Positions 1 to 64,000 of a stretch of DNA of 64,000 bases are shown here, piece by piece; position 1 is the first letter of the stretch, and each line of letters opens with the position of its first letter. The stretch is from an uncultured bacterium. Its GTDB lineage: Bacteria; Fidelibacterota; Marinisomatia; Marinisomatales; UBA1611. A program made the position numbers and the translations under genes. The notes beneath the pieces are model-generated. The model was given only the letters and a program-made list of their open reading frames with translations, did not search any database and was not told the DNA's origin. The stretch covers positions 288,001 through 352,000 of the forward strand of contig CALSPG010000007.1 of the NCBI GenBank assembly GCA_943788175.1, given 5' to 3'.

Positions 1-1
1 C

Positions 2-1171
2 TCGATTTTTGTTAGAAGAGTATCAAGGAAAGAAAATTCAAAAAAATCTATGCCTTGTTTGATCTTCTTTCAAGGCGGGCCAGGATATGAGTCCCCTAGG
101 CCATTATCAGATTCTGGCTGGATTAAAACAGCGAGTGAGGTATACGATGTCATTTTAATTGATCAAAGAGGTACCGGACTCAGCTCGCCAATATCATCAG
201 AATCTGTATTAAACATGAGTGATAATGATCTAGCAAAATACCTTACATTATTTAGAGCTGATAATATCATAAAAGACGCCGAATTGTTTCGGAAAAAATT
301 AATTGGCAATAAAAAATGGTCCGTTCTAGGGCAAAGTTTTGGAGGGTTTTGTGCAATGACTTATTTGTCTTTTTACCCTGAAAGCCTGGAAAAAGTATTT
401 ATTACTGGAGGAATTCCTCCATTAAAAGCTCATCCTGACGATATATATCGTGCTACATATCAAAGGGTTTTGAATAAAAATAAACAGTTTTATAAATTAT
501 TTCCTAACGCCAGATTAAATGCAAAAAGAATAGGAGATTATTTAGATAAAAATAATGTCCAATTACCGAATGGTGATATATTATCGGTTAAGAGGTTTCA
601 ACAATTAGGTTTAAACCTTGGGTTTAGCGATGGAATGGCGACACTTAATTTTCTTTTTGAAAGAGCATTCGTCAACGATAAGCTTTCTCATTATTTTTTA
701 AAACAAGTATTAATGATGCAAACATTTGATACAAACCCATTGTTTACAATTCTTCATGAGGCTTGTTATGCTCAAGGCTTTTCTACAGAATGGTCCGCAC
801 AGCGTATTTTAAATGAATATTCTGAATTTGATTATAAAGAAAATGCAGAGTTCTTTTTTACCGGTGAAATGTTGTATCCCTGGATGCTCGATGATTATAG
901 CTCGTTAAAACCGTTTAAAAAAGCAGCAAATATTATTGCTCATAAAAAAGATTGGCCAGTATTATATAAAGAGGATGTGTTAAGACAGAACAAAGTACCA
1001 GTAGCTGCGGCAGTATATACAAACGATATGTATGTAGATAGAGGGTTTTCTATAAAACTTGCAGAAAAGATTCCAAATATGAATATATGGGAGACAAATT
1101 TATATGAGCATAATGCACTACGTAGCAATGGGAAAAAGGTATTAGATTTACTTTTTAAGCGGATATCATAA
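2..1171 (+). CDS. Proline iminopeptidase-like alpha/beta hydrolase, 5'-truncated by the window
   Basis: QGGPG oxyanion motif, DQRGTG, GQSFGG nucleophile elbow, D-M-Y-V and EHN catalytic Asp/His region; the frame is open from base 2 (SIFVRRVSRKENSKKSM...), so the true start lies upstream. Confidence 0.85.
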   Translation, partial: SIFVRRVSRKENSKKSMPCLIFFQGGPGYESPRPLSDSGWIKTASEVYDVILIDQRGTGLSSPISSESVLNMSDNDLAKYLTLFRADNIIKDAELFRKKLIGNKKWSVLGQSFGGFCAMTYLSFYPESLEKVFITGGIPPLKAHPDDIYRATYQRVLNKNKQFYKLFPNARLNAKRIGDYLDKNNVQLPNGDILSVKRFQQLGLNLGFSDGMATLNFLFERAFVNDKLSHYFLKQVLMMQTFDTNPLFTILHEACYAQGFSTEWSAQRILNEYSEFDYKENAEFFFTGEMLYPWMLDDYSSLKPFKKAANIIAHKKDWPVLYKEDVLRQNKVPVAAAVYTNDMYVDRGFSIKLAEKIPNMNIWETNLYEHNALRSNGKKVLDLLFKRIS

Positions 1172-1205
1172 GTAATATTTATAAAGCCTGAGGTAAGTAC
1201 TCAAA

Positions 1206-2189
1206 ATGTTTAGTTATAAACAAAATTTATTAATAGCCAGTCTATGGTTTACCATATTATTAGTTGGTTGTTCATCAATCGGCACTCATCAATATCCAGA
1301 TGTGATTTATAATCATAGGCAACCTTTGGTTTCAGTTTCCTATGAATATGGAGAAATAGATATTCAAATACCTTTAGTCTTTCCAGGGATTGTTCCTGAA
1401 CAATTATCTTTTCAAGTTTATGCGAGAGGGGATAGTATAAATCCTCTTATTACGATTAAAAGTAACGCTACTGATTTAGTTAGAATTTTTCTCCCTCAAG
1501 GAGTTTTAGATATAGAAGAGAATAATAATTTTATTTTAATCAAGCCACATCATCCTGATTTTGTTAGTAAAAAAGTGATGTTTAAAGGTATAAATTATGG
1601 AAAAGTTACTCTAGACCCAGTGCATATTGTTCAACAGCCATTAACTATAGCAGGAATGGTTTCAAATACGCTTACTGAAGAGGTACTAAATAACATTGAT
1701 GTGTCATTATTTCTAAAAAATGATTTATTGCAAAAAGTTTTCTCTAATGAGAATGGAGAATATACTCTCACCATTTCAGGTGAATATAAAAACCAAGGTT
1801 TTCTTAGAATAGTTGCAGGAGAAAAATTAATTTTTTCACCTTTTCGTCAAGATGTTAGCTTTGAAAAATCGAAAAGTTTAAAAGTCAATATTGGGTTAGG
1901 TCCAAGTCAAGATTTAGCAGACTTAGGGAACCTTTACATAACAAATAAATCCAATGTGCACTTTAGAGATAAGCCTCATATTGGTGGAACTACACTTTTT
2001 TTACTTCCAAAAGGTGAGCCTGTAGCAGTGGAGCAAATTTCTAAGGGTCTCTATTACGGCACAATAGAAATTTTAGTTTCTTCTGGAAAAAGAGTCAAAT
2101 TAAGTGGTTGGCTTGAAAGGCAATTCACAGATCTTTTGTTTTTTGATAATATTTTCAAAGATGAAAAAGTTTATGAGCAAACACTTTAA
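1206..2189 (+). CDS. Hypothetical lipoprotein with a carboxypeptidase-regulatory-like (beta-sandwich) domain and a C-terminal SH3-like domain
   Basis: Lipobox LLVG-C; 'TIAGMVSN...SNENGEYTL' pattern; 'NVHFRDKPHIGG...LPKGEPV...SGW' resembles bacterial SH3. Confidence 0.55.
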   Translation: MFSYKQNLLIASLWFTILLVGCSSIGTHQYPDVIYNHRQPLVSVSYEYGEIDIQIPLVFPGIVPEQLSFQVYARGDSINPLITIKSNATDLVRIFLPQGVLDIEENNNFILIKPHHPDFVSKKVMFKGINYGKVTLDPVHIVQQPLTIAGMVSNTLTEEVLNNIDVSLFLKNDLLQKVFSNENGEYTLTISGEYKNQGFLRIVAGEKLIFSPFRQDVSFEKSKSLKVNIGLGPSQDLADLGNLYITNKSNVHFRDKPHIGGTTLFLLPKGEPVAVEQISKGLYYGTIEILVSSGKRVKLSGWLERQFTDLLFFDNIFKDEKVYEQTL

Positions 2190-2841
2190 TATAACTTTAT
2201 TTATAGTTGTGGCCTTAGGCCAATTATTTGCTCAGACTGGACCTGACTCAAAACTGGTTAAAGAAAATGTCAAAACTAAAATAGACTCGCTAGAATATTT
2301 AAATTTAATTAATGACACTACTAAAACATCATTTTTATTAACAGAAGATAAAAAAACTTTTTCTTCTTCAGAAAAAAAACCAGTAATTAAAAAAAATAAA
2401 TTTCAACCAACAAATGTTGAATTAAATATAAATACCATACCTGAAAACGTTGAAGTTTATCTAGATGGAAAATTGATTGGAAAGACGCCAATTTCTGGTG
2501 AAAAGATATTATCTGGTAATCACACATTTGATATTCAAAAAAATGGCTTTGCTCCGATATCATACGATTTAAATGTAAATGCTTCAAAGTCTGTGAATTT
2601 AGATTTTTTTTTAAACCCTGTTTATAACATAAAATTTAAAACTAATGAGCCCGGTTTAATTTTTGAATTGAACGATAATCATAGGTGGACTGAAGATATG
2701 ATAAAAATGCAATTAGAGGCAGGTGGTCATCGGTTGCGAGTCTACAGATTAGGAGAAATAATTGATGAGCAAATAATTGTTGCTGATCAGCCACTTACTT
2801 TTCAATATTATCTAAAAAAAGGAATGGTTATAAAACCTTGA
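2173..2841 (+). CDS. PEGA domain-containing exported protein
   Basis: 'INTIPENVEVYLDGKLIGKTP...GNHTFDIQKNGF' is a typical PEGA repeat; a signal peptide follows ATG 2173 (MSKHFNITLFIVVALGQLFA|Q). The ORF-track start at 2104 is probably too early. Confidence 0.75.
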   Translation: MSKHFNITLFIVVALGQLFAQTGPDSKLVKENVKTKIDSLEYLNLINDTTKTSFLLTEDKKTFSSSEKKPVIKKNKFQPTNVELNINTIPENVEVYLDGKLIGKTPISGEKILSGNHTFDIQKNGFAPISYDLNVNASKSVNLDFFLNPVYNIKFKTNEPGLIFELNDNHRWTEDMIKMQLEAGGHRLRVYRLGEIIDEQIIVADQPLTFQYYLKKGMVIKP

Positions 2842-2849
2842 TTAATTAA

Positions 2850-3743
2850 ATGAAAGTTTATTTAGTACCTATTTTATTTTTTGGATTAATTCAAGCAAAA
2901 ACTGAATCACCTTCCATTCTTATTTTAAATGAATACGATAGTAAAGTTGTTGATGGATCGATTTCAAATTATTTTCCAAGTAAAAACTTTATTAATAGTG
3001 AAGATACTTCTCCATTCTTAGGTTCATTAGATAGCTTGGTAAACCCAGCTTCTGGAAGGATGTCGTTGATTAGAAAACTTGGTTCAGACTTTGATGTTGA
3101 TTATATACTATTTCATCAAATAGAAAGTGACAATAATAGATTCCTATTAGAAGGTCAAATGTTTAATACCAGGTCTGGCGGTCTAATAAAGCGAAGGGTA
3201 GTTGATGTTACTAGTTATTATAAAGGTAAGATTAATGAATTGAAGCTTTGGGTCGGTGATGCTCTTCGAGAGGTAGATAAAGATTGGGTAAATCAGAGAA
3301 AATCAATTTTATATAATGAGCCATCTGAAATAATCCAAGACAAAACTCCAGAGGGAGCAATGGCTAGGTCTTTACTTTTGCCTGGCTGGGGTCAATTTTA
3401 TTCTGATGCGTATAATTCAGGTGTAGCAATTTCAAGTTTAGAATCAATATTACTTACATCTGTATTGGTAAGCTATCTGAGCTATAATAAGTCTGTTAAA
3501 AATTTTAAGACCTACTCAAAGTTGTATGAAGAATCATCTGAACAAGTAGAGTTTGACGAATACCGATCTTTATCTAACCGTGAATGGGAAAAACATAAGC
3601 AATATAATTCTGCTTTAATATATACGAGTATTGCCTCAGGCTCATTATGGTTTGCTAACGGGATTCATGCATACATTGTTGGGCCAAGGCCTAAAAAAGA
3701 TATTATTCAAAAATGGAATGCTAAAGTTCCTTCAGCTAATTAA
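2850..3743 (+). CDS. Exported protein: TolB_N/CsgG-like N-terminal domain plus DUF5683-like C-terminal membrane domain
   Basis: Signal peptide; 'RKLGSDFDVDYIL...MFNTRSG' pattern; 'AMARSLLLPGWGQFY' motif followed by hydrophobic helices. Confidence 0.55.
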   Translation: MKVYLVPILFFGLIQAKTESPSILILNEYDSKVVDGSISNYFPSKNFINSEDTSPFLGSLDSLVNPASGRMSLIRKLGSDFDVDYILFHQIESDNNRFLLEGQMFNTRSGGLIKRRVVDVTSYYKGKINELKLWVGDALREVDKDWVNQRKSILYNEPSEIIQDKTPEGAMARSLLLPGWGQFYSDAYNSGVAISSLESILLTSVLVSYLSYNKSVKNFKTYSKLYEESSEQVEFDEYRSLSNREWEKHKQYNSALIYTSIASGSLWFANGIHAYIVGPRPKKDIIQKWNAKVPSAN

Positions 3744-3752
3744 TAACTTAAG

Positions 3753-4313
3753 TTGCGTTTAGTTTCTATATTCCTAATTACGGTCTTCCTCTCAAATTGC
3801 ACTGTTTATGATAATAATCTTGATAACCCTAATGATAATGAAGCTAATGAAGAGCTAGGTGTTTTTCCTCCATCAGTAGTATTCTTTCCAAAAGAACAAA
3901 CCAAAACAGTTTCTGATACAGTTTCAGTAGGTGCCTATGCAGTTTTCTCGGATACTTCGATTGTGCCTTTTTCAGGCGCACATTTAAACATTAAATATGA
4001 TAATTCTTTATTAGAAATCGATTCTATCGCTCCAGGTTGGATAGGTCCGGGAAGTATAACGGACTCTAATAAAACAACACCTTTATTTACATACGTCGAA
4101 GATCAAGGCATCTTAGATATATATGCATATTATCTAAGTACATCTGATATCTCTATTGATAGTTTGACACACATTGCTGAAATTTGGTTTAAACCTAAAT
4201 CAGTTGGTTCAAGTATTGTTAGTTATGATACTTCTGAGTGCCAATTGATCAAGTTTGATGAAACTATTATTCCAATTAATGGAACAAGGGAAGCATCAAT
4301 AATCATTCAGTAA
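3753..4313 (+). CDS. Cohesin-like domain lipoprotein
   Basis: TTG start, lipobox FLSN-C, acidic linker, then 'FSGAHLNIKYDNSLLEIDSI' and 'IAEIWFKPKSVGSSIVSY', matching the cohesin beta-sandwich pattern; stop overlaps the next start (TAATG). Confidence 0.6.
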   Translation: MRLVSIFLITVFLSNCTVYDNNLDNPNDNEANEELGVFPPSVVFFPKEQTKTVSDTVSVGAYAVFSDTSIVPFSGAHLNIKYDNSLLEIDSIAPGWIGPGSITDSNKTTPLFTYVEDQGILDIYAYYLSTSDISIDSLTHIAEIWFKPKSVGSSIVSYDTSECQLIKFDETIIPINGTREASIIIQ

Positions 4314-7300
4314 TGAAAAAATATAGTTTTTTATTTTTATTATTCAGCTTTATACAAGCAGATATACTTTTTACTGAAACTTTTGATAATAGCGGAACTT
4401 GGCCAACAGATTGGTCATTTGATCAATATATTAATCCTGAAACAGGCGAGGTCCACACATCTTTTGGTCAGCATAATTGGAGAATCGACAATTCATTCCA
4501 GTCTGACCCTGGATTCACACCTCCAGCAGCCGTATTTTATTATTTTCCTCGTGTTCCACTACCAAGTGATGTTTCCATAGGCGATATTCACCCAGCTGAA
4601 TCTGGTAATGACCCGCAATCAGAACTTGAGACTTCATATGAATTAAGTATGCAAAGTCCTGATATAGATGTTGGTGATAATAATGCTGTTCTGGTTGAAT
4701 TTACGATTGCTTTAGACTACTGGGATAATCCTACAGCTCATATAAATGGGATGGTCATTGAAGCTGATGGTGGTAATGGCTGGTCAGAAATGTTGAAATA
4801 TGAAGTTGGCGGGGTGGGCGCGGGTGATGATTTTGATGCTAGTTTAAGGACTGAAACATTTGTTGTCTCTACAGAAACGGGTACTCTAAAACTAAGATGG
4901 AAGGCATACGGAACAGATTCATATTTTATTGATGCTTGGATAATTGACAATCTAAAAGTCATCACATTACCAAAATTGTCTTATGTTCATATAGAATCAG
5001 ATAACACAACTGATAATCAATCGGCAGTTGAAGGCGACAATGTAACGCTATCGTTTACAAGCGAACAAAGTCTTTTAACCTTACCATATGTTCAAATAAA
5101 TGGTTTTGAAACAACAGTTATACCTCAGGGCGGAAATTCTTATATAGCTTCTTATATTGTTAGTATTGCAGATGCTGATGGGCCATTAACATTTTCCATT
5201 GATTTTACTGCCTTAGATGGTGGTATTGATGGGGCTACTGTTAAAACCACTACAGAAAATAGTAGAGTAACGATTGATAGGACTCCGCCACCTCCTTTTA
5301 ATGTTGGAGACATAATAACTACTCAGGGTGGGAATGTATTTTCAGGGAAGTGGAATAGTACTAATACAGGTATGGAAATTGATGTTACAGTGCCTGAGGA
5401 CTCTGCCGTCGTCGATTTTAATTATTTTCAAGGTAACTCAATTTCTTTTGATGGTTTGGATGACCGTGTAGTTATAAGTGGAAACTCAATTTATAAATTT
5501 TCAGATCAATTTACGATTGAGTTGTGGGTTAAGCCGAACAGTACTGATTCAGATAATTATAGAGGACTTATTAGTTTTGGTGAAGATGGCAGTAATCAAT
5601 TTGGATATGGTTTTGCTTATTACGCAACAGGGTGGAGGTTCTTTATCAAAACGCAATCTAATTCTGTTTCCCAATGGACGAGTCTTCCTTATGCATCAGC
5701 TCCCTCTGGGCAATGGACTCATTTAGCCGCTTCTTATGATGGAACAAAGTTAACATTATATAAAAATGGTTCGGTGGCTGATGAAAAAGTAGTATCTGGT
5801 CAAATCGCATGGACCGCTAATTCTGGTGATCTTTACATTGGCTCTTTTAATAAAGCTGGGACTGATTATTTTTTTAATGGGAACATAGATGAAGTTCGTC
5901 TCTGGGATACTGTTAGAACTGGTTTGCAGATAAAAGGAAACAAAGGTATTACACTTGAAGGGAATGAAAACGGGCTGGTTAGCTATTGGAAAGCTGATGA
6001 GTCAGCAGGGACTGTTTTAAATGATTTAACTTCAAATCAGATAAATGGGAACTTAAATGGTTCTTCTTTTGCAACTTTAAACTCGCCTATAAATTTTTCA
6101 ACACCGATCTATGACAATACTGTTATAATTGGATCAAAGTACCAGCTAAGAGCAAAAATAGGTTCGAATTCTTTTGAACTTTTTGATGATTTACAAGAAG
6201 TCACTTTAACTGATTTTAATTCTGGTCAAAAAATTATTAATGGATTATCTATTAATTTTTCCAATGTCACTGGTTATCAGCACAGTGAGACTGCTCAAAT
6301 ATCTGCATTGTTATATGATCAGTCAGGAAATCAATCTTTGGGTGATACTAGTGTTATGGTGCTAGAAATTGACTTGATTGCAAATAATCCAACTTCCACT
6401 AATATTACTTCAAACAACACTAATTCATCTTATGCTAAAACTGATGATATAATAACAATAACCATGGCTTATGATGAAGATATAGCTTCTACTTCAACAG
6501 CTATTGAAAGTAATAATGCTGCAGATACAGACCTTGGTAGTGAACAGTTTAAAGCAGATTACACACTTGTTGGCACTGAGCCAGAAGGAGTACTTAACTT
6601 TACCATAGACGCTTTAGATTATATGGGCAACCCTGGAAACTATAGTCTAACCACAGATGGATCTCAGGTTATTTACGATAAGACTCTTCCTGAACTTACA
6701 TATGTAAATATTTCTTCAAATAACGCAGATACTTCATGGGCAAAAGTGAATGACTCTATTAGCTTAACATTTATATCAAATGAGAAAATATCTTTACCGA
6801 ATGTCTTTATTTTAGGTCAAGTAGCTAGTGTAGTTGATTTCCAAAATAATAAATTTAAAGCAATTTATGTTCCTACAGATTCTGATATCGAAGGATTAGC
6901 CACTTTTGAGATACAATTCTCAGACTTAGCAGGAAATGATGGAACCCCTATAACTAATTCCATAAATAATACAAAAGTAACATTCGATAAAACTAATCCA
7001 GCTGATTTTATAGTTGGCTTATTAACGCCTACGGGTGGAAATCAGGTAGCAGAAATTTGGAACCTTACAAATACTGGGATAGATATTATTGTTCCGGTTT
7101 CTAATGACACTACATTAAAAAATGGAACGGTTCAGCTTTACGCTAAAATTGCTTCTAATGTTTTTACGCCTCTCGGTGATATTTCAACAATATTATCTAG
7201 CGAAATAAATACAGATAAAACTATTTCTATACCAGGTAATTTAATTGAAGGATTAACCGGTTTTGTTGAAATGCAAACAATCTATATTAAGGCGATAATG

Positions 7301-10300
7301 CACGATCGTCCTGGGAATAGTACTGAAGGTTCACAAAGTATTACGGAAATTTTAATTGATGAAACACCAGCAAACATTTCCCCAATTTCTATAATATCAA
7401 ATAATAACAATACTTCTTTAGCAAAAATTGGGGATTCGGTTACCGTTTCATTTAGTACTTCTGAGGCACTAATTGATACTGTAGTAAAAATTGAAGATCA
7501 GTTATCTATTGTTAGTGGATTAGGTAGTAATCAATTCGCAGGTGTTTTTGAGATGATTGATGCTAATTCTGAGGGGGTCATTCCATTTGAAATTTCTTTT
7601 ATTGATGTTCAAGGTAATCCATTCACAATTTCAGATTCAACTACAGATGGTACGCAAGTAATTTTTGATAAAACAAAACCAACACTAAACCCAGTTTCAA
7701 TTATTTCAGATAATTCATGCTCATCAGGGTCTATTGCAAAATCTGGAAATATTGTTAGTATAAGCTATACTGCAAGTGAGAGTATACTTTCTTCTTTTGC
7801 TACAGTTATGGGAGACACTGTATCAATTTCTGACCTCGGATCTTCTCAATTTAAAATAGATTATCAGCTTAACGATTCAAATATCGAGGGGTTAGTTGAG
7901 TTTAATATTAAAGTTACAGACTTAGCAGGGAATATTAGCGAAGATGTTATTTCTACTTCAGATGGTTCTGGTGTGGATCTTGATTTGACTTTGCCAGTTT
8001 TAGACTATGTGCATATAGAATCTAATAATAGCTATTCATCAATTGCTGTTTTAGGAGACTTAGTGACACTTACTTTTGAGCCTTCTGAACCTCTATCTTC
8101 GACCACGACTACGATGGCAAACACTACAGTAACAGCATCAGAAAATAACGGTAGTTATTCTGCTACATATATAATACAAGATTCAGATATGCTCTCGGGA
8201 GGATTTTTACCATTCACAGTTAACTTTAATGATTGTCCTGGTAATGCTGGAATAGTAGATAGTACAACATCTGATGAAAGCTTTGTTAGTATTGATATTG
8301 GTCCACCAGAAATGGTATCCGTTAAGATATTTTCTTCAAATCAAGATTCATCTTGGTCTAAAATAGGCGACAGTGTTTTTGTTTTTTTTGTAGTTAATGA
8401 ACCTTTAAAAATAGTTGGTTTCCCTTCAGATGCCATCCCTCCATATTCATCCTTAAAAATAGGCGAAAACTCTGTCGAAATAATTAATGTTGAAAATACT
8501 AGCTATCAAGGCTTTTATATAATGACTGAACCTGATAATGAAGGACAAGTGCCTTTAGAGGTTTCATTTTATGATCTTGGTAGTCAAGCTGGAAATGATG
8601 GCACTCCAATTCAAGCTACAACGAATAATAGTAAAGTTATATTTGATAAAACTAGTCCTACAATAACCCAAGCTACATTTACCACAAACAATACTTATGG
8701 CGATTCGCTTGCAAAAATAAATGATATTGGTTCCATAAATTTTTCATTAAATGAAAACTTAAGATCTGTTTTGACTCAATTAGATAGTGATAGTATTTCA
8801 ATGAATGGAGGAAATCAAAATTTTTCATATAATTATACTTTCTCTGATTCAAATCAGAATGGCTATATTGCTTTGAGCATGCTAGCAATTGATTCTGCTG
8901 GAAATCAATCAGATACAATAATTAATAGAGTTTATTTTGATAAAACAGCTCCTCAATTATCTTCTATTTTAGAAGGCTCAATAATTGAAGATAAAGTATA
9001 TTCGAGGTTCGGAGACTCACTTCAACTCGCTTGGTCAAAAGTAGAGTTAGAATCTGGAATTAAAAGATCATATATCGGACTCGGGTCAGATTCGGGATTA
9101 GTTGATATTGTTAATTGGATTATATCAAGCAATGAGGATCAAGGGTCTCTTACAGCACTAAACCTTGATAATAATTCTAAATATTTTGGAGCTATTTTTC
9201 TTGAAGATAATGTTGGAAATATATCTAATTCAATCTGGGGTGATGGTATAACAATAGATCTTGAAGTGCCAAATGTTGGAAGTGTTTGGGATGGTTTTTT
9301 AGATGAGGATATTGATTACACGGCAGATTCTAACCAATTATTTGTCAGATGGAAAGATTTTACTGATAATCAATCCATTGATTTCTATGAAGCAGCAATT
9401 GGCTCAAATAATGATACCATTAACATTGCAAGTTGGCAAAAATCAACTTCTGTTGATAATATTCAAATCGTAGGGCTGAATTTAGAAAGGGGAGTAAAAT
9501 ATTTCTCATATTTGCGAGCAGTTGATTCCGCTTCAAATATATCCTCAATACTGAAAAGTGATGGTCTGGAATTTGATAATACGCCACCAAATATTAAATC
9601 AATTTATCCATTATTTGACTCCTTACAAGTATTATCGGTATTAAATAATGATGAAATTAAAATCAATTTTAATAAGCCTATTTTAAAATTTGGATTTACA
9701 GTAAGTGCTTCTCAAGATTCTAATCTTAATTATTCTACAGTCATACAAGATTCTGGAATCATTATCTCAATACTTGATATCCTTCCAAGTTACGAGACTA
9801 TAACAGTGAATTTAGATACAGCCATTGCATTTAATTTATTGAATTATACGGATACAATGGTATTTAGAAGCAAGCTATGGGGAGATTTAAATGATGATTA
9901 CAAAATTTCGGTCGAAGATATTTTATCGTTCAATCAAAACTGGCCTAAGGTAAATACTGATTTAGGCCCTGTAAGTGGAATGGCGCCATATTTATTCCCG
10001 TCACCTGATGGGATATCAGATTTAAAAGACTTAGCTGCCTTTGGAAAAATGTGGGTTTGGTATTATCATGAGTATAATCAGGACTCACTTTTATCTTCAA
10101 ATATTTCATATAATTATGACATTCATACAGAATGGGAAAAAAACTATTTAAAATTAGTAGTGCCTGAAAATACTTATGGTGCTGAATTAGTATTTTTTAA
10201 TTCAAATTTTAAAGTTAAAGACTTCCACATCAATAATTTAAAAAATGGTTCTTTTCATTTTGCCGTTTCTGATACTGATAGAAATTTAATAAGTTTTGTG

Positions 10301-10735
10301 ATAGCAGATAAAAGTGGTTTGGACTCTCCTCTGACATTTTCGCTGGTTAACAAATCATTAGAAAAATTGACGACTTCATTAAAGTATAAATTTATTGATA
10401 ACAAATCAGTCCAGATTAATAAAGGCATTGGGAATATTGATTTAGAAATTTTACCTGATAAGTTTAAACTGTTTCAGAATTATCCAAACCCATTTAATGG
10501 CGAAACAGTTATTAAATATGAACTTCCTAAATCAGGAAAAGTTAAAATAAAAATTTATGATTTAGTAGGTAAAGAAGTTTTTTCAGAATCTTATTACAAT
10601 CAAAAACCGGGGATAAAAAAGTTCACTTGGAAGGGGAAGGATAATGGGAAAAATGTTGTCAGCTCTGGAGTTTATTTTTTTCAGATAAGTGCAGGGGAAA
10701 ATATTAAAAGAATGAAAATGATATTATTAAAATAA
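4313..10735 (+). CDS. Large secreted surface protein (2140 aa): Ig-like repeats, LamG domain, FN3-like domains, dockerin-like motif, T9SS-type/FlgD-Ig C-terminal domain
   Basis: Signal peptide; LamG motifs 'FTIELWVKP', 'WTHLAASYDG', 'FNGNIDEVRLW'; C-terminus 'FKLFQNYPNPFN...IYDLVGKEV...WKGKDN...SSGVYF...KMILLK'. Confidence 0.85.
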   Translation: MKKYSFLFLLFSFIQADILFTETFDNSGTWPTDWSFDQYINPETGEVHTSFGQHNWRIDNSFQSDPGFTPPAAVFYYFPRVPLPSDVSIGDIHPAESGNDPQSELETSYELSMQSPDIDVGDNNAVLVEFTIALDYWDNPTAHINGMVIEADGGNGWSEMLKYEVGGVGAGDDFDASLRTETFVVSTETGTLKLRWKAYGTDSYFIDAWIIDNLKVITLPKLSYVHIESDNTTDNQSAVEGDNVTLSFTSEQSLLTLPYVQINGFETTVIPQGGNSYIASYIVSIADADGPLTFSIDFTALDGGIDGATVKTTTENSRVTIDRTPPPPFNVGDIITTQGGNVFSGKWNSTNTGMEIDVTVPEDSAVVDFNYFQGNSISFDGLDDRVVISGNSIYKFSDQFTIELWVKPNSTDSDNYRGLISFGEDGSNQFGYGFAYYATGWRFFIKTQSNSVSQWTSLPYASAPSGQWTHLAASYDGTKLTLYKNGSVADEKVVSGQIAWTANSGDLYIGSFNKAGTDYFFNGNIDEVRLWDTVRTGLQIKGNKGITLEGNENGLVSYWKADESAGTVLNDLTSNQINGNLNGSSFATLNSPINFSTPIYDNTVIIGSKYQLRAKIGSNSFELFDDLQEVTLTDFNSGQKIINGLSINFSNVTGYQHSETAQISALLYDQSGNQSLGDTSVMVLEIDLIANNPTSTNITSNNTNSSYAKTDDIITITMAYDEDIASTSTAIESNNAADTDLGSEQFKADYTLVGTEPEGVLNFTIDALDYMGNPGNYSLTTDGSQVIYDKTLPELTYVNISSNNADTSWAKVNDSISLTFISNEKISLPNVFILGQVASVVDFQNNKFKAIYVPTDSDIEGLATFEIQFSDLAGNDGTPITNSINNTKVTFDKTNPADFIVGLLTPTGGNQVAEIWNLTNTGIDIIVPVSNDTTLKNGTVQLYAKIASNVFTPLGDISTILSSEINTDKTISIPGNLIEGLTGFVEMQTIYIKAIMHDRPGNSTEGSQSITEILIDETPANISPISIISNNNNTSLAKIGDSVTVSFSTSEALIDTVVKIEDQLSIVSGLGSNQFAGVFEMIDANSEGVIPFEISFIDVQGNPFTISDSTTDGTQVIFDKTKPTLNPVSIISDNSCSSGSIAKSGNIVSISYTASESILSSFATVMGDTVSISDLGSSQFKIDYQLNDSNIEGLVEFNIKVTDLAGNISEDVISTSDGSGVDLDLTLPVLDYVHIESNNSYSSIAVLGDLVTLTFEPSEPLSSTTTTMANTTVTASENNGSYSATYIIQDSDMLSGGFLPFTVNFNDCPGNAGIVDSTTSDESFVSIDIGPPEMVSVKIFSSNQDSSWSKIGDSVFVFFVVNEPLKIVGFPSDAIPPYSSLKIGENSVEIINVENTSYQGFYIMTEPDNEGQVPLEVSFYDLGSQAGNDGTPIQATTNNSKVIFDKTSPTITQATFTTNNTYGDSLAKINDIGSINFSLNENLRSVLTQLDSDSISMNGGNQNFSYNYTFSDSNQNGYIALSMLAIDSAGNQSDTIINRVYFDKTAPQLSSILEGSIIEDKVYSRFGDSLQLAWSKVELESGIKRSYIGLGSDSGLVDIVNWIISSNEDQGSLTALNLDNNSKYFGAIFLEDNVGNISNSIWGDGITIDLEVPNVGSVWDGFLDEDIDYTADSNQLFVRWKDFTDNQSIDFYEAAIGSNNDTINIASWQKSTSVDNIQIVGLNLERGVKYFSYLRAVDSASNISSILKSDGLEFDNTPPNIKSIYPLFDSLQVLSVLNNDEIKINFNKPILKFGFTVSASQDSNLNYSTVIQDSGIIISILDILPSYETITVNLDTAIAFNLLNYTDTMVFRSKLWGDLNDDYKISVEDILSFNQNWPKVNTDLGPVSGMAPYLFPSPDGISDLKDLAAFGKMWVWYYHEYNQDSLLSSNISYNYDIHTEWEKNYLKLVVPENTYGAELVFFNSNFKVKDFHINNLKNGSFHFAVSDTDRNLISFVIADKSGLDSPLTFSLVNKSLEKLTTSLKYKFIDNKSVQINKGIGNIDLEILPDKFKLFQNYPNPFNGETVIKYELPKSGKVKIKIYDLVGKEVFSESYYNQKPGIKKFTWKGKDNGKNVVSSGVYFFQISAGENIKRMKMILLK
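4975..8960 (+). repeat. About eight diverged ~100-aa Ig-like protein repeats within the 2140-aa gene
   Basis: Recurring 'L.YV.I.SNN....AK.GD.V.L.F...E.L ... EG...F.I...D.AGN ... T.DGS.V.FDKT.P' (e.g. LSYVHIESDN, LTYVNISSNN, LNPVSIISDN, LDYVHIESNN); boundaries approximate. Confidence 0.75.
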
Positions 10736-10740
10736 TTATA

Positions 10741-12408
10741 TCACATTTTTTCTGGAGCGCTTACACCTAAAATAGAAAGACCTATTGATATAATGATTTT
10801 GGCCCCATTTATAAGCCCCAACCTGGACTGTGATAACTTTTCATTATCAGTTATGACTTTACAATTACCATAAAATTTATGAAAAGAGGATGCTAAGTCT
10901 TGAAGATAAATAGCAATTGTTTGAGGTTCTAAAGTTTCTAGAGCTGTTTCCATCATTGTTGGAAAATTGGACATGAGTTTTAATAATTTAATTTCACTGC
11001 TTTCATTTAGTAAGGTTGTATCAAATTTTTCTGAAAATTTAAACCCTTGATTTTCGCCGTATCTGATGATATTGCAAATCCTTGCGTATGCATATTGTAA
11101 ATAAAAAACAGGGTTTTTATCAGATTGGTCTTTTGCGAGGTTTAAGTCGAAATCTAAATGCGTATTCATGCTTCGCATAATAAAAAAATATCGTATGACA
11201 TCAACGCTCAGTTCATTGACCAAGTCATCTAAGGTAATAAAGTCAGCTTTCCGAGTGGACATCTTTACTTTCTCACCATTTTTTACGAGCGTAACAAATT
11301 GATAAATCAATATCTTGACATGCTCAGTTTTCAAACCTAACGCCCTTAATGCTGATAATACATCTGGATAAGTATCTGTATGATCCGCTCCAAATACATC
11401 TACAATAACATCATATCCTCTTTTTATTTTATCTTTATGGTAGGCAGTATCTGGAAGACGGTAAGTCGGTTCCCCAGTGCTTTTTATATATACTTTATCT
11501 TGTTTTGCACCTACTCCCGTCGCCTTATACCAAGTAGCATCATCTTTTTCATATACTAATCCCTTGCTTTTAAGCTGAGATAAAAGTTTTTTAATTGCAC
11601 CAGATTCGTAAAAAGACTTTTCGTTAGTAAAAGTATCAAATTTAATTCCTAATGAGTTTAGACTGTTTTCAATTTGTCCAAAGATTACTTTTTCCGCTTC
11701 TGCTAAAAATTTTTCATCATTTTTCACCAAGTTTTCACCATGATTATTGGCAATATTCTTAGCTATTTCAATAATATACTCACCTTGATAACCATCATTT
11801 GGGAATTCAAAAGGTTTTTTAACATATTCGAAATAACGAGACTCTACTGACTGCCCTAATGTCCGCATTTGTTTGCCGGCATCATTATAATAGTATTCTC
11901 TAGTTACGTTATAATCATGCCATTCTAAAATATTAGATACTGTGTCTCCTATTACTGCATTTCTTCCATGGCCTACAGTCAAAGGGCCCGTAGGGTTTGC
12001 ACTTACAAATTCAACATTCGCTGATTTCCCTTTTCCTTTAAAATCTTTTCCAAAACTTTCTTTGTCTTTAATAATTAATTTTAAATTATTTTGATAATAA
12101 TTTGGCTTAATAACAAAATTTATAAAACCTGGTTGAGTTGCAGTGATCTCTTCAATATCATTTAAGTTTTGACGAAGCATCCTTTTTTTTATTTCTTCTG
12201 CAATTTTTAGGGGGTTCTTTTGAATTTGTTTAGAAATTAATAATGCAATATTAGAAGAAAGGTCTCCAAATGATTCTTGTTTTGGTGGCGATAGACTAAA
12301 ATCTTCTAATCCTATGTCAATTTTGTAATCAGTTAATGAGATTAGAATATTTTCTTTAATGTACTTGTTAATAGAGCTAATAGTGATGTTCCTTTCTTGG
12401 AGCATCAT
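10741..12408 (-). CDS. argS: Arginine--tRNA ligase
   Basis: 'VEFVSANPTGPLTVGHGR' (HIGH-like), 'KMSTRK', 'YLQYAYARI', terminal 'APEKM'; start uncertain (ATG 12408 or ATT 12381). Confidence 0.97.
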   Translation of the reverse strand: MMLQERNITISSINKYIKENILISLTDYKIDIGLEDFSLSPPKQESFGDLSSNIALLISKQIQKNPLKIAEEIKKRMLRQNLNDIEEITATQPGFINFVIKPNYYQNNLKLIIKDKESFGKDFKGKGKSANVEFVSANPTGPLTVGHGRNAVIGDTVSNILEWHDYNVTREYYYNDAGKQMRTLGQSVESRYFEYVKKPFEFPNDGYQGEYIIEIAKNIANNHGENLVKNDEKFLAEAEKVIFGQIENSLNSLGIKFDTFTNEKSFYESGAIKKLLSQLKSKGLVYEKDDATWYKATGVGAKQDKVYIKSTGEPTYRLPDTAYHKDKIKRGYDVIVDVFGADHTDTYPDVLSALRALGLKTEHVKILIYQFVTLVKNGEKVKMSTRKADFITLDDLVNELSVDVIRYFFIMRSMNTHLDFDLNLAKDQSDKNPVFYLQYAYARICNIIRYGENQGFKFSEKFDTTLLNESSEIKLLKLMSNFPTMMETALETLEPQTIAIYLQDLASSFHKFYGNCKVITDNEKLSQSRLGLINGAKIIISIGLSILGVSAPEKM

Positions 12409-12736
12409 TCCAGAGTTTTTCTAAATTATAATATTCACGCTCTTCGTTTTTAAAAACATGAACAAGTACATCGACATAATCAAGTAAGACCCAAGACAGT
12501 TTTTCATAGCCTTCAATATGCCATGGCTTGTGAGGAGTTCCTCTACGCACACTGTCGCATATAGCTTTTATTTGGGGTTCTGAACTTGCAGAACAAACGA
12601 CAAAATAGTCAGAAAGAGTAGTAAATTCGTAAACATCTAATACCACTAAATTTTCTGCTTTTTTTGCAAGCGCACATTCGACGATTTTGTCAACTAATTC
12701 CGTGGAAGGGTTTTTATTTTTAGTTTTACTAGGCAA
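12377..12736 (-). CDS. rsfS: Ribosome silencing factor (Iojap)
   Basis: 'KKAENLVVLDV...DYFVVCS...WVLLDYVDVLVHVF...REYYNLEKLW'. Confidence 0.95.
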   Translation of the reverse strand: MPSKTKNKNPSTELVDKIVECALAKKAENLVVLDVYEFTTLSDYFVVCSASSEPQIKAICDSVRRGTPHKPWHIEGYEKLSWVLLDYVDVLVHVFKNEEREYYNLEKLWNDAPRKEHHY

Positions 12737-12737
12737 A

Positions 12738-13265
12738 TTAATTTTCAGCAGAGATATAATTATTTAATTCTGCAAAGGAGGCATAGTCTTTTCCTATTAT
12801 AATTGTAACATCGACTCCGATTGATTCGTCAGGAATAATTTTTATTCGAGTACTGTCGCCTAGATAAATTCCAAATGATTCAACTATTTTTTTTAAACTT
12901 TTGATGTTTTCATTCCGTTGAATTATAAGAGTATTTTTGTAGTCATGATTGTCTGCATTATCAGAGTTAATCACATCAATATTTTTTGTTCGTAAAAATT
13001 CTGTTGTTTTGAGAGCTAAGGCTGAAACCCCACAACCATTTAAAACCTCGACTTTGATATTTTCAACTGGGTTTTGAATGTAAACATCTTTCGCAAGAAT
13101 TGGATGCTTGGAAGTATTTAAAATTGATGGCTTAATTTCTACTCCATCATGCAATTGGTTTTGAGAAAATGAATATAGAAACCCAAGAAGAATCACACCT
13201 GAAACGGCTATAGCAGAATTAAGAGCTACCTCAAGCCCATTTATTTTATTTTTATTTTTTGGCAA
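12738..13265 (-). CDS. LytR C-terminal domain membrane protein
   Basis: N-terminal TM helix; 'IKVEVLNGCGVSALA...NAD...VDVTIIIGKDY'; usual neighbour of rsfS. Confidence 0.85.
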   Translation of the reverse strand: MPKNKNKINGLEVALNSAIAVSGVILLGFLYSFSQNQLHDGVEIKPSILNTSKHPILAKDVYIQNPVENIKVEVLNGCGVSALALKTTEFLRTKNIDVINSDNADNHDYKNTLIIQRNENIKSLKKIVESFGIYLGDSTRIKIIPDESIGVDVTIIIGKDYASFAELNNYISAEN

Positions 13266-13270
13266 ACTGT

Positions 13271-13747
13271 TTAATTAGTATGGAAGAAAAGATTATCAAA
13301 AGTATTTCTTTTAAATGAATTATTTCTTAAACCATAGCTAGGCATCTTTTGGAAATTTAAATGGATATATGAGTTATTTGTTGTCTTATAGGTAATTCCA
13401 GCATCTAGTGCTAATTGTGGACCTGATTCTAAATTAAAATTTGTAATTCCTGTGGGTGCATATAGCAATACGTTCGCATTTATTTTAAGATTATCACTTG
13501 CCCAATAAGTGATATTGTTGGAATAACTAGCAATGGTTGTTGCCATTGAACTATTAGATGCCATAGTCATAGAAAATCCTTGGTTAAAACTAAATCTCTT
13601 TGGGCTGAGTAATGGCATTGAGCTATAGTCTAATTGGCCATAAATATTATTTGGTATGTCTCTATTGTTAACATCAGAAAGCAATTGTGCATAAATCGTG
13701 TTTAAATAGAAAAATGTAATTAATGATATATATATATTTCTTTTCAT
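13271..13747 (-). CDS. Hypothetical exported protein
   Basis: 158-aa ORF in operon position; signal peptide ending IYA|Q; beta-strand-like pattern. Confidence 0.6.
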   Translation of the reverse strand: MKRNIYISLITFFYLNTIYAQLLSDVNNRDIPNNIYGQLDYSSMPLLSPKRFSFNQGFSMTMASNSSMATTIASYSNNITYWASDNLKINANVLLYAPTGITNFNLESGPQLALDAGITYKTTNNSYIHLNFQKMPSYGLRNNSFKRNTFDNLFFHTN

Positions 13748-13802
13748 ATAGTATTATAAGTTAACACAAGTATTTTGTTCCAAAAATAACTTAGGTTGAA
13801 TT

Positions 13803-14891
13803 TTACAATATATTTTTATTTCCACGCGTTTCAATAAATCCGCCGCCCAGACAAATAGCCTGATCGTAGAAAACAATAGATTGCCCAGGTGCTACAGCAA
13901 ATTGTGGGTTTTCAAATTCAACGAGTATATCATTCGACCGATAATTAATTTTGCATGAGGTATCCTTTGAGCGGTACCTGATTTTTGCTGTTATATTTTT
14001 AATTTTTTCAGGAGGAGCTCCAGCAATCCAATTAATATTTGAAGCTGTTAGGTGCGTATGATACAATTCTGAGTTATTCTTACCCTGAACAACGACTAAT
14101 TTATTTTCTTCTATTATTTTATCAGATACATACCAAGGCCCTTCGTAATCGCTATATCCACCGCCGATGCCTAAACCCTGTCGCTGTCCATAGGTATAAT
14201 ACATCAACCCTTGGTGTTCTCCAATGACTTGCCCATTATTTTTAACTATTTCTCCAGGTTGAATGCTAAAAAATTTTTTAAGAAAATTTTTAAAATTTCT
14301 TTCTCCAATAAAACAAATGCCGGTACTATCTTTTTTATCATGGTTCATAAAACCAAGTTTTTCTGCTTTTTCTCTGACTAGGTTTTTATCGAGGGCTCCA
14401 ATAGGGAAAATACTTTTTGATAGTTGGTATTGATTTAGTCTACATAAAAAATAGCTTTGGTCCTTATTCTCATCTTGCCCTCGTTTAAGTTGAAAACTCC
14501 CATTTTGATTTGATATTATAGAATAGTGACCTGTCGCAATTTGATCCGCACCAAATTCCTTTGCATAATCTAAAAAAGCTTTAAACTTTATTTCTTTGTT
14601 ACATAATATATCAGGATTTGGAGTGCGGCCAATTTTACACTCATCTAAAAATATTTTAAATACTTTCTCCCAATACTCCTCAATTAAATCAATTGATCTT
14701 AGAGGAATATTTAGCTTGTCACATACTTGTAAAGCATCTTTATAATCTTCAACTGCGGTACAAAATTCTTTATCATCCTCATCCCAGTTTTTCATAAAAA
14801 TAGCCTCAACATTATAACCTTGCTCTATTAGAATTGATGCAGCAATAGCACTATCAACTCCTCCGCTCATTCCTATTACAACATTTTTCAA
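13803..14891 (-). CDS. mnmA: tRNA 2-thiouridine(34) synthase
   Basis: 'GMSGGVDS' PP-loop, 'TPNPDILCNKEIKF', 'ATGHY', 'KDQSYFL', 'DSTGICFIGE'. Confidence 0.97.
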   Translation of the reverse strand: MKNVVIGMSGGVDSAIAASILIEQGYNVEAIFMKNWDEDDKEFCTAVEDYKDALQVCDKLNIPLRSIDLIEEYWEKVFKIFLDECKIGRTPNPDILCNKEIKFKAFLDYAKEFGADQIATGHYSIISNQNGSFQLKRGQDENKDQSYFLCRLNQYQLSKSIFPIGALDKNLVREKAEKLGFMNHDKKDSTGICFIGERNFKNFLKKFFSIQPGEIVKNNGQVIGEHQGLMYYTYGQRQGLGIGGGYSDYEGPWYVSDKIIEENKLVVVQGKNNSELYHTHLTASNINWIAGAPPEKIKNITAKIRYRSKDTSCKINYRSNDILVEFENPQFAVAPGQSIVFYDQAICLGGGFIETRGNKNIL

Positions 14892-15994
14892 TTTAAAATA
14901 TCATTTAATGTTTTAATCAACTGGTCTACTTCTGCAATTGTATTATCTTTTCCAAAACTTATTCGCAATGTTGACAGATTTATTTCATCATCAAGTCCTA
15001 TTGCTTTAAGTACCTTTGAAGGTTTTATAGTACCTGCATTACAAGCAGAGCCATTTGAAACAGCAAAGTTGTATCTATCAAGTTTTGCCATTAAAATATC
15101 GGATTTATATCCAGGAAAAGAGATGCTAATTAATCCAGGTAAATTATTTGTAGTATTGTGTTTAGCGAAAGGCAATGATTGCCTTATGTTTGATAAAAAA
15201 TATTTTTCTAATAATTTTAGTTGGGCTATACACTTTTCTTGATTTTTAACCGCTAGTTCAGCGGCTAAGCCCATGCCAACAATGCCAGCGATGTTCTCAG
15301 TCCCGCCCCGCAACCCGTTTTCTTGATTTCCACCAACAATGAAGGAAGAAAATTTATCTCGATTTTTTACAAATAAAGCACCGACACCTTTTGGACCATA
15401 AAACTTATGTGCTGATAAACTCATATAATCTATGCCAAGCTCGCAAACATCTACATTCATTTTCCCAATTGATTGTACGGCATCTGTATGAAAAGGAACG
15501 TTATATTTATTAATTTGTTTAAAAATTTTTTGAATTGGTTGTATAGAACCAATCTCATTATTGGCAAGCATAATACTAATCAATCCAGTATCATCTCTAA
15601 TTGAATCAAGTAATATTGATGTATTTAGGACTCCTTGTTTATCAACTGGAACCAATGATGATTCAACACCAAACACTTTGAGTTTCTCTAAGACTTTGCT
15701 GATAGCTGGGTGTTCTATAGCTGAAATAATAATGTGTCTATTTTTTTGATTAATTAGAGTCCATAAAACTTGATTGTTCGCTTCTGTCCCACCGCTACAA
15801 AAATAGATTTGACTTCTTTTTGCTCCAATGGCTTCAGCAATTTGAAAACGGGCATGCTCTATAAGAGACTTTGCTTTTCGACCAGATTCATAAACGCTGG
15901 AAGGGTTTGCAAAATGATCTTGATTTATTTCATACATTCTCTGTGAGACTTCTGAATGTATAGGTGTTGTTGAACTGTGATCGAAATAGATCAT
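14888..15994 (-). CDS. iscS: Cysteine desulfurase (IscS/NifS family)
   Basis: 'IYFDHSSTTP', 'SGGTEANN', 'HTDAVQ', PLP lysine 'SAHKFYGPKG', catalytic Cys 'SNGSAC'; overlaps the mnmA start. Confidence 0.9.
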   Translation of the reverse strand: MIYFDHSSTTPIHSEVSQRMYEINQDHFANPSSVYESGRKAKSLIEHARFQIAEAIGAKRSQIYFCSGGTEANNQVLWTLINQKNRHIIISAIEHPAISKVLEKLKVFGVESSLVPVDKQGVLNTSILLDSIRDDTGLISIMLANNEIGSIQPIQKIFKQINKYNVPFHTDAVQSIGKMNVDVCELGIDYMSLSAHKFYGPKGVGALFVKNRDKFSSFIVGGNQENGLRGGTENIAGIVGMGLAAELAVKNQEKCIAQLKLLEKYFLSNIRQSLPFAKHNTTNNLPGLISISFPGYKSDILMAKLDRYNFAVSNGSACNAGTIKPSKVLKAIGLDDEINLSTLRISFGKDNTIAEVDQLIKTLNDILN

Positions 15995-16016
15995 TTTTAA
16001 ATAAGAAGATAGATTT

Positions 16017-16787
16017 CTAGTTATTGCCTATTGAAGCGTATTTAATTGTATTTTTAAGATTGGTGTAAAATGGGGTTCTTCGTTCTTCTAACCGATCCAT
16101 AATTAATTTTTTATCGTATTCAAACCTAACTACATCCCACCTTGTATCATCCCCTACTTCAAGAAAAGCAACAGATCCTCTAGTGTCTTTATCAAATGGA
16201 AGGCCTGTTGCTCCTTGGCAATAAATAGTCATGTTATCTATAATATCATTTCTAGGTATGTGAACGTGACCATGGACGAAAACAAATTTCTCAATATCCT
16301 TATTGGAACTATAAACATTCTTCTTCCAGTTAAGTGCTTCTTCAATCGATGGCGGGTGATCATCTCTTTGGTACCATGCATGGGTAAACTCTATTAATGT
16401 CGAACCAATAATTTCTCTGTGGGAGACTAACATTTTTCTTATGAACTCAATCCCTCTGTCTCCAATTTTTTCAGCAGTCCACTTTTCATTTTCAACAATA
16501 GCTCTACATATTGGGTCATATGGGTTCATCCCTTCAAGGGTAGGAAGTTCCTCTTCCCAGAGTTTTTCAATTATATAACGGTCATGATTGCCACGAATGA
16601 AAATACAATTTTTCAGTGATTCAAGCTTTTCCAGTGTTTTTTCTGGTTCTGGACCGAGAGAAAAACAATCACCCAAGCATATAATTTGATCTATATTATT
16701 TCTGCTATCAATAATGCTCAAAGCATTATCAAGGGCGGAAACATTTGAATGAATATCGGTGATGATTGCAAATGTTTTATTAGCCAT
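16017..16787 (-). CDS. Calcineurin-like metallophosphoesterase
   Basis: DIHSN, LGD, GNHD, HA and GHVH motifs. Confidence 0.9.
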   Translation of the reverse strand: MANKTFAIITDIHSNVSALDNALSIIDSRNNIDQIICLGDCFSLGPEPEKTLEKLESLKNCIFIRGNHDRYIIEKLWEEELPTLEGMNPYDPICRAIVENEKWTAEKIGDRGIEFIRKMLVSHREIIGSTLIEFTHAWYQRDDHPPSIEEALNWKKNVYSSNKDIEKFVFVHGHVHIPRNDIIDNMTIYCQGATGLPFDKDTRGSVAFLEVGDDTRWDVVRFEYDKKLIMDRLEERRTPFYTNLKNTIKYASIGNN

Positions 16788-16911
16788 ATATTTTAAAAGT
16801 TATTTTAGAAGTAGACATCGTTACAAGTTATATTTTAATTTAGATTTTTACTCTTTTTTAAAGAGATAATTTAAATATTATAAATCAAAACAGTTAAAGT
16901 GAAAAAATATA

Positions 16912-17793
16912 ATGAATGAAATAAATGAAGTTCTTATTTTGGGCTCAATTGCTCTTGATACAATTGAGACCAAATTTGGTAAAAAGGAAGACCTTTTGGG
17001 TGGCTCAGCAACGTATGCTACAATTGGAGCGGGGTTCTACGGGAGTCCTATTCCTATTGGCATCGTAGGGGATGATTTTCCTGAGAAAGGGGATGAAATA
17101 TTTAATAATTTTTCTTCAAATCTTGAAAATATTGAAAAAAAACAGGGGAAAACATTTAGTTGGGGTGGTAAATATCATAATAACGGAGATGATAGAGATA
17201 CTCTATTTACCGATTTAGGTGTTTTTGAGAGTTTTGAGCCAGTTTTACATTCTAAAAATGTAAAAGCTTCTTGGGTGTTTTTAGCAAATATTCATCCTTC
17301 TCTACAGCTTAGTGTCCTTAATCAGTGCAAAAATAACCCTACAGTTATTACAGATACAATGAACCTGTGGATTGATACGACCTTACAAGAACTCAAAAAA
17401 ATAATTAAAAGGACAGATATATTGCTTATAAATGAAAGTGAACTTTCTCTGCTCACAAAGAACGAAAACATACAAGAATCTTCAAAACAGATTCTTTCAA
17501 TGGGCCCACAAAAGATTGTTGTTAAGCTTGGAAGTAAAGGTGCTAGGTGTATATCCAAAAATGAAGATATATCTGTGGGTGTTTATCCTGTAAAAGATGT
17601 AGTAGATCCCACTGGAGCTGGAGATGTTTTTGGCGGTGGATTTGTTTCTGGACTCATTGATAAGCTTTCAACTTCCGAATCAATGTTAAGAGGTTCTGCG
17701 CTTGCTTCTTTTTGTATCGAAGAATTTGGAGTGAGTAAGCTAATTAACATTAATAAAAATGATGTAGAAAAAAGGATGGAGTCGATTAAGTAA
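16912..17793 (+). CDS. PfkB family carbohydrate/nucleoside kinase
   Basis: 'GSIALDTIET...LGGSA', 'DTMNLWI', 'DPTGAGDVFGGG' PfkB signature. Confidence 0.92.
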   Translation: MNEINEVLILGSIALDTIETKFGKKEDLLGGSATYATIGAGFYGSPIPIGIVGDDFPEKGDEIFNNFSSNLENIEKKQGKTFSWGGKYHNNGDDRDTLFTDLGVFESFEPVLHSKNVKASWVFLANIHPSLQLSVLNQCKNNPTVITDTMNLWIDTTLQELKKIIKRTDILLINESELSLLTKNENIQESSKQILSMGPQKIVVKLGSKGARCISKNEDISVGVYPVKDVVDPTGAGDVFGGGFVSGLIDKLSTSESMLRGSALASFCIEEFGVSKLININKNDVEKRMESIK

Positions 17794-17876
17794 TAATTTA
17801 TTGATTTACTTTTTCATGTGGTATAAAACCAATTAATTTTTAAGATAATTATAAAAAAACGAAGAGGATACTTATT

Positions 17877-18995
17877 ATGTTCAATTGGTACAGAACAAAA
17901 TTAAAATTTACAGTTTTAACTGCGGCAGGGTTGTTTTTATTTGCTTGTTCAAGTCAAGAATACACTACAGCAAAATTAGCTATACAACAATCCGAGTGGT
18001 CTAAAGCAGATGAATGGCTTCCCAAAGCCATGGCTGTAGAACCTGATAACCCAGAAATACCTATTGTTTATGCTATTGAGGTTCATGCAAGGAATAAAGA
18101 TTGGAAAGAAATGTATGATATGTTTCAGAAAGCTATTTCGATAGATCCTAACAAAAAAGTTGAAATTCGAACTATTTTTCTCCCCGTTTCTGAGCAAGTG
18201 AATAACTACACCCAATTTTATTGGGCAGAGCAATTCAACAAAGGTGTTGAAAAATTTAAAGAAATACAATCTGATCCAGATAATAAAAGTAAGTACTTAA
18301 ATGAAGCTATTACATATTTCACTAATGCGTCTATTATTAACCCCAAAGATCCGCAAACATATACAACTCTTTCAAAATGTTATTTAGACTTAGATGATAA
18401 GGGAAAAGCGATTGGTTTTATAAAAACTGCAGTAGAAAAAGATCCAGAAAGTTTTAGTTCAAACTTTACAGCCGGTCAAATTCTTTTGAGATGCGGTTTA
18501 GGGAGTAAGGCAGTCATTCCTTATTACAAAAAGGCAGTCCAGATAGAGCCCTCAAATAGTAACGCATTAAGAGAATTAGCATCTATGTATTATGACATAG
18601 GGGAAAAAGAACAATCTATTAAAGTCTTTAAGGATGCTATTAAAAATGAACAAGATAAGGTCATTAAAGCTGACTTATTTTTTAATTTAGGAGTCATTCA
18701 CAACCAAATGGAAAATTATGAAGAGGCTGAGAAAGCCTTTGATGAAGCTTATTATTTAAACGAAGACGACTTTGAAGCTGCTTTAGGTATGGCCAGTTCA
18801 TATGAAGGGTTGGGCGATAAATATTTTAATGGTACTGATGGTTTTACAAAAGATTTTGAATTAGCTGTTCGCTGGTACAGAAAAGCAGAAAAAAAAATAA
18901 AAGATGTAAAGAGTATTGATTTTGAAAACGAATCTGAATATCAAAGACAATTAGAATTGATTAGGTATAAACGGGACATAGCTGAACAAAACTAA
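17877..18995 (+). CDS. Tetratricopeptide-repeat lipoprotein
   Basis: GAGG RBS; lipobox LFA-C; TPR helices such as 'FNLGVIHNQMENYEEAEKAFDEA'. Confidence 0.8.
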   Translation: MFNWYRTKLKFTVLTAAGLFLFACSSQEYTTAKLAIQQSEWSKADEWLPKAMAVEPDNPEIPIVYAIEVHARNKDWKEMYDMFQKAISIDPNKKVEIRTIFLPVSEQVNNYTQFYWAEQFNKGVEKFKEIQSDPDNKSKYLNEAITYFTNASIINPKDPQTYTTLSKCYLDLDDKGKAIGFIKTAVEKDPESFSSNFTAGQILLRCGLGSKAVIPYYKKAVQIEPSNSNALRELASMYYDIGEKEQSIKVFKDAIKNEQDKVIKADLFFNLGVIHNQMENYEEAEKAFDEAYYLNEDDFEAALGMASSYEGLGDKYFNGTDGFTKDFELAVRWYRKAEKKIKDVKSIDFENESEYQRQLELIRYKRDIAEQN

Positions 18996-19004
18996 TAAAG
19001 AGAA

Positions 19005-19907
19005 TTATCCTAGTCGTTGCCTTTTATTAAAATATTCACTTAAACCTTTATCAAGACTATCGTCAGTAAATAATGAAACATAATCTATTTTGTTAAGGCG
19101 ACAATTTCTCCTGTAATATTTTTGTATGTCTAATATTAAGTTTTTATAATCATTTTTTATATGCCAAGGATCTGTTGTTATTTCTTCATCAGATTCCATA
19201 TCAACGAATTTCGTCCTGCTATCAAATTCAAACTCTAATTCATTTCGATCAAGTATATGAAACAAGATAACTTCTTGTTTCTTGTGTCGAAAATGTTTTA
19301 GTCCATTTAAAACATTTTTAGGTTCATCTAACAGGTCAGAAATAATAATAACCAGACCACGTTTATTGATTCTTTCAGCCATTTGATGCAAAACAGACTC
19401 AATTTTTGTGTTATTCCCTGGCTCCGGAACATCTAATACATTTAAAAGTGTATTTAAATGGCTAGGGGTACTTTTTGGAGGTATAAAAGAACGAATTTTT
19501 TCATCGAATAAAACTACTCCAGCTGCATCTTGTTGACTAATCATTAGATAGGATAGTGCAGCAAGTAAATAGCTACCGTATTCTAATTTGGAAATTTTAT
19601 TACTTGTATATGACATAGATCTACTTGTATCCAAAATAAGATGCGTACGTAGGTTTGTTTCCTCTTCGTATCTTTTTACATATAGTCTATTTGTTTTACC
19701 ATATAATTTCCAGTCGATGTGCTTTACCTCATCTCCAGGTTCATAACTCCTGTGTTCTGAAAACTCAACACTAAATCCATGATAAGGGCTACGGTGTTGA
19801 CCAATTATATACCCTTCGACTACTAATTTGGCTTTCATTGATATTGAATTAAGCATTGCAACCATTTCGGGTTGCAAATATTTTTTCTTATCGTGTACTT
19901 GCGAAAT
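19005..19907 (-). CDS. DUF58 family (vWA-like) MoxR-associated protein
   Basis: 'GQHRSPYHGFSVEFSEHRSY.PGD...IDWK', 'YEEETN', 'DTSRS', 'ISDL'; start uncertain (ATT 19907, TTG 19877 or ATG 19865). Confidence 0.9.
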   Translation of the reverse strand: MSQVHDKKKYLQPEMVAMLNSISMKAKLVVEGYIIGQHRSPYHGFSVEFSEHRSYEPGDEVKHIDWKLYGKTNRLYVKRYEEETNLRTHLILDTSRSMSYTSNKISKLEYGSYLLAALSYLMISQQDAAGVVLFDEKIRSFIPPKSTPSHLNTLLNVLDVPEPGNNTKIESVLHQMAERINKRGLVIIISDLLDEPKNVLNGLKHFRHKKQEVILFHILDRNELEFEFDSRTKFVDMESDEEITTDPWHIKNDYKNLILDIQKYYRRNCRLNKIDYVSLFTDDSLDKGLSEYFNKRQRLG

Positions 19908-19908
19908 A

Positions 19909-20904
19909 TTAAGCCTCGATATTATTAATTAAGTGATTAACTATATCATCAATTTTTATACCTTCAGCCTCTGAGTTGAAATTTGGAAGGATTCGATGTC
20001 TTAAAATATCTGGAGCTATAGATTGAATGTCCTCTATGCTTGGAGTAGGTCGACCATCTAGAAGCGCTTTTGCTTTTGCTCCTAAAGCTAAATACTGAGA
20101 TGCTCTTGGACCAGCACCCCATTCAACCCATTGTTTAATATAGCTATCACTATCAACTTCATTTGGCCTCGTAGAAGCTGCTAGTTTAACAGCATAGCTT
20201 ACTACATTTTCAGAAATTGGAACTCGAAGAGTAAGATTCTGAAAATTAATAATAGATTCCTTTGAAAATACTTTTTTAATATTAGTATGATTATCAATAG
20301 TTGTCCGGTTAACAATTGAAATTTCTTCTTCAATTGTAGGGTAGCTTATATTTAAATGAAACATAAATCTATCTAGTTGAGCCTCTGGAAGTGGATAGGT
20401 ACCTTCTTGTTCAATCGGGTTTTGAGTAGCAAGTACAAAAAATGGTTCTTCTAATTCATATGTGTTTCCACCTGCTGTTACCTTATGTTCTTGCATAGCC
20501 TCTAATAGTGCTGATTGGGTCTTTGGTGGTGTTCTATTTATTTCATCAGCAAGAATAATATTTCCAAAAATTGGACCTTTGTAAAAACGAAAATTTCTTT
20601 TTCCGGATTCAGGATCTATATCAATTAATTCAGTCCCAGTAATATCACTCGGCATTAAGTCTGGTGTAAACTGAATTCGTTTAAAATTAAGATCACATAT
20701 TTCAGCCATAGACTTTATAAGAAGAGTCTTGGCTAATCCAGGCACACCAACTAACAAAGTATGCCCCCGGGTTAGGAGTGCAATTAACATTTGATCAAGC
20801 ACACTTTTTTGACCAATAATAACTTTTCCAATTTCATTTGAAAAGTTATTTTTGGCTTTTACAAGTTCTTCTAGTAATTCTGTATCATTTATCTTTTTGG
20901 ACAT
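19909..20904 (-). CDS. MoxR family AAA+ ATPase
   Basis: 'GVPGLAKT', 'RIQFTPDLMPSD', 'ADEINR', 'ATQNPIEQEGTYPLPEAQLDRF'. Confidence 0.95.
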   Translation of the reverse strand: MSKKINDTELLEELVKAKNNFSNEIGKVIIGQKSVLDQMLIALLTRGHTLLVGVPGLAKTLLIKSMAEICDLNFKRIQFTPDLMPSDITGTELIDIDPESGKRNFRFYKGPIFGNIILADEINRTPPKTQSALLEAMQEHKVTAGGNTYELEEPFFVLATQNPIEQEGTYPLPEAQLDRFMFHLNISYPTIEEEISIVNRTTIDNHTNIKKVFSKESIINFQNLTLRVPISENVVSYAVKLAASTRPNEVDSDSYIKQWVEWGAGPRASQYLALGAKAKALLDGRPTPSIEDIQSIAPDILRHRILPNFNSEAEGIKIDDIVNHLINNIEA

Positions 20905-21011
20905 TATATCTCTATTATTTTTGGTGTTAAATATTTGCGGTTAGAAACTTACTTTGATAAGTTAATTTCGGAAAGATAAATACGCTTATTTTTTAATTTA
21001 CAGGTAAACTT

Positions 21012-22046
21012 ATGAAAATAGATAAAACATCACTAATTGGAAAAAGTCTTGAAGACTTAGTTAAAATTTGTGAGGATAATAATCTTAAAAATTTTAGGGC
21101 TAAGCAATTGTTTAACTGGCTATATCGGAACAAAGTAAATGACTTTGATGATTTTAATAATTTACCAAAAGAGCTTATAACTTTCTTAAGGTCAGAATAT
21201 TGTATTCATCCTTTAACTTTTATTCGAGCAACTAAATCAACTTCAGAATTAACTAATAAGTTCTTATTTAAAACACAAAGTGGCGCTTTAATTGAATCCG
21301 TTTTAATGAATGATGATGATAGAATCACTCTGTGCCTGTCAACTCAGGTTGGTTGTGCATTAGATTGTAAGTTTTGCGCTACAGCAAAAATGGGATTTAA
21401 AGAAAACTTAAATCCTGGAGAAATAGTTGATCAATATCTTATGATCAGTCAAAAAATAAATAAACAAATAACTAATATAGTTTTTATGGGAATGGGAGAG
21501 CCCTTCCTCAATTATCGGAATGTTATCAAAGCTGCTCATCTTTTACACAATCCTAATGGTATTAATATGGGATATAAACGAATTACAATATCAACTGCTG
21601 GTGTCATTAGTAAGATTGAAAAGTTTACTAAAGAAAAAGAAAAGTTTAAACTAGCTATCAGTTTAAATGGGACGACAAATGAACAAAGAAAAGCGATTAT
21701 GCCAATTACAAAAAAAAATGCCTTGGTTGATTTATTAGATGCTTCAAAAAAATATACTGAGCAATCTAATACTTGGCTAACCTTTGAATATGTTTTGCTT
21801 AAAGAGTGTAATGATAGTATAGAGGACGCTGCCAGGTTAATTAAACTTTTATATGATATTAAAAAATGTAAATTAAATGTTATTCCTTATAATGAAACAG
21901 ACGGTGAGTTCCAGAGGCCTGAACAAAGTAAAATTCGTTCTTTTATGTCAAAATTAAGGTCTGCTCCTTTTCCAGTTACTATCCGATGGAGTAAAGGAAC
22001 TGATATTGATGCTGGTTGTGGACAGTTAGCGGTGAGCGATAGTTAA
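21012..22046 (+). CDS. rlmN: 23S rRNA (adenine-2503-C2) methyltransferase, radical SAM
   Basis: 'CLSTQVGCALDCKFC' CxxxCxxC, 'MGMGEP', terminal 'DIDAGCGQL'. Confidence 0.95.
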   Translation: MKIDKTSLIGKSLEDLVKICEDNNLKNFRAKQLFNWLYRNKVNDFDDFNNLPKELITFLRSEYCIHPLTFIRATKSTSELTNKFLFKTQSGALIESVLMNDDDRITLCLSTQVGCALDCKFCATAKMGFKENLNPGEIVDQYLMISQKINKQITNIVFMGMGEPFLNYRNVIKAAHLLHNPNGINMGYKRITISTAGVISKIEKFTKEKEKFKLAISLNGTTNEQRKAIMPITKKNALVDLLDASKKYTEQSNTWLTFEYVLLKECNDSIEDAARLIKLLYDIKKCKLNVIPYNETDGEFQRPEQSKIRSFMSKLRSAPFPVTIRWSKGTDIDAGCGQLAVSDS

Positions 22047-22063
22047 AAAATGTATATTTATAA

Positions 22064-22846
22064 GTGTTGATAAATAAAATAAACAGTATCCTCAAGTTTG
22101 ATGGAAACATTGGAATTGTCCTTGGATCTGGCCTTGATCATGTAGTAGACAAGTTGACTAATAAAAGGACTTTACCATTTAAAAAAATATCGACATTCCC
22201 CATCTCTAAAGTTGATGGTCATAAAGGAGAATTTATTTCAGGATATATTGGAGACAGGCATGTTTTGGTTGCGAGAGGAAGGTTACATTATTATGAAGGT
22301 ATGAACTTAGAAAGTGTCTCATTACCAATTAAAGTCTTCCATCAATTAGGAATAAAAAAAGTAATCATAACAAATTCATCTGGGAGTTTAAAATTAAAAA
22401 ATTATCCAGGCTCTATTATGTTGATAAAAGGTCATTTTGATTTTACTTTTTTATCAAACAGTTCATTGCCTAAACTAAAATGTGGAGAAAAATATTATAA
22501 TCAAGAAATGATTAATATAGCTTTATCAGTAGCAAAAAAAAATGATATGAACCTTTTAGAGGGGAACTATTGTTGGATGCCTGGGCCAGCATATGAGACA
22601 CCTGCAGAGATTAAATTCTTAAAAAATTTAGGGGGCGATGCAGTGGGGATGAGTACAGTTCCTGAGATCGAATATGCTAAAGAATTAAACATGGATGTTT
22701 TAGTCTTTTCAGTTTTGACAAATTTTGCTGCAGGATTAGATAACAGATTATTAAAACACGAAGACGTGTTAGCTAGCGCCAAAAAGGTAGAAAATGACTT
22801 TGGGCGATTAATTATACAAACTATAAATCATATTGGTATAAAATGA
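22064..22846 (+). CDS. punA: Purine-nucleoside phosphorylase (trimeric PNP type)
   Basis: 'IVLGSGL', 'GH.G', 'GRLHYYEG', 'GPAYETPAE', 'AVGMSTVPE', 'TNFAAG'. Confidence 0.88.
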   Translation: MLINKINSILKFDGNIGIVLGSGLDHVVDKLTNKRTLPFKKISTFPISKVDGHKGEFISGYIGDRHVLVARGRLHYYEGMNLESVSLPIKVFHQLGIKKVIITNSSGSLKLKNYPGSIMLIKGHFDFTFLSNSSLPKLKCGEKYYNQEMINIALSVAKKNDMNLLEGNYCWMPGPAYETPAEIKFLKNLGGDAVGMSTVPEIEYAKELNMDVLVFSVLTNFAAGLDNRLLKHEDVLASAKKVENDFGRLIIQTINHIGIK

Positions 22847-24009
22847 AAATTAATATTAGAAAAGAAATTGCAGGATTATCTGATGAAATATATTATTACA
22901 GAAGGCATTTCCATAAGTATCCAGAACTAAGTTTTAAAGAGTTTAAAACGGCAGAAACTATTTCTAAATATTTAAAAGACTTTGGAATAAAACATAAAAA
23001 AAATGTAGGTAAAACTGGTGTCGTTGGTGAAATATATTTTGGGCCTGGGCCGACAATTGCATTAAGAGCAGATATGGATGCACTTCCAATGCAAGAAAAA
23101 GGTTCTTTAGATTATAAGTCAAGAAATGATGGAGTAATGCATGCATGTGGGCACGATGGACATATGGCAATTTTGTTGGGAGTAGCTAAGTCTTTATCAA
23201 AAAACAATAGAATAAAAAAAGGAACAGTAAAGTTTATTTTTCAGCCAGCAGAGGAGGGTGGAGGTGGCGCAAGGTACATGATTGAGGATGGTTGTTTAAA
23301 TGGTGTGGATGAAATATATGGGTTACATCTTTGGAACTATCAAAAATATGGTGAAGTAGGTTTGAAAACCGGTGCAGTAATGGCATCTGCTGATATATTT
23401 GAAATAGAAATCTTAGGAAAAGGTGGACATGGTGCGGCTCCGCAAGGAACGGTAGATGCAATTGTTGTAGCGAGCCACCTCATAAATATCTTACAAACCG
23501 TTGTTAGTAGAAATACAGACCCATTAGAAAATACTGTCCTGACTATAGGTAAAATAAAAGGTGGTGAAAATTTTAACGTTATATCTGATAATGTAATTAT
23601 GCATGGAACTACGCGAGCATATTCAGAGAAAAATCGGCAAATGATTAAAAAAAGAATGGAAGAAATAATTGAAGGTATTTCAAATTCATTCAATGCTATA
23701 ATTAAAATAAAATATAAAGAGGGATATCCGCCTACGGTCAATCATGACTTGCCTGTAAAAAATGTTTTACTAGCTGCAAAAGATATAGTTGGAGATCAAG
23801 CGAAATCACCCTATTTATCTATGGGAGGTGAAGACTTTTCATATTATTTACAAAAAATACCCGGATGTTTTTTCTTTGTAGGATCTGCTCCTGAAAAAAA
23901 TGATATTTTATCAACACCTCACCACTGCTCCCATTTTGACATTGATGAAAGGTCTCTTTTAGTAGGTGCCTCTGTTTATTTAAACCTTATAGAAAACTCA
24001 TTTAAATAA
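22843..24009 (+). CDS. M20 family amidohydrolase
   Basis: 'RRHFHKYPELSFKE', 'ALRADMDALP', 'MHACGHDGH', 'FQPAEE', 'GGEDFSYY'. Confidence 0.92.
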   Translation: MKINIRKEIAGLSDEIYYYRRHFHKYPELSFKEFKTAETISKYLKDFGIKHKKNVGKTGVVGEIYFGPGPTIALRADMDALPMQEKGSLDYKSRNDGVMHACGHDGHMAILLGVAKSLSKNNRIKKGTVKFIFQPAEEGGGGARYMIEDGCLNGVDEIYGLHLWNYQKYGEVGLKTGAVMASADIFEIEILGKGGHGAAPQGTVDAIVVASHLINILQTVVSRNTDPLENTVLTIGKIKGGENFNVISDNVIMHGTTRAYSEKNRQMIKKRMEEIIEGISNSFNAIIKIKYKEGYPPTVNHDLPVKNVLLAAKDIVGDQAKSPYLSMGGEDFSYYLQKIPGCFFFVGSAPEKNDILSTPHHCSHFDIDERSLLVGASVYLNLIENSFK

Positions 24010-24011
24010 AA

Positions 24012-24902
24012 ATGTTATATCTTATCCTAGCTTTTTTGCCCTTATTTATAAATGGGCAAGTGTTGACTAGTGATTTATCAGATGTCCTTAATTCAAATGG
24101 TTTGTTAATAAAATATTTAAAAGAAGAGTCCATTCCATTTAATGGGGATGTCTTCAACTATTATCCCAATGGCCAAAAAGAATTACAAGGTATTTATTTT
24201 AAAGGTATGAAGAATGGCAGATGGGTTTGGTGGTATCCAAATGGTAAAAAGCATAAAATTGGATTTTATGCTAACTCTATTGAGGACAATATATGGCAGT
24301 GGTGGTTTTCAAATGGGCAATTAATGAGACGAGGGTCTTATAAAGATGGTAAAAAAGAAGGTCGATGGAGCGAATGGAGTGAAGAAGGGGAATTAGCTTA
24401 TTCTTTTGGATATATTGATGATAAAGAGAATGGTAAATGTATTACCCGGTTTAAAAATGGGAAAAAACAATCAGAAGTTTTATATAATTATGGAATAAAA
24501 AGTGGCATAGAAAAAAGTTGGGACCAAAAAGGAAATCCGATTTACGAAAATAATTGGAAGGATGGATTGCGAGATGGAGCTCAAATAATTTGGGGTAAAA
24601 GTGGATTAATTTTACATAAACACAGATATTCAAGAGGTGTTTTGCATGGTGAGTTTATAGAATATTATGATAATGGACAAAAATCAATCACTGGCAATTA
24701 TAGGTTTGGGAAGAAACATGGGCCTTGGACCTATAGTTATAAAGATGGTGTTGTTGCATTGAGCGGTAAATATAGTAAAGGTACCCCTAAAGGGTCATGG
24801 TTTTGGATCCGAGCTAATAAATCTGAAATGGTTAATGTTGATACTCCAGAAACAAGTTGGGTAAACAAAAGAATTCGTGAGTGGGAAAAAGTATATAATT
24901 AA
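24012..24902 (+). CDS. Exported MORN-variant repeat protein (YwqK-like)
   Basis: Signal peptide ending ING|Q; tandem 'YYxNGxxxxxGxYxxGxxxGxW' repeats. Confidence 0.8.
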   Translation: MLYLILAFLPLFINGQVLTSDLSDVLNSNGLLIKYLKEESIPFNGDVFNYYPNGQKELQGIYFKGMKNGRWVWWYPNGKKHKIGFYANSIEDNIWQWWFSNGQLMRRGSYKDGKKEGRWSEWSEEGELAYSFGYIDDKENGKCITRFKNGKKQSEVLYNYGIKSGIEKSWDQKGNPIYENNWKDGLRDGAQIIWGKSGLILHKHRYSRGVLHGEFIEYYDNGQKSITGNYRFGKKHGPWTYSYKDGVVALSGKYSKGTPKGSWFWIRANKSEMVNVDTPETSWVNKRIREWEKVYN

Positions 24903-26584
24903 TACCCTATTGCGGCAGTTTCATCCCTACAGTCTCCACCGCCATATAAGCCGTCATCTCTAATTATAATTCCGTTTGCAACACCCATATATCCGTAAGT
25001 TTTTATGATATGACCCCGCAATTTTAAGTCCTCAACTATATCCACAGATAATCCATTAGGTTCGATAAAAACAGTATTTTCAGGAAGCCATTGATGATGA
25101 ATTCTTGGTGCGCAGACTGCTTCTTTAATATTCATATCATGAATTAGTACATTTAAAATACATTGTAGCACTGTTGTAATAATTTTGGAACCTCCAGGTG
25201 AACCAATGGTCATTATTGGATATCCATCATAAATGAGTATTGTAGGAGTCATCGAACTGAGTGGCCGTTTATTTGGCTCAATTGCATTGGCCTCGCTACC
25301 AACCAACCCCCAAAAGTTTGGTGTTCCAGGTTTAATTGAAAAATCATCCATTTCATTATTTAAGAAAAAGCCAGCACCTGAAACGACATGTTTATTCCCA
25401 AAGTTTTGGTTTAATGTAGTAGTTACTGCCACAGCATTTCCTTCACTATCTACAACGGAATAATGAGTTGTTTCATTGCTCTCAGTGTCTTCATAATTAC
25501 CTGGATGAACCTCTTTGCTTGGAGTATGAGTTTTCATTGATATATCATCTATTCTACTAGCTGCATAAGACTTTGATAAAAATAGATTTCTTGGGTTCTT
25601 CCAAAAATCAGGATCGCCAAGATGCTGAGCTCTATCTGCGTACGCTCGTTTGGCTACTTCAGTTAATAGATGTATATAGTCCGTAGAGTTCCAACCAAGA
25701 GTATCTAAATGAAAGTTTTCTAATGCATTTAGCATATGAATAAGTAGGAGACCTCCAGAACTAGGTGGGCCCATTGAGATTACTTCAATATCTCTAAAAG
25801 TTCCAATGACTGGTTCACGATAGACAGGAGAATAATTTGTAAGGTCATTTTTTGAAATGTGTCCATTCCCTTTCGCCATCTCGCTTATTATCATTTTTGC
25901 AGTAGTACCTTCATAAAATCCATCTATTCCAAATTTCGATATTCGTTTTAATGTTTTTGATAAATCTTTTTGAATAAAAAGATCATCTTTTTCCCAGGGT
26001 TGACCATCTTGGCGGATGAATATTTTTGCAGCGGCCGCATTTAACTTAAAGACTTCTTTGTAGCTGTTAAATAAATCTGCTCGACGCTTTGATAATAAAA
26101 AGCCTTTTTCAGCTAATTTTATTGCTGGTGCCAGTAATTGTTGTATTCGAATGTTTCCAGAGCCATGATCTCTCCAAGCGCTTAATAACCCGTGTACTGT
26201 CCCAGGTACACCACTAGAAGACCTTGAGGTCAAGGACATATTGGGTACAACTGAACCCTCTTGATCTAAAAACATATCCCTATTTGAACTTGAGGGGGCT
26301 TTTTCTCTGTGATCTTGTGAAAAGATTTTACCATATGATGTCGCTCCTACCATAAACCCTCCACCACCTAAATTACCATTTTCCGGTGAGGTAACAGCTA
26401 GTGCAAAGCCAACTGCAACAGCAGCATCAACAGCATTACCACCTTTTTCTAGTATTTTAACTCCTGCTTTAGAAGCCTTCTTATTAAGGGAAACGACCAT
26501 TCCATTTTTAGCATATATTGGATCTGGAGAAGCTGTTTTAGCATACGCTAAAAGTAGAGGCAAAAGACAAAAATATTTATACAT
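24899..26584 (-). CDS. ggt: Gamma-glutamyltransferase
   Basis: 'GGNAVDAAVA', 'GVPGTV', autoprocessing 'ETTHYSVVD', 'LNNEMDDF', 'KRPLSSMTP', 'GSPGGS'. Confidence 0.95.
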   Translation of the reverse strand: MYKYFCLLPLLLAYAKTASPDPIYAKNGMVVSLNKKASKAGVKILEKGGNAVDAAVAVGFALAVTSPENGNLGGGGFMVGATSYGKIFSQDHREKAPSSSNRDMFLDQEGSVVPNMSLTSRSSSGVPGTVHGLLSAWRDHGSGNIRIQQLLAPAIKLAEKGFLLSKRRADLFNSYKEVFKLNAAAAKIFIRQDGQPWEKDDLFIQKDLSKTLKRISKFGIDGFYEGTTAKMIISEMAKGNGHISKNDLTNYSPVYREPVIGTFRDIEVISMGPPSSGGLLLIHMLNALENFHLDTLGWNSTDYIHLLTEVAKRAYADRAQHLGDPDFWKNPRNLFLSKSYAASRIDDISMKTHTPSKEVHPGNYEDTESNETTHYSVVDSEGNAVAVTTTLNQNFGNKHVVSGAGFFLNNEMDDFSIKPGTPNFWGLVGSEANAIEPNKRPLSSMTPTILIYDGYPIMTIGSPGGSKIITTVLQCILNVLIHDMNIKEAVCAPRIHHQWLPENTVFIEPNGLSVDIVEDLKLRGHIIKTYGYMGVANGIIIRDDGLYGGGDCRDETAAIGY

Positions 26585-26599
26585 GATTGAAAAGGAGTA

Positions 26600-27925
26600 C
26601 TAAAGTAGACTTGATTGAATTATGTTTAAAACATTTTCTAAAGAGGTTCTATCTTGTTTCTGACTATCTCTATATCTGATAGTGATGGTACCATCATCCA
26701 TAGTTTGATGATCTACAGTGATTCCATATGGCGTTCCAGCTTCATCTTGCCTGTAATACCGTTTTCCAATTGAACCTTGTTGATCATATAAAACATTAAA
26801 ATGAGGCTTCAATGTATCTACAATTAATCGAGCTTTTTCTGGTAGTCCGTCTTTTTTAACCAAAGGGCAAACCACAGCTTTAATTGGAGCAATTTTTGGG
26901 TGAAGCTTCATTACTATCCGATTATTCTCTGTGTCTTCCCAATATGAATCTGCTAGAACTGTAAGGAGCATTCTATTTAAACCAGCTGATGTTTCAATAA
27001 TATATGGTAAATATCTATCATTATTTTCCTGATCAAAATATTTTAAATTTTTTCCTGAGTGATGTTCGTGATTTTTTAAATCAAAATCTGTTCTATTATG
27101 AATTCCTTCAACTTCAGACCAGCCAAAAGGGAAATTATATTCAATGTCCCATGCTTCTTTGGCATAGTGCGCTAATTCATTTTTTTCATGCTTATGAAAT
27201 CTTAAATTTTTAGAAGAAACCCCTAAAGTATTTGTGTAAAATTTTATGCGTTTTTCTTTCCACTCTTCCATGGCTTTATCATCATCACCTGGCTTTGTAA
27301 AATATTGCATCTCCATTTGTTCAAACTCTCTAGTTCGAAAAATAAAATTCCTTGCAATTATTTCATTTCGGAATGCTTTACCAATCTGAGCAATCCCAAA
27401 CGGAATTTTCATTCGGGTAGAACCTTGTACTAATTTATAATTGACATAAATACCTTGAGCTGTTTCTGGTCTTAAATAGGCAGTTGAGCCTGAATCTTCT
27501 AAAGCGCCTACTTCAGTTTTAAACATTAAGTTGAATTGTCTAGGTGGAGTCATCTTTCCAGTAGTGCCACATTTAGGACATTTAAATTTATCCCATTCTT
27601 CATTTTCTAAATTTTCAGTTAATTCATCTGCACGGTATCTCGATTTACATTGTTTACAATCTACTAATGGATCGTGGAATTCGCCTATATGACCTGATGC
27701 TTCCCAAATTTTTGGATGCATTAAGATTCCACTATCTAACCCAACAATATTTTCATGGTTTCTAGTCATTTCTTTCCACCAATAATTTGCAATATTATTT
27801 TTTAATTCAACGCCAAGTGGACCATAATCATAAACGGCACCAAATCCACCATAAATATCTGAACTTTGATAAACAAATCCACGCTGCTTACATAGTGAAA
27901 CTATTTTTTCTATAGTTTTATTCAT
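26600..27925 (-). CDS. glyQS: Glycine--tRNA ligase, dimeric (alpha2) type
   Basis: 'YDYGPLG', 'YLRPETAQG', 'GKAFRNEI', 'REFEQME', 'IGKRYYRQDEAGTP'. Confidence 0.96.
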   Translation of the reverse strand: MNKTIEKIVSLCKQRGFVYQSSDIYGGFGAVYDYGPLGVELKNNIANYWWKEMTRNHENIVGLDSGILMHPKIWEASGHIGEFHDPLVDCKQCKSRYRADELTENLENEEWDKFKCPKCGTTGKMTPPRQFNLMFKTEVGALEDSGSTAYLRPETAQGIYVNYKLVQGSTRMKIPFGIAQIGKAFRNEIIARNFIFRTREFEQMEMQYFTKPGDDDKAMEEWKEKRIKFYTNTLGVSSKNLRFHKHEKNELAHYAKEAWDIEYNFPFGWSEVEGIHNRTDFDLKNHEHHSGKNLKYFDQENNDRYLPYIIETSAGLNRMLLTVLADSYWEDTENNRIVMKLHPKIAPIKAVVCPLVKKDGLPEKARLIVDTLKPHFNVLYDQQGSIGKRYYRQDEAGTPYGITVDHQTMDDGTITIRYRDSQKQDRTSLENVLNIIQSSLL

Positions 27926-30438
27926 TTCTTTTTACGTCTTTTCTTTCGTGTCCTTTTTGGTGCAACTCTTTTTAAGTTAATTAACTCAACTGCTTCTTCT
28001 AAGGTGACTGTATTGGGGTCGTTATGAGATTTTAATGCAGCATTAAATTTTCCATCGGAAATATATGGTCCATAGCGACCTTCTTTTAACACTAGTTTTT
28101 CTCCAGTATCAGGATGGTTTCCAAGGGATTTAAGTTCGCTCGGGCCTTTTTTTGATTTGCTTAACATTTCGACTGCTTCTTCAAGAGTCACAGTCAATGG
28201 CGTTGCTGGTGCGATTAGTCTAGCATTTGACTTATCCATTTTTAAGTAAGGGCCATACCTTCCGTAATCTGCTGTTATTGGTATTTTCTTATCAGGATGG
28301 TCACCAAGTGTCCTTGGTAAAGATATTAGTTGTATAGCAAGGTCTAGATCAACAGAATGAATATCCGTTCCTTTGGGAATAGCCTTTCGTTTTGTTGATT
28401 CACCTAATTGAACATAGTGTCCATAAGGTCCTTTCTTTAATAAAATATCTTCAGTCGAATTAGGATCTTTTCCAAGAATTTCATCTTGTCTTTGTTCTTT
28501 AAAAAGTGAGTCAATAACTTCATCGGTAAGATCTCCAATATATATATCTTGAGGAATTGAACGCGTATCTTCTTCTTTACGAAGATATGGACCAAACTTT
28601 CCAATCCTAGCATCTATGTCTTTATCATATCCATCAGGAAGTGGGATAGTACATGCTTTACCAATATCTACTTTTTCTTCAAGCATTTTTTCAAGGCCTA
28701 AATAATCACTGTCTCCAAAATAAAAGTTTTTCATAAATGGAATGGGCTCTAGTTCACCTCTAGAAATAGCATCTAATTCGTTTTCCATTTTAGCCGTAAA
28801 ATTTTTATCTACTAATGTTGTAAAGTGGTTCTCTAAGAGTTGAGTAATTGCTAAGCCTAAATAAGTTGGAGACAGGTTACTTTTGGTCTTTTCAACATAT
28901 CCTCTTTTGACTATTGTATCTAAGATTGATGCAAAAGTGGATGGTCTTCCGATACCATTTGTTTCCATTTCTTTGATTAGAGATGCCTCAGTGAACCTAG
29001 CGGGAGGTTTTGTATTATGTTTTTGCGCTAAAATATTTAAACATGATAATTGATCATTCTTAGTTAGGTTTGGCAGAAGTTTTTCTTTGTTTGCTAGTTC
29101 TGCATCGGGATTGTCTTTTCCCTCTACGTATATCTTCATATAACCAGGAAAATCTATAATTTGGCCACTTGCTCTAAAATCTATTTTAGAATTTGAAATG
29201 ACCACAGCTGTTTGTTTTAGCTTCGCTGGGAGCATTTGACTCGCTATTGTTCTCTTCCAGATTAAATCATACAAACTGCCAGAGTCCTTACCAAGTTTCT
29301 TTTGGACAATTTCGACACTTTTAAATGACTTATGAGCTGGTCTGATTGCCTCGTGTGCTTCCTGAGCATTTTTGACATTAGTTTCATAATTGTTTGGAGA
29401 CTTAGGTAAATAATCATTTCCAAACAGTTTTGAAATTAAGTTTCTAGAACCGTTGATTGCTTCTTTTGAAAGATGGGTTGAGTCAGTTCTCATATAAGTG
29501 ATAAAACCGTTTTCGTATAATTGCTGAGCCACTCTCATAGTGTTTTTAGCAGAAAAGCGTAATTTTCTAGCAGCCTCTTGCTGAAGCGTGCTAGTCGTAA
29601 ATGGAGGTTTTGGGTTAGAAGTTCTAGGTTTTTCATCGACACTTTTAACGACCCAACTACCATCGCTTAATTTTGAGATAAGTGCTTTTGCATCTTTTTC
29701 ATTTAAAATAATCACATCTTTATTCTTTAATGAGCCGGTATCAGATTTAAAATCATTACTAGAAACTATTCTTTTACCATCTATTTTATTTAAAGTTGCT
29801 TCAAATAAAGATTTTGAATCATTTGTCTTTAGTTCAACTTTAAGGTCATAGTATTCTGTTTTTTTGTATTTTTGCCTCTTCCTATCTCTTTCAATTACTA
29901 TTTTTACGCAGGCTGATTGCACTCGACCTGCAGACAAGGTCGTATTCACAAAGTTCATGTTCTTTTGAAGTGTCGCCCACAATACTGGTGAGACTTTATA
30001 CCCAACTAAGCGGTCAATGATTCTTCGTGTCTTTTGAGCATTAATCATGTTGTGATCGAGTTTGCGACTATTATTCATACCCTCCTTAACGCCCGCTTTT
30101 GTAATTTCATTAAACTCAACGCGTTCTAATTTTTCACTAGGGACTTCGCTTGCTAGGTGTGATGCAATTGCTTCACCTTCACGATCAGGATCGCTAGCTA
30201 TGTATACTCTATCTGCAGAGTTGCTTTTTTTTCTTAATTCTTTAATAAAGTCTTTTCTTTTTGGCAATACATCCAGTGTCATTTCAAAATTATTTTCAAT
30301 ATCTATTCCAAGTTTACTTGTAGGGAGGTCTTTAACATGACCAACGCAGGCAACAACTTCGAACTGACCATCTAAGTACTGTTCTATTGTACGGGCTTTT
30401 GAAGGGGACTCTACAACTATTAGTGATTTTTTATTCAT
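27922..30438 (-). CDS. topA: DNA topoisomerase I with C-terminal Topo_C repeats
   Basis: 'IVVESPSKA', 'DPDREGE', 'SAGRVQS', catalytic 'ITYMRTDS', 'GIGRPST', repeated 'G(R/K)(Y/F)GPY'. Confidence 0.97.
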   Translation of the reverse strand: MNKKSLIVVESPSKARTIEQYLDGQFEVVACVGHVKDLPTSKLGIDIENNFEMTLDVLPKRKDFIKELRKKSNSADRVYIASDPDREGEAIASHLASEVPSEKLERVEFNEITKAGVKEGMNNSRKLDHNMINAQKTRRIIDRLVGYKVSPVLWATLQKNMNFVNTTLSAGRVQSACVKIVIERDRKRQKYKKTEYYDLKVELKTNDSKSLFEATLNKIDGKRIVSSNDFKSDTGSLKNKDVIILNEKDAKALISKLSDGSWVVKSVDEKPRTSNPKPPFTTSTLQQEAARKLRFSAKNTMRVAQQLYENGFITYMRTDSTHLSKEAINGSRNLISKLFGNDYLPKSPNNYETNVKNAQEAHEAIRPAHKSFKSVEIVQKKLGKDSGSLYDLIWKRTIASQMLPAKLKQTAVVISNSKIDFRASGQIIDFPGYMKIYVEGKDNPDAELANKEKLLPNLTKNDQLSCLNILAQKHNTKPPARFTEASLIKEMETNGIGRPSTFASILDTIVKRGYVEKTKSNLSPTYLGLAITQLLENHFTTLVDKNFTAKMENELDAISRGELEPIPFMKNFYFGDSDYLGLEKMLEEKVDIGKACTIPLPDGYDKDIDARIGKFGPYLRKEEDTRSIPQDIYIGDLTDEVIDSLFKEQRQDEILGKDPNSTEDILLKKGPYGHYVQLGESTKRKAIPKGTDIHSVDLDLAIQLISLPRTLGDHPDKKIPITADYGRYGPYLKMDKSNARLIAPATPLTVTLEEAVEMLSKSKKGPSELKSLGNHPDTGEKLVLKEGRYGPYISDGKFNAALKSHNDPNTVTLEEAVELINLKRVAPKRTRKKRRKKK

Positions 30439-30507
30439 TATATACTTTTTTAATACAGGTTGTTATTGTGATTAGCTCTTTATTGGCTCAAAATGTAAAG
30501 GAAAATA

Positions 30508-31767
30508 TTAAAATGTCAAACTTTTGAAATACGCAATTAGCTCACCTTGATTAATGGTATCTTGCTTTCCTTCATTTAAATTTTTTAACTGAACAGTTTT
30601 ATCTATGGCTTCTTGCTCCCCAACGATGATTGCGTAATTAGCATTTTTTTTATTTGCTTCTCGCATTTGTGCTTTCATACTTCTTCTTAAAGTCTCCAAT
30701 ATTACTTTTATATCTAATTCTCGCAAGTTTTTAGCGATTTGTTGTAAAGGACCTAAGGCGCTTAAATCTGTGCAAACAATATAAATGCATGCTACTTGTT
30801 TATCGGTTCTTTTCCTGCTATCAGTAGCAATGAGTATTCTTTCCATTCCAGCAGCAAACCCTACAGCGGGGACATCTTTTCCACCTAAGGATTTAATTAA
30901 ACCATCATACCGACCACCACCAAGAAGTGCATCTTGCGCGCCTATTTTTTTAGAAGATATTTCAAAAGTTGTTTGAGTGTAATAGTCTAATCCTCTTACA
31001 AGGAGAGGGTTAATTTTATATGGTATTTCTAAATCATCAAGGTATTGTTGTACTGTTAAAAAATAGGTTTCATCCTCTTTTGTATAAAAGTTTTCGATTT
31101 TTGGTGCTGATTCTATGATTTTTATTTCATCTTTATTTTTTGTATCTAGAATACGTAAAGGATTATGTTTAAGTCTATGTTGACTAACTTCTGATAGTTG
31201 CGGAATAAAAGGTTTTAGATAGTTTATAAGTTCTTGTTTATAATTAGTCCGGCAGTCGTCTGAACCAATACTTGATATATTTAATTCTAATTCATTTATC
31301 CCAAAATTATTAAGGATGTTCCAACCAATAGATATTACTTCAGCATCTTGTTCTGGATTATCACTACCAATTGCTTCGACTCCAAACTGATGAAACTGTC
31401 TTTGCCTTCCCTTTTGGGGCCTCTCTCTTCGAAAAGAAGGACCAATATAATACAATCTCTGTAACAAAGATTGTCCACCTAGGTTATGTTGCACGTAGGC
31501 TCGAACAACTGGTGCCGTCAATTCAGGTCTTAATGAAATAGTTGATTTATCTTTGTCTATCCATGAGTACATCTCTTTTGAAACAATATCTGTTTCTTCA
31601 CCAACTCCTCTATTAAATAATGCAGCATCTTCGATTATGGGAGTTCTAATCTCATCGTAGCCATGAAGATTCGCAGTCTTATGAATTTGGGTTTCTAAAT
31701 CCTGCCAGTCACCTGACTGTGCTGGTAAAATATCATGCGTTCCTTTTATAGTTCTGACCATCTTCAT
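30508..31767 (-). CDS. hisS: Histidine--tRNA ligase
   Basis: 'LRPELTA', 'RRERPQKGRQRQFHQ', 'LVRGLDYY', 'GGGRYD'; start placed at ATG 31767, just after the upstream stop. Confidence 0.96.
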   Translation of the reverse strand: MKMVRTIKGTHDILPAQSGDWQDLETQIHKTANLHGYDEIRTPIIEDAALFNRGVGEETDIVSKEMYSWIDKDKSTISLRPELTAPVVRAYVQHNLGGQSLLQRLYYIGPSFRRERPQKGRQRQFHQFGVEAIGSDNPEQDAEVISIGWNILNNFGINELELNISSIGSDDCRTNYKQELINYLKPFIPQLSEVSQHRLKHNPLRILDTKNKDEIKIIESAPKIENFYTKEDETYFLTVQQYLDDLEIPYKINPLLVRGLDYYTQTTFEISSKKIGAQDALLGGGRYDGLIKSLGGKDVPAVGFAAGMERILIATDSRKRTDKQVACIYIVCTDLSALGPLQQIAKNLRELDIKVILETLRRSMKAQMREANKKNANYAIIVGEQEAIDKTVQLKNLNEGKQDTINQGELIAYFKSLTF

Positions 31768-31768
31768 T

Positions 31769-32101
31769 TTATTTTCCATAAATATTTTCAAATAAATGAG
31801 CCGCTTGTTCCTCAAAGTTTTCAGGCACAAATATTCTCACAATATTGTTTACTAATTCAGTGCCGCCAGTGTTTAAAGCCGCACTGCTCCAATCATTTTT
31901 TGCGTAATGAGGTATTTCTTCTTTATTTAAAATTTCAATAATCATTTCTGCGTATATGCTACCATGTATTGGTTTTAATGGAACCCAAGTCATTTCAGGA
32001 ATAGGCAAGTCAATGGAACTAGCATCAACTAAGTCTACAATACAATCACCACACTGCTTTATTTTTTCAAAGTACTCTGCATGACATTTAGGGCATATCA
32101 T
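31769..32101 (-). CDS. Small protein with an N-terminal Zn-ribbon and a DUF2007-like (putative signal-transducing) domain
   Basis: 'CPKC...EY...CGDC...LV' followed by 'AEMIIEILNKEEIP...VRIFVP'. Confidence 0.7.
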   Translation of the reverse strand: MICPKCHAEYFEKIKQCGDCIVDLVDASSIDLPIPEMTWVPLKPIHGSIYAEMIIEILNKEEIPHYAKNDWSSAALNTGGTELVNNIVRIFVPENFEEQAAHLFENIYGK

Positions 32102-32166
32102 TTCATTGTAATTAGAATATTCATATCGTTAATTTGACAAACATTCACCACAGAACAAATACTTGA

Positions 32167-35100
32167 TTAGAATGGTGAACTTGAGTAAACACCTCCTTTT
32201 TTTTCTAATTTTAAATCTTTTAATGTCGGTGATTTTACGTTGAGTTTAAAGTATATGCCTTGTCCAATGCCTCCAGGCGTCCAATTAAGCGAGAGTTCCC
32301 AACAATGTAAATCTCTATTTACGGAAACATTATGACTAACTAGATCTCTTTGGACCATATCAAACCTAGCCCGGTATGCAATTTTCCAATATTTAGATAG
32401 TTTTATATTAGAAGAACTATTAACCCAAAGAGTCTTATTTGAGTTAAGAGGATTAAAAGCATTGTAATTATAACTAATACTTATATTTGTGCTCCATATG
32501 CTCTCGTTGGTTAATGTATTTTTGAAGCTCGTTATTGGGTTTTGTAACCCTGGTCCACCTAAGTCATCTTGAATTGCAATTGAATCCTTAGGTGTCAATT
32601 CAGTATCAATTTGATTGTTTAGTGCTTTACCTTTTAATCTAAACCCTGTGGATATACGTGCACTGGTTAATCGTGGTGCAATAATACCTCGTTCATTTTT
32701 ATTGAATTTTTCAACTCTGCTTCCGGTTTTCGTATCAAAACCATAAAAATCATGTGTTGTAGACAAATCGAGGTTTAATTTTCCCAAAATTTTAGATCTT
32801 AATGAAGATCTCAAGTTAGACAACTTATAATTTTCTGCGGAAAAATTATAACTGCTACTCATTCTCAAACTAAAAAGGTCAATTTTTTTTTCTTCTTCTT
32901 TGATAATTGTTTTTGCCTGAAATATATTATTTAAAGAAAAGTTAATATTTTTTTGTTCACTCATTGGCGTACTGCCTGCCATCGTGCCTGCGAACCTATC
33001 ATGTTTAATTTTTTCATTGTTTAAAGGATTATTATAGTCTTTTATATATCCAAAGTCATAACCAAAAAGGGGTTTTGAAAAATCAGGGCTCCAAGAAAAT
33101 CCAATAGAAGGCGATGCAACATGTCTTATGACTTTTAATGGCCCAAAAGGGACAGCAAAAAGACCGTATAATTTTGTATTCGCATTTACAGAAACCGCTC
33201 CCGTAGTGCGAGTATTAAATCCGGTTTTTTCTACAGTTTGAAAACTACTTAATGAGTCGATCCAGATTTTATCAAATGTTCTATTTACCCAGCTAGATCT
33301 AAAATTAATATTCGGATTTACATTGATATTTTTAAACAATTTCATAGGGGCATTCAAAGATGCGGTATGGGTCCAGCCATCATCTTGGAATAATGTGTCG
33401 ATGGGGTTTCCAAAACTATCTTTAGCCCAATCAAAACTGTTTAATGAATCAGAAAATGTAGACTTATAATATTTTTTTTCTTTTTTAGTATAGTTAAACC
33501 CATAATTCCACATAATAGTGTTGTACCATTTTTTTATGTTAGCTGCTGTTGGGAAAAGAGAACTTTGACCATGTCTAAAAGAAATTTTTGGTAAGGTTCT
33601 ATTTGAAATATTTAGTTGTGACCCAGATTGCGTTGGTGGAACGTAATAATTACTAGAATTATCGACTTTTTTATCTACTAAAAGATCTTGGTTTGAATAC
33701 AAATTTAAGCTAAAAGAGTTTTTAGATTTTGGCCACCTTTTTGAATAAGTAATATTTGATGTCGCTTTTTGATCCATTCTTTGAGCTAGGTCTAATCCAT
33801 AATTTCTGTTGTAGTTTCCATTACTTGAATAAGTCGTATTTGCATTAAAACTTTGATTATTTCTTAATTTTTGGACATGGTTCCATTGAACCGTAAAGTT
33901 ACTATTTCTATTTTCTTTTAAAGAAATAATATCTTCACTGCCAGATAAGAATTGTTGATTGCGAATGAAAAGGCTCCCACTATATTTATAACGTAGTCTA
34001 TATTGATTCTTAACATTTAGAACAGCTCCTTGTCTGTCACCAAAGCTGAGTGTAAATTTTGAATCCCAATAATCATTTGGAGCCCAATAAAAACCCAATC
34101 CGTCAATATATTGCCCTCGGGATTTGCTTTCGCCGTAAGCAGGCATTATCCAACCCGAATGTCTTTTACCGCCTTGATGTGGAAAAATTGCTAGGGGTAT
34201 TCCAAAAACAGGTATTTCAGCTATTTTCAATACGATTGGCTTAGCTATAACGACGTCATCTTGAATGATTTTCATTTTTTCCGATTCAAAATGAAAGTGA
34301 GGAGTGTCTAAATCGCAAGTGGTAAAAATAGAGTTTTTTATGTAGATAGTTTTATTGCTTTCATTTCGAATTTCGCTACCTCTATAAAAGCCATCATCTG
34401 CTTTTGTTTTACCATAATTTATTTTACCTCTTCTGGTATCTAAATTATAGGTCATTTCATTACCAACCATTGGATCGCGACCTTTTTCTATTATTGACGG
34501 CTTTAGATAACTGCTTGTAGAATCAGCCCAATCTCTAGAAAAGGCTTTAAGAACTCTAGTTTTCCAGTTTACTTTTATAAATCCTGCTTTGAGGTCTGTA
34601 TTATCATGCCGAGTTTGTGCATTTCCTGACAAATTTGTGTTTTCATCTTTAAGAAAATAATCGAGCTTATCAGCAGAATAAATCAGTGGAAAAGTAGAGC
34701 CGTCAGCTTTTGTATTTGGAATGTATTTTCCTTGAGCACCCCCACTAACAATTATACTATTAAGCTCTTTGTTGTAAAATTTCATTATAATAGTATCGCC
34801 TGAGGTAATATTTTTACCTTTATAAAGAGAGTCTTCGAATATATGATAAGTTGTTGATGCCATCCCTACTAATCTTAATGAATCAAGCGAACCATTAATA
34901 AAAAAACCATCTAATCTTTTGCTAGTCATGTCATCATTTTTTTCAAAAACAGTATGAGAAGAATCCTTTTTGATATTGTCAAATTCCTTTATGCTACTAG
35001 ATATTTTTGCATTTTTAGGAATTAAGATTCTGCTCAATGATTTTTTATCATATTGTAGTACTACTTGTTCGCCAACTATAGTTTTTTGTTCGTCAACAAT

Positions 35101-35694
35101 TATTGGTTCTCTGTCTAAAATAGTTTTTTCAGTAATGTCATTATAGTTAGCGAGGCCACATGTAGCTGTTCTAAGGGAGTCAATGATTTCCACATTGCCA
35201 ATCGCTATGTAGGATATAGCTTCAGATCCGGGATTTTTAACATATTCAATTCTATCAGCTTTGATTTTTTGATCATTTTGAATCAATTCAACGTTGCCTA
35301 GAGCAATGCCACTGTCGAGTTCTGTAAAATAAATAAGACTGTCGGCTACAAGCTTGTAGTCTAAATCATAAATTGTTGGATTTCCGTTACTTTCAAGTTT
35401 ATTTTTTTTTGAATAAAAAGTAATGCTGTCGCATTCAAGAATTAAATCGTCTTTGAATATTTTGACTTGATTGAATAAAAATGCAATATCTTTTCGTTCC
35501 TTATAAACGCTCTTTTGGCAAGTTAATTTAATATCTCCTTTTTGAAACTGGACGTTTCCCTGAAGATGTTTTACAGTTTCAAAGCCTATCTTTTTACTCT
35601 CTAAAACGTCTGCCCGCTTTAATCTTAACTTTTCTGCATTAGCGAGTGTCATCAAAAAGCCAAGGGTTAAAATAATTTTCACGTTAAATGACAA
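32167..35694 (-). CDS. lptD: LPS assembly protein LptD-like, with extended OstA/LptA-like N-terminal jellyrolls
   Basis: Signal peptide; repeated 'GNV' OstA-like units; 'FTTCDLDTPHFHF', 'SGWIMP.YGES', C-terminal 'RDLHCWE...W.P' typical of FCB-group LptD. Confidence 0.85.
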   Translation of the reverse strand: MSFNVKIILTLGFLMTLANAEKLRLKRADVLESKKIGFETVKHLQGNVQFQKGDIKLTCQKSVYKERKDIAFLFNQVKIFKDDLILECDSITFYSKKNKLESNGNPTIYDLDYKLVADSLIYFTELDSGIALGNVELIQNDQKIKADRIEYVKNPGSEAISYIAIGNVEIIDSLRTATCGLANYNDITEKTILDREPIIVDEQKTIVGEQVVLQYDKKSLSRILIPKNAKISSSIKEFDNIKKDSSHTVFEKNDDMTSKRLDGFFINGSLDSLRLVGMASTTYHIFEDSLYKGKNITSGDTIIMKFYNKELNSIIVSGGAQGKYIPNTKADGSTFPLIYSADKLDYFLKDENTNLSGNAQTRHDNTDLKAGFIKVNWKTRVLKAFSRDWADSTSSYLKPSIIEKGRDPMVGNEMTYNLDTRRGKINYGKTKADDGFYRGSEIRNESNKTIYIKNSIFTTCDLDTPHFHFESEKMKIIQDDVVIAKPIVLKIAEIPVFGIPLAIFPHQGGKRHSGWIMPAYGESKSRGQYIDGLGFYWAPNDYWDSKFTLSFGDRQGAVLNVKNQYRLRYKYSGSLFIRNQQFLSGSEDIISLKENRNSNFTVQWNHVQKLRNNQSFNANTTYSSNGNYNRNYGLDLAQRMDQKATSNITYSKRWPKSKNSFSLNLYSNQDLLVDKKVDNSSNYYVPPTQSGSQLNISNRTLPKISFRHGQSSLFPTAANIKKWYNTIMWNYGFNYTKKEKKYYKSTFSDSLNSFDWAKDSFGNPIDTLFQDDGWTHTASLNAPMKLFKNINVNPNINFRSSWVNRTFDKIWIDSLSSFQTVEKTGFNTRTTGAVSVNANTKLYGLFAVPFGPLKVIRHVASPSIGFSWSPDFSKPLFGYDFGYIKDYNNPLNNEKIKHDRFAGTMAGSTPMSEQKNINFSLNNIFQAKTIIKEEEKKIDLFSLRMSSSYNFSAENYKLSNLRSSLRSKILGKLNLDLSTTHDFYGFDTKTGSRVEKFNKNERGIIAPRLTSARISTGFRLKGKALNNQIDTELTPKDSIAIQDDLGGPGLQNPITSFKNTLTNESIWSTNISISYNYNAFNPLNSNKTLWVNSSSNIKLSKYWKIAYRARFDMVQRDLVSHNVSVNRDLHCWELSLNWTPGGIGQGIYFKLNVKSPTLKDLKLEKKGGVYSSSPF

Positions 35695-35868
35695 AAGTAT
35701 TCTTTTTATAGAGTTGATTGTGTTTTTAAGAATAATGTATTCATAATGTTTTTGTTCAAAAAGTTATGATTTAAATTATGTTTCTAATTAACATATATTA
35801 ATTTAATATGAATATTGAAATTTTATTTGTTTGCTATGCGGTTTTATAAACTTCCACTTCTAAAATAT

Positions 35869-35942
35869 GCCGGTCTAGCTGAGTTGGTTCAAGCGTCTGA
35901 TTCGTAATCAGAAGTAGGCGAGTTCGATTCTCGTGTCCGGCT
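35869..35942 (+). tRNA. tRNA-Thr (anticodon CGT), CCA not encoded
   Basis: Cloverleaf GCCGGTC/GTCCGGC, anticodon stem TCTGA/TCAGA with loop TT-CGT-AA, T-arm GCGAG-TTCGATT-CTCGT; several non-canonical positions. Confidence 0.85.
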
Positions 35943-35978
35943 CTTAAACTTCTTTTGAAGTTTATCGTGTAAAGAAAT

Positions 35979-36003
35979 GGGGCAGTTTACCGCCCCGTTT
36001 TTT
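35979..36003 (+). terminator. Probable intrinsic terminator for the tRNA-Thr transcript
   Basis: GGGGC-agtttacc-GCCCC stem followed by GTTTTTT; overlaps the 3' end of the convergent gene. A second 8-bp hairpin lies at 35945-35964. Confidence 0.45.
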
Positions 36004-36625
36004 CATCGGGTTTTTTTGGTTGATAATACTTTGAGGCTCTCAACGATCCATAAACTTCAGACGCATAAAGTATTGCTGAAGTTCCCCCAAAAATATTGGC
36101 CATAGGTTTATTTTCAGTTTTAATTGCAATAGAGTATGCTTTTGCTGATAATAATAAATTCAACATGCCATAAATCCCATCATAGAATCTACCAGAATGA
36201 AATCTTCCGATTCCGGGTATAAATGCTAACATAGAACTTAATAATGAGGGTTTTAAGTTTTGATTGTAGGAGGCAGGATTTACGTAGTCAATTAACCTTC
36301 CATCTTCATCTTTGTAAGCACCATTGATTTTTTGATGATAAGACAATGCTGAGGGGTTGCATCTTGTTATCCTATCCATAGCTATTATTGAACCAAATAA
36401 AGGACCATTATCTTTTATAGCTAGGCTACAGTAGTTGGAACAGCTAGGGTAAAATTGACAATTTAAAGTACTCGATTTGTATGAAATTTTTTGCCACTGA
36501 GCTACTGGATATATGAATATTTTTTGTAAAAGAGTGGTGCTTTTAGATTTTAATAATGAGTCTGCTGGGTACTCAATTTTAGCATATGCAGACGAGAGTA
36601 ATGTTAATAAAATTAACTTTTTCAT
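35987..36625 (-). CDS. YidD-like (membrane protein insertion efficiency factor) domain protein with signal peptide and C-terminal membrane extension
   Basis: 'CQFYPSCSNY...AI...G...G...DRITRCNP' YidD signature; N-terminus MKKLILLTLLSSAYA. Confidence 0.75.
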   Translation of the reverse strand: MKKLILLTLLSSAYAKIEYPADSLLKSKSTTLLQKIFIYPVAQWQKISYKSSTLNCQFYPSCSNYCSLAIKDNGPLFGSIIAMDRITRCNPSALSYHQKINGAYKDEDGRLIDYVNPASYNQNLKPSLLSSMLAFIPGIGRFHSGRFYDGIYGMLNLLLSAKAYSIAIKTENKPMANIFGGTSAILYASEVYGSLRASKYYQPKKPDEKTGR

Positions 36626-36697
36626 ATTGCCTATCATTTAATTAACATAATTTTAAAGATAAAACTAATAATAAATAAGAACTGAAAGCTTTTTAAA

Positions 36698-37003
36698 ATG
36701 GAAAACATTATCGAACTCATTACTTCTAATCCAGTGTATCTAGCTATTGCTGTTATTTTAGCAATTGTCATCGTCTATGGCTTTGTAAAGAAAATTATAA
36801 AACTGGCATTGGTCACTGGGGCAGTTTTTATTTTGTACGTTGCTTATTTACATTACTCAGGAAAAAACACTTCAGAAATTTCTAAAACGGTTTCTAAGTC
36901 AGCAGAAATTTTAAAAGAAGCCGTTTCTAAGACTGGTGAAAAGGTAAAAGATTCTGCAATTAAATCAATAGAAAAGAAGGTAGAGTCAAAATTAACTAAT
37001 TAG
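36698..37003 (+). CDS. Small hypothetical membrane protein
   Basis: Two hydrophobic helices followed by a Lys-rich amphipathic tail. Confidence 0.7.
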   Translation: MENIIELITSNPVYLAIAVILAIVIVYGFVKKIIKLALVTGAVFILYVAYLHYSGKNTSEISKTVSKSAEILKEAVSKTGEKVKDSAIKSIEKKVESKLTN

Positions 37004-37027
37004 TTTTTTTGTACTTAAAATTAATAA

Positions 37028-37666
37028 ATGAGATACAATCACATAGTCTGGGATTGGAATGGAACATTGCTAGATGACCTCTGGTTGTGTTTAGATGCAA
37101 TAAATTCTGTTTTAGATTCTCGAGGTATGAATAGAGTTGATGAAATTAGCTACCGTAAAATCTTTACATTCCCTGTTATCGATTATTATGAACAATTAGG
37201 ATTTAATTTTAAAAACGAAAAATTTCCCATTGTTGGTTTTTTAGATTATTATCGAAAGTATTTTGAAAAATGTTCCCTACATAAAAATGCAAGTTTAGTT
37301 TTAAGAAAAAACAAAATGAATGGATTGTCCCAGTCTATTTTATCGGCTGGTAAGGAGTCCTCATTGTATAGCTGGGTTAAGTCACACAATATTGAAAACT
37401 ATTTCAATGATTTGATTGGTGTTGAAAATGATAATGCTGATGGTAAAATTGAAGCTGGACTCAACTGGATATCCCAAACAGGTATTTCAAAACATAAAAT
37501 TTTATTAATTGGAGATACAATTCATGATAGTGATGTTGCTGCGGAAATGGGAATTGATTGTGCATTGGTAAGTATTGGACATGTTAGTAAAGAAAGGCTT
37601 AAAAATGTAGGCCCCCCAGTATTTGACAGTTTATTGTCAGTTTTGAGTTATGTAGAAAGATGTTAG
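37028..37666 (+). CDS. HAD family hydrolase (phosphoglycolate-phosphatase-like)
   Basis: Motif I 'WDWNGTLLDD', 'ILSA', 'GK', 'IGDTIHD'. Confidence 0.9.
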   Translation: MRYNHIVWDWNGTLLDDLWLCLDAINSVLDSRGMNRVDEISYRKIFTFPVIDYYEQLGFNFKNEKFPIVGFLDYYRKYFEKCSLHKNASLVLRKNKMNGLSQSILSAGKESSLYSWVKSHNIENYFNDLIGVENDNADGKIEAGLNWISQTGISKHKILLIGDTIHDSDVAAEMGIDCALVSIGHVSKERLKNVGPPVFDSLLSVLSYVERC

Positions 37667-37667
37667 A

Positions 37668-37705
37668 TATTAGAAACCCTCATTAAAAAATGAGGGTTTC
37701 TAATA
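37668..37705. terminator. Perfect 17-bp inverted repeat, probable bidirectional terminator
   Basis: TATTAGAAACCCTCATT-aaaa-AATGAGGGTTTCTAATA, one base after the HAD gene stop. Confidence 0.75.
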
Positions 37706-37750
37706 CAAAGTAACCGCTGACCTCCTAAAAGTTTTCAACTCTTAGGTGTG

Positions 37751-37798
37751 TTACACAGCTGATCCTCTGGAGGTCAGCGTTTTAATATAATTAGACAA
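37751..37798 (-). CDS. Putative 15-aa micro-peptide MSNYIKTLTSRGSAV
   Basis: TTG start 7 nt after GGAGG within AAAGGAGGTGATC; TAA at 37753-37751. Confidence 0.4.
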   Translation of the reverse strand: MSNYIKTLTSRGSAV

Positions 37799-37910
37799 CT
37801 GATCACCTCCTTTCGTTTAGTTAATTAATTACACACGTTAAAACATATGAATAAATATAAATATATATCAAATGTTGTTTCTCATTTTATGATGTAAAGT
37901 TTAGGGTGCA

Positions 37911-38432
37911 ATGATTTATATTCACTTAATGCGATTAATATTTCTACTTCTTTTGTCTACTTATCAGTTCGGATGTTTAACAAGCAATCTGGAAATTAAA
38001 GTAGTTTCTGCTGATGAATTATTTGTTGATATCAAAAATAATAATTCTTCAAAAATTGTCTTAGTTAATGTTTGGTCGACTTGGTGTATTCCATGTATTG
38101 AAGAATTTCCTTATATAGTCGACCTTGAGAAAAAGTATAAAAATGAGGATGTAAAGGTGGTTTTTGTGAGCGCAGATTGGGATGAAAATTCTCAAGTAGT
38201 TTATGATTTTTTAGTTAGTGAAGGTGTTACAGGTATTCATTATCGTAAAAAAGAGGGGAACGATGAAAATTTTATTAATGAATTTTCATCGTTTTGGAGT
38301 GGAGCCCTCCCTTTTACTGGTCTCTACAACAAAGATATGGTTCTAAAAAAATACTGGGAAGGGAAAAAAGATGAAGCTTTTTTTAAAAGCAGTATTGATT
38401 CTTTAATAAATAATAGAGGAGAAAAGTTGTGA
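37911..38432 (+). CDS. TlpA-like thioredoxin-fold lipoprotein
   Basis: 'LVNVWSTWCIPCIEEFP', 'GALPFT'; possible lipobox QFG-C; start may be ATG 37929. Confidence 0.85.
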   Translation: MIYIHLMRLIFLLLLSTYQFGCLTSNLEIKVVSADELFVDIKNNNSSKIVLVNVWSTWCIPCIEEFPYIVDLEKKYKNEDVKVVFVSADWDENSQVVYDFLVSEGVTGIHYRKKEGNDENFINEFSSFWSGALPFTGLYNKDMVLKKYWEGKKDEAFFKSSIDSLINNRGEKL

Positions 38433-39016
38433 AAAACATAATTATAATATGCTTGACGGTACTATGTTTTAATTTAGGTGCGAAAGAATTATCTATAGGA
38501 GATGATATTGTAGGCCTTAATTACAGGTTAAATAATATTGACGGGAAAAATCTAAGCATCTCTGATTTAAAAAAAGAAAACGGAATCCTAGTTATTTTTA
38601 GTTGTAATACGTGTCCATGGGTCGTTAGGTGGCAAGATAGATATAATTCTATTGCTAAGACATGTGACGATAATGGAGTTGGTTTTGTTGCCGTCAATTC
38701 AAACGCTAGGTTGCATGACAGTGTTGACAGTATTGAAGAAATGATAAAACATGCAAGGATTAATAAGTATTCTTTTCCTTATGCGATGGATCAAAATGCC
38801 AAATTAGCAAAGGCTTTTGGCGCCGCAAAAACACCTCATGTTTATTTATTTAACAGCGATGGTAAACTTTTTTACAAGGGTGCTATTGATGACAATGCTA
38901 AAAGCGCAAAAAAAGTAAAAAACAATTATCTAAAAGATGCACTTGATGCTTTGGGAAGAAACGAAAAGATTGCGTTGAGCTCAACGAAGGCACTAGGCTG
39001 TTCAATAAAGTTTTAA
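38429..39016 (+). CDS. Exported thioredoxin-family (AhpC/TSA redoxin-like) protein
   Basis: 'VIFSCNTCPWV', 'FGAAKTPHVYLF', 'YKGAIDD', terminal 'GCSIK'. Confidence 0.85.
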   Translation: MKNIIIICLTVLCFNLGAKELSIGDDIVGLNYRLNNIDGKNLSISDLKKENGILVIFSCNTCPWVVRWQDRYNSIAKTCDDNGVGFVAVNSNARLHDSVDSIEEMIKHARINKYSFPYAMDQNAKLAKAFGAAKTPHVYLFNSDGKLFYKGAIDDNAKSAKKVKNNYLKDALDALGRNEKIALSSTKALGCSIKF

Positions 39017-39037
39017 TTAGATTGAGATTCTGTTGAG

Positions 39038-39110
39038 TGGCTCGGGCCGGAATCGAACCAGCGACACATGGATTTTCAGTCCACTGCTCTACCAACTGAG
39101 CTACCGAGCC
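39038..39110 (-). tRNA. tRNA-Phe (anticodon GAA), CCA not encoded
   Basis: Minus strand GGCTCGG TA GCTC AGTTGGTA GAGC A GTGGA CT-GAA-AA TCCAT GTGTC GCTGG TTCGATT CCGGC CCGAGCC A. Confidence 0.97.
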
Positions 39111-39335
39111 AACAACAAAAATTATAAGATGATGCAAATGATTAACAGACCTAATCAATTAAGCTGCGAAAATTAATATATTTTATTGGTATTTCAACTT
39201 TTCTTATGAAATGATTTTAAAAATTAAAAAACACACGTGACTGTTTTTGGATTTTTATTCAATCACAAGTTAATGTAAATATTGATTTAGCAATCTTAAC
39301 TTCAGCTCCATCTTTAACGTTTATAAAACAAAACA

Positions 39336-39984
39336 ATGCGAATGCAAGAATTAGTTATAGCGACGCATAACAATGATAAAAAAACAGAGATGCAATATGC
39401 ATTAAAAGGTTTAGAGGTTAAAATTTTATCTCTTGATAGTTTCCCGGAAATTGGTGAGATTGAAGAATCAGGTTCTACGTTACTTGAGAATTCTTTCATA
39501 AAAGCTAAAGAGGTTTATCGGAAAACAGGAATACCGACCTTAGCTGATGATACGGGTCTCGAGGTAGAATTTTTAAACGGAGCTCCGGGGGTTTATTCAG
39601 CTCGTTATGCGGGGGAAAATGTCACTTATGAAGACAATGTCAAGAAGTTGCTTTCTGAACTCGCTGGTGTAGAAAAAAAATTAAGAGCGGCGCAGTTTAG
39701 AACTGTGATTAGCTTTTTCAGTGCTAAAAAGGAACTTTGGGTTGATGGACGTATTGAAGGTACTGTAACTGAAAAGCCGATTGGCGAAAAAGGTTTTGGT
39801 TATGATTCAGTTTTTTTTGTGCCTGATAGAGATTTAACTTTTGCTCAAATGGGAAAAGAAGAAAAAAAATAAAATTAGTCACAGGGGTTTAGCTTTAAAA
39901 AAGATGGTTAGACTTTTTAAAAGAAAACATCTACTAAAAAAGGGAGGTTTTATCGATCAAACTCGCTATTGTTTAACTAAATAA
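39336..39984 (+). CDS. rdgB: dITP/XTP pyrophosphatase with a +1 frameshift in an A8 run at 39862-39869 (likely sequencing error)
   Basis: 'ATHNNDK', 'ADDTGLEV..LNGAPGVYSARYAG', 'GFGYD'; the conserved 'KNKISHRG' continues in the shifted frame; 3' end is 39984, or 39937 if a second indel exists. Confidence 0.9.
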
Positions 39985-39990
39985 TAAATC

Positions 39991-42900
39991 TTGTTTAAAA
40001 CATATAAATATCTTTTTCTCTTGGGCATTGTACTGGCAATGGCTAATGCAATACGCCCTTATCAAAATATATTCGCTCAGGGAGATTCTGCAACATCCTC
40101 TAATCACTGAGGAGCGCAAACTATTTCTATACATTCCTGAGTCTGAATTCGTTGTGAATCCTTTTCCTAGTCACATTTTTAATTTGGTACAGCCGCTCGA
40201 TTCTTCATCTAGCCCTAAAGGTATTTTAAATATTAAATATGATAATTTGAAAACAGATATCCTTCTTGCAAAAGATTGGAGCACAATTACCATTAAGCAA
40301 TATGTTGACGGCTATTCTTATAAAATTCCTTTTACGGCTGACGTGGAATGGTATCTAAGAAAATATAATGAACGCAAAAGTTATGCTAAGTTCATTCAAT
40401 TGGTACATCAATCTGCGAAGGATGGTACGAGCAAAAGAAAAGGACAGATGATGGAAGTTGTCGGCATGGACCTTGGAAATCTCGGGCGGGCTTCTTTGAG
40501 CTTAAATGGAAACGTTACAATAACTGGGAATATGATTTTTCAAGATCAAGAGTTAGTGAGGTCTTCATTAAATCAAACTCAAAATACACATCTTGAATTT
40601 GATCAAAAGCAACATCTTAATATCCAGGGAAAAATTGGAGATAGAATTACTGTAAATATGGGATCAAGATTCTGAGAGACAATTTGATTGGGAAAATAAT
40701 ATTCGAATTAATTATGAAGGTTTTGAAGACGATATCATCCAAAAAGTAGAGGCGGGTAATATATCTTTATCTCTGCCATCAACAAAGTATGTAACCTTTT
40801 CAGGAAAAAATCAGGGTCTTTTTGGTATCAAATCAATCTCAAAATTGGGGCCAATTGATATCACGACAATTGCTTCAATTGAAAAAGCCAAAAAAGAACA
40901 GGAAGAGTATAAGGGTGGAGCGCAGTCAAGTACTCAGCAAATCCGTGATGTTGATTGGATAAAAAATAGATACTTTTTTATCCATCCTTGGTTTAGAAAA
41001 CGGTATTGATACTTTGATTGTTAACAATTTGGCAATAAACGATGTAAATATTCCTTCTTTTTATCCGCTCAAAAATGGCCTTCATTACCTTGGGAACCTC
41101 GTAGTCAAAAACTTTGAACTCTATAAGTCTATTAATACAAATGATGCTGGAGCTGTGACAGGTACGGCCTTTATTAATCCGCTGAATTCGACTGATTCTC
41201 TCTATACTGATGATAATGAGACTGGAAATTTCATTCGATTAGAATCCGGAACTAATTATGAAATGAGTGCCGATCTAGGTTACATAAGATTAAGAGATAT
41301 GGTAATGAATGAAATCCTTGGTTGTTCTTTTACCCTGGAAGATCGAAATACTGGACAAACTGTTCTTGAAGTTGGGGCCCCAGCAGATTCGCTCGGAACA
41401 AACTTATCGTTGATGATGCTTAAACCTCGAAATAGCCATCCTAATCACCCGAGCTGGGAACTAATGTTTAAAAATGTTTACTACCTTGGCACAACGCAAA
41501 TAAATCAGGACGGCTTTGAAGTTAACCTAATTAATAAAAGGTCTACTCCTGAAAGTGAGCGCGATAGAACAACAAGCTTACCATATATTACACTGTTTGG
41601 GTTAGACAGTTTAGATGTTAATGGAGTTCGTCAGTACGATGAGATCATTGACTTTCAATCTGGGAATATAATCAATATGTTAAACGGCGAATTACTAATA
41701 CCCTCCTTGCATCCTTTTGCTTTAATAGATTCACTAGAAGGTGGGAATAGTGTTGAAGCTTTGAAGAGTCAACTTGGTTCAGGAAAGATGTATACTTCTT
41801 CGATATCTTCGGAAATAAATAGTGACAATAGATTTGTTATCGAGACTAAATACAGTAACCAAAGTTCGACTATTAACCTGGGATTTATGTTGGTTGAAGG
41901 TAGTGAAGAAGTTGTTCAGAACAATATTGTTTTAAAAAGAGGTATGGATTATCAAATAGATTACTTCACAGGAACTATCGTTTTAATGGGAAGTGCAGCT
42001 GATGATCCAAATGCTGATTTAAAAGTTCGTTATGATAGACATGAAATTGTTTCATTTGACAAAAAAACTATATTTGGTACACGAGCTCAAATGGATTTAG
42101 GCGAGAAGTCATTTATAGGTGCTACGGCACTTTATTATAATCAATCAATTATGAATCAAAAAATTGAAGTTGGTTATGAGCCAACGCGAAATTTCATATG
42201 GGATTTGAACGGAAGGTATGAATGGGAATTAGATGGTATTACTCGTTTATTGGATCGTTTTCCTATCATTGAAACTGATAAAATGACGAGTTTATCCATT
42301 GAGGGTGAAATTGCTCAAGTTCTGCCAAACCCCAATTCAATAAGTAATTCGGCAACTGGAGACCCAAATGGTGTTGCCTTTATTGATGATTTTGAGGGTT
42401 CTAAAAGGACCACTTCACCATCTATTCAAAGACGTTTTTGGAAACAGTCCTCTGCTCCAAATTTTTATGATACAGAATTAAATATTTTTGGAGGAGAATA
42501 TTCTCAAAGAAACCGAGGTGAATTATTTTGGTACAATCCTTATATACCTGTAAGAACACGAGAAATTTGGCCCAATCAGTCAACTTCGGTGCAAGCTGGA
42601 AATGAAACCACAGATGTTTTAGTGCTACGATATCGTAAAAGATCCCATCAAAAAAATATAGATAATGATTCATCCTGGGTTGGTATTTCAACTTCTTTAT
42701 ATTCAGGAGATTATGATCAGACTCAAAGTAAATTTTTTGAAATATGGCTTAAAGGGAATGAAGGAAATCTAGCAATAGATCTTGGTAAAATAAGTGAAGA
42801 TTGGGATGGGAATGGTATTTTAAATACAGAAGATATTCCTGAAGCTGGATTAACACTTGGGAATGGTTTTCTTGAAGATCCTGAGGATACCGGACTTGAT

Positions 42901-45900
42901 GGCTGTTTTGATGATTACGAAAATGGTTGGGGTGGGTGTTTAGAAGACAATACTTACCAATTCTACGTAGAGCAAAATGAAACTAATATTATTAATGTTG
43001 GCTATGATGTCGACCCTTATGATCCGAATGGAGATAACTGGAATTATGATCAGGGGAGCAGTAACTATTCTAAAGCGAATGGAACTGAAGGCAATGGAAC
43101 TGGTTCCAAAATCCAAGAGGGTGGGAAGTATCCAGACACTGAAGATTTAGACCGTTCAGGGTTTATTGACAAAGTGAATGATTATTTTTCTACAAGTTTT
43201 GACCTAACGGACACTACTTATTTAGCTGGACAAACAGAAAAGAACGGTATAGAAACTGGATGGAAATTATTTAGAATACCTCTTTCAGATTTTAAGAACT
43301 CCGGTTCTACTGAATGGAATGAGATTAGGTATATAAGAATGTCAGTATCTGGTTTTGATTCAATTTACTCGTCTATTCAGGTTGCAAAAATTGAAATAGT
43401 AGGTAATGAATGGCAAGAGTTAGGAGTTTTTTCTCCCTCAAACGATAGTGAAGACAACAATACGGTAAACTTAAAAAAAGAAAATAAAATTTTAAATTCT
43501 TCTTCTAGTTTTTCAATGGATAATCACGATACTCCCTCATTTCAAATTGCGGTTATCAATACAGAGGATAATGCGGAATATGTTCCTCCTGATGGAGTGC
43601 AAGGTGAGTATGATAGGATTAATCAAATAAGATCAAAAGAACAATCGCTCGTGATGAAGTTTGATAATTTGCCTCCGCTGCATTCTGGGTCTGCTCAAAA
43701 GACACTTTATACTTTAAATGATGATCAAAAAAGAAGTTTCATGACGTATGATTTAATGAAGATGTATGTATATGGAAATAGTCAATGGATGACCCATCTT
43801 AATACAGATATTGAACTATTCCTTCGCTTTGGTCTTGGTGATGATTATTATGAAGTAACCCAACCTGTTTACAGTGGCTGGGATGAAGATAAAGGCAGAA
43901 ATAGTATTGAGCTTCAACTGGATTGGTTAGCTGAATTAAAATTAAAAGATTCTACATCAGTAAAAAGGTATAAGCAGACAGATGTGTTTATTGACTCCGC
44001 TGATGTAAAAAGATACTTATATACTGATGATGAAGGAATCCAAACAGGAAAAAGAATTTATATCAAAGGCAAGCCAGCATTAAACAGAATTCAGTATTTT
44101 ATAATGGGAGTAAGAAATACATCGGACGAGATTGTTGATGGTGAGGTCTGGGTTGATGAATTGAGGCTTAGCGGTGTTAAAAAAGACAGAGGTGTGGCGA
44201 TGAGAGTCCAGTCTTCTCTGAAACTTGCAGACTTAGGTTCTGCAAACTTTACGTATAGTAGGCAAGATGCAGATTTTCATCGATTACAAGAAAGATTATC
44301 GAGGGGTACAAGTACAGCTGAAAACTTTAATGTTTCTGGGCGATTAGATTTACACCGTTTTTTACCGAGGTCCTGGGGGTTTATTTTACCCGTAAATGCT
44401 TCTATCAGTAGTGCAACAAACACACCAAAATATTTTCCAGGAGAAGATATCTTAGTAGATCAAAATGCTGCTCCCGATACAATCATAGCACAAAGTCAAA
44501 CTATAAGTTTTAGTGCGTCATTGGGAAAAACTTCAAAATCAGATAATAAACTAGTAAAGTATACGATTGATAATATAAAAACTAACTTCAGCGCATCTCA
44601 ATCAAGATCTTCAGATATAACCTATACTCAAAAATGGTCAGAATCGTATTCAGGAAAGGTTAGTTATAGTTTACCTTTTGGAAGAGATAATTATGTAAGC
44701 CCTCTGAAGTGGGTAAAAGAATTTCCGTTGGTTGGTTCTTTAAGTGACTGGCAAATTTATTATACTCCATCCGGATTTAATACAACTATGAGTTTTACAG
44801 AAAAACTATCATGGAATGAGACAAGATCATCAATAAGGTCTCCAGATAGTTATAACTTTGGCTTGAGTAGGAATATGAACTTGGATTATAAAATCACAAA
44901 TAATTTAGCAACAAAATATGCTTGGACAGGTTCTAGTAAATTAAATGATTACAGAGGATATGCCTGGGTTGCTTTAAAGAACCTCGACCCAGGTTTGGTT
45001 ACAAACGTGACTGAAACGATGAATACAACATACAGTCCTAAATTTTTACAATGGTTAAAACCAAATTTGAGTTATTCTGCTAGCTATCGCTGGACTAATG
45101 ATTTATCTAGAGAAGGACAAAATATTAGTTCAAACCTTAGATTTAATTCGAGCTTTACAATCACTCCAGTTCAAATACTTGAATTTTTTTATAAACCGCC
45201 TAGAAAACAGAGCAGAAATAGTATAAGGTCCAGGGGCAGTAGATCGAGGTCACGATCAAGGGCAGCTAAACAAAATGAGAGTTCAAAGAAAAAGAAAGAA
45301 TCAAAAGAAATTAAGTCGCTTACCTTTGTTCATGGTATAGTAGATAAAGTAAATCCAATATCTTTAAGCTATACTGAAACATTAAATAGGTCCTCAAACC
45401 AAGTTATTGGCGATGTGCCGGTAGGTTATAAGTTCGGTTGGATGCCAGAGCATGGTTTAGTTCAATCTTCTGAAGTAGGTTCAAACCTTGGTAGTTGGGA
45501 CCATAAAAGAGATGGTTCTGTTCGCTCAGGGATTAAGCTTTCTAGATTAATTACTGTTAATTTTAATTTTTCTCAAAACTTTTCTAGTGTTATAAGCGGT
45601 TCGGGAATTGAACAACGAACAATGTCAAGAGATTATATTGCGGTTGATGAATTTTTTAGTACTGGCATGCCTTTCCCAGGGTGGAGTTTTAGATTAGCTG
45701 GTGTAGAAAAATGGCCAATAATTAAATGGGTAGCAAAGTCTGCTTCCATTGATCATAGTTATGCTGGGAAAGAAACTCGATCTTGGCAGTTCGAAGACAT
45801 TACGCCTGATAATATTAATTTTTTTAAGTTAGCCAACTTCGTTGATGACAATAAAGATTATGAAAGATCTTCAAGGATTAACATGAATTTTTCTCCTTTA

Positions 45901-46338
45901 ATTGGTTTTAATATGAGTTTGAAGAAAAATATTTCTGTTACGTTTAGACACAACCGAAACTTATCATTAGATGAGCTTCCAACCGGGCTTACAATAAGAA
46001 AAGATCATAGTTATACATCTACTGCATCTTATACACATAGAGGTGGAATGACTATACCATTGCCTTATTATGGGAATATCAAATTAAATAATAATATAAG
46101 TTTTACTTTAAATTTCGATATGAATGATAGCAAAGAGTTTAAATCGGGCGATAAAATAGATCTTGAGGAAGGCGCATTTTCATCAAATTGGAAAACGGGT
46201 TTGAGGATTTCATATCAATTCTCAAATAAGATTTCCGGGGGTTTGAGGTATGAATACAGAGAAAGTGATAGTCGAACAATGGGGGAAAAAGTGGACAGAG
46301 ATTTTGGTTTTGACATTAACATTGCGATAACAGGGTGA
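39991..46338 (+). CDS. sprA: SprA/Sov-like T9SS outer-membrane translocon (about 2114 aa after removing three +1 indels)
   Basis: Signal peptide from TTG 39991; the segment missed by the ORF track (40663-40996) reads 'DQDSERQFDWENNIRINYEGFEDDIIQKVEAGNISLSLP...GLFGIK'; also 'WELMFKNVY', 'AFIDDFEGS', 'IDLGKISED', 'EVWVDELRL'. Extra bases in runs at 40080-82, 40660-62 and 40997-41000. Confidence 0.85.
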
Positions 46339-47264
46339 TGCGGTTAATAATAATAGTTTTTATTATATCAATGGCCAACCTCGGTTGTGAAACTGTTATG
46401 CCTATTTTTAATGAGGATAAAGCATTTAATCATCTTTTAGCTCAATGTGAATTTGGTCCAAGAAATCCGGGCTCAGATGGGCACATGAAGACGAAAAAAT
46501 ATATATTGAATTTTGTTCAGGAAAGAGCTGACACAGTTATTGTTCAAGAGTTCTCATTTAAAAGCGCTCTTGAAAACAAAAACCATAAAGGAACAAATAT
46601 TATTGCGAGGGTTAATCCAACAAGTAATACTCAAATTCTAATTGGCGCGCATTGGGATACCCGTCCACTAGCTGATCAAGACGAAGACAGTAGAAACTAT
46701 GAAAAGCCTATATTAGGTGCTAACGACGGTGCATCGGGTGTAGCTGTTCTTTTGGAATTGGTTGATCTATTAAAAGCTAATCGCCCCGATATTGGCATTA
46801 ATTTCGTTTTTTTTGACGCAGAGGATAGCGGCGTTTCTGGTGAAAATGAAAGCTATTGCCAAGGGTCTATTTACTTTGCGAAAAATCTACCGATAAAAAA
46901 TATAAAAGAAGCAATAATCTTAGATATGGTGGGAGATAAACAGCTCTCTCTACCCATTGAACGGAATTCTTTAAATTTTCACGGTCAATTAATTCGAAAA
47001 TTATGGGATAGGGCTAAAACTTTAAAACTAGATGCTTTTAAAGGTGTAGTTGGTCCTTTGATCTATGATGACCATGTGCCATTATATCAGTATGCGGGAA
47101 TACCATCGATTGACATTATAGATTTTAGATATCCAAATGCTTTTACAAACTATTGGCATACTGTTGAAGACACTCCAGAAAATTGCAGCCCTGAAAGTCT
47201 TGGGCAGGTAGGTAGTTTAATGGTGGATTACATATTTAATCGTAAATTTTATAATGATAATTAA
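46335..47264 (+). CDS. M28 family lipoprotein, glutaminyl cyclase-like
   Basis: Lipobox NLG-C; 'FGPRNPGS', 'GAHWDTRP', 'GANDGASG', 'FFDAED', 'LDMVG', 'DDH', 'WHT..D'. Confidence 0.8.
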   Translation: MMRLIIIVFIISMANLGCETVMPIFNEDKAFNHLLAQCEFGPRNPGSDGHMKTKKYILNFVQERADTVIVQEFSFKSALENKNHKGTNIIARVNPTSNTQILIGAHWDTRPLADQDEDSRNYEKPILGANDGASGVAVLLELVDLLKANRPDIGINFVFFDAEDSGVSGENESYCQGSIYFAKNLPIKNIKEAIILDMVGDKQLSLPIERNSLNFHGQLIRKLWDRAKTLKLDAFKGVVGPLIYDDHVPLYQYAGIPSIDIIDFRYPNAFTNYWHTVEDTPENCSPESLGQVGSLMVDYIFNRKFYNDN

Positions 47265-47280
47265 GATGTATAAAAATATA

Positions 47281-48126
47281 ATGAAAATAAAATTTTACAA
47301 TTATTTCGTTATAACTACTATTTTTCTAATTGTTGGCTGTGAAGTCAAGGAGCTAGATGATAATGAAATGGTTTATATTTCTGATACACAATTTAATTTT
47401 CACCAGAATACTAATGAATTATATATTAGTTCAAAAGTTGAGCCTGAGTTTGAAGGTAAAGAGCTCGATAAAGTTATAGTAGAGTGGTTTGGAACTGATT
47501 TAGAAAATACAGCAGATAGTTTGATACTTTTAGATGATGGTACTAGTGGTGACATTATATCGATAGATAATATTTTTACAATTAAAATTGATAATGACAG
47601 TTTAAATATTAAAAACACTTTAGGTGATGATTCCGGAAGTGTTTATCTAAATGTTTTAGCGGTCTACATTGGAAAAATAGAACAACAATCATCTTCTTTT
47701 AGAATAGGGAATATAATTCCGCGAATAATTAATATAAATGCTGATTCAGTCATAACTCGGCCTAGTGGAGCGACTCTTTCTTTGCATTTAGTAGGGGCTG
47801 AAGTTTTTGATGCAGACGGATTAAATAATGTTAAATGGGTTGGGTTTACCTCTTTTCACATTGAAGGTGATTCTATAATGAACGGCGGTAATTATATTTA
47901 TTTATATGATGATGGAAGCAGTGATGTGATTTATTTACCTGATATTACTAGCGGAGATATTTTAGGGGGAGATGGAATTTATAGTTTTAAAATTCCTGTA
48001 TTTGGCAGTGGAAATACTGATCCAAACTACCAAACAAAAACAGGGACATTCCGTTGGGACTTTGTAGCTCAAGATAAAAATGATGAATATAGTTTAAGTG
48101 CGTCACATGAAGTTGTCATACAATAG
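47281..48126 (+). CDS. Hypothetical lipoprotein with two 'L.DDG..GD....D.I(Y/F)' (choice-of-anchor X-like) motifs
   Basis: Lipobox IVG-C; 'LLDDGTSGDIISIDNIFT' and 'LYDDGS...GDILGGDGIYS'. Confidence 0.6.
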   Translation: MKIKFYNYFVITTIFLIVGCEVKELDDNEMVYISDTQFNFHQNTNELYISSKVEPEFEGKELDKVIVEWFGTDLENTADSLILLDDGTSGDIISIDNIFTIKIDNDSLNIKNTLGDDSGSVYLNVLAVYIGKIEQQSSSFRIGNIIPRIININADSVITRPSGATLSLHLVGAEVFDADGLNNVKWVGFTSFHIEGDSIMNGGNYIYLYDDGSSDVIYLPDITSGDILGGDGIYSFKIPVFGSGNTDPNYQTKTGTFRWDFVAQDKNDEYSLSASHEVVIQ

Positions 48127-50203
48127 ATTAATTATTTATACACTGCTCTCAGCACTAGGTTTTAGTCAAAACCCTAGTCCTTACAGGTATAGCTTAAAAT
48201 CAACTACTGATGGAGAGACATCTTTTTTTGAGGATGGTTTTAATAGTAATGTAGTTGCAGAAATTAAACTGATGAGTGATTCTCTAACTTGGTTTGGAAC
48301 GGGGAGAGGATTGTCATTATATGATGGAAAAAGTGCATTTACATATCAATCTACCACAGACTCTATTGTTGATATATTTACAAATCCTAGCTCTGTAACC
48401 AGTGTCTTGCCAAGCGGTGGGGTTTCAGCAATTGCAACATCAAATGATACTCTTTTAGTTGCATTTGCTGGTGATGATAACAACACACCATTAGGACTGG
48501 GTCTTGCAATAGCTTTTAAGGCGGGCTCATGGTATGAAACAGAGCCAACTGAAATAATGTCTTTTGATTTTTTATGGGATAGTCTCGCTGTTGATACCCT
48601 TAATGGTGTTTATTTTGGATTTGACAGTGAGTATGAAATAGGAACTGGATACAAAGGAACTTTTATAGTTTTAGGCCCCTTGACAGAAGCAGTGAAGACA
48701 ACAATCTCAGATAGCGTCAAAACTAATACTATTATCAAAATTACTAATTCTGATTTATCTAAAACATTAAGTTTTACTGTTCAGTCAATAACCGATTATA
48801 GTACAGCTCAAGTTCAATTAATTATTCAGTCCGGATCAATAAATTATAGCTCAATTAATGATGTTGGTTTTTTAAATGGTGAAACAGTTAAACTCAATAT
48901 AACAAAAGCCACAAAGGCTATAGCTTGGCAGTTTCTTCCTCAACCAGTGGATACTGATTTAGATATAGAAGTTCCTTTTGGGGAAGGTTATTTTTGGCAA
49001 TTACCTGTCACTGTATCTCAGGCAAATGTCACTTACGATGCTTCAATTTCAGGTAAATATTTATATGTAGCTAGCTGGGCTGGAGGTCTTCGCAGGTACG
49101 ACTTATCAATCAATTTAAGAAAGCCTCAAAATATTCCAATGCCTATGGATTGGCAATCGCAATTATCTACATGTCAGGATAGCGCTTATATAGATACTTT
49201 ATCAAAAATAACGGGCGATCCTATTTCTGTTCTAAAAAATTATTACTTAAATCCGCGTGACCCTGCTGACGGAGGGAATCACAATCATAAAGCTTTTTCA
49301 GTCCTAGCTTACGACAATAGAGTCTGGGTAGGGACTGCAAACGGTCTCAATAAAGGTAGGATTGTTGAAGAAATAATTCAGATATCGGAAAATGAATATG
49401 AAATTTTAAGCTGCATAGAATGGGACCATTACAAATACCCTTCAAATGGAATTTCAGGCAACTTTGTTGTTGCCTTGGGAAAACAAATCTGGAATAATCA
49501 AACCACAATTTGGGCAGCAACTGTTAGTACAGGTGAAAGTGGTGAAAACCAAGGCTTAAGTTATTCAAGAGATGATGGAGCCTCCTGGAAAACAGCCTTG
49601 CTTGGAGAGAGGGTATATAATATTGATGCAAAAGATTCTTTGGTTTTTGTATCTACTTCTTCTGGCCTTTGGAAGAGTTTAGATGGTGAAAATTGGGCTA
49701 AGTTCGACCCGGCAATCGAAAAAAGCCTTTTAAATCAAAGACAAATTCTTACAAATAGTGTCTATGCTGCAAAAATTGACAGTAGGGATTCAATTCCCAA
49801 ACTTTGGGTTGGAACTCCAGACGGTGTAGCTTTATCTCTAAATACTCAAGGTGATGATTGGAAAATTTTTCAAGCCGATCATGATATTGATGAAGTATAT
49901 GCTTATCCCAATCCTTTTTCTCCTCTCACTCATAATATGCTAGATAGTGATGGTTACGTTCGATTCCACGTTGGAAACATTGTTAATAAAGAGGTTAAAA
50001 TAGATATTTTTAATTTTGCTATGGAAAAAGTTCACTCAAAAAAGTACAACCTCAATTCTTACTACGGTGCTATCAAGTGGGATGGTAGAGATATGTTAGG
50101 TAATCATGTCGCCAACGGAGTTTATTTTATTCGAATTAATTATTCGAAATCAAGAAATCAATCTCCTGGTGATAATTGGACGAAATTAATAATTGTAAAA
50201 TGA
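48107..50203 (+). CDS. Beta-propeller protein with C-terminal sorting domain (PorZ-like)
   Basis: Propeller blades 'WFGTGRGLS', 'VWVGTANGL', 'SRDDGASW', 'LWVGTPDGV'; C-terminal 'YAYPNPF...WDGRD..G..VANGVYF...KLIIVK'. Confidence 0.6.
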   Translation: MKLSYNRLIIYTLLSALGFSQNPSPYRYSLKSTTDGETSFFEDGFNSNVVAEIKLMSDSLTWFGTGRGLSLYDGKSAFTYQSTTDSIVDIFTNPSSVTSVLPSGGVSAIATSNDTLLVAFAGDDNNTPLGLGLAIAFKAGSWYETEPTEIMSFDFLWDSLAVDTLNGVYFGFDSEYEIGTGYKGTFIVLGPLTEAVKTTISDSVKTNTIIKITNSDLSKTLSFTVQSITDYSTAQVQLIIQSGSINYSSINDVGFLNGETVKLNITKATKAIAWQFLPQPVDTDLDIEVPFGEGYFWQLPVTVSQANVTYDASISGKYLYVASWAGGLRRYDLSINLRKPQNIPMPMDWQSQLSTCQDSAYIDTLSKITGDPISVLKNYYLNPRDPADGGNHNHKAFSVLAYDNRVWVGTANGLNKGRIVEEIIQISENEYEILSCIEWDHYKYPSNGISGNFVVALGKQIWNNQTTIWAATVSTGESGENQGLSYSRDDGASWKTALLGERVYNIDAKDSLVFVSTSSGLWKSLDGENWAKFDPAIEKSLLNQRQILTNSVYAAKIDSRDSIPKLWVGTPDGVALSLNTQGDDWKIFQADHDIDEVYAYPNPFSPLTHNMLDSDGYVRFHVGNIVNKEVKIDIFNFAMEKVHSKKYNLNSYYGAIKWDGRDMLGNHVANGVYFIRINYSKSRNQSPGDNWTKLIIVK

Positions 50204-51147
50204 AAAAATATTTAATTCATACTATCTTTATTTTCTCATTTTCATTGTCGCAGGATTATGCGGGATTATCAGGTAGTTTTTTAAGAGTTGGTGTTACCGC
50301 AAGGTCTATTGCAATGGGCGGTGCATTTACAGCAGAAAAGGACCATGGTTTTTCTACTTTTTATAACCCAGCTTGGGCTGCTTTCCTAGTTGATAGGCAA
50401 GTTGGTCTTTCCTACTCTAGTATGTCCTTAGATAGAAGATTATCTGGGCTTAGTTTTGCTACTCCCCTTCCTCCAACCGCTGGTCTAGGAATTGCTTGGG
50501 TAAGCGCTGGTGTTACAGATATTCAGGGTAGAAGTAGTGCGGGAGAAAAGACAACAGTTATGCAGACAAGTGAAGATGCTTTGATGGTTTCTTTTGCTCA
50601 GAGAATTTTACCTTGGTTTTCTTTTGGCGTAAATATCAAAATACTTCAAAATCAGTTACCGATAAATGAGTCCTATAAAGGAAGTGGTATTGGATTTGAT
50701 GTTGGATTATTGTTTAAATCTGGAAAATCGACAACTTTTGGTTTAATGATTCAAGATATTAATTCTATGTATAATTGGGATTCAGGCGACTTATATGCTC
50801 AAGGAAGAATTTATAGCGAGTATTTTCCTACGATATATAGGTTTGGGACAAAGTTTAATTATAAAAGTATAAGAGTAGTCGCTGATGCGGGGTTTATCAC
50901 TAATTATAGGATTGGTAAAGAACTATCAGAGGATATATTTATCAATTTAATGCCAAGGGTTGGAGTAGAGTACACTTATCAGGATCTATACTTTTTTAGA
51001 GGTGGGTTAGGTAACGGGCGAATAGCATTTGGTTGGGGCTTAGAGTATGACTTAATAAAAAATCACGATTCTCGTATAGATTACACATTTTCAATGGACT
51101 GGGCATCTCAGTTAGCACATACATTATCATATGCATTCAATTTCTAG
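50200..51147 (+). CDS. PorV/PorQ family outer-membrane beta-barrel
   Basis: 'FLRVGVTARSIAMGGA...YNPA' N-terminal motif, alternating strands, terminal Phe; ATGA overlap with the upstream stop. Confidence 0.8.
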   Translation: MKKYLIHTIFIFSFSLSQDYAGLSGSFLRVGVTARSIAMGGAFTAEKDHGFSTFYNPAWAAFLVDRQVGLSYSSMSLDRRLSGLSFATPLPPTAGLGIAWVSAGVTDIQGRSSAGEKTTVMQTSEDALMVSFAQRILPWFSFGVNIKILQNQLPINESYKGSGIGFDVGLLFKSGKSTTFGLMIQDINSMYNWDSGDLYAQGRIYSEYFPTIYRFGTKFNYKSIRVVADAGFITNYRIGKELSEDIFINLMPRVGVEYTYQDLYFFRGGLGNGRIAFGWGLEYDLIKNHDSRIDYTFSMDWASQLAHTLSYAFNF

Positions 51148-52009
51148 AAAAACTTTTCTACTTTTTTGCGCATTACAATCTGTATCACCAGCGCTTGGGA
51201 CAAATTTTCTAAATTTCTCAGAAAATGCAAATGATTTAGCTTTAGGGAGACATCCCTCCGTAGGTGGTTCATCGGTAGTAAATCCATCTCTTATTAGACA
51301 GCATCATGAGAGTCCTATCTTTTTCATTAACTCTGGTAGCTGGTATGGCGATATTTCTATTTCAGGGCTTAACTATGTTCACAAAGTTGGAAATTATAAC
51401 AATAGGTTATTTTTAAAACAGGCAGAGATTAACGATCTAGAGTTTAGGGGATCTGAACCATCAGACGATCCGAATGCAATGTTTTCCGCATATGGCTTTC
51501 AATTGGGTTCTGGAATTTCTATAAAAAATGATCTTGGAGATTTTGGGGTATCAATAAGCTATTTATCCATTGGTATTTATGATCAAAATTCTAAGGGTTT
51601 TATTATCGATCTAGGGTATTCTAAATTATTATTGAATGGATGGAATATGGGCTTATCTGTTTTAAATATTGGTCACATTACAAAGTTGTATCAAGAAGTA
51701 CCTAAGCTACCTACTTTATTTTTAATTGGCGGTTCAAAAAGTTTTAGAGTTATCAATATAAGTAATAAGATTTACACAACGGCCGAATATTCTACTTTAG
51801 ATGCTATTTGGAAATTAAAATTGGGTTTGGATTTTGGATTGGAAAAAATAAAAATATTAACCGGCTATTCCATCGACAAGCATTCAGCAGCTTTTTCATT
51901 TGGTGGTGGTATTAGTTCTGGTCGATTTGGAGTTACATATGCTATTAAATTTGGTTCTCAAAAAATAGGGAACCCAAAAGTTTTAAGCCTTAGTTATATT
52001 TTACCCTGA
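51131..52009 (+). CDS. PorV/PorQ-like outer-membrane beta-barrel (divergent)
   Basis: 'FLNFSENANDLALG...NPS', 'IIDLGY', 'GLSVLNIG...KLP' patterns. Confidence 0.65.
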   Translation: MHSISRKTFLLFCALQSVSPALGTNFLNFSENANDLALGRHPSVGGSSVVNPSLIRQHHESPIFFINSGSWYGDISISGLNYVHKVGNYNNRLFLKQAEINDLEFRGSEPSDDPNAMFSAYGFQLGSGISIKNDLGDFGVSISYLSIGIYDQNSKGFIIDLGYSKLLLNGWNMGLSVLNIGHITKLYQEVPKLPTLFLIGGSKSFRVINISNKIYTTAEYSTLDAIWKLKLGLDFGLEKIKILTGYSIDKHSAAFSFGGGISSGRFGVTYAIKFGSQKIGNPKVLSLSYILP

Positions 52010-52875
52010 TGCAGCAGGACTACAAAACATTAATCATCTATGTGTTAACTCTCTTTGTAGTAGTCTTACTTATTGTATTAAAAAAACAACAGACTCATCT
52101 TACTGAACTTGAGAATGAAGTTGTAACTGAGCAGGACATAGAATTAGATCTAGACTCGACAGTACAAGAACCAGTTATTGAAGACCCCATAGATATAAAA
52201 AGTACACCTATGCGTGGCATTATTGCGCTAATTATTGATGATTTCGGTTATCGTAATGACCATATATCTAATGGGTTTTTGGAGCTACCCGGGAAACTGA
52301 CCTATGCTATCATTCCCGGACATGATCATAGCCAGCTTTTTTCTAAAAAAGCTTATGATGCTGGTTATGAAATTATTGTTCATTTACCTATGGAAAATAT
52401 TGGAAAAACTTATGGTGAGGAAGAATATGTTCTTATGTCATATTTTCAAGAAGATGAAATTAAAGAGAGGATAAATAAAGCCTTTGAGAACCTTCCCGAA
52501 TCGATTGGTTTAAATAACCACCAAGGTTCTAGGGGAACAGCAGATGCACGAATCATGACTCTCCTTGCTAAGGAGATTAAACAAAATAAAAAATTTTTTG
52601 TTGATAGTAGGACCACAAGAAATTCTTTAGCTGAAGAAACTATGCGCAAATATGGTGTCCCGACAAATTCAAGGGACATCTTTTTAGATAATGAATTAGA
52701 TGAAGATAAGATAACAGAACAGCTTATGAAGTTAGCTGATGTAGCTGAAAGAAAAGGGCTTGCGATCGGTATTGGACACGTAAAACCACAAACATTGAGC
52801 GTACTTCAAAAAGAAATACCGATTCTTCAAAGCAAGGGTTTCCGGTTTGAGTTTGTTTCTAGGTTAGTATATTAA
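52009..52875 (+). CDS. Divergent polysaccharide deacetylase family protein (YibQ-like)
   Basis: N-terminal TM; 'ALIIDDFG', 'HLPME', 'NNHQGS', 'FVDSRT', 'RDIFLDN', 'AIGIGH'. Confidence 0.92.
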   Translation: MQQDYKTLIIYVLTLFVVVLLIVLKKQQTHLTELENEVVTEQDIELDLDSTVQEPVIEDPIDIKSTPMRGIIALIIDDFGYRNDHISNGFLELPGKLTYAIIPGHDHSQLFSKKAYDAGYEIIVHLPMENIGKTYGEEEYVLMSYFQEDEIKERINKAFENLPESIGLNNHQGSRGTADARIMTLLAKEIKQNKKFFVDSRTTRNSLAEETMRKYGVPTNSRDIFLDNELDEDKITEQLMKLADVAERKGLAIGIGHVKPQTLSVLQKEIPILQSKGFRFEFVSRLVY

Positions 52876-52880
52876 TTTTT

Positions 52881-53861
52881 ATGCCAATTCTATGTAGAGT
52901 CACTCGTGGAGATTTAACAGAAAGTATTCATGTCATGTTTGCTACAGTAGTGGATGATTCAGGGCACATAGTTTTTTCTACTGGAGATCCAAATTACTTA
53001 ACGTGTATAAGGTCATCGCTCAAGCCTTTTCAAGCAGCTGCATCTATAAAAGCTGGAGCTGTAGATGCTGCTGGGTTCAATGAAAAAGAAATTGCGCTAA
53101 TGTGTGCATCTCATCTTGGTGAAAATAGGCATATAAAAACAGCGCAATCGATGTTGGATAAGTTAGGTTTCACATTAGATGATTATGAGTGTGGAGTTCA
53201 CTTTCCTGCAGATATATTGTCAAAACGCGACTTAATTCACTCAAAGACTGATCCAAATCCATTACATAATAATTGTAGTGGAAAGCATGCAGGTATGCTT
53301 GCACTTGCTAAATACTTAGTTAATAACCCCAAAAACTATATTCAGCCAGAACATGAAGTCCAAAAAACTATTTTCAAGGCTTTACAGGAGTATTCTGGTA
53401 TCAAAGATATACCAATGGAAACTGATGGTTGTTCTGCTCCAACTGCTTTTTTCACAATGGAAACAATTGCTAAACTTTATCAATTACTTGCAACAGAAGA
53501 GTATCCAGAATTAGTTCGAGTTTTTAACGCTATGAATTCTCATCCATATAATGTGGCGGGGAATGGCCACTTTGATACTAAATTTATCACTGCTTTAGGT
53601 GGAAATGCTGTGACAAAAGGCGGAGGTGAATCCATTCAAGGGATAGCTTTAAAAAACAGAGACGGTAAAAATTTAGGTATTTCTTTAAAAGTATTGGATG
53701 GAAATTCTCGGGCAATGCCGATTGGTTCAATTACGCTTTTAGAACATTTAGACTTACTTTCTAAAAAAGAAATTTCAAATTTAGACGAATTTAGAAAAAG
53801 AGAACGTAAGAACTGTCGAGATAAAAAAATTGGTCAAATAGAAGTATATATAGAATCTTAG
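52881..53861 (+). CDS. L-asparaginase, Rhizobium-type (class 3 / 'asparaginase II' family)
   Basis: 'RG...ESIH', 'RSSLKPFQA', 'CASH.GE', 'NNCSGKHAGML', 'DGCSAP'. Confidence 0.85.
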   Translation: MPILCRVTRGDLTESIHVMFATVVDDSGHIVFSTGDPNYLTCIRSSLKPFQAAASIKAGAVDAAGFNEKEIALMCASHLGENRHIKTAQSMLDKLGFTLDDYECGVHFPADILSKRDLIHSKTDPNPLHNNCSGKHAGMLALAKYLVNNPKNYIQPEHEVQKTIFKALQEYSGIKDIPMETDGCSAPTAFFTMETIAKLYQLLATEEYPELVRVFNAMNSHPYNVAGNGHFDTKFITALGGNAVTKGGGESIQGIALKNRDGKNLGISLKVLDGNSRAMPIGSITLLEHLDLLSKKEISNLDEFRKRERKNCRDKKIGQIEVYIES

Positions 53862-53882
53862 TTAATCATAATTGGAGTAATC

Positions 53883-56800
53883 ATGTCAATTTCTAAAACG
53901 TATAATCATTTTATAATTATCATTACTTTTTTGATTTCTATCGCATTATCTAATTCCGGGGGAGTTGGCGGTAATTACGCAAATAATGCACCAAATTCAT
54001 CAAACTGTACTTCATGTCATTCTGGAAGCGCTAATTCTGGAAATGGAAGCGTTACAATTACGGGCTTACCCTCTGATGGTTATGTTCCTGGTGATTCCTA
54101 CAGTTTAACTATTAAAGTTTCTGGTAGTCATAGAGACGGTTATGGTTTTCAAATGGCATCTCAAGTTGGTAACAATAATGCTGGGACATTTTCTCTGAGT
54201 GGGAATTCTCAAAATGCTGAATTAAGTGGTAGTAAAGTACAGCAAAGCGCTAGGACGATATCTGGTGAATGGATAGTTGAATGGTTAGCTCCTAACTCAG
54301 ATGTTGGAGATATTACCTTTTCTGCTTCTGGTTTAGCTACTGGAGGTGCATCAAGCAATAGTGGAGATAATGTTTATACGGCATCTGTTGCTTTGCCTGC
54401 TTTTGTGCCTCAAGAGGTTGACTTATTTTTTAGTGAATATTCAGAAGGTTCTTCAAACAATAAGTATGTTGAAGTTTATAACCCTACTGGATCAGACGTC
54501 GACTTATCTAGTTATGCCATCAAAGGTACTAATAACGGCACAGCTTGGGGTGATGGTGGAGACAGAAATGTCATATTGAGCGGGACATTAAGTGCCGGGG
54601 ATGTTTTTATCATGTCAACAGATCAATCTGATCAGGCTATACTAGACGCTGCTGATTTAGCGCTACCTTATGAAAGTCCTGTCCATTACAATGGTAACGA
54701 TGCAATTGGACTCTTTAAAAATGATGAACTAATCGATGCTATTGGAGTAGAATTAGACGATCCGGGTTCTGGCGGCTGGTCTGTTTCTGGAAATAGTGGA
54801 GCAACAAAAGATAATACTTTAATTAGAAAATCAACAGTTACAACTGGGAATACAGATTGGACGCTATCTGCTGGTACTTCAGGAGACGACTCAGAATGGA
54901 TTGTTGAAGCTATAGATTACAGAGCCAATTTAGGTGTTCACGTTTATGGAAACAGTGGAGAAAATATTTTACCAATAGCAAATGCAGGTGGTAATCAAAC
55001 TGTCTTACTTGGAAGTCTCGTTACTTTAGACGGCTCTTCTAGTGTTGATCCTGATGGCTCGATAGCATCATTTCTATGGACTCAAACAGCTGGTGCAACA
55101 GTTTCCTTAAGTTCTACAGATGTTGCGGAAGTGACTTTCACAGCGCCTAATGCTGCAGATAGTTTATCTTTTACTTTACAAGTAACCGATGATGATGGTG
55201 CAAGTTCATCTGAAACTATTTATGTTAAAGCAGCATCACCAAGTCCAATTTTCTTTAGTGAATATGCCGAAGGTGGATCGGGTTATCACAAATATCTAGA
55301 AATTTATAATTCCTCAGATATTGAAATTGATCTTTCTGGTTACGCAATTTTAGGCAATGGCAATGGAGGTCCTTTTAATGATACTCTTAGATTTGATCCT
55401 AATACAATATTAGCTAGCCAGGGAGTCTACGTCATAGCGCATGCTGAGGCTGATCCAATAATATTGGCTGAGGCAGATAAAGTAATAGCTAACCCATTTA
55501 ATAACCCTGAAGGTGATCCAGATTCTTACATCGTCTCTTTCAATGGTGATGATGCTAGAGCAATCGCAAAAATCGAGGGTTCAGAATTTAATGTTATTGA
55601 TATCATTGGCACATTATCTGGTGGAGATCCTGGCAATGGATGGGATGTCGCTGGTGTTACGGATGGAACAACAAATCACACTCTTATCAGAAAACCTGCT
55701 ATCAGTTTTGGCAATGCAGACTGGGCCTCTTCTGCCGGTACTAGTGCTGATAATTCTGAATGGATTGTTAAAGATGATTTAGATTGGACAAACATTGGTT
55801 GTCACAATACCGAATGCGCGTCTACGGGCCCTGCTTTAAGCGGGCTGACAGCATCTCCAGCATTTTTGACCAATGAAACAGAAATTGAGCTAAGCGTTTC
55901 GATTATATCCGAAGTAGGTACTATTGATGAAAGTAGTGTAAAAGTAAAGTTTGGCACAAATGATCAACTGGTTAATGAGGCTCAATTATTTTTAGATGCT
56001 GGTAATACTTATGTCGGGACAATACCTGCGCAGCAAGGAAACACAAAGTTCCAAATGCGCGTTTCTGCTAAAAACAGTGAAGGCGATGAGGGTCAGTCTG
56101 ATTTAGTTGAGAGGCTTATTGCAAGTGCAACGCCAAATCAAATTTCAGAGCTTTATTCAAATCAAACTAGTGACCAATTGGTTACCATAAAAGGCATTGT
56201 AACTATTGGTGGCTCAGGGCTTTTATATCCAACGCAGACAAAAGCTTATTTACAAGATGCGTCAGGCAGAGGACTTCAATTATTTGATTATAATATAATT
56301 GAAGGTTTAGATAGAGGCGATGAAATTGAGGTAGTCGGTTACGCTGGTTACTATCAAACAACATATCAAGTGAAAGATTTTGTGTTTCGTGAAATCTCAA
56401 GCGGCAATGACCTTCCTTTACCAATTGAGGTTACTGCTTCTCAAGCAAACTCATCAAATTATGAAGGCACATTGATTGCAATTACTGGAAACATTACTGC
56501 GATTTCTCCAGTGAGTACAAATGGGAATAATTATACTATTGATGACTTAACTGCTGTAATGATTTGGAATTCTACTGGAATTGATGTTTCAGCCTTAACA
56601 GTTGGTTACCGTGGAAAATTTGTTGGCGTGGGAAGCCAATATTTTGAAAATTATCAACTCTTAGTGGGCTATGATTCTGATATTTCAACTATGGTTGGTG
56701 TTGACTTAAACGATATTATTGTTGATGAGTTTACTGTCCTTCCGGCATATCCTAATCCGTTTAATCCTGTTACAAATTTATCATTTGTTTTAGATACGCC

Positions 56801-56987
56801 TTCTGAGGTTATGTTAAAGGTCTATGATGTTAATGGAAAATTAGTAGAAGTAAGTAACTCCAAACTTTATCAATCAGGTAGGCATAGCATTCAATGGAAT
56901 GCGACTAGTTTGTCTTCTGGTATGTATTTTGTTCACTTAATGAATGGTGTTGAAAGACGTACCCAAAAAGTGATGCTATTGAAATAA
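53883..56987 (+). CDS. Secreted multidomain protein: Reeler-like (choice-of-anchor V-like), two lamin-tail domains, PKD, OB-fold-like region, T9SS-type CTD
   Basis: 'CTSCH...GYVPG..Y.LT...GFQ'; two 'FFSEY.EG....KY.E.YN' units; 'PIANAGGNQ...VTLDGSSSVDPDG'; 'AYLQDASGRG'; 'AYPNPFNP...KVMLLK'. Confidence 0.8.
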   Translation: MSISKTYNHFIIIITFLISIALSNSGGVGGNYANNAPNSSNCTSCHSGSANSGNGSVTITGLPSDGYVPGDSYSLTIKVSGSHRDGYGFQMASQVGNNNAGTFSLSGNSQNAELSGSKVQQSARTISGEWIVEWLAPNSDVGDITFSASGLATGGASSNSGDNVYTASVALPAFVPQEVDLFFSEYSEGSSNNKYVEVYNPTGSDVDLSSYAIKGTNNGTAWGDGGDRNVILSGTLSAGDVFIMSTDQSDQAILDAADLALPYESPVHYNGNDAIGLFKNDELIDAIGVELDDPGSGGWSVSGNSGATKDNTLIRKSTVTTGNTDWTLSAGTSGDDSEWIVEAIDYRANLGVHVYGNSGENILPIANAGGNQTVLLGSLVTLDGSSSVDPDGSIASFLWTQTAGATVSLSSTDVAEVTFTAPNAADSLSFTLQVTDDDGASSSETIYVKAASPSPIFFSEYAEGGSGYHKYLEIYNSSDIEIDLSGYAILGNGNGGPFNDTLRFDPNTILASQGVYVIAHAEADPIILAEADKVIANPFNNPEGDPDSYIVSFNGDDARAIAKIEGSEFNVIDIIGTLSGGDPGNGWDVAGVTDGTTNHTLIRKPAISFGNADWASSAGTSADNSEWIVKDDLDWTNIGCHNTECASTGPALSGLTASPAFLTNETEIELSVSIISEVGTIDESSVKVKFGTNDQLVNEAQLFLDAGNTYVGTIPAQQGNTKFQMRVSAKNSEGDEGQSDLVERLIASATPNQISELYSNQTSDQLVTIKGIVTIGGSGLLYPTQTKAYLQDASGRGLQLFDYNIIEGLDRGDEIEVVGYAGYYQTTYQVKDFVFREISSGNDLPLPIEVTASQANSSNYEGTLIAITGNITAISPVSTNGNNYTIDDLTAVMIWNSTGIDVSALTVGYRGKFVGVGSQYFENYQLLVGYDSDISTMVGVDLNDIIVDEFTVLPAYPNPFNPVTNLSFVLDTPSEVMLKVYDVNGKLVEVSNSKLYQSGRHSIQWNATSLSSGMYFVHLMNGVERRTQKVMLLK

Positions 56988-57000
56988 AACTCTAACTTTT

Positions 57001-59077
57001 ATGAAAATTATTATGAAAACTATTTCTATGGCATTTCTGTCTTCAATTTCTCTGTTATTAGGGCAGTTAGATCATATTATAATTAGTGAAGTAGTTCTTA
57101 CTCCGTCTGATGGTGAATATGTAGAGATAAATAACCCGACTAGTATAGCAGTTGATCTGTCAAATTATTATTTGACAGATGCGACCGATATATCTTCAAA
57201 TAAATTTTACTACAACCTTCCTAGTGGTGAAAATTTTTGGAGTGAATCTAGTTCAGACTTTGTTTGTAGGTTTCCATCAGGTTACACAATCCAAGCAGGT
57301 TCTTCACTCAAAATATCTCTGAGGAGCAATAACCTTTATCAAAATACGTATGGTGATACTGCTGATCTAGCGCTTGATGACTCAATGCTAAGTGTGCTAG
57401 AAGGAACAAATACAAAGGGTAATGCTGGCCTCCCAAAACTAAGTAATTCTAGTGAACCGCTTATTCTCTTTTACTGGGATGGTTCATCTGAGGTAATTAA
57501 AGATGTTGATTATTTGATGTGGGGAAATAATTCTTTTGCGATAGATAAGTCTGGCGTCAGTGGGTATTTAGCTGATACGCCTGCTCAAAACCATTCATTT
57601 ATGCCTGTACATGCTACAAATGAAAAACTTGCTAGGTTAGATAAAAATAGCGAAGGAGAAGAGTCAGAATCTGGTGGTAATGGAATTACAGGACATGATG
57701 AAACTAGCGAACCCTTAGCTGAAACTTGGATAGTGACTAGTTTGACTTCGTCTAAGCCAGAAATTTCAAACCTTAGCTTATCTCCCTCTAGTCCGTTCAT
57801 CGACGACACGTTGAAGTTTGAAGTAAACGTAACAGATGATGAAGGAATATCATCAGTCATGTTAAGATATGAATTCCAACAACAAGTTAATTCTGTTGCT
57901 ATGTCTGTGAGTGAAAGTTCACCATCTCTTTATTCAGTTAAAATCAATCCATTAGAAGAAGTTGGTTCAATTATTTATTCTGTTATAGCTGAAGATTTTT
58001 CTGGTTTAAAAGATTCTACTAGTAGAAATGCAGTGGCTATAAATGAACCTATTGCGGAGCTAACAATAGCAAGCCTTTTAACGGGTTTTAATGATTATCT
58101 AGGTCAAGCAGTTCAATTTAATGCTGTAGTTACTGTCCCTGCTGGTATACTTCGCACAAACAGAGTTCAAGTTTTTGTACAAGATAAATCTGAGAGAGGG
58201 ATTTTATTAGATGCTCCAACTTCATCAGAGCCTCTGAAAAGAGGAGACTCTATTAGCATAACGGGACCTTTAGGCGCTTATTTAAGTAGCACTGGCGACC
58301 TTCAGCCGCAAATTCAAGATGCTAGTATTAATATTTTATCATCTGGCCTCAGTATTCCTGTTGTCGACTTAGGAGATTTAGGAAGTATTTATAAGTTTAA
58401 TGAAGTCACTCAATTTAATTATCCTGATAATTCTCAGAATATTGATGTCATTAAGTACATGAATTCTTATGTAAAGCTTTCTGGGAAAATAGTATCAAGG
58501 TCAGATGATCTTGGTGGGGGTTCTAATATTGAATTGCAAGATGAAGAAGGCGCTTTTACTACGGTTAGAATATGGAATTCGAGCAATATATTGCTCGACG
58601 AATCAGGAGATATTACAAACACTTTGGTTGATTCCTCTGTTGAGGGTTGGTAGTAGCGTAGAGATAAAAGGTATAGGCGGGCAATACTTAGGTTCAAGTC
58701 AGATTCAACCAGCATATGCCTCTGATATTTCAGAAAAACTAGAGGGTGAGGTTGGTAGTTTTAAGGCAACATTAGATATCCCACCTTATCCATTTGTTCC
58801 TCAGCTTGGTGAGGTAATTAGCTTCAAATATAGTTTTCCATCTGATGCTAGAATTAAACTAAGAGTTTTTGATATTAATGGGCGATTAATTACTACCCTT
58901 TATGATGAATATCGGGGAGTTTCATTTGAAAAAACAGCTAGATGGAATGGGCGAGACAACTTAAATAGGTTGGTCCCAAGTGGTACCTATTTAATTCATT
59001 TAGACATTGTTAATTCTTTAACAGGAAAAAATTATCAGAAAATTGCCCCAGTAGTAATAGCCGCTTATGAGAATTAA
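57001..59077 (+). CDS. Secreted lamin-tail/OB-fold protein with FlgD-Ig-like C-terminal domain (about 691 aa; one +1 indel near 58634)
   Basis: 'IIISEV...EYVEINNPT...VDLSNYYLTD'; 'FVQDKSERG'; ORFs 57001-58653 and 58505-59077 join as '...VDSLLRVGSSVEIKGIGGQY...QIQP' if one base is removed; tail 'RVFDINGR...WNGRD...PSGTY'. Confidence 0.75.
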
Positions 59078-59078
59078 T

Positions 59079-59975
59079 ATGAAACAAAACTTTATAAGTT
59101 TTTATATTTTTATGATTATTGCCTTTGGTAATGTCTTTTCTCAAGTGACTACTGAGCAAATTTATTATGGTGCGAGCTCATTGTCTATGTCGGCAAGTGA
59201 TATAGCCTTGCCTAAAAATTCATGGTCTCTTTTCGTAAATGCGGCTGGTATTGCCAGGCAGAAAGGCCTTTCATTAGTTGCAAGTTCACAATCTCATTTT
59301 AATCAAGACTATTTAAGTCACTCTCTTCTAGGCTTCCAGTTTAAAACTTCAAAATATGGGGCCTATGGAATATCTGTTGAAAATTTTTCAGTTGATTATA
59401 GTGGGAGCAGTTTATCTGCTGAAACTGCCATTGGTTTTCACCAGGGAATAATGTTGCGATCAGACAGAAGCAGCTCTTTTTCGATAGGTTACGGAGTAAA
59501 ATATTACAATATTGACTATGGTACCTCAGCAGGACCTTCTGGAGATGGTTCTGATGGAATAAAACTTGGCTCCTTAAGTACGTTTGGGCTGGACATAAGT
59601 TTTCTTGGGTCTTTAGCTGCTAGAATTAGAGTAGGCGCAAAAGCTTTAAACATTAACAGTCCAACTCTAGGAGACGCAAATAATTCAACAAGACTTCCAC
59701 AAAGATCTCAGATTGGTATCGCCTATTCGCCATATGATTTGGTCTGGACAACAGTTTCTCTTAATAAAAGTGTTGGTCATCCTACTCACTTTAGCAGCGG
59801 GCTTTCTTACGAAATACAAAAAAATATTTTTTTAAAAACTGGAATGCAGACTAGTCCAAATCGTTTCTCTTCGGGTTTTGAAGTTTATTTTAAAAAAATA
59901 AAAATTGATTATGGATTCATCACTCATCCAGTATTACCATTGTCTCATCAAATTTCAATCGAGGTTAATCGTTAA
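59079..59975 (+). CDS. PorV/PorQ-like outer-membrane beta-barrel
   Basis: 'GASSLSMS...NAAGIA', 'ALNINSP', 'IDYGFITHPVLPLSHQISI'; signal peptide VFS|Q; TAATG-coupled to the next gene. Confidence 0.7.
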   Translation: MKQNFISFYIFMIIAFGNVFSQVTTEQIYYGASSLSMSASDIALPKNSWSLFVNAAGIARQKGLSLVASSQSHFNQDYLSHSLLGFQFKTSKYGAYGISVENFSVDYSGSSLSAETAIGFHQGIMLRSDRSSSFSIGYGVKYYNIDYGTSAGPSGDGSDGIKLGSLSTFGLDISFLGSLAARIRVGAKALNINSPTLGDANNSTRLPQRSQIGIAYSPYDLVWTTVSLNKSVGHPTHFSSGLSYEIQKNIFLKTGMQTSPNRFSSGFEVYFKKIKIDYGFITHPVLPLSHQISIEVNR

Positions 59976-62442
59976 TGAGATCACTTTTTTTTTATGTGTT
60001 CTCGATTACTCTTATCATTGGCCAAAAGATTTCGTTAAACTCGGCTTCAATCGAAGATTTGAAGACCCTTCCACTATCTGAAAATCAAGTTGCTGATCTC
60101 TACGATTTTGTATTGTATCAAGGTCCTGTTAATGATGTTTATGATTTAGCCAAAATTTCAAGTTTTGAGCCTGAGAACATTAATGCTCTTAAATCTCTTA
60201 TTAGTATAACAAGTAATGACGATACAAAAAAAAATGTATCCAGAATTAGTGACAGATATAGGAAGGTAGAAAATTGGACTTCTGAAGAAGGTGCTAACGA
60301 AGGTCTTGTAGAGGTATGGCTAGATAGGCTTGCTGAGCCAAAAAATATTAACACTGCAACCTGGAATGACTTAATGGCTTTACAAAATGTTAGTCCCGTT
60401 GATGCTGTTGCGGTCATGAAGAGAATCGAAGAAAGTAAAATAACGTACCCAAAAGCTCTAAGAGGAGCAATTGGTCTTAGCTATTGGGGTTATCGTAATA
60501 TGGTTGACTTCTTTACATATGATGAAGAAGATACTACGGACTCTTTTCATCTTTGGTATAACACTACATACAAAACGCTACCTTCTACGACTTCCTTTGA
60601 TGATGAAGTAGGTTTAGTGATCAACTTAGTGATCACCCTGGAGACTTGCATCATAAAATAGTTGCTACTTTTGGGAAACATTGGAAGTTATCATTAGCAT
60701 CTCACAGGCAATTAGGTGAAAAAGTTTATGATTTCAAGATTGGTGATTTTGAGGTACCTACTGCAAAATATTCTCTTACTTATAGGGATCTCAAGCTAGG
60801 CGGGTTAAAATTTGACAGGGTAATACTAGGAAACTTTTCTGCTACTATTGGTCAGGGTGTAATATTTGAAAATACAGATTTTTTCTCGCCTAGAAGATCT
60901 GGTTATAGTTGGAGCAGAAGAGTGCATGGTGTTTTTCCTGATATATCTAGGACCAGAGAGTATGCTTTAAAAGGACTCGCATTTCAAGCTGGTAATAAGC
61001 TGTTTGATGTTATGGGCTTTTTATCAAAAAATAAAAGAGATGCTATTCTAAACATATCAGACAGTTCTGTTGCCTCTTTAATTACACTATATCCAAGAAC
61101 AAATAATGGTTTTGGTGTAGAGTCTTTATTAATGCCAATGCTTGAGACTTTAGAAGAAGTGACTTATGGTGGTAGCATAAGACTTATTCCACTTTACGGT
61201 ACTTTTATTGGTTTTTCAGCATATGAGAGTTTGTACGATAAGCCTTTAAGGCCTGATATAGCAACAACTGTAATAGCAGATGAAAGTGAAGGGAAATTTT
61301 TAACATCTATTGGGAATACAGCAGATACTGAAATCGCTGCAATGTATTCTAATTATGGTGAATCATCATTATGGGATAAAGCGAGATCTTTCCGGCGAGT
61401 TTTTGGCATGGATTTTTCAACAGTAATTAGAAATATAGCATTTCAAGGTGAATATGGTATATTAGATAAAAATGGTAATATGAGTGTTGAGGTATCAGAC
61501 CCAAAAGCTTTTGTGTTTAGTGGTTATGCACAATTTAATAATTTTAGTATGTTAGTGGTTTATCGCGACTATGACTTAGAGTATGATAATCCGTATCAAC
61601 GATCTTTTGCAAATTACCAGAGATATAAAGGTAGTATTTTCGAAGATACTTTTTATTTAGAAGATCCGATTTATGGATTTTTATACACGGGTCAAGCTCA
61701 GCCACAATCTGAAAAAGGCATATATGTAAATAGTAGATATCAGCCTCATCGCGCATTAGTTTTATCTGGAGACTTTGATACTTGGACTAGAGTTGCAGAT
61801 CAAGCAAAGTACTACAGAACCGTAATGCGTGCTCAGTATAGACCCGTATTTAATTTGCGTTTTAGTATAAGGCACAAATGGCAAAAAAGAGGCTCAATGA
61901 ATATTTTAGATCCGGCTGCTTATTATTCTCAAGAAACGATTATACGTTCGCAACTGAGATTATCTGGCTATGATCAGATCGAGTTGATGTGGGTACGCTC
62001 ATGGGTCGACTTTTCTAACAGAAGGCGCTTAACTCTTGATCTTGCTTCAGGGGGAGAAGAATCATCTATGATTGGTAGTGCGGGTACGGGTAGTGAAGCA
62101 ATTGGGTTTAAAATCACTCATAATTTCAATCAACGGATGAAAGCAATGGGGCAAGTAATGTTCTACAATGGTTTTATTTGGAATTTTGAGGATACAGATT
62201 TTAGAGTTTTTGATAGCAATTCTGATGCAGTTCGGTATTGGATTTCATTATTTTCTCGTTTAAATGATCGTTGGGCAATTAGATTAAAATGGACAGTTGA
62301 TAGTTCTGCGCCAGTAACAAATTATATTTTTGAACCTAGTGATCCAACAGGTCAATATCCTGATCAACGGGTAAGTTGGAAAACTGTTAGTGGAGAAAAT
62401 TTCACAAATGATATTAGATTACAGATAGATTATGCTTTTTAA
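59975..62442 (+). CDS. ComEA-like helix-hairpin-helix domains fused to an outer-membrane beta-barrel (about 822 aa; -1 frame break between 60607 and 60660)
   Basis: 'ISLNSASIEDLKTLP' and 'NINTATWNDLMALQNV' HhH starts; the second frame has 'ILGNF...IGQGV', amphipathic strands and beta-signal 'IRLQIDYAF' but no signal peptide of its own. Confidence 0.75.
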
Positions 62443-63742
62443 ATTAAAAAATAAAATTAAAATCATTGGATTGTTTGCGATGAACCTTGTTTTTAGTCAA
62501 CAATATTTTTCGCCATTAATCCCCTCTAATAACTTTTTATCAAGCGCAAGTATGCTAGCAAAAGGTGGAGAGTTTTCAGGGTTATTTTCTCATTCTGTTT
62601 TTTCAAAGTATGGTGAGGTGTTTAATTTTGAGTTTGATCTTACTAGGAACTCATATGCAGAACGTAGAAGTGTTCCAGTAATAGATATGTTTGATGATGT
62701 TGTAACTCAAAATGTATATGCTCTCAATAGGCCAGCTTTCGCTTCAATTTCATGGTCTTTATCTGGCAGTGTAAATAATTATTTAAAATTACCCGTTTCC
62801 TTGTCGGTATCTGATTCTCCTTACTGGGATTTTAGATATGACTATTCTGAAGAAGTTCGAGCTAGTCTTGGTCCAGGAGTCTATAATCGTGACCCTGTAG
62901 TTGGCTATCATCTGATAAATATAGATGGAGTTATTCGCTCACTTAAAATTGGAATAGCATCAAAAATTAATAGTTGGTTGAAAATGGGAGTTCTTTTAGA
63001 TAATCTTTATGAAGATGAGTTGTTTTATATGAAAGGTGTTAATGTGTTTGAAAAAGATGACGCCTTGGCCAGTGATACAACCCTATTAAAAGATATAAAC
63101 ATGTCTGTTGAAAATGTTAGTCGTTTTACGTTTGGAGCAACAGTTGATTTGAAAAGGAATATATCTATCGCTCTTTCCGTAACCCCTTCAACAGAAATAA
63201 AATTTTTGACAGATGGCTTAATACCTTCTATTGATGAAAAAACTCAACTACCAAGTTTCAATTTTAGTGATACTTCTTCAAATTATAGTATTACTCTTCC
63301 TCAAGAAATTAATCTTGGCTTTTCTATACAGGTAAATAATCCTACTAAAACAAATATTACAGGTGGGTTAATTTTTAAAGATTGGGAAAATCATGACATT
63401 TATAAAGTATATCATTCATCTACAGATACATCAACTCACAATTATCAATCGACAATAGGTTTATCTGTTGGTGTAGAACACCTAATTTTAGGAAAAACAC
63501 CGTTTAGGTTTGGTTTTATTTATAGTGACTCTCCACTTGGAGAGGAGTTTGAGATAACAAAAGTTACTCTTGGAAGTGGTTGGGCATATAATAATATAAG
63601 TTTTGATGTCGTTGCAGTTTTTGGATCAGTTGATTACAGGTATGGAGATTTATTTCCATCTATTGCACAAGAGAATTTATCATTAGATAGGATTGATGAA
63701 AAAAATACAGTGTTAAAGGCTACAATTAATTATTCTTTTTAA
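62432..63742 (+). CDS. Outer-membrane beta-barrel protein (FadL/PorV-like)
   Basis: Signal peptide VFS|Q; 'SASMLAKGG'; 'ITLPQEINLG', 'SVGVEH', 'FRFGF'; terminal 'INYSF'. Confidence 0.65.
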   Translation: MLFKLKNKIKIIGLFAMNLVFSQQYFSPLIPSNNFLSSASMLAKGGEFSGLFSHSVFSKYGEVFNFEFDLTRNSYAERRSVPVIDMFDDVVTQNVYALNRPAFASISWSLSGSVNNYLKLPVSLSVSDSPYWDFRYDYSEEVRASLGPGVYNRDPVVGYHLINIDGVIRSLKIGIASKINSWLKMGVLLDNLYEDELFYMKGVNVFEKDDALASDTTLLKDINMSVENVSRFTFGATVDLKRNISIALSVTPSTEIKFLTDGLIPSIDEKTQLPSFNFSDTSSNYSITLPQEINLGFSIQVNNPTKTNITGGLIFKDWENHDIYKVYHSSTDTSTHNYQSTIGLSVGVEHLILGKTPFRFGFIYSDSPLGEEFEITKVTLGSGWAYNNISFDVVAVFGSVDYRYGDLFPSIAQENLSLDRIDEKNTVLKATINYSF

Positions 63743-63764
63743 TTAATGTTATAATACTAAAAAA

Positions 63765-64000
63765 ATGAAAAGAATACTCCCGTTAATTCTATTTATTATT
63801 TTTGCCAGCTCTATTTATTCTAGGTCTTCCAAATTGCACCTTGTTTTTACAAATAACATCCATGGCGCTATTCATGAGCTTCCAGCGCGATTTATTAATC
63901 CTGAGTTTTCTCCTCTTCTAGCTGGAGGAGCTGGTGCCTATACCTATGTAACTAATCTAAGAAAAGAAGCTAGTGAAGCTGGTGATTTTGTCATTCTTAC
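63765..64000 (+). CDS. Exported 5'-nucleotidase/UshA-type metallophosphoesterase, N-terminal fragment (runs off the window; not in the ORF track)
   Basis: Translates MKRILPLILFIIFASSIYSRSSKLHLVFTNNIHGAIHELPARFINPEFSPLLAGGAGAYTYVTNLRKEASEAGDFVIL; fits 'TNDxHG...GG......V..LR......V.L'. Confidence 0.65.
   Translation, partial: MKRILPLILFIIFASSIYSRSSKLHLVFTNNIHGAIHELPARFINPEFSPLLAGGAGAYTYVTNLRKEASEAGDFVIL

Follow-up and report, generated by a model that had tools for sequence, protein, structure and literature searches.

A conserved element with an extended Shine-Dalgarno sequence and a 15-codon reading frame in SAR406 bacteria, a candidate 30S-capturing mini-mRNA

What could a long complement of the 16S rRNA tail do in front of a reading frame of 15 codons, in a genome that otherwise rarely uses Shine-Dalgarno (SD) sequences? 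This question is raised by a locus in the window, the stretch of 64,000 nt of DNA from an uncultured bacterium that was analysed here and to which positions given without a contig name refer. SAR406 bacteria form an abundant and uncultured group in the ocean, and a conserved, probably strongly expressed ribosome-binding RNA would bear on the control of translation in them. An earlier note, made from the letters of the window, had described the complement and the frame; here, the structure around the ORF, the relatives of the element, its likeness to the small RNA CC2171 and a link to the extended SD of rpsU are added.

The site and its surroundings

The plus strand reads GATCACCTCCTTTC at 37801-37814 and the minus strand, from 37814 to 37801, reads GAAAGGAGGTGATC. 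The 16S gene of the same genome (G000:C5, L001) ends in ...CTGGATCACCTCCTTTCT, and GAAAGGAGGTGATC is a perfect 14-nt complement of this 3′ tail, so that the identity with the 16S tail claimed earlier, for a 13-nt SD, is exact over 14 nt in the organism's own rRNA. On the minus strand, the complement is followed by AG and TTG (37798-37796), with GGAGG 7 nt before the TTG, and the TTG opens a mini-ORF of 15 codons (37798..37751) with the stop TAA at 37753-37751 and the peptide M(TTG)SNYIKTLTSRGSAV*, all of which had been read correctly in the earlier note.

The exact 13-mer is found twice in the genome of 2,265,538 bases, in the 16S gene itself and in the element. When complements of the tail were ranked by length, they comprised 18 nt (the rRNA gene), 14 nt (the element), one 12-mer, three 11-mers and eight 10-mers, which makes the element the longest 16S-tail complement outside the rRNA gene in this 2.27-Mb genome, and shuffles of the window gave a mean of 0.43 matches to the tail complement with two mismatches allowed. 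Considering its rank and uniqueness in the genome and the shuffle counts, the 14-nt complement is not a product of chance. The genome as a whole is SD-poor (GGAGG occurs 19 times in the 30-nt stretches before 1343 crude ORF starts), which agrees with the earlier remark that other genes have a short SD or none. The duplex of the extended SD (GAAAGGAGGUGAUC, 37801..37814, minus strand) with the 16S tail is predicted at -26.3 kcal/mol, compared to -16.1 kcal/mol for the start region of the genome's own rpsU gene.

The element sits in a 244-nt gap between a HAD hydrolase gene (37028-37666, plus strand) and redoxin genes (37911-39016). The HAD gene is the next one downstream of the element and is convergent with it, so no minus-strand gene follows, as had been noted before. 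The two redoxin/thioredoxin-like genes are adjacent on the plus strand (37911-38432 and 38429-39016, with a 4-base overlap), just upstream of the promoter-like site of the element and on the opposite strand. Two tRNA genes lie on either side of the region (35869-35942, plus strand; 39038-39110, minus strand), and at the gathering thresholds of Rfam the window contains two tRNAs and nothing else. The homologue of LptD at 32167-35694 (minus strand) is unusually long, with 1175 residues.

A consensus scan of the minus strand detected a promoter-like -35 hexamer TTGATA (37866..37871) and a -10 hexamer TATGTT (37842..37847), which are separated by an 18-nt spacer, together agree with the consensus at 9 of 12 positions and predict an RNA 5′ end at ~37836. 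At the other end, folds give a terminator hairpin at 37672..37701 that is common to the element and the convergent HAD gene. The conserved unit is accordingly predicted to be an RNA of ~165 nt, from ~37836 to ~37670 on the minus strand.

The G.U pairs of helix P1 (see below) and the A-to-G changes in the SD fit an RNA from the minus strand only, which makes this the probable functional strand. The plus strand also folds well (z = -6.0), and a terminator-like site is called there; its T run is not kept in relatives. As a candidate for the functional strand it was rejected, because there the G.U pairs would turn into A.C mismatches and because the minus strand is the one that contains the frame. 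Among four metatranscriptome assemblies, whose contigs carry no strand and are a measure neither of expression nor of its absence, X1 contains a single contig over 37242-38600 that spans the whole region, X14 contains a contig of a relative over 37531-37825 that ends at 37825, and X4 and X11 contain no contig over ~37620-37885.

Conservation, reading frame and fold

Relatives were searched for with the RF01867 model first and then with two models of the element itself, R1 and R2, the latter built from 44 copies. The comparison with relatives and with Rfam that had been suggested earlier located the element, by R1, as a single copy in 31 of 54 genomes of the family and in 11 of 15 genera, with RF01867 below its threshold. 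In a sample of the order, R1 detected it in 32 of 151 genomes and in four of 16 families (f1, f9, f10 and f16), with 16/27 genomes in f1, 3/26 in f9, 4/4 in f10 and 8/10 in f16; it was absent from the other twelve families of this sample. In a phylum-wide sample, three of 151 genomes possess the element, all three within its own order. R2 revealed no further families, its additions being fragments at contig ends and one weak match in f12 (E = 0.0014). The bare pattern of the head is present in 58 of 401 genomes of the phylum, compared to one match of a reversed control pattern; the matches L182, L292 and L293 are within long stretches of GC-rich, coding-like sequence and appear to be chance matches.

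The neighbours of the element differ by clade and are unrelated to each other: HAD/redoxin, a symporter/permease, MFS, a carotenoid synthase, a MORN protein and others. A sigma-70-like promoter site travels with it in a sequence scan, as most relatives have TTGACT ~17 nt before TAAAAT, with TAAGAT as a variant, at the same distance from the element, and at the position of the terminator relatives contain other GC-rich hairpins followed by T runs. Its unrelated neighbours, its own promoter-like site and its terminator argue that the element is neither leader nor antisense RNA nor repeat, and suggest a conserved stand-alone unit. The stand-alone transcript proposed earlier is thus supported as a unit, its transcription being predicted from these signals. 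A repeat or mobile element was rejected, since genomes with the element have a single copy. We also rejected a sponge for a GGA-binding regulator, because in many relatives the SD reads GGGGG and GGA is otherwise absent.

Variants of the SD in relatives are A-to-G changes only (GGAGG to GGGGG, AAAGG to AAGGG), by which pairing with CCUCCUUU is kept through G.U pairs. The tight binding of 30S subunits put forward in the earlier note gains comparative support from this, in that an extreme predicted pairing is kept across the order with changes from A to G only. The surroundings of the start, CAGUUGUCUAAU, are conserved beyond what coding needs, and the stretch from the SD to the stop is free of indels in all 44 copies; the 3′ half of the element contains many.

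The reading frame was analysed in an alignment of these 44 copies, which comprise 33 distinct frames. All 44 start with TTG and contain exactly 15 codons, and no stop occurs within frame 0, compared to 40 and 72 stops in the other two frames; when only variable codons are considered, the counts are 0 versus 6 and 41. The stop codon itself is TAA in 29 and TAG in four of the 33 distinct frames. In a subclade of f9, the start is GTG or TTG and the frame has 15-16 codons, and among element-type matches of the head pattern an ATG start was never found. Considering that the frame is open in every copy, ribosomes probably, and judging from the whole comparison very probably, translate the mini-ORF. 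The peptide behaves differently: positions 1-2 (M-S) and 8-10 (L-T-S) do not vary, and positions 3-7 and 11-15 vary radically, position 12 being G, L, K, V, W, E, R, N or I. A per-codon table gave no excess of synonymous over non-synonymous changes that would indicate purifying selection on amino acids, and the constant codons show nearly no synonymous change (CTG in 33, ACC in 33 and TCC in 32 of the 33 distinct sequences), which implies a constraint at the RNA level. We conclude from this alignment that what is under selection is the sequence of the RNA, its spacing and an open frame, and not the peptide, which points to translation itself as what matters. To the earlier question of what is conserved, the answer would then be the SD and the frame but not the peptide, and the suggested abundant micro-peptide finds no support as one with a function of its own.

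The minus strand folds far better than shuffled sequences (z = -8.4). The major helix, P1, is a 10-bp GC-rich pairing of GCUGACCUC (ORF codons 7-10) with GAGGUCAGC; its 5′ strand, GCUGACCUCC (37769..37778), is near-invariant in the 44 copies, and its 3′ strand, GGAGGUCAGC, lies at 37716..37725. It encloses an inner helix, P2, whose loop begins with the stop codon. In the alignment of the 44 copies, 93% of P1/P2 cells are paired, compared to 33-47% when the partners are slid against each other, and six of the 18 pairs have changed on both sides; the P1 core is invariant and so contributes no covariation, and the last C of GCUGACCUCC is unpaired in P1 in 19 of the 44 copies.

The 5′ strand of P1 is also a near copy of the 16S tail and may pair either with the SD (GGAGGU[GAU]CAG with CUG-ACCUCC, a possible 9-bp helix with a 3-nt bulge) or with the 3′ strand of P1. 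The first 71 nt of the RNA fold in the form that pairs SD and mimic (-11.7 kcal/mol). As a stable fold of the full-length RNA this closed form was rejected, as its energy of -54.4 kcal/mol is 11.7 kcal/mol worse than that of the open form (-66.1 kcal/mol); the folds suggest that the mimic may mask the SD only while the RNA is being made. In addition, a long-range helix, P0, is predicted between the RNA 5′ end, GUGUGU (37831..37836), and ACACAC (37746..37751), which overlaps the last base of the stop codon and belongs to the apical part of the hairpin (duplex -8.0 kcal/mol in the window). Two types of P0 are found, GUGUGU/ACACAC in 17 copies (g1, g8 and family f16) and GUGGA/UCCAC in 17 copies (other f1 genera), with -8.3 and -8.1 kcal/mol for matched leaders and loops and -5.6 and -3.9 kcal/mol when these are swapped. 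In 31 of these 34 copies, no more than 5% of leader shuffles reach the cognate energy; P0 is ambiguous in 10 of the 44 copies. The apparent covariation of P0 reflects few independent events, about two sequence types, together with a predicted transcription start.

Likeness to CC2171 and to rpsU

CC2171, a catalogued small RNA (Rfam RF01867), was reportedly described in 2008 in Caulobacter. It gave the one full-length match in a permissive scan of Rfam, with 32.4 bits against a gathering score of 75 (E = 2.4e-5 in the 361-nt scan and 3.5e-5 per genome), and none of 61 relatives reached this gathering score. The two RNAs have a common head, GAAAGGAGGUGAUC(C)AG followed by a non-AUG start (GUG in CC2171, UUG in the element), UCU and NAU, and both are stand-alone and end in a terminator hairpin, each with a short frame that is kept open and little conservation of the peptide. 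Their bodies differ. In CC2171, the helix CAUUGUC:GACAAUG closes a multi-stem domain and the frame has 21-25 codons, whereas the element has P1/P2, the internal tail mimic CUGACCUCC, a helix between the 5′ end and the loop and exactly 15 codons. In the RF01867 alignment, the body of the element shows non-standard pairs and low posterior probability, and the closure CAUUGUC:GACAAUG is missing. The hosts of CC2171 (Alphaproteobacteria) and of the element also belong to different phyla. By score and by body the element is not a member of RF01867, but the comparison indicates that its head works like that of the family.

A pattern scan of named genomes detected at least 120 stretches. Among the matches listed, 119 are GAAAGGAGGTGATCC[AG]GTGTCTCAT, nearly all in Alphaproteobacteria (L016-L135), and one is of the element's own type; the frame of the CC2171 type follows a 17-nt SD and a GTG start, and 104 of the 120 matches listed have 21-25 codons. 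The 118 distinct CC2171 copies among the matches listed have their first in-frame stop at codon index 19-30 in 116 cases, with one in-frame stop in the first 19 codons compared to 76 and 17 off-frame, and use TGA (56), TAA (35) and TAG (27) as stop codons, and their peptides differ between copies. Accordingly sized and open frames of this kind suggest that CC2171 is probably translated and appears to follow the same logic as the element. Expression of CC2171 in Methylorubrum was reported from a Northern blot, in a preprint that states its function to be unknown (bioRxiv 10.1101/2022.01.24.477521). The host ranges are alike in being SD-poor, an SD having been reported for 24.6% of genes in Caulobacter, where two former 'ncRNAs' were also reported to be translated (PMC4117421), and CC2171 may be one of these two. 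Our literature searches gave no paper on a natural bacterial RNA of the element's kind and none that gives CC2171 a function.

In a genome of another order of the same class, the locus L291 (G312:C12) contains a 16-nt complement of the tail, A, TTG TCT AAT, a 20-codon frame and a terminator, with GUGGCCUCC inside the frame and a peptide unlike that of the element. Judged by this layout, L291 is a diverged relative of the element and an intermediate form; it was missed by both R1 and R2, which implies that this kind of RNA is wider than the models show.

The second likeness is to the start region of rpsU, the gene of ribosomal protein bS21. The genome's own rpsU, from 206208 onward in G000:C7:206194-206465 and outside the window, has AGGAGGTGA, 5 nt and GTG, with a 9-nt tail complement that is among the strongest SDs in the genome. 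In 81 genomes of the order (L211-L290, L189), rpsU has an extended SD of 8-12 nt (-16 to -23 kcal/mol) in most families, with the exception of the streamlined ~1-Mb family f12, in which none was found, and a few other clades. Further upstream, many rpsU leaders contain CACC/CCAC, with which the SD might pair. In G049, a genome of the same order without the element, rpsU has the head of the element, AAGGAGGTGATC, GC and GTG, that is, AAGGAGGUGAUC followed by 2 nt and GUG in the element's geometry.

In Flavobacterium johnsoniae, a 13-bp helix between the SD and the anti-SD (ASD) on rpsU mRNA was reported to exclude bS21 sterically, so that initiation on rpsU is gated by the absence of bS21 (PMC13000457; PMC13000453; PMC9976891). 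The rpsU signature is given for Bacteroidia and Chlorobia in the main text of PMC9976891, where Marinimicrobia has no occurrences. The rpsU start of Bacteroidia and the element both have 9-13 or more consecutive pairs with the tail in genomes that otherwise rarely use an SD. The helix of the element is longer and stronger (14 bp, -26.3 kcal/mol, the next complement outside rRNA being 12 nt), and the extended SD stands before rpsU in Bacteroidia and before an orphan 15-codon frame here. In Bacteroidia, the ASD is hidden in a pocket of bS21, bS18 and bS6 to which Tyr54 of bS21, a residue specific to Bacteroidia, belongs. In the genome's own bS21, simple counting gives Arg as residue 54, at a position beyond the aligned part, since the protein aligns with the F. 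johnsoniae chain 7jil_z over residues 2-53 only. Alphaproteobacteria, the hosts of the analogous RNA, are to our knowledge not known to hide the ASD.

There is a hint of an inverse pattern between the element and a long SD on rpsU. A complement of at least 11 nt on rpsU is found in none of 28 genomes with the element and in 12 of 53 without it, and a duplex of -19 kcal/mol or stronger in none of 28 and in 19 of 53, both being comparisons among relatives that are not independent. Clades with the element outside f1 often have a weak rpsU SD (f10, -12.4; f16, -12.7; f9 g51/g95, about -9 kcal/mol). Within f1, the strength of the rpsU SD is similar in genera with and without the element.

What the element may do

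We give a probability of about 0.45 to the reading that the element is a high-affinity, 30S-capturing mini-mRNA which competes with rpsU mRNA for small subunits whose 16S tail is free. The anatomy, conservation, open frame and pairing potential of the element are computed, and from them we infer transcription, capture of 30S subunits and, above all, the link to bS21, which is the weakest step and an argument from analogy. A structured minus-strand mini-mRNA of ~165 nt would capture small subunits and encode no useful peptide. Its head would form a helix of 13-14 bp with the free 3′ tail of 16S rRNA, which would place UUG in the P site with two unpaired bases between helix and start, so that a weak non-AUG start would follow an exposed, maximal SD. 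The GC-rich P1/P2 hairpin would be met from 20 nt after the first base of the start codon, and the hairpin loop beside the stop codon would pair with the predicted 5′ end of the RNA (P0), so that the bound ribosome would have a very strong helix at its back and a pseudoknot ahead of it. Ribosomes that move on would terminate normally, owing to the 15-codon frame and its fixed stop, and the internal copy of the tail, CUGACCUCC, might cover the SD during synthesis of the RNA. If rpsU of Bacteroidia is a guide, the long helix might form only on subunits with a free tail, without bS21, and in competing with rpsU mRNA for such subunits the RNA could sense or tune the make-up of ribosomes. Against this reading stands the similar strength of the rpsU SD in f1 genera with and without the element.

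Much of the same evidence has to be weighed for other explanations. A trans-acting small RNA whose CCUCC segment (GCUGACCUCC) pairs with the SDs of the few SD-led mRNAs, rpsU first, and whose own SD and ORF regulate access to this seed or stabilise the RNA, would explain why the segment is invariant including its last C, which P1 leaves unpaired in 19 of 44 copies, and it would fit the place of rpsU among the strongest SD-led genes of an SD-poor genome and the often weak rpsU SD of element clades outside f1 (complement of at least 11 nt, 0/28 versus 12/53). However, the most stable fold hides the segment within a GC-rich helix of 10 bp, the pattern of rpsU SDs is confounded by relatedness and rpsU is the one target inspected, so we regard such a role as rather unlikely. 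An ordinary small-protein gene, in which a strong SD drives high output of a functional 15-residue peptide, is unlikely in our judgement: it would account for the 15 codons in 44/44 copies, the TAA/TAG stop, the absence of in-frame stops where off-frame stops are frequent and the constant M-S at 1-2 and L-T-S at 8-10, but positions 3-7 and 11-15 change radically, and nearly no synonymous change in the constant codons is what RNA pairing predicts and not selection on a protein. The relative in the other order (G312), with 20 codons and a different peptide, and the differing peptides of CC2171 also speak against it.

The open frame weighs on the idea, which we hold to be quite improbable, that the RNA is a non-translated structural or protein-binding RNA. 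Its 'SD', 'start' and 'stop' would then belong to a binding site, perhaps of a factor specific for the helix, similar to that of SD and ASD, which the SD forms with the internal mimic. The 9-bp helix of SD and mimic with its 3-nt bulge, into which the 5′ 71 nt fold at -11.7 kcal/mol, and the conservation of CAGUUGUCUAAU around the start beyond coding need would suit such an RNA, but frame 0 is free of stops in AT-rich sequence full of off-frame stops, TAA/TAG and TTG/GTG interchange, and CC2171 uses all three stops. A cis-acting leader, attenuator or antisense element of the redoxin genes or the HAD gene, finally, is very improbable. It would be in keeping with the position in the 244-nt gap and with the fold of the plus strand (z = -6.0) and the terminator-like site called there, but other clades have unrelated genes next to the element, its own terminator and, in the window, a convergent gene come after it, the G.U pairs of P1 and the SD fit the minus strand only and the T run of the plus strand is not kept. 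Leader peptides of attenuators, such as the trp and his leaders, and certain translated small RNAs are cases in which the act of translation matters and not the peptide, and the element has in common with them a short open frame, a poorly conserved peptide and a frame that lies over helices the ribosome must open. Unlike them, it lacks a downstream gene, a terminator/antiterminator alternative and a run of regulatory codons.

The reading of the element as a 30S-capturing mini-mRNA can be extended to a speculation that we consider quite doubtful, namely that the element and CC2171 are a dedicated 'first messenger' for subunits with a free 16S tail, newly made or without bS21. The protein bS21 joins the small subunit late, and a test drive has been proposed for eukaryotic 40S subunits. 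Such a test drive of new subunits is also hinted at for bacteria (PMC13000453). In a 'first messenger', a helix of 14-17 bp would hold the 3′ tail precisely in its mature form, a short and harmless frame would offer a trial initiation, an elongation through a tough pseudoknot and a termination, and final maturation of 16S rRNA and loading of bS21 might be coupled to this test drive.

For CC2171, the comparison offers a testable idea, in that conservation would concern a maximal ribosome-binding site, a start codon other than AUG and a frame that is kept open regardless of its peptide. Across the SAR406 order, rpsU bears the extended-SD signature that is known from Bacteroidota rpsU, and in part of the order an orphan RNA bears it as well. 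Pairing of SD and ASD that is reserved for special ribosomes may thus have more than one client, and screens confined to annotated genes, judging by the method given in PMC9976891, would miss an orphan one.

Some other strong SDs deserve mention in their own right. Within the order, L190 (G105:C24) and L200 (G106:C15) have a 12-nt SD (AAGGAGGTGATC) and an ATG start and belong to other genes, one with a 20-codon frame that contains a hydrophobic stretch and one with an 83-residue frame resembling a membrane protein. In the genome analysed here, two identical sites near contig ends (G000:C8:9356 and G000:C7:408080) have AGAAAGGAGGT, 7 nt, TTG and a 23-codon frame, and this pair is probably a repeat that breaks the assembly.
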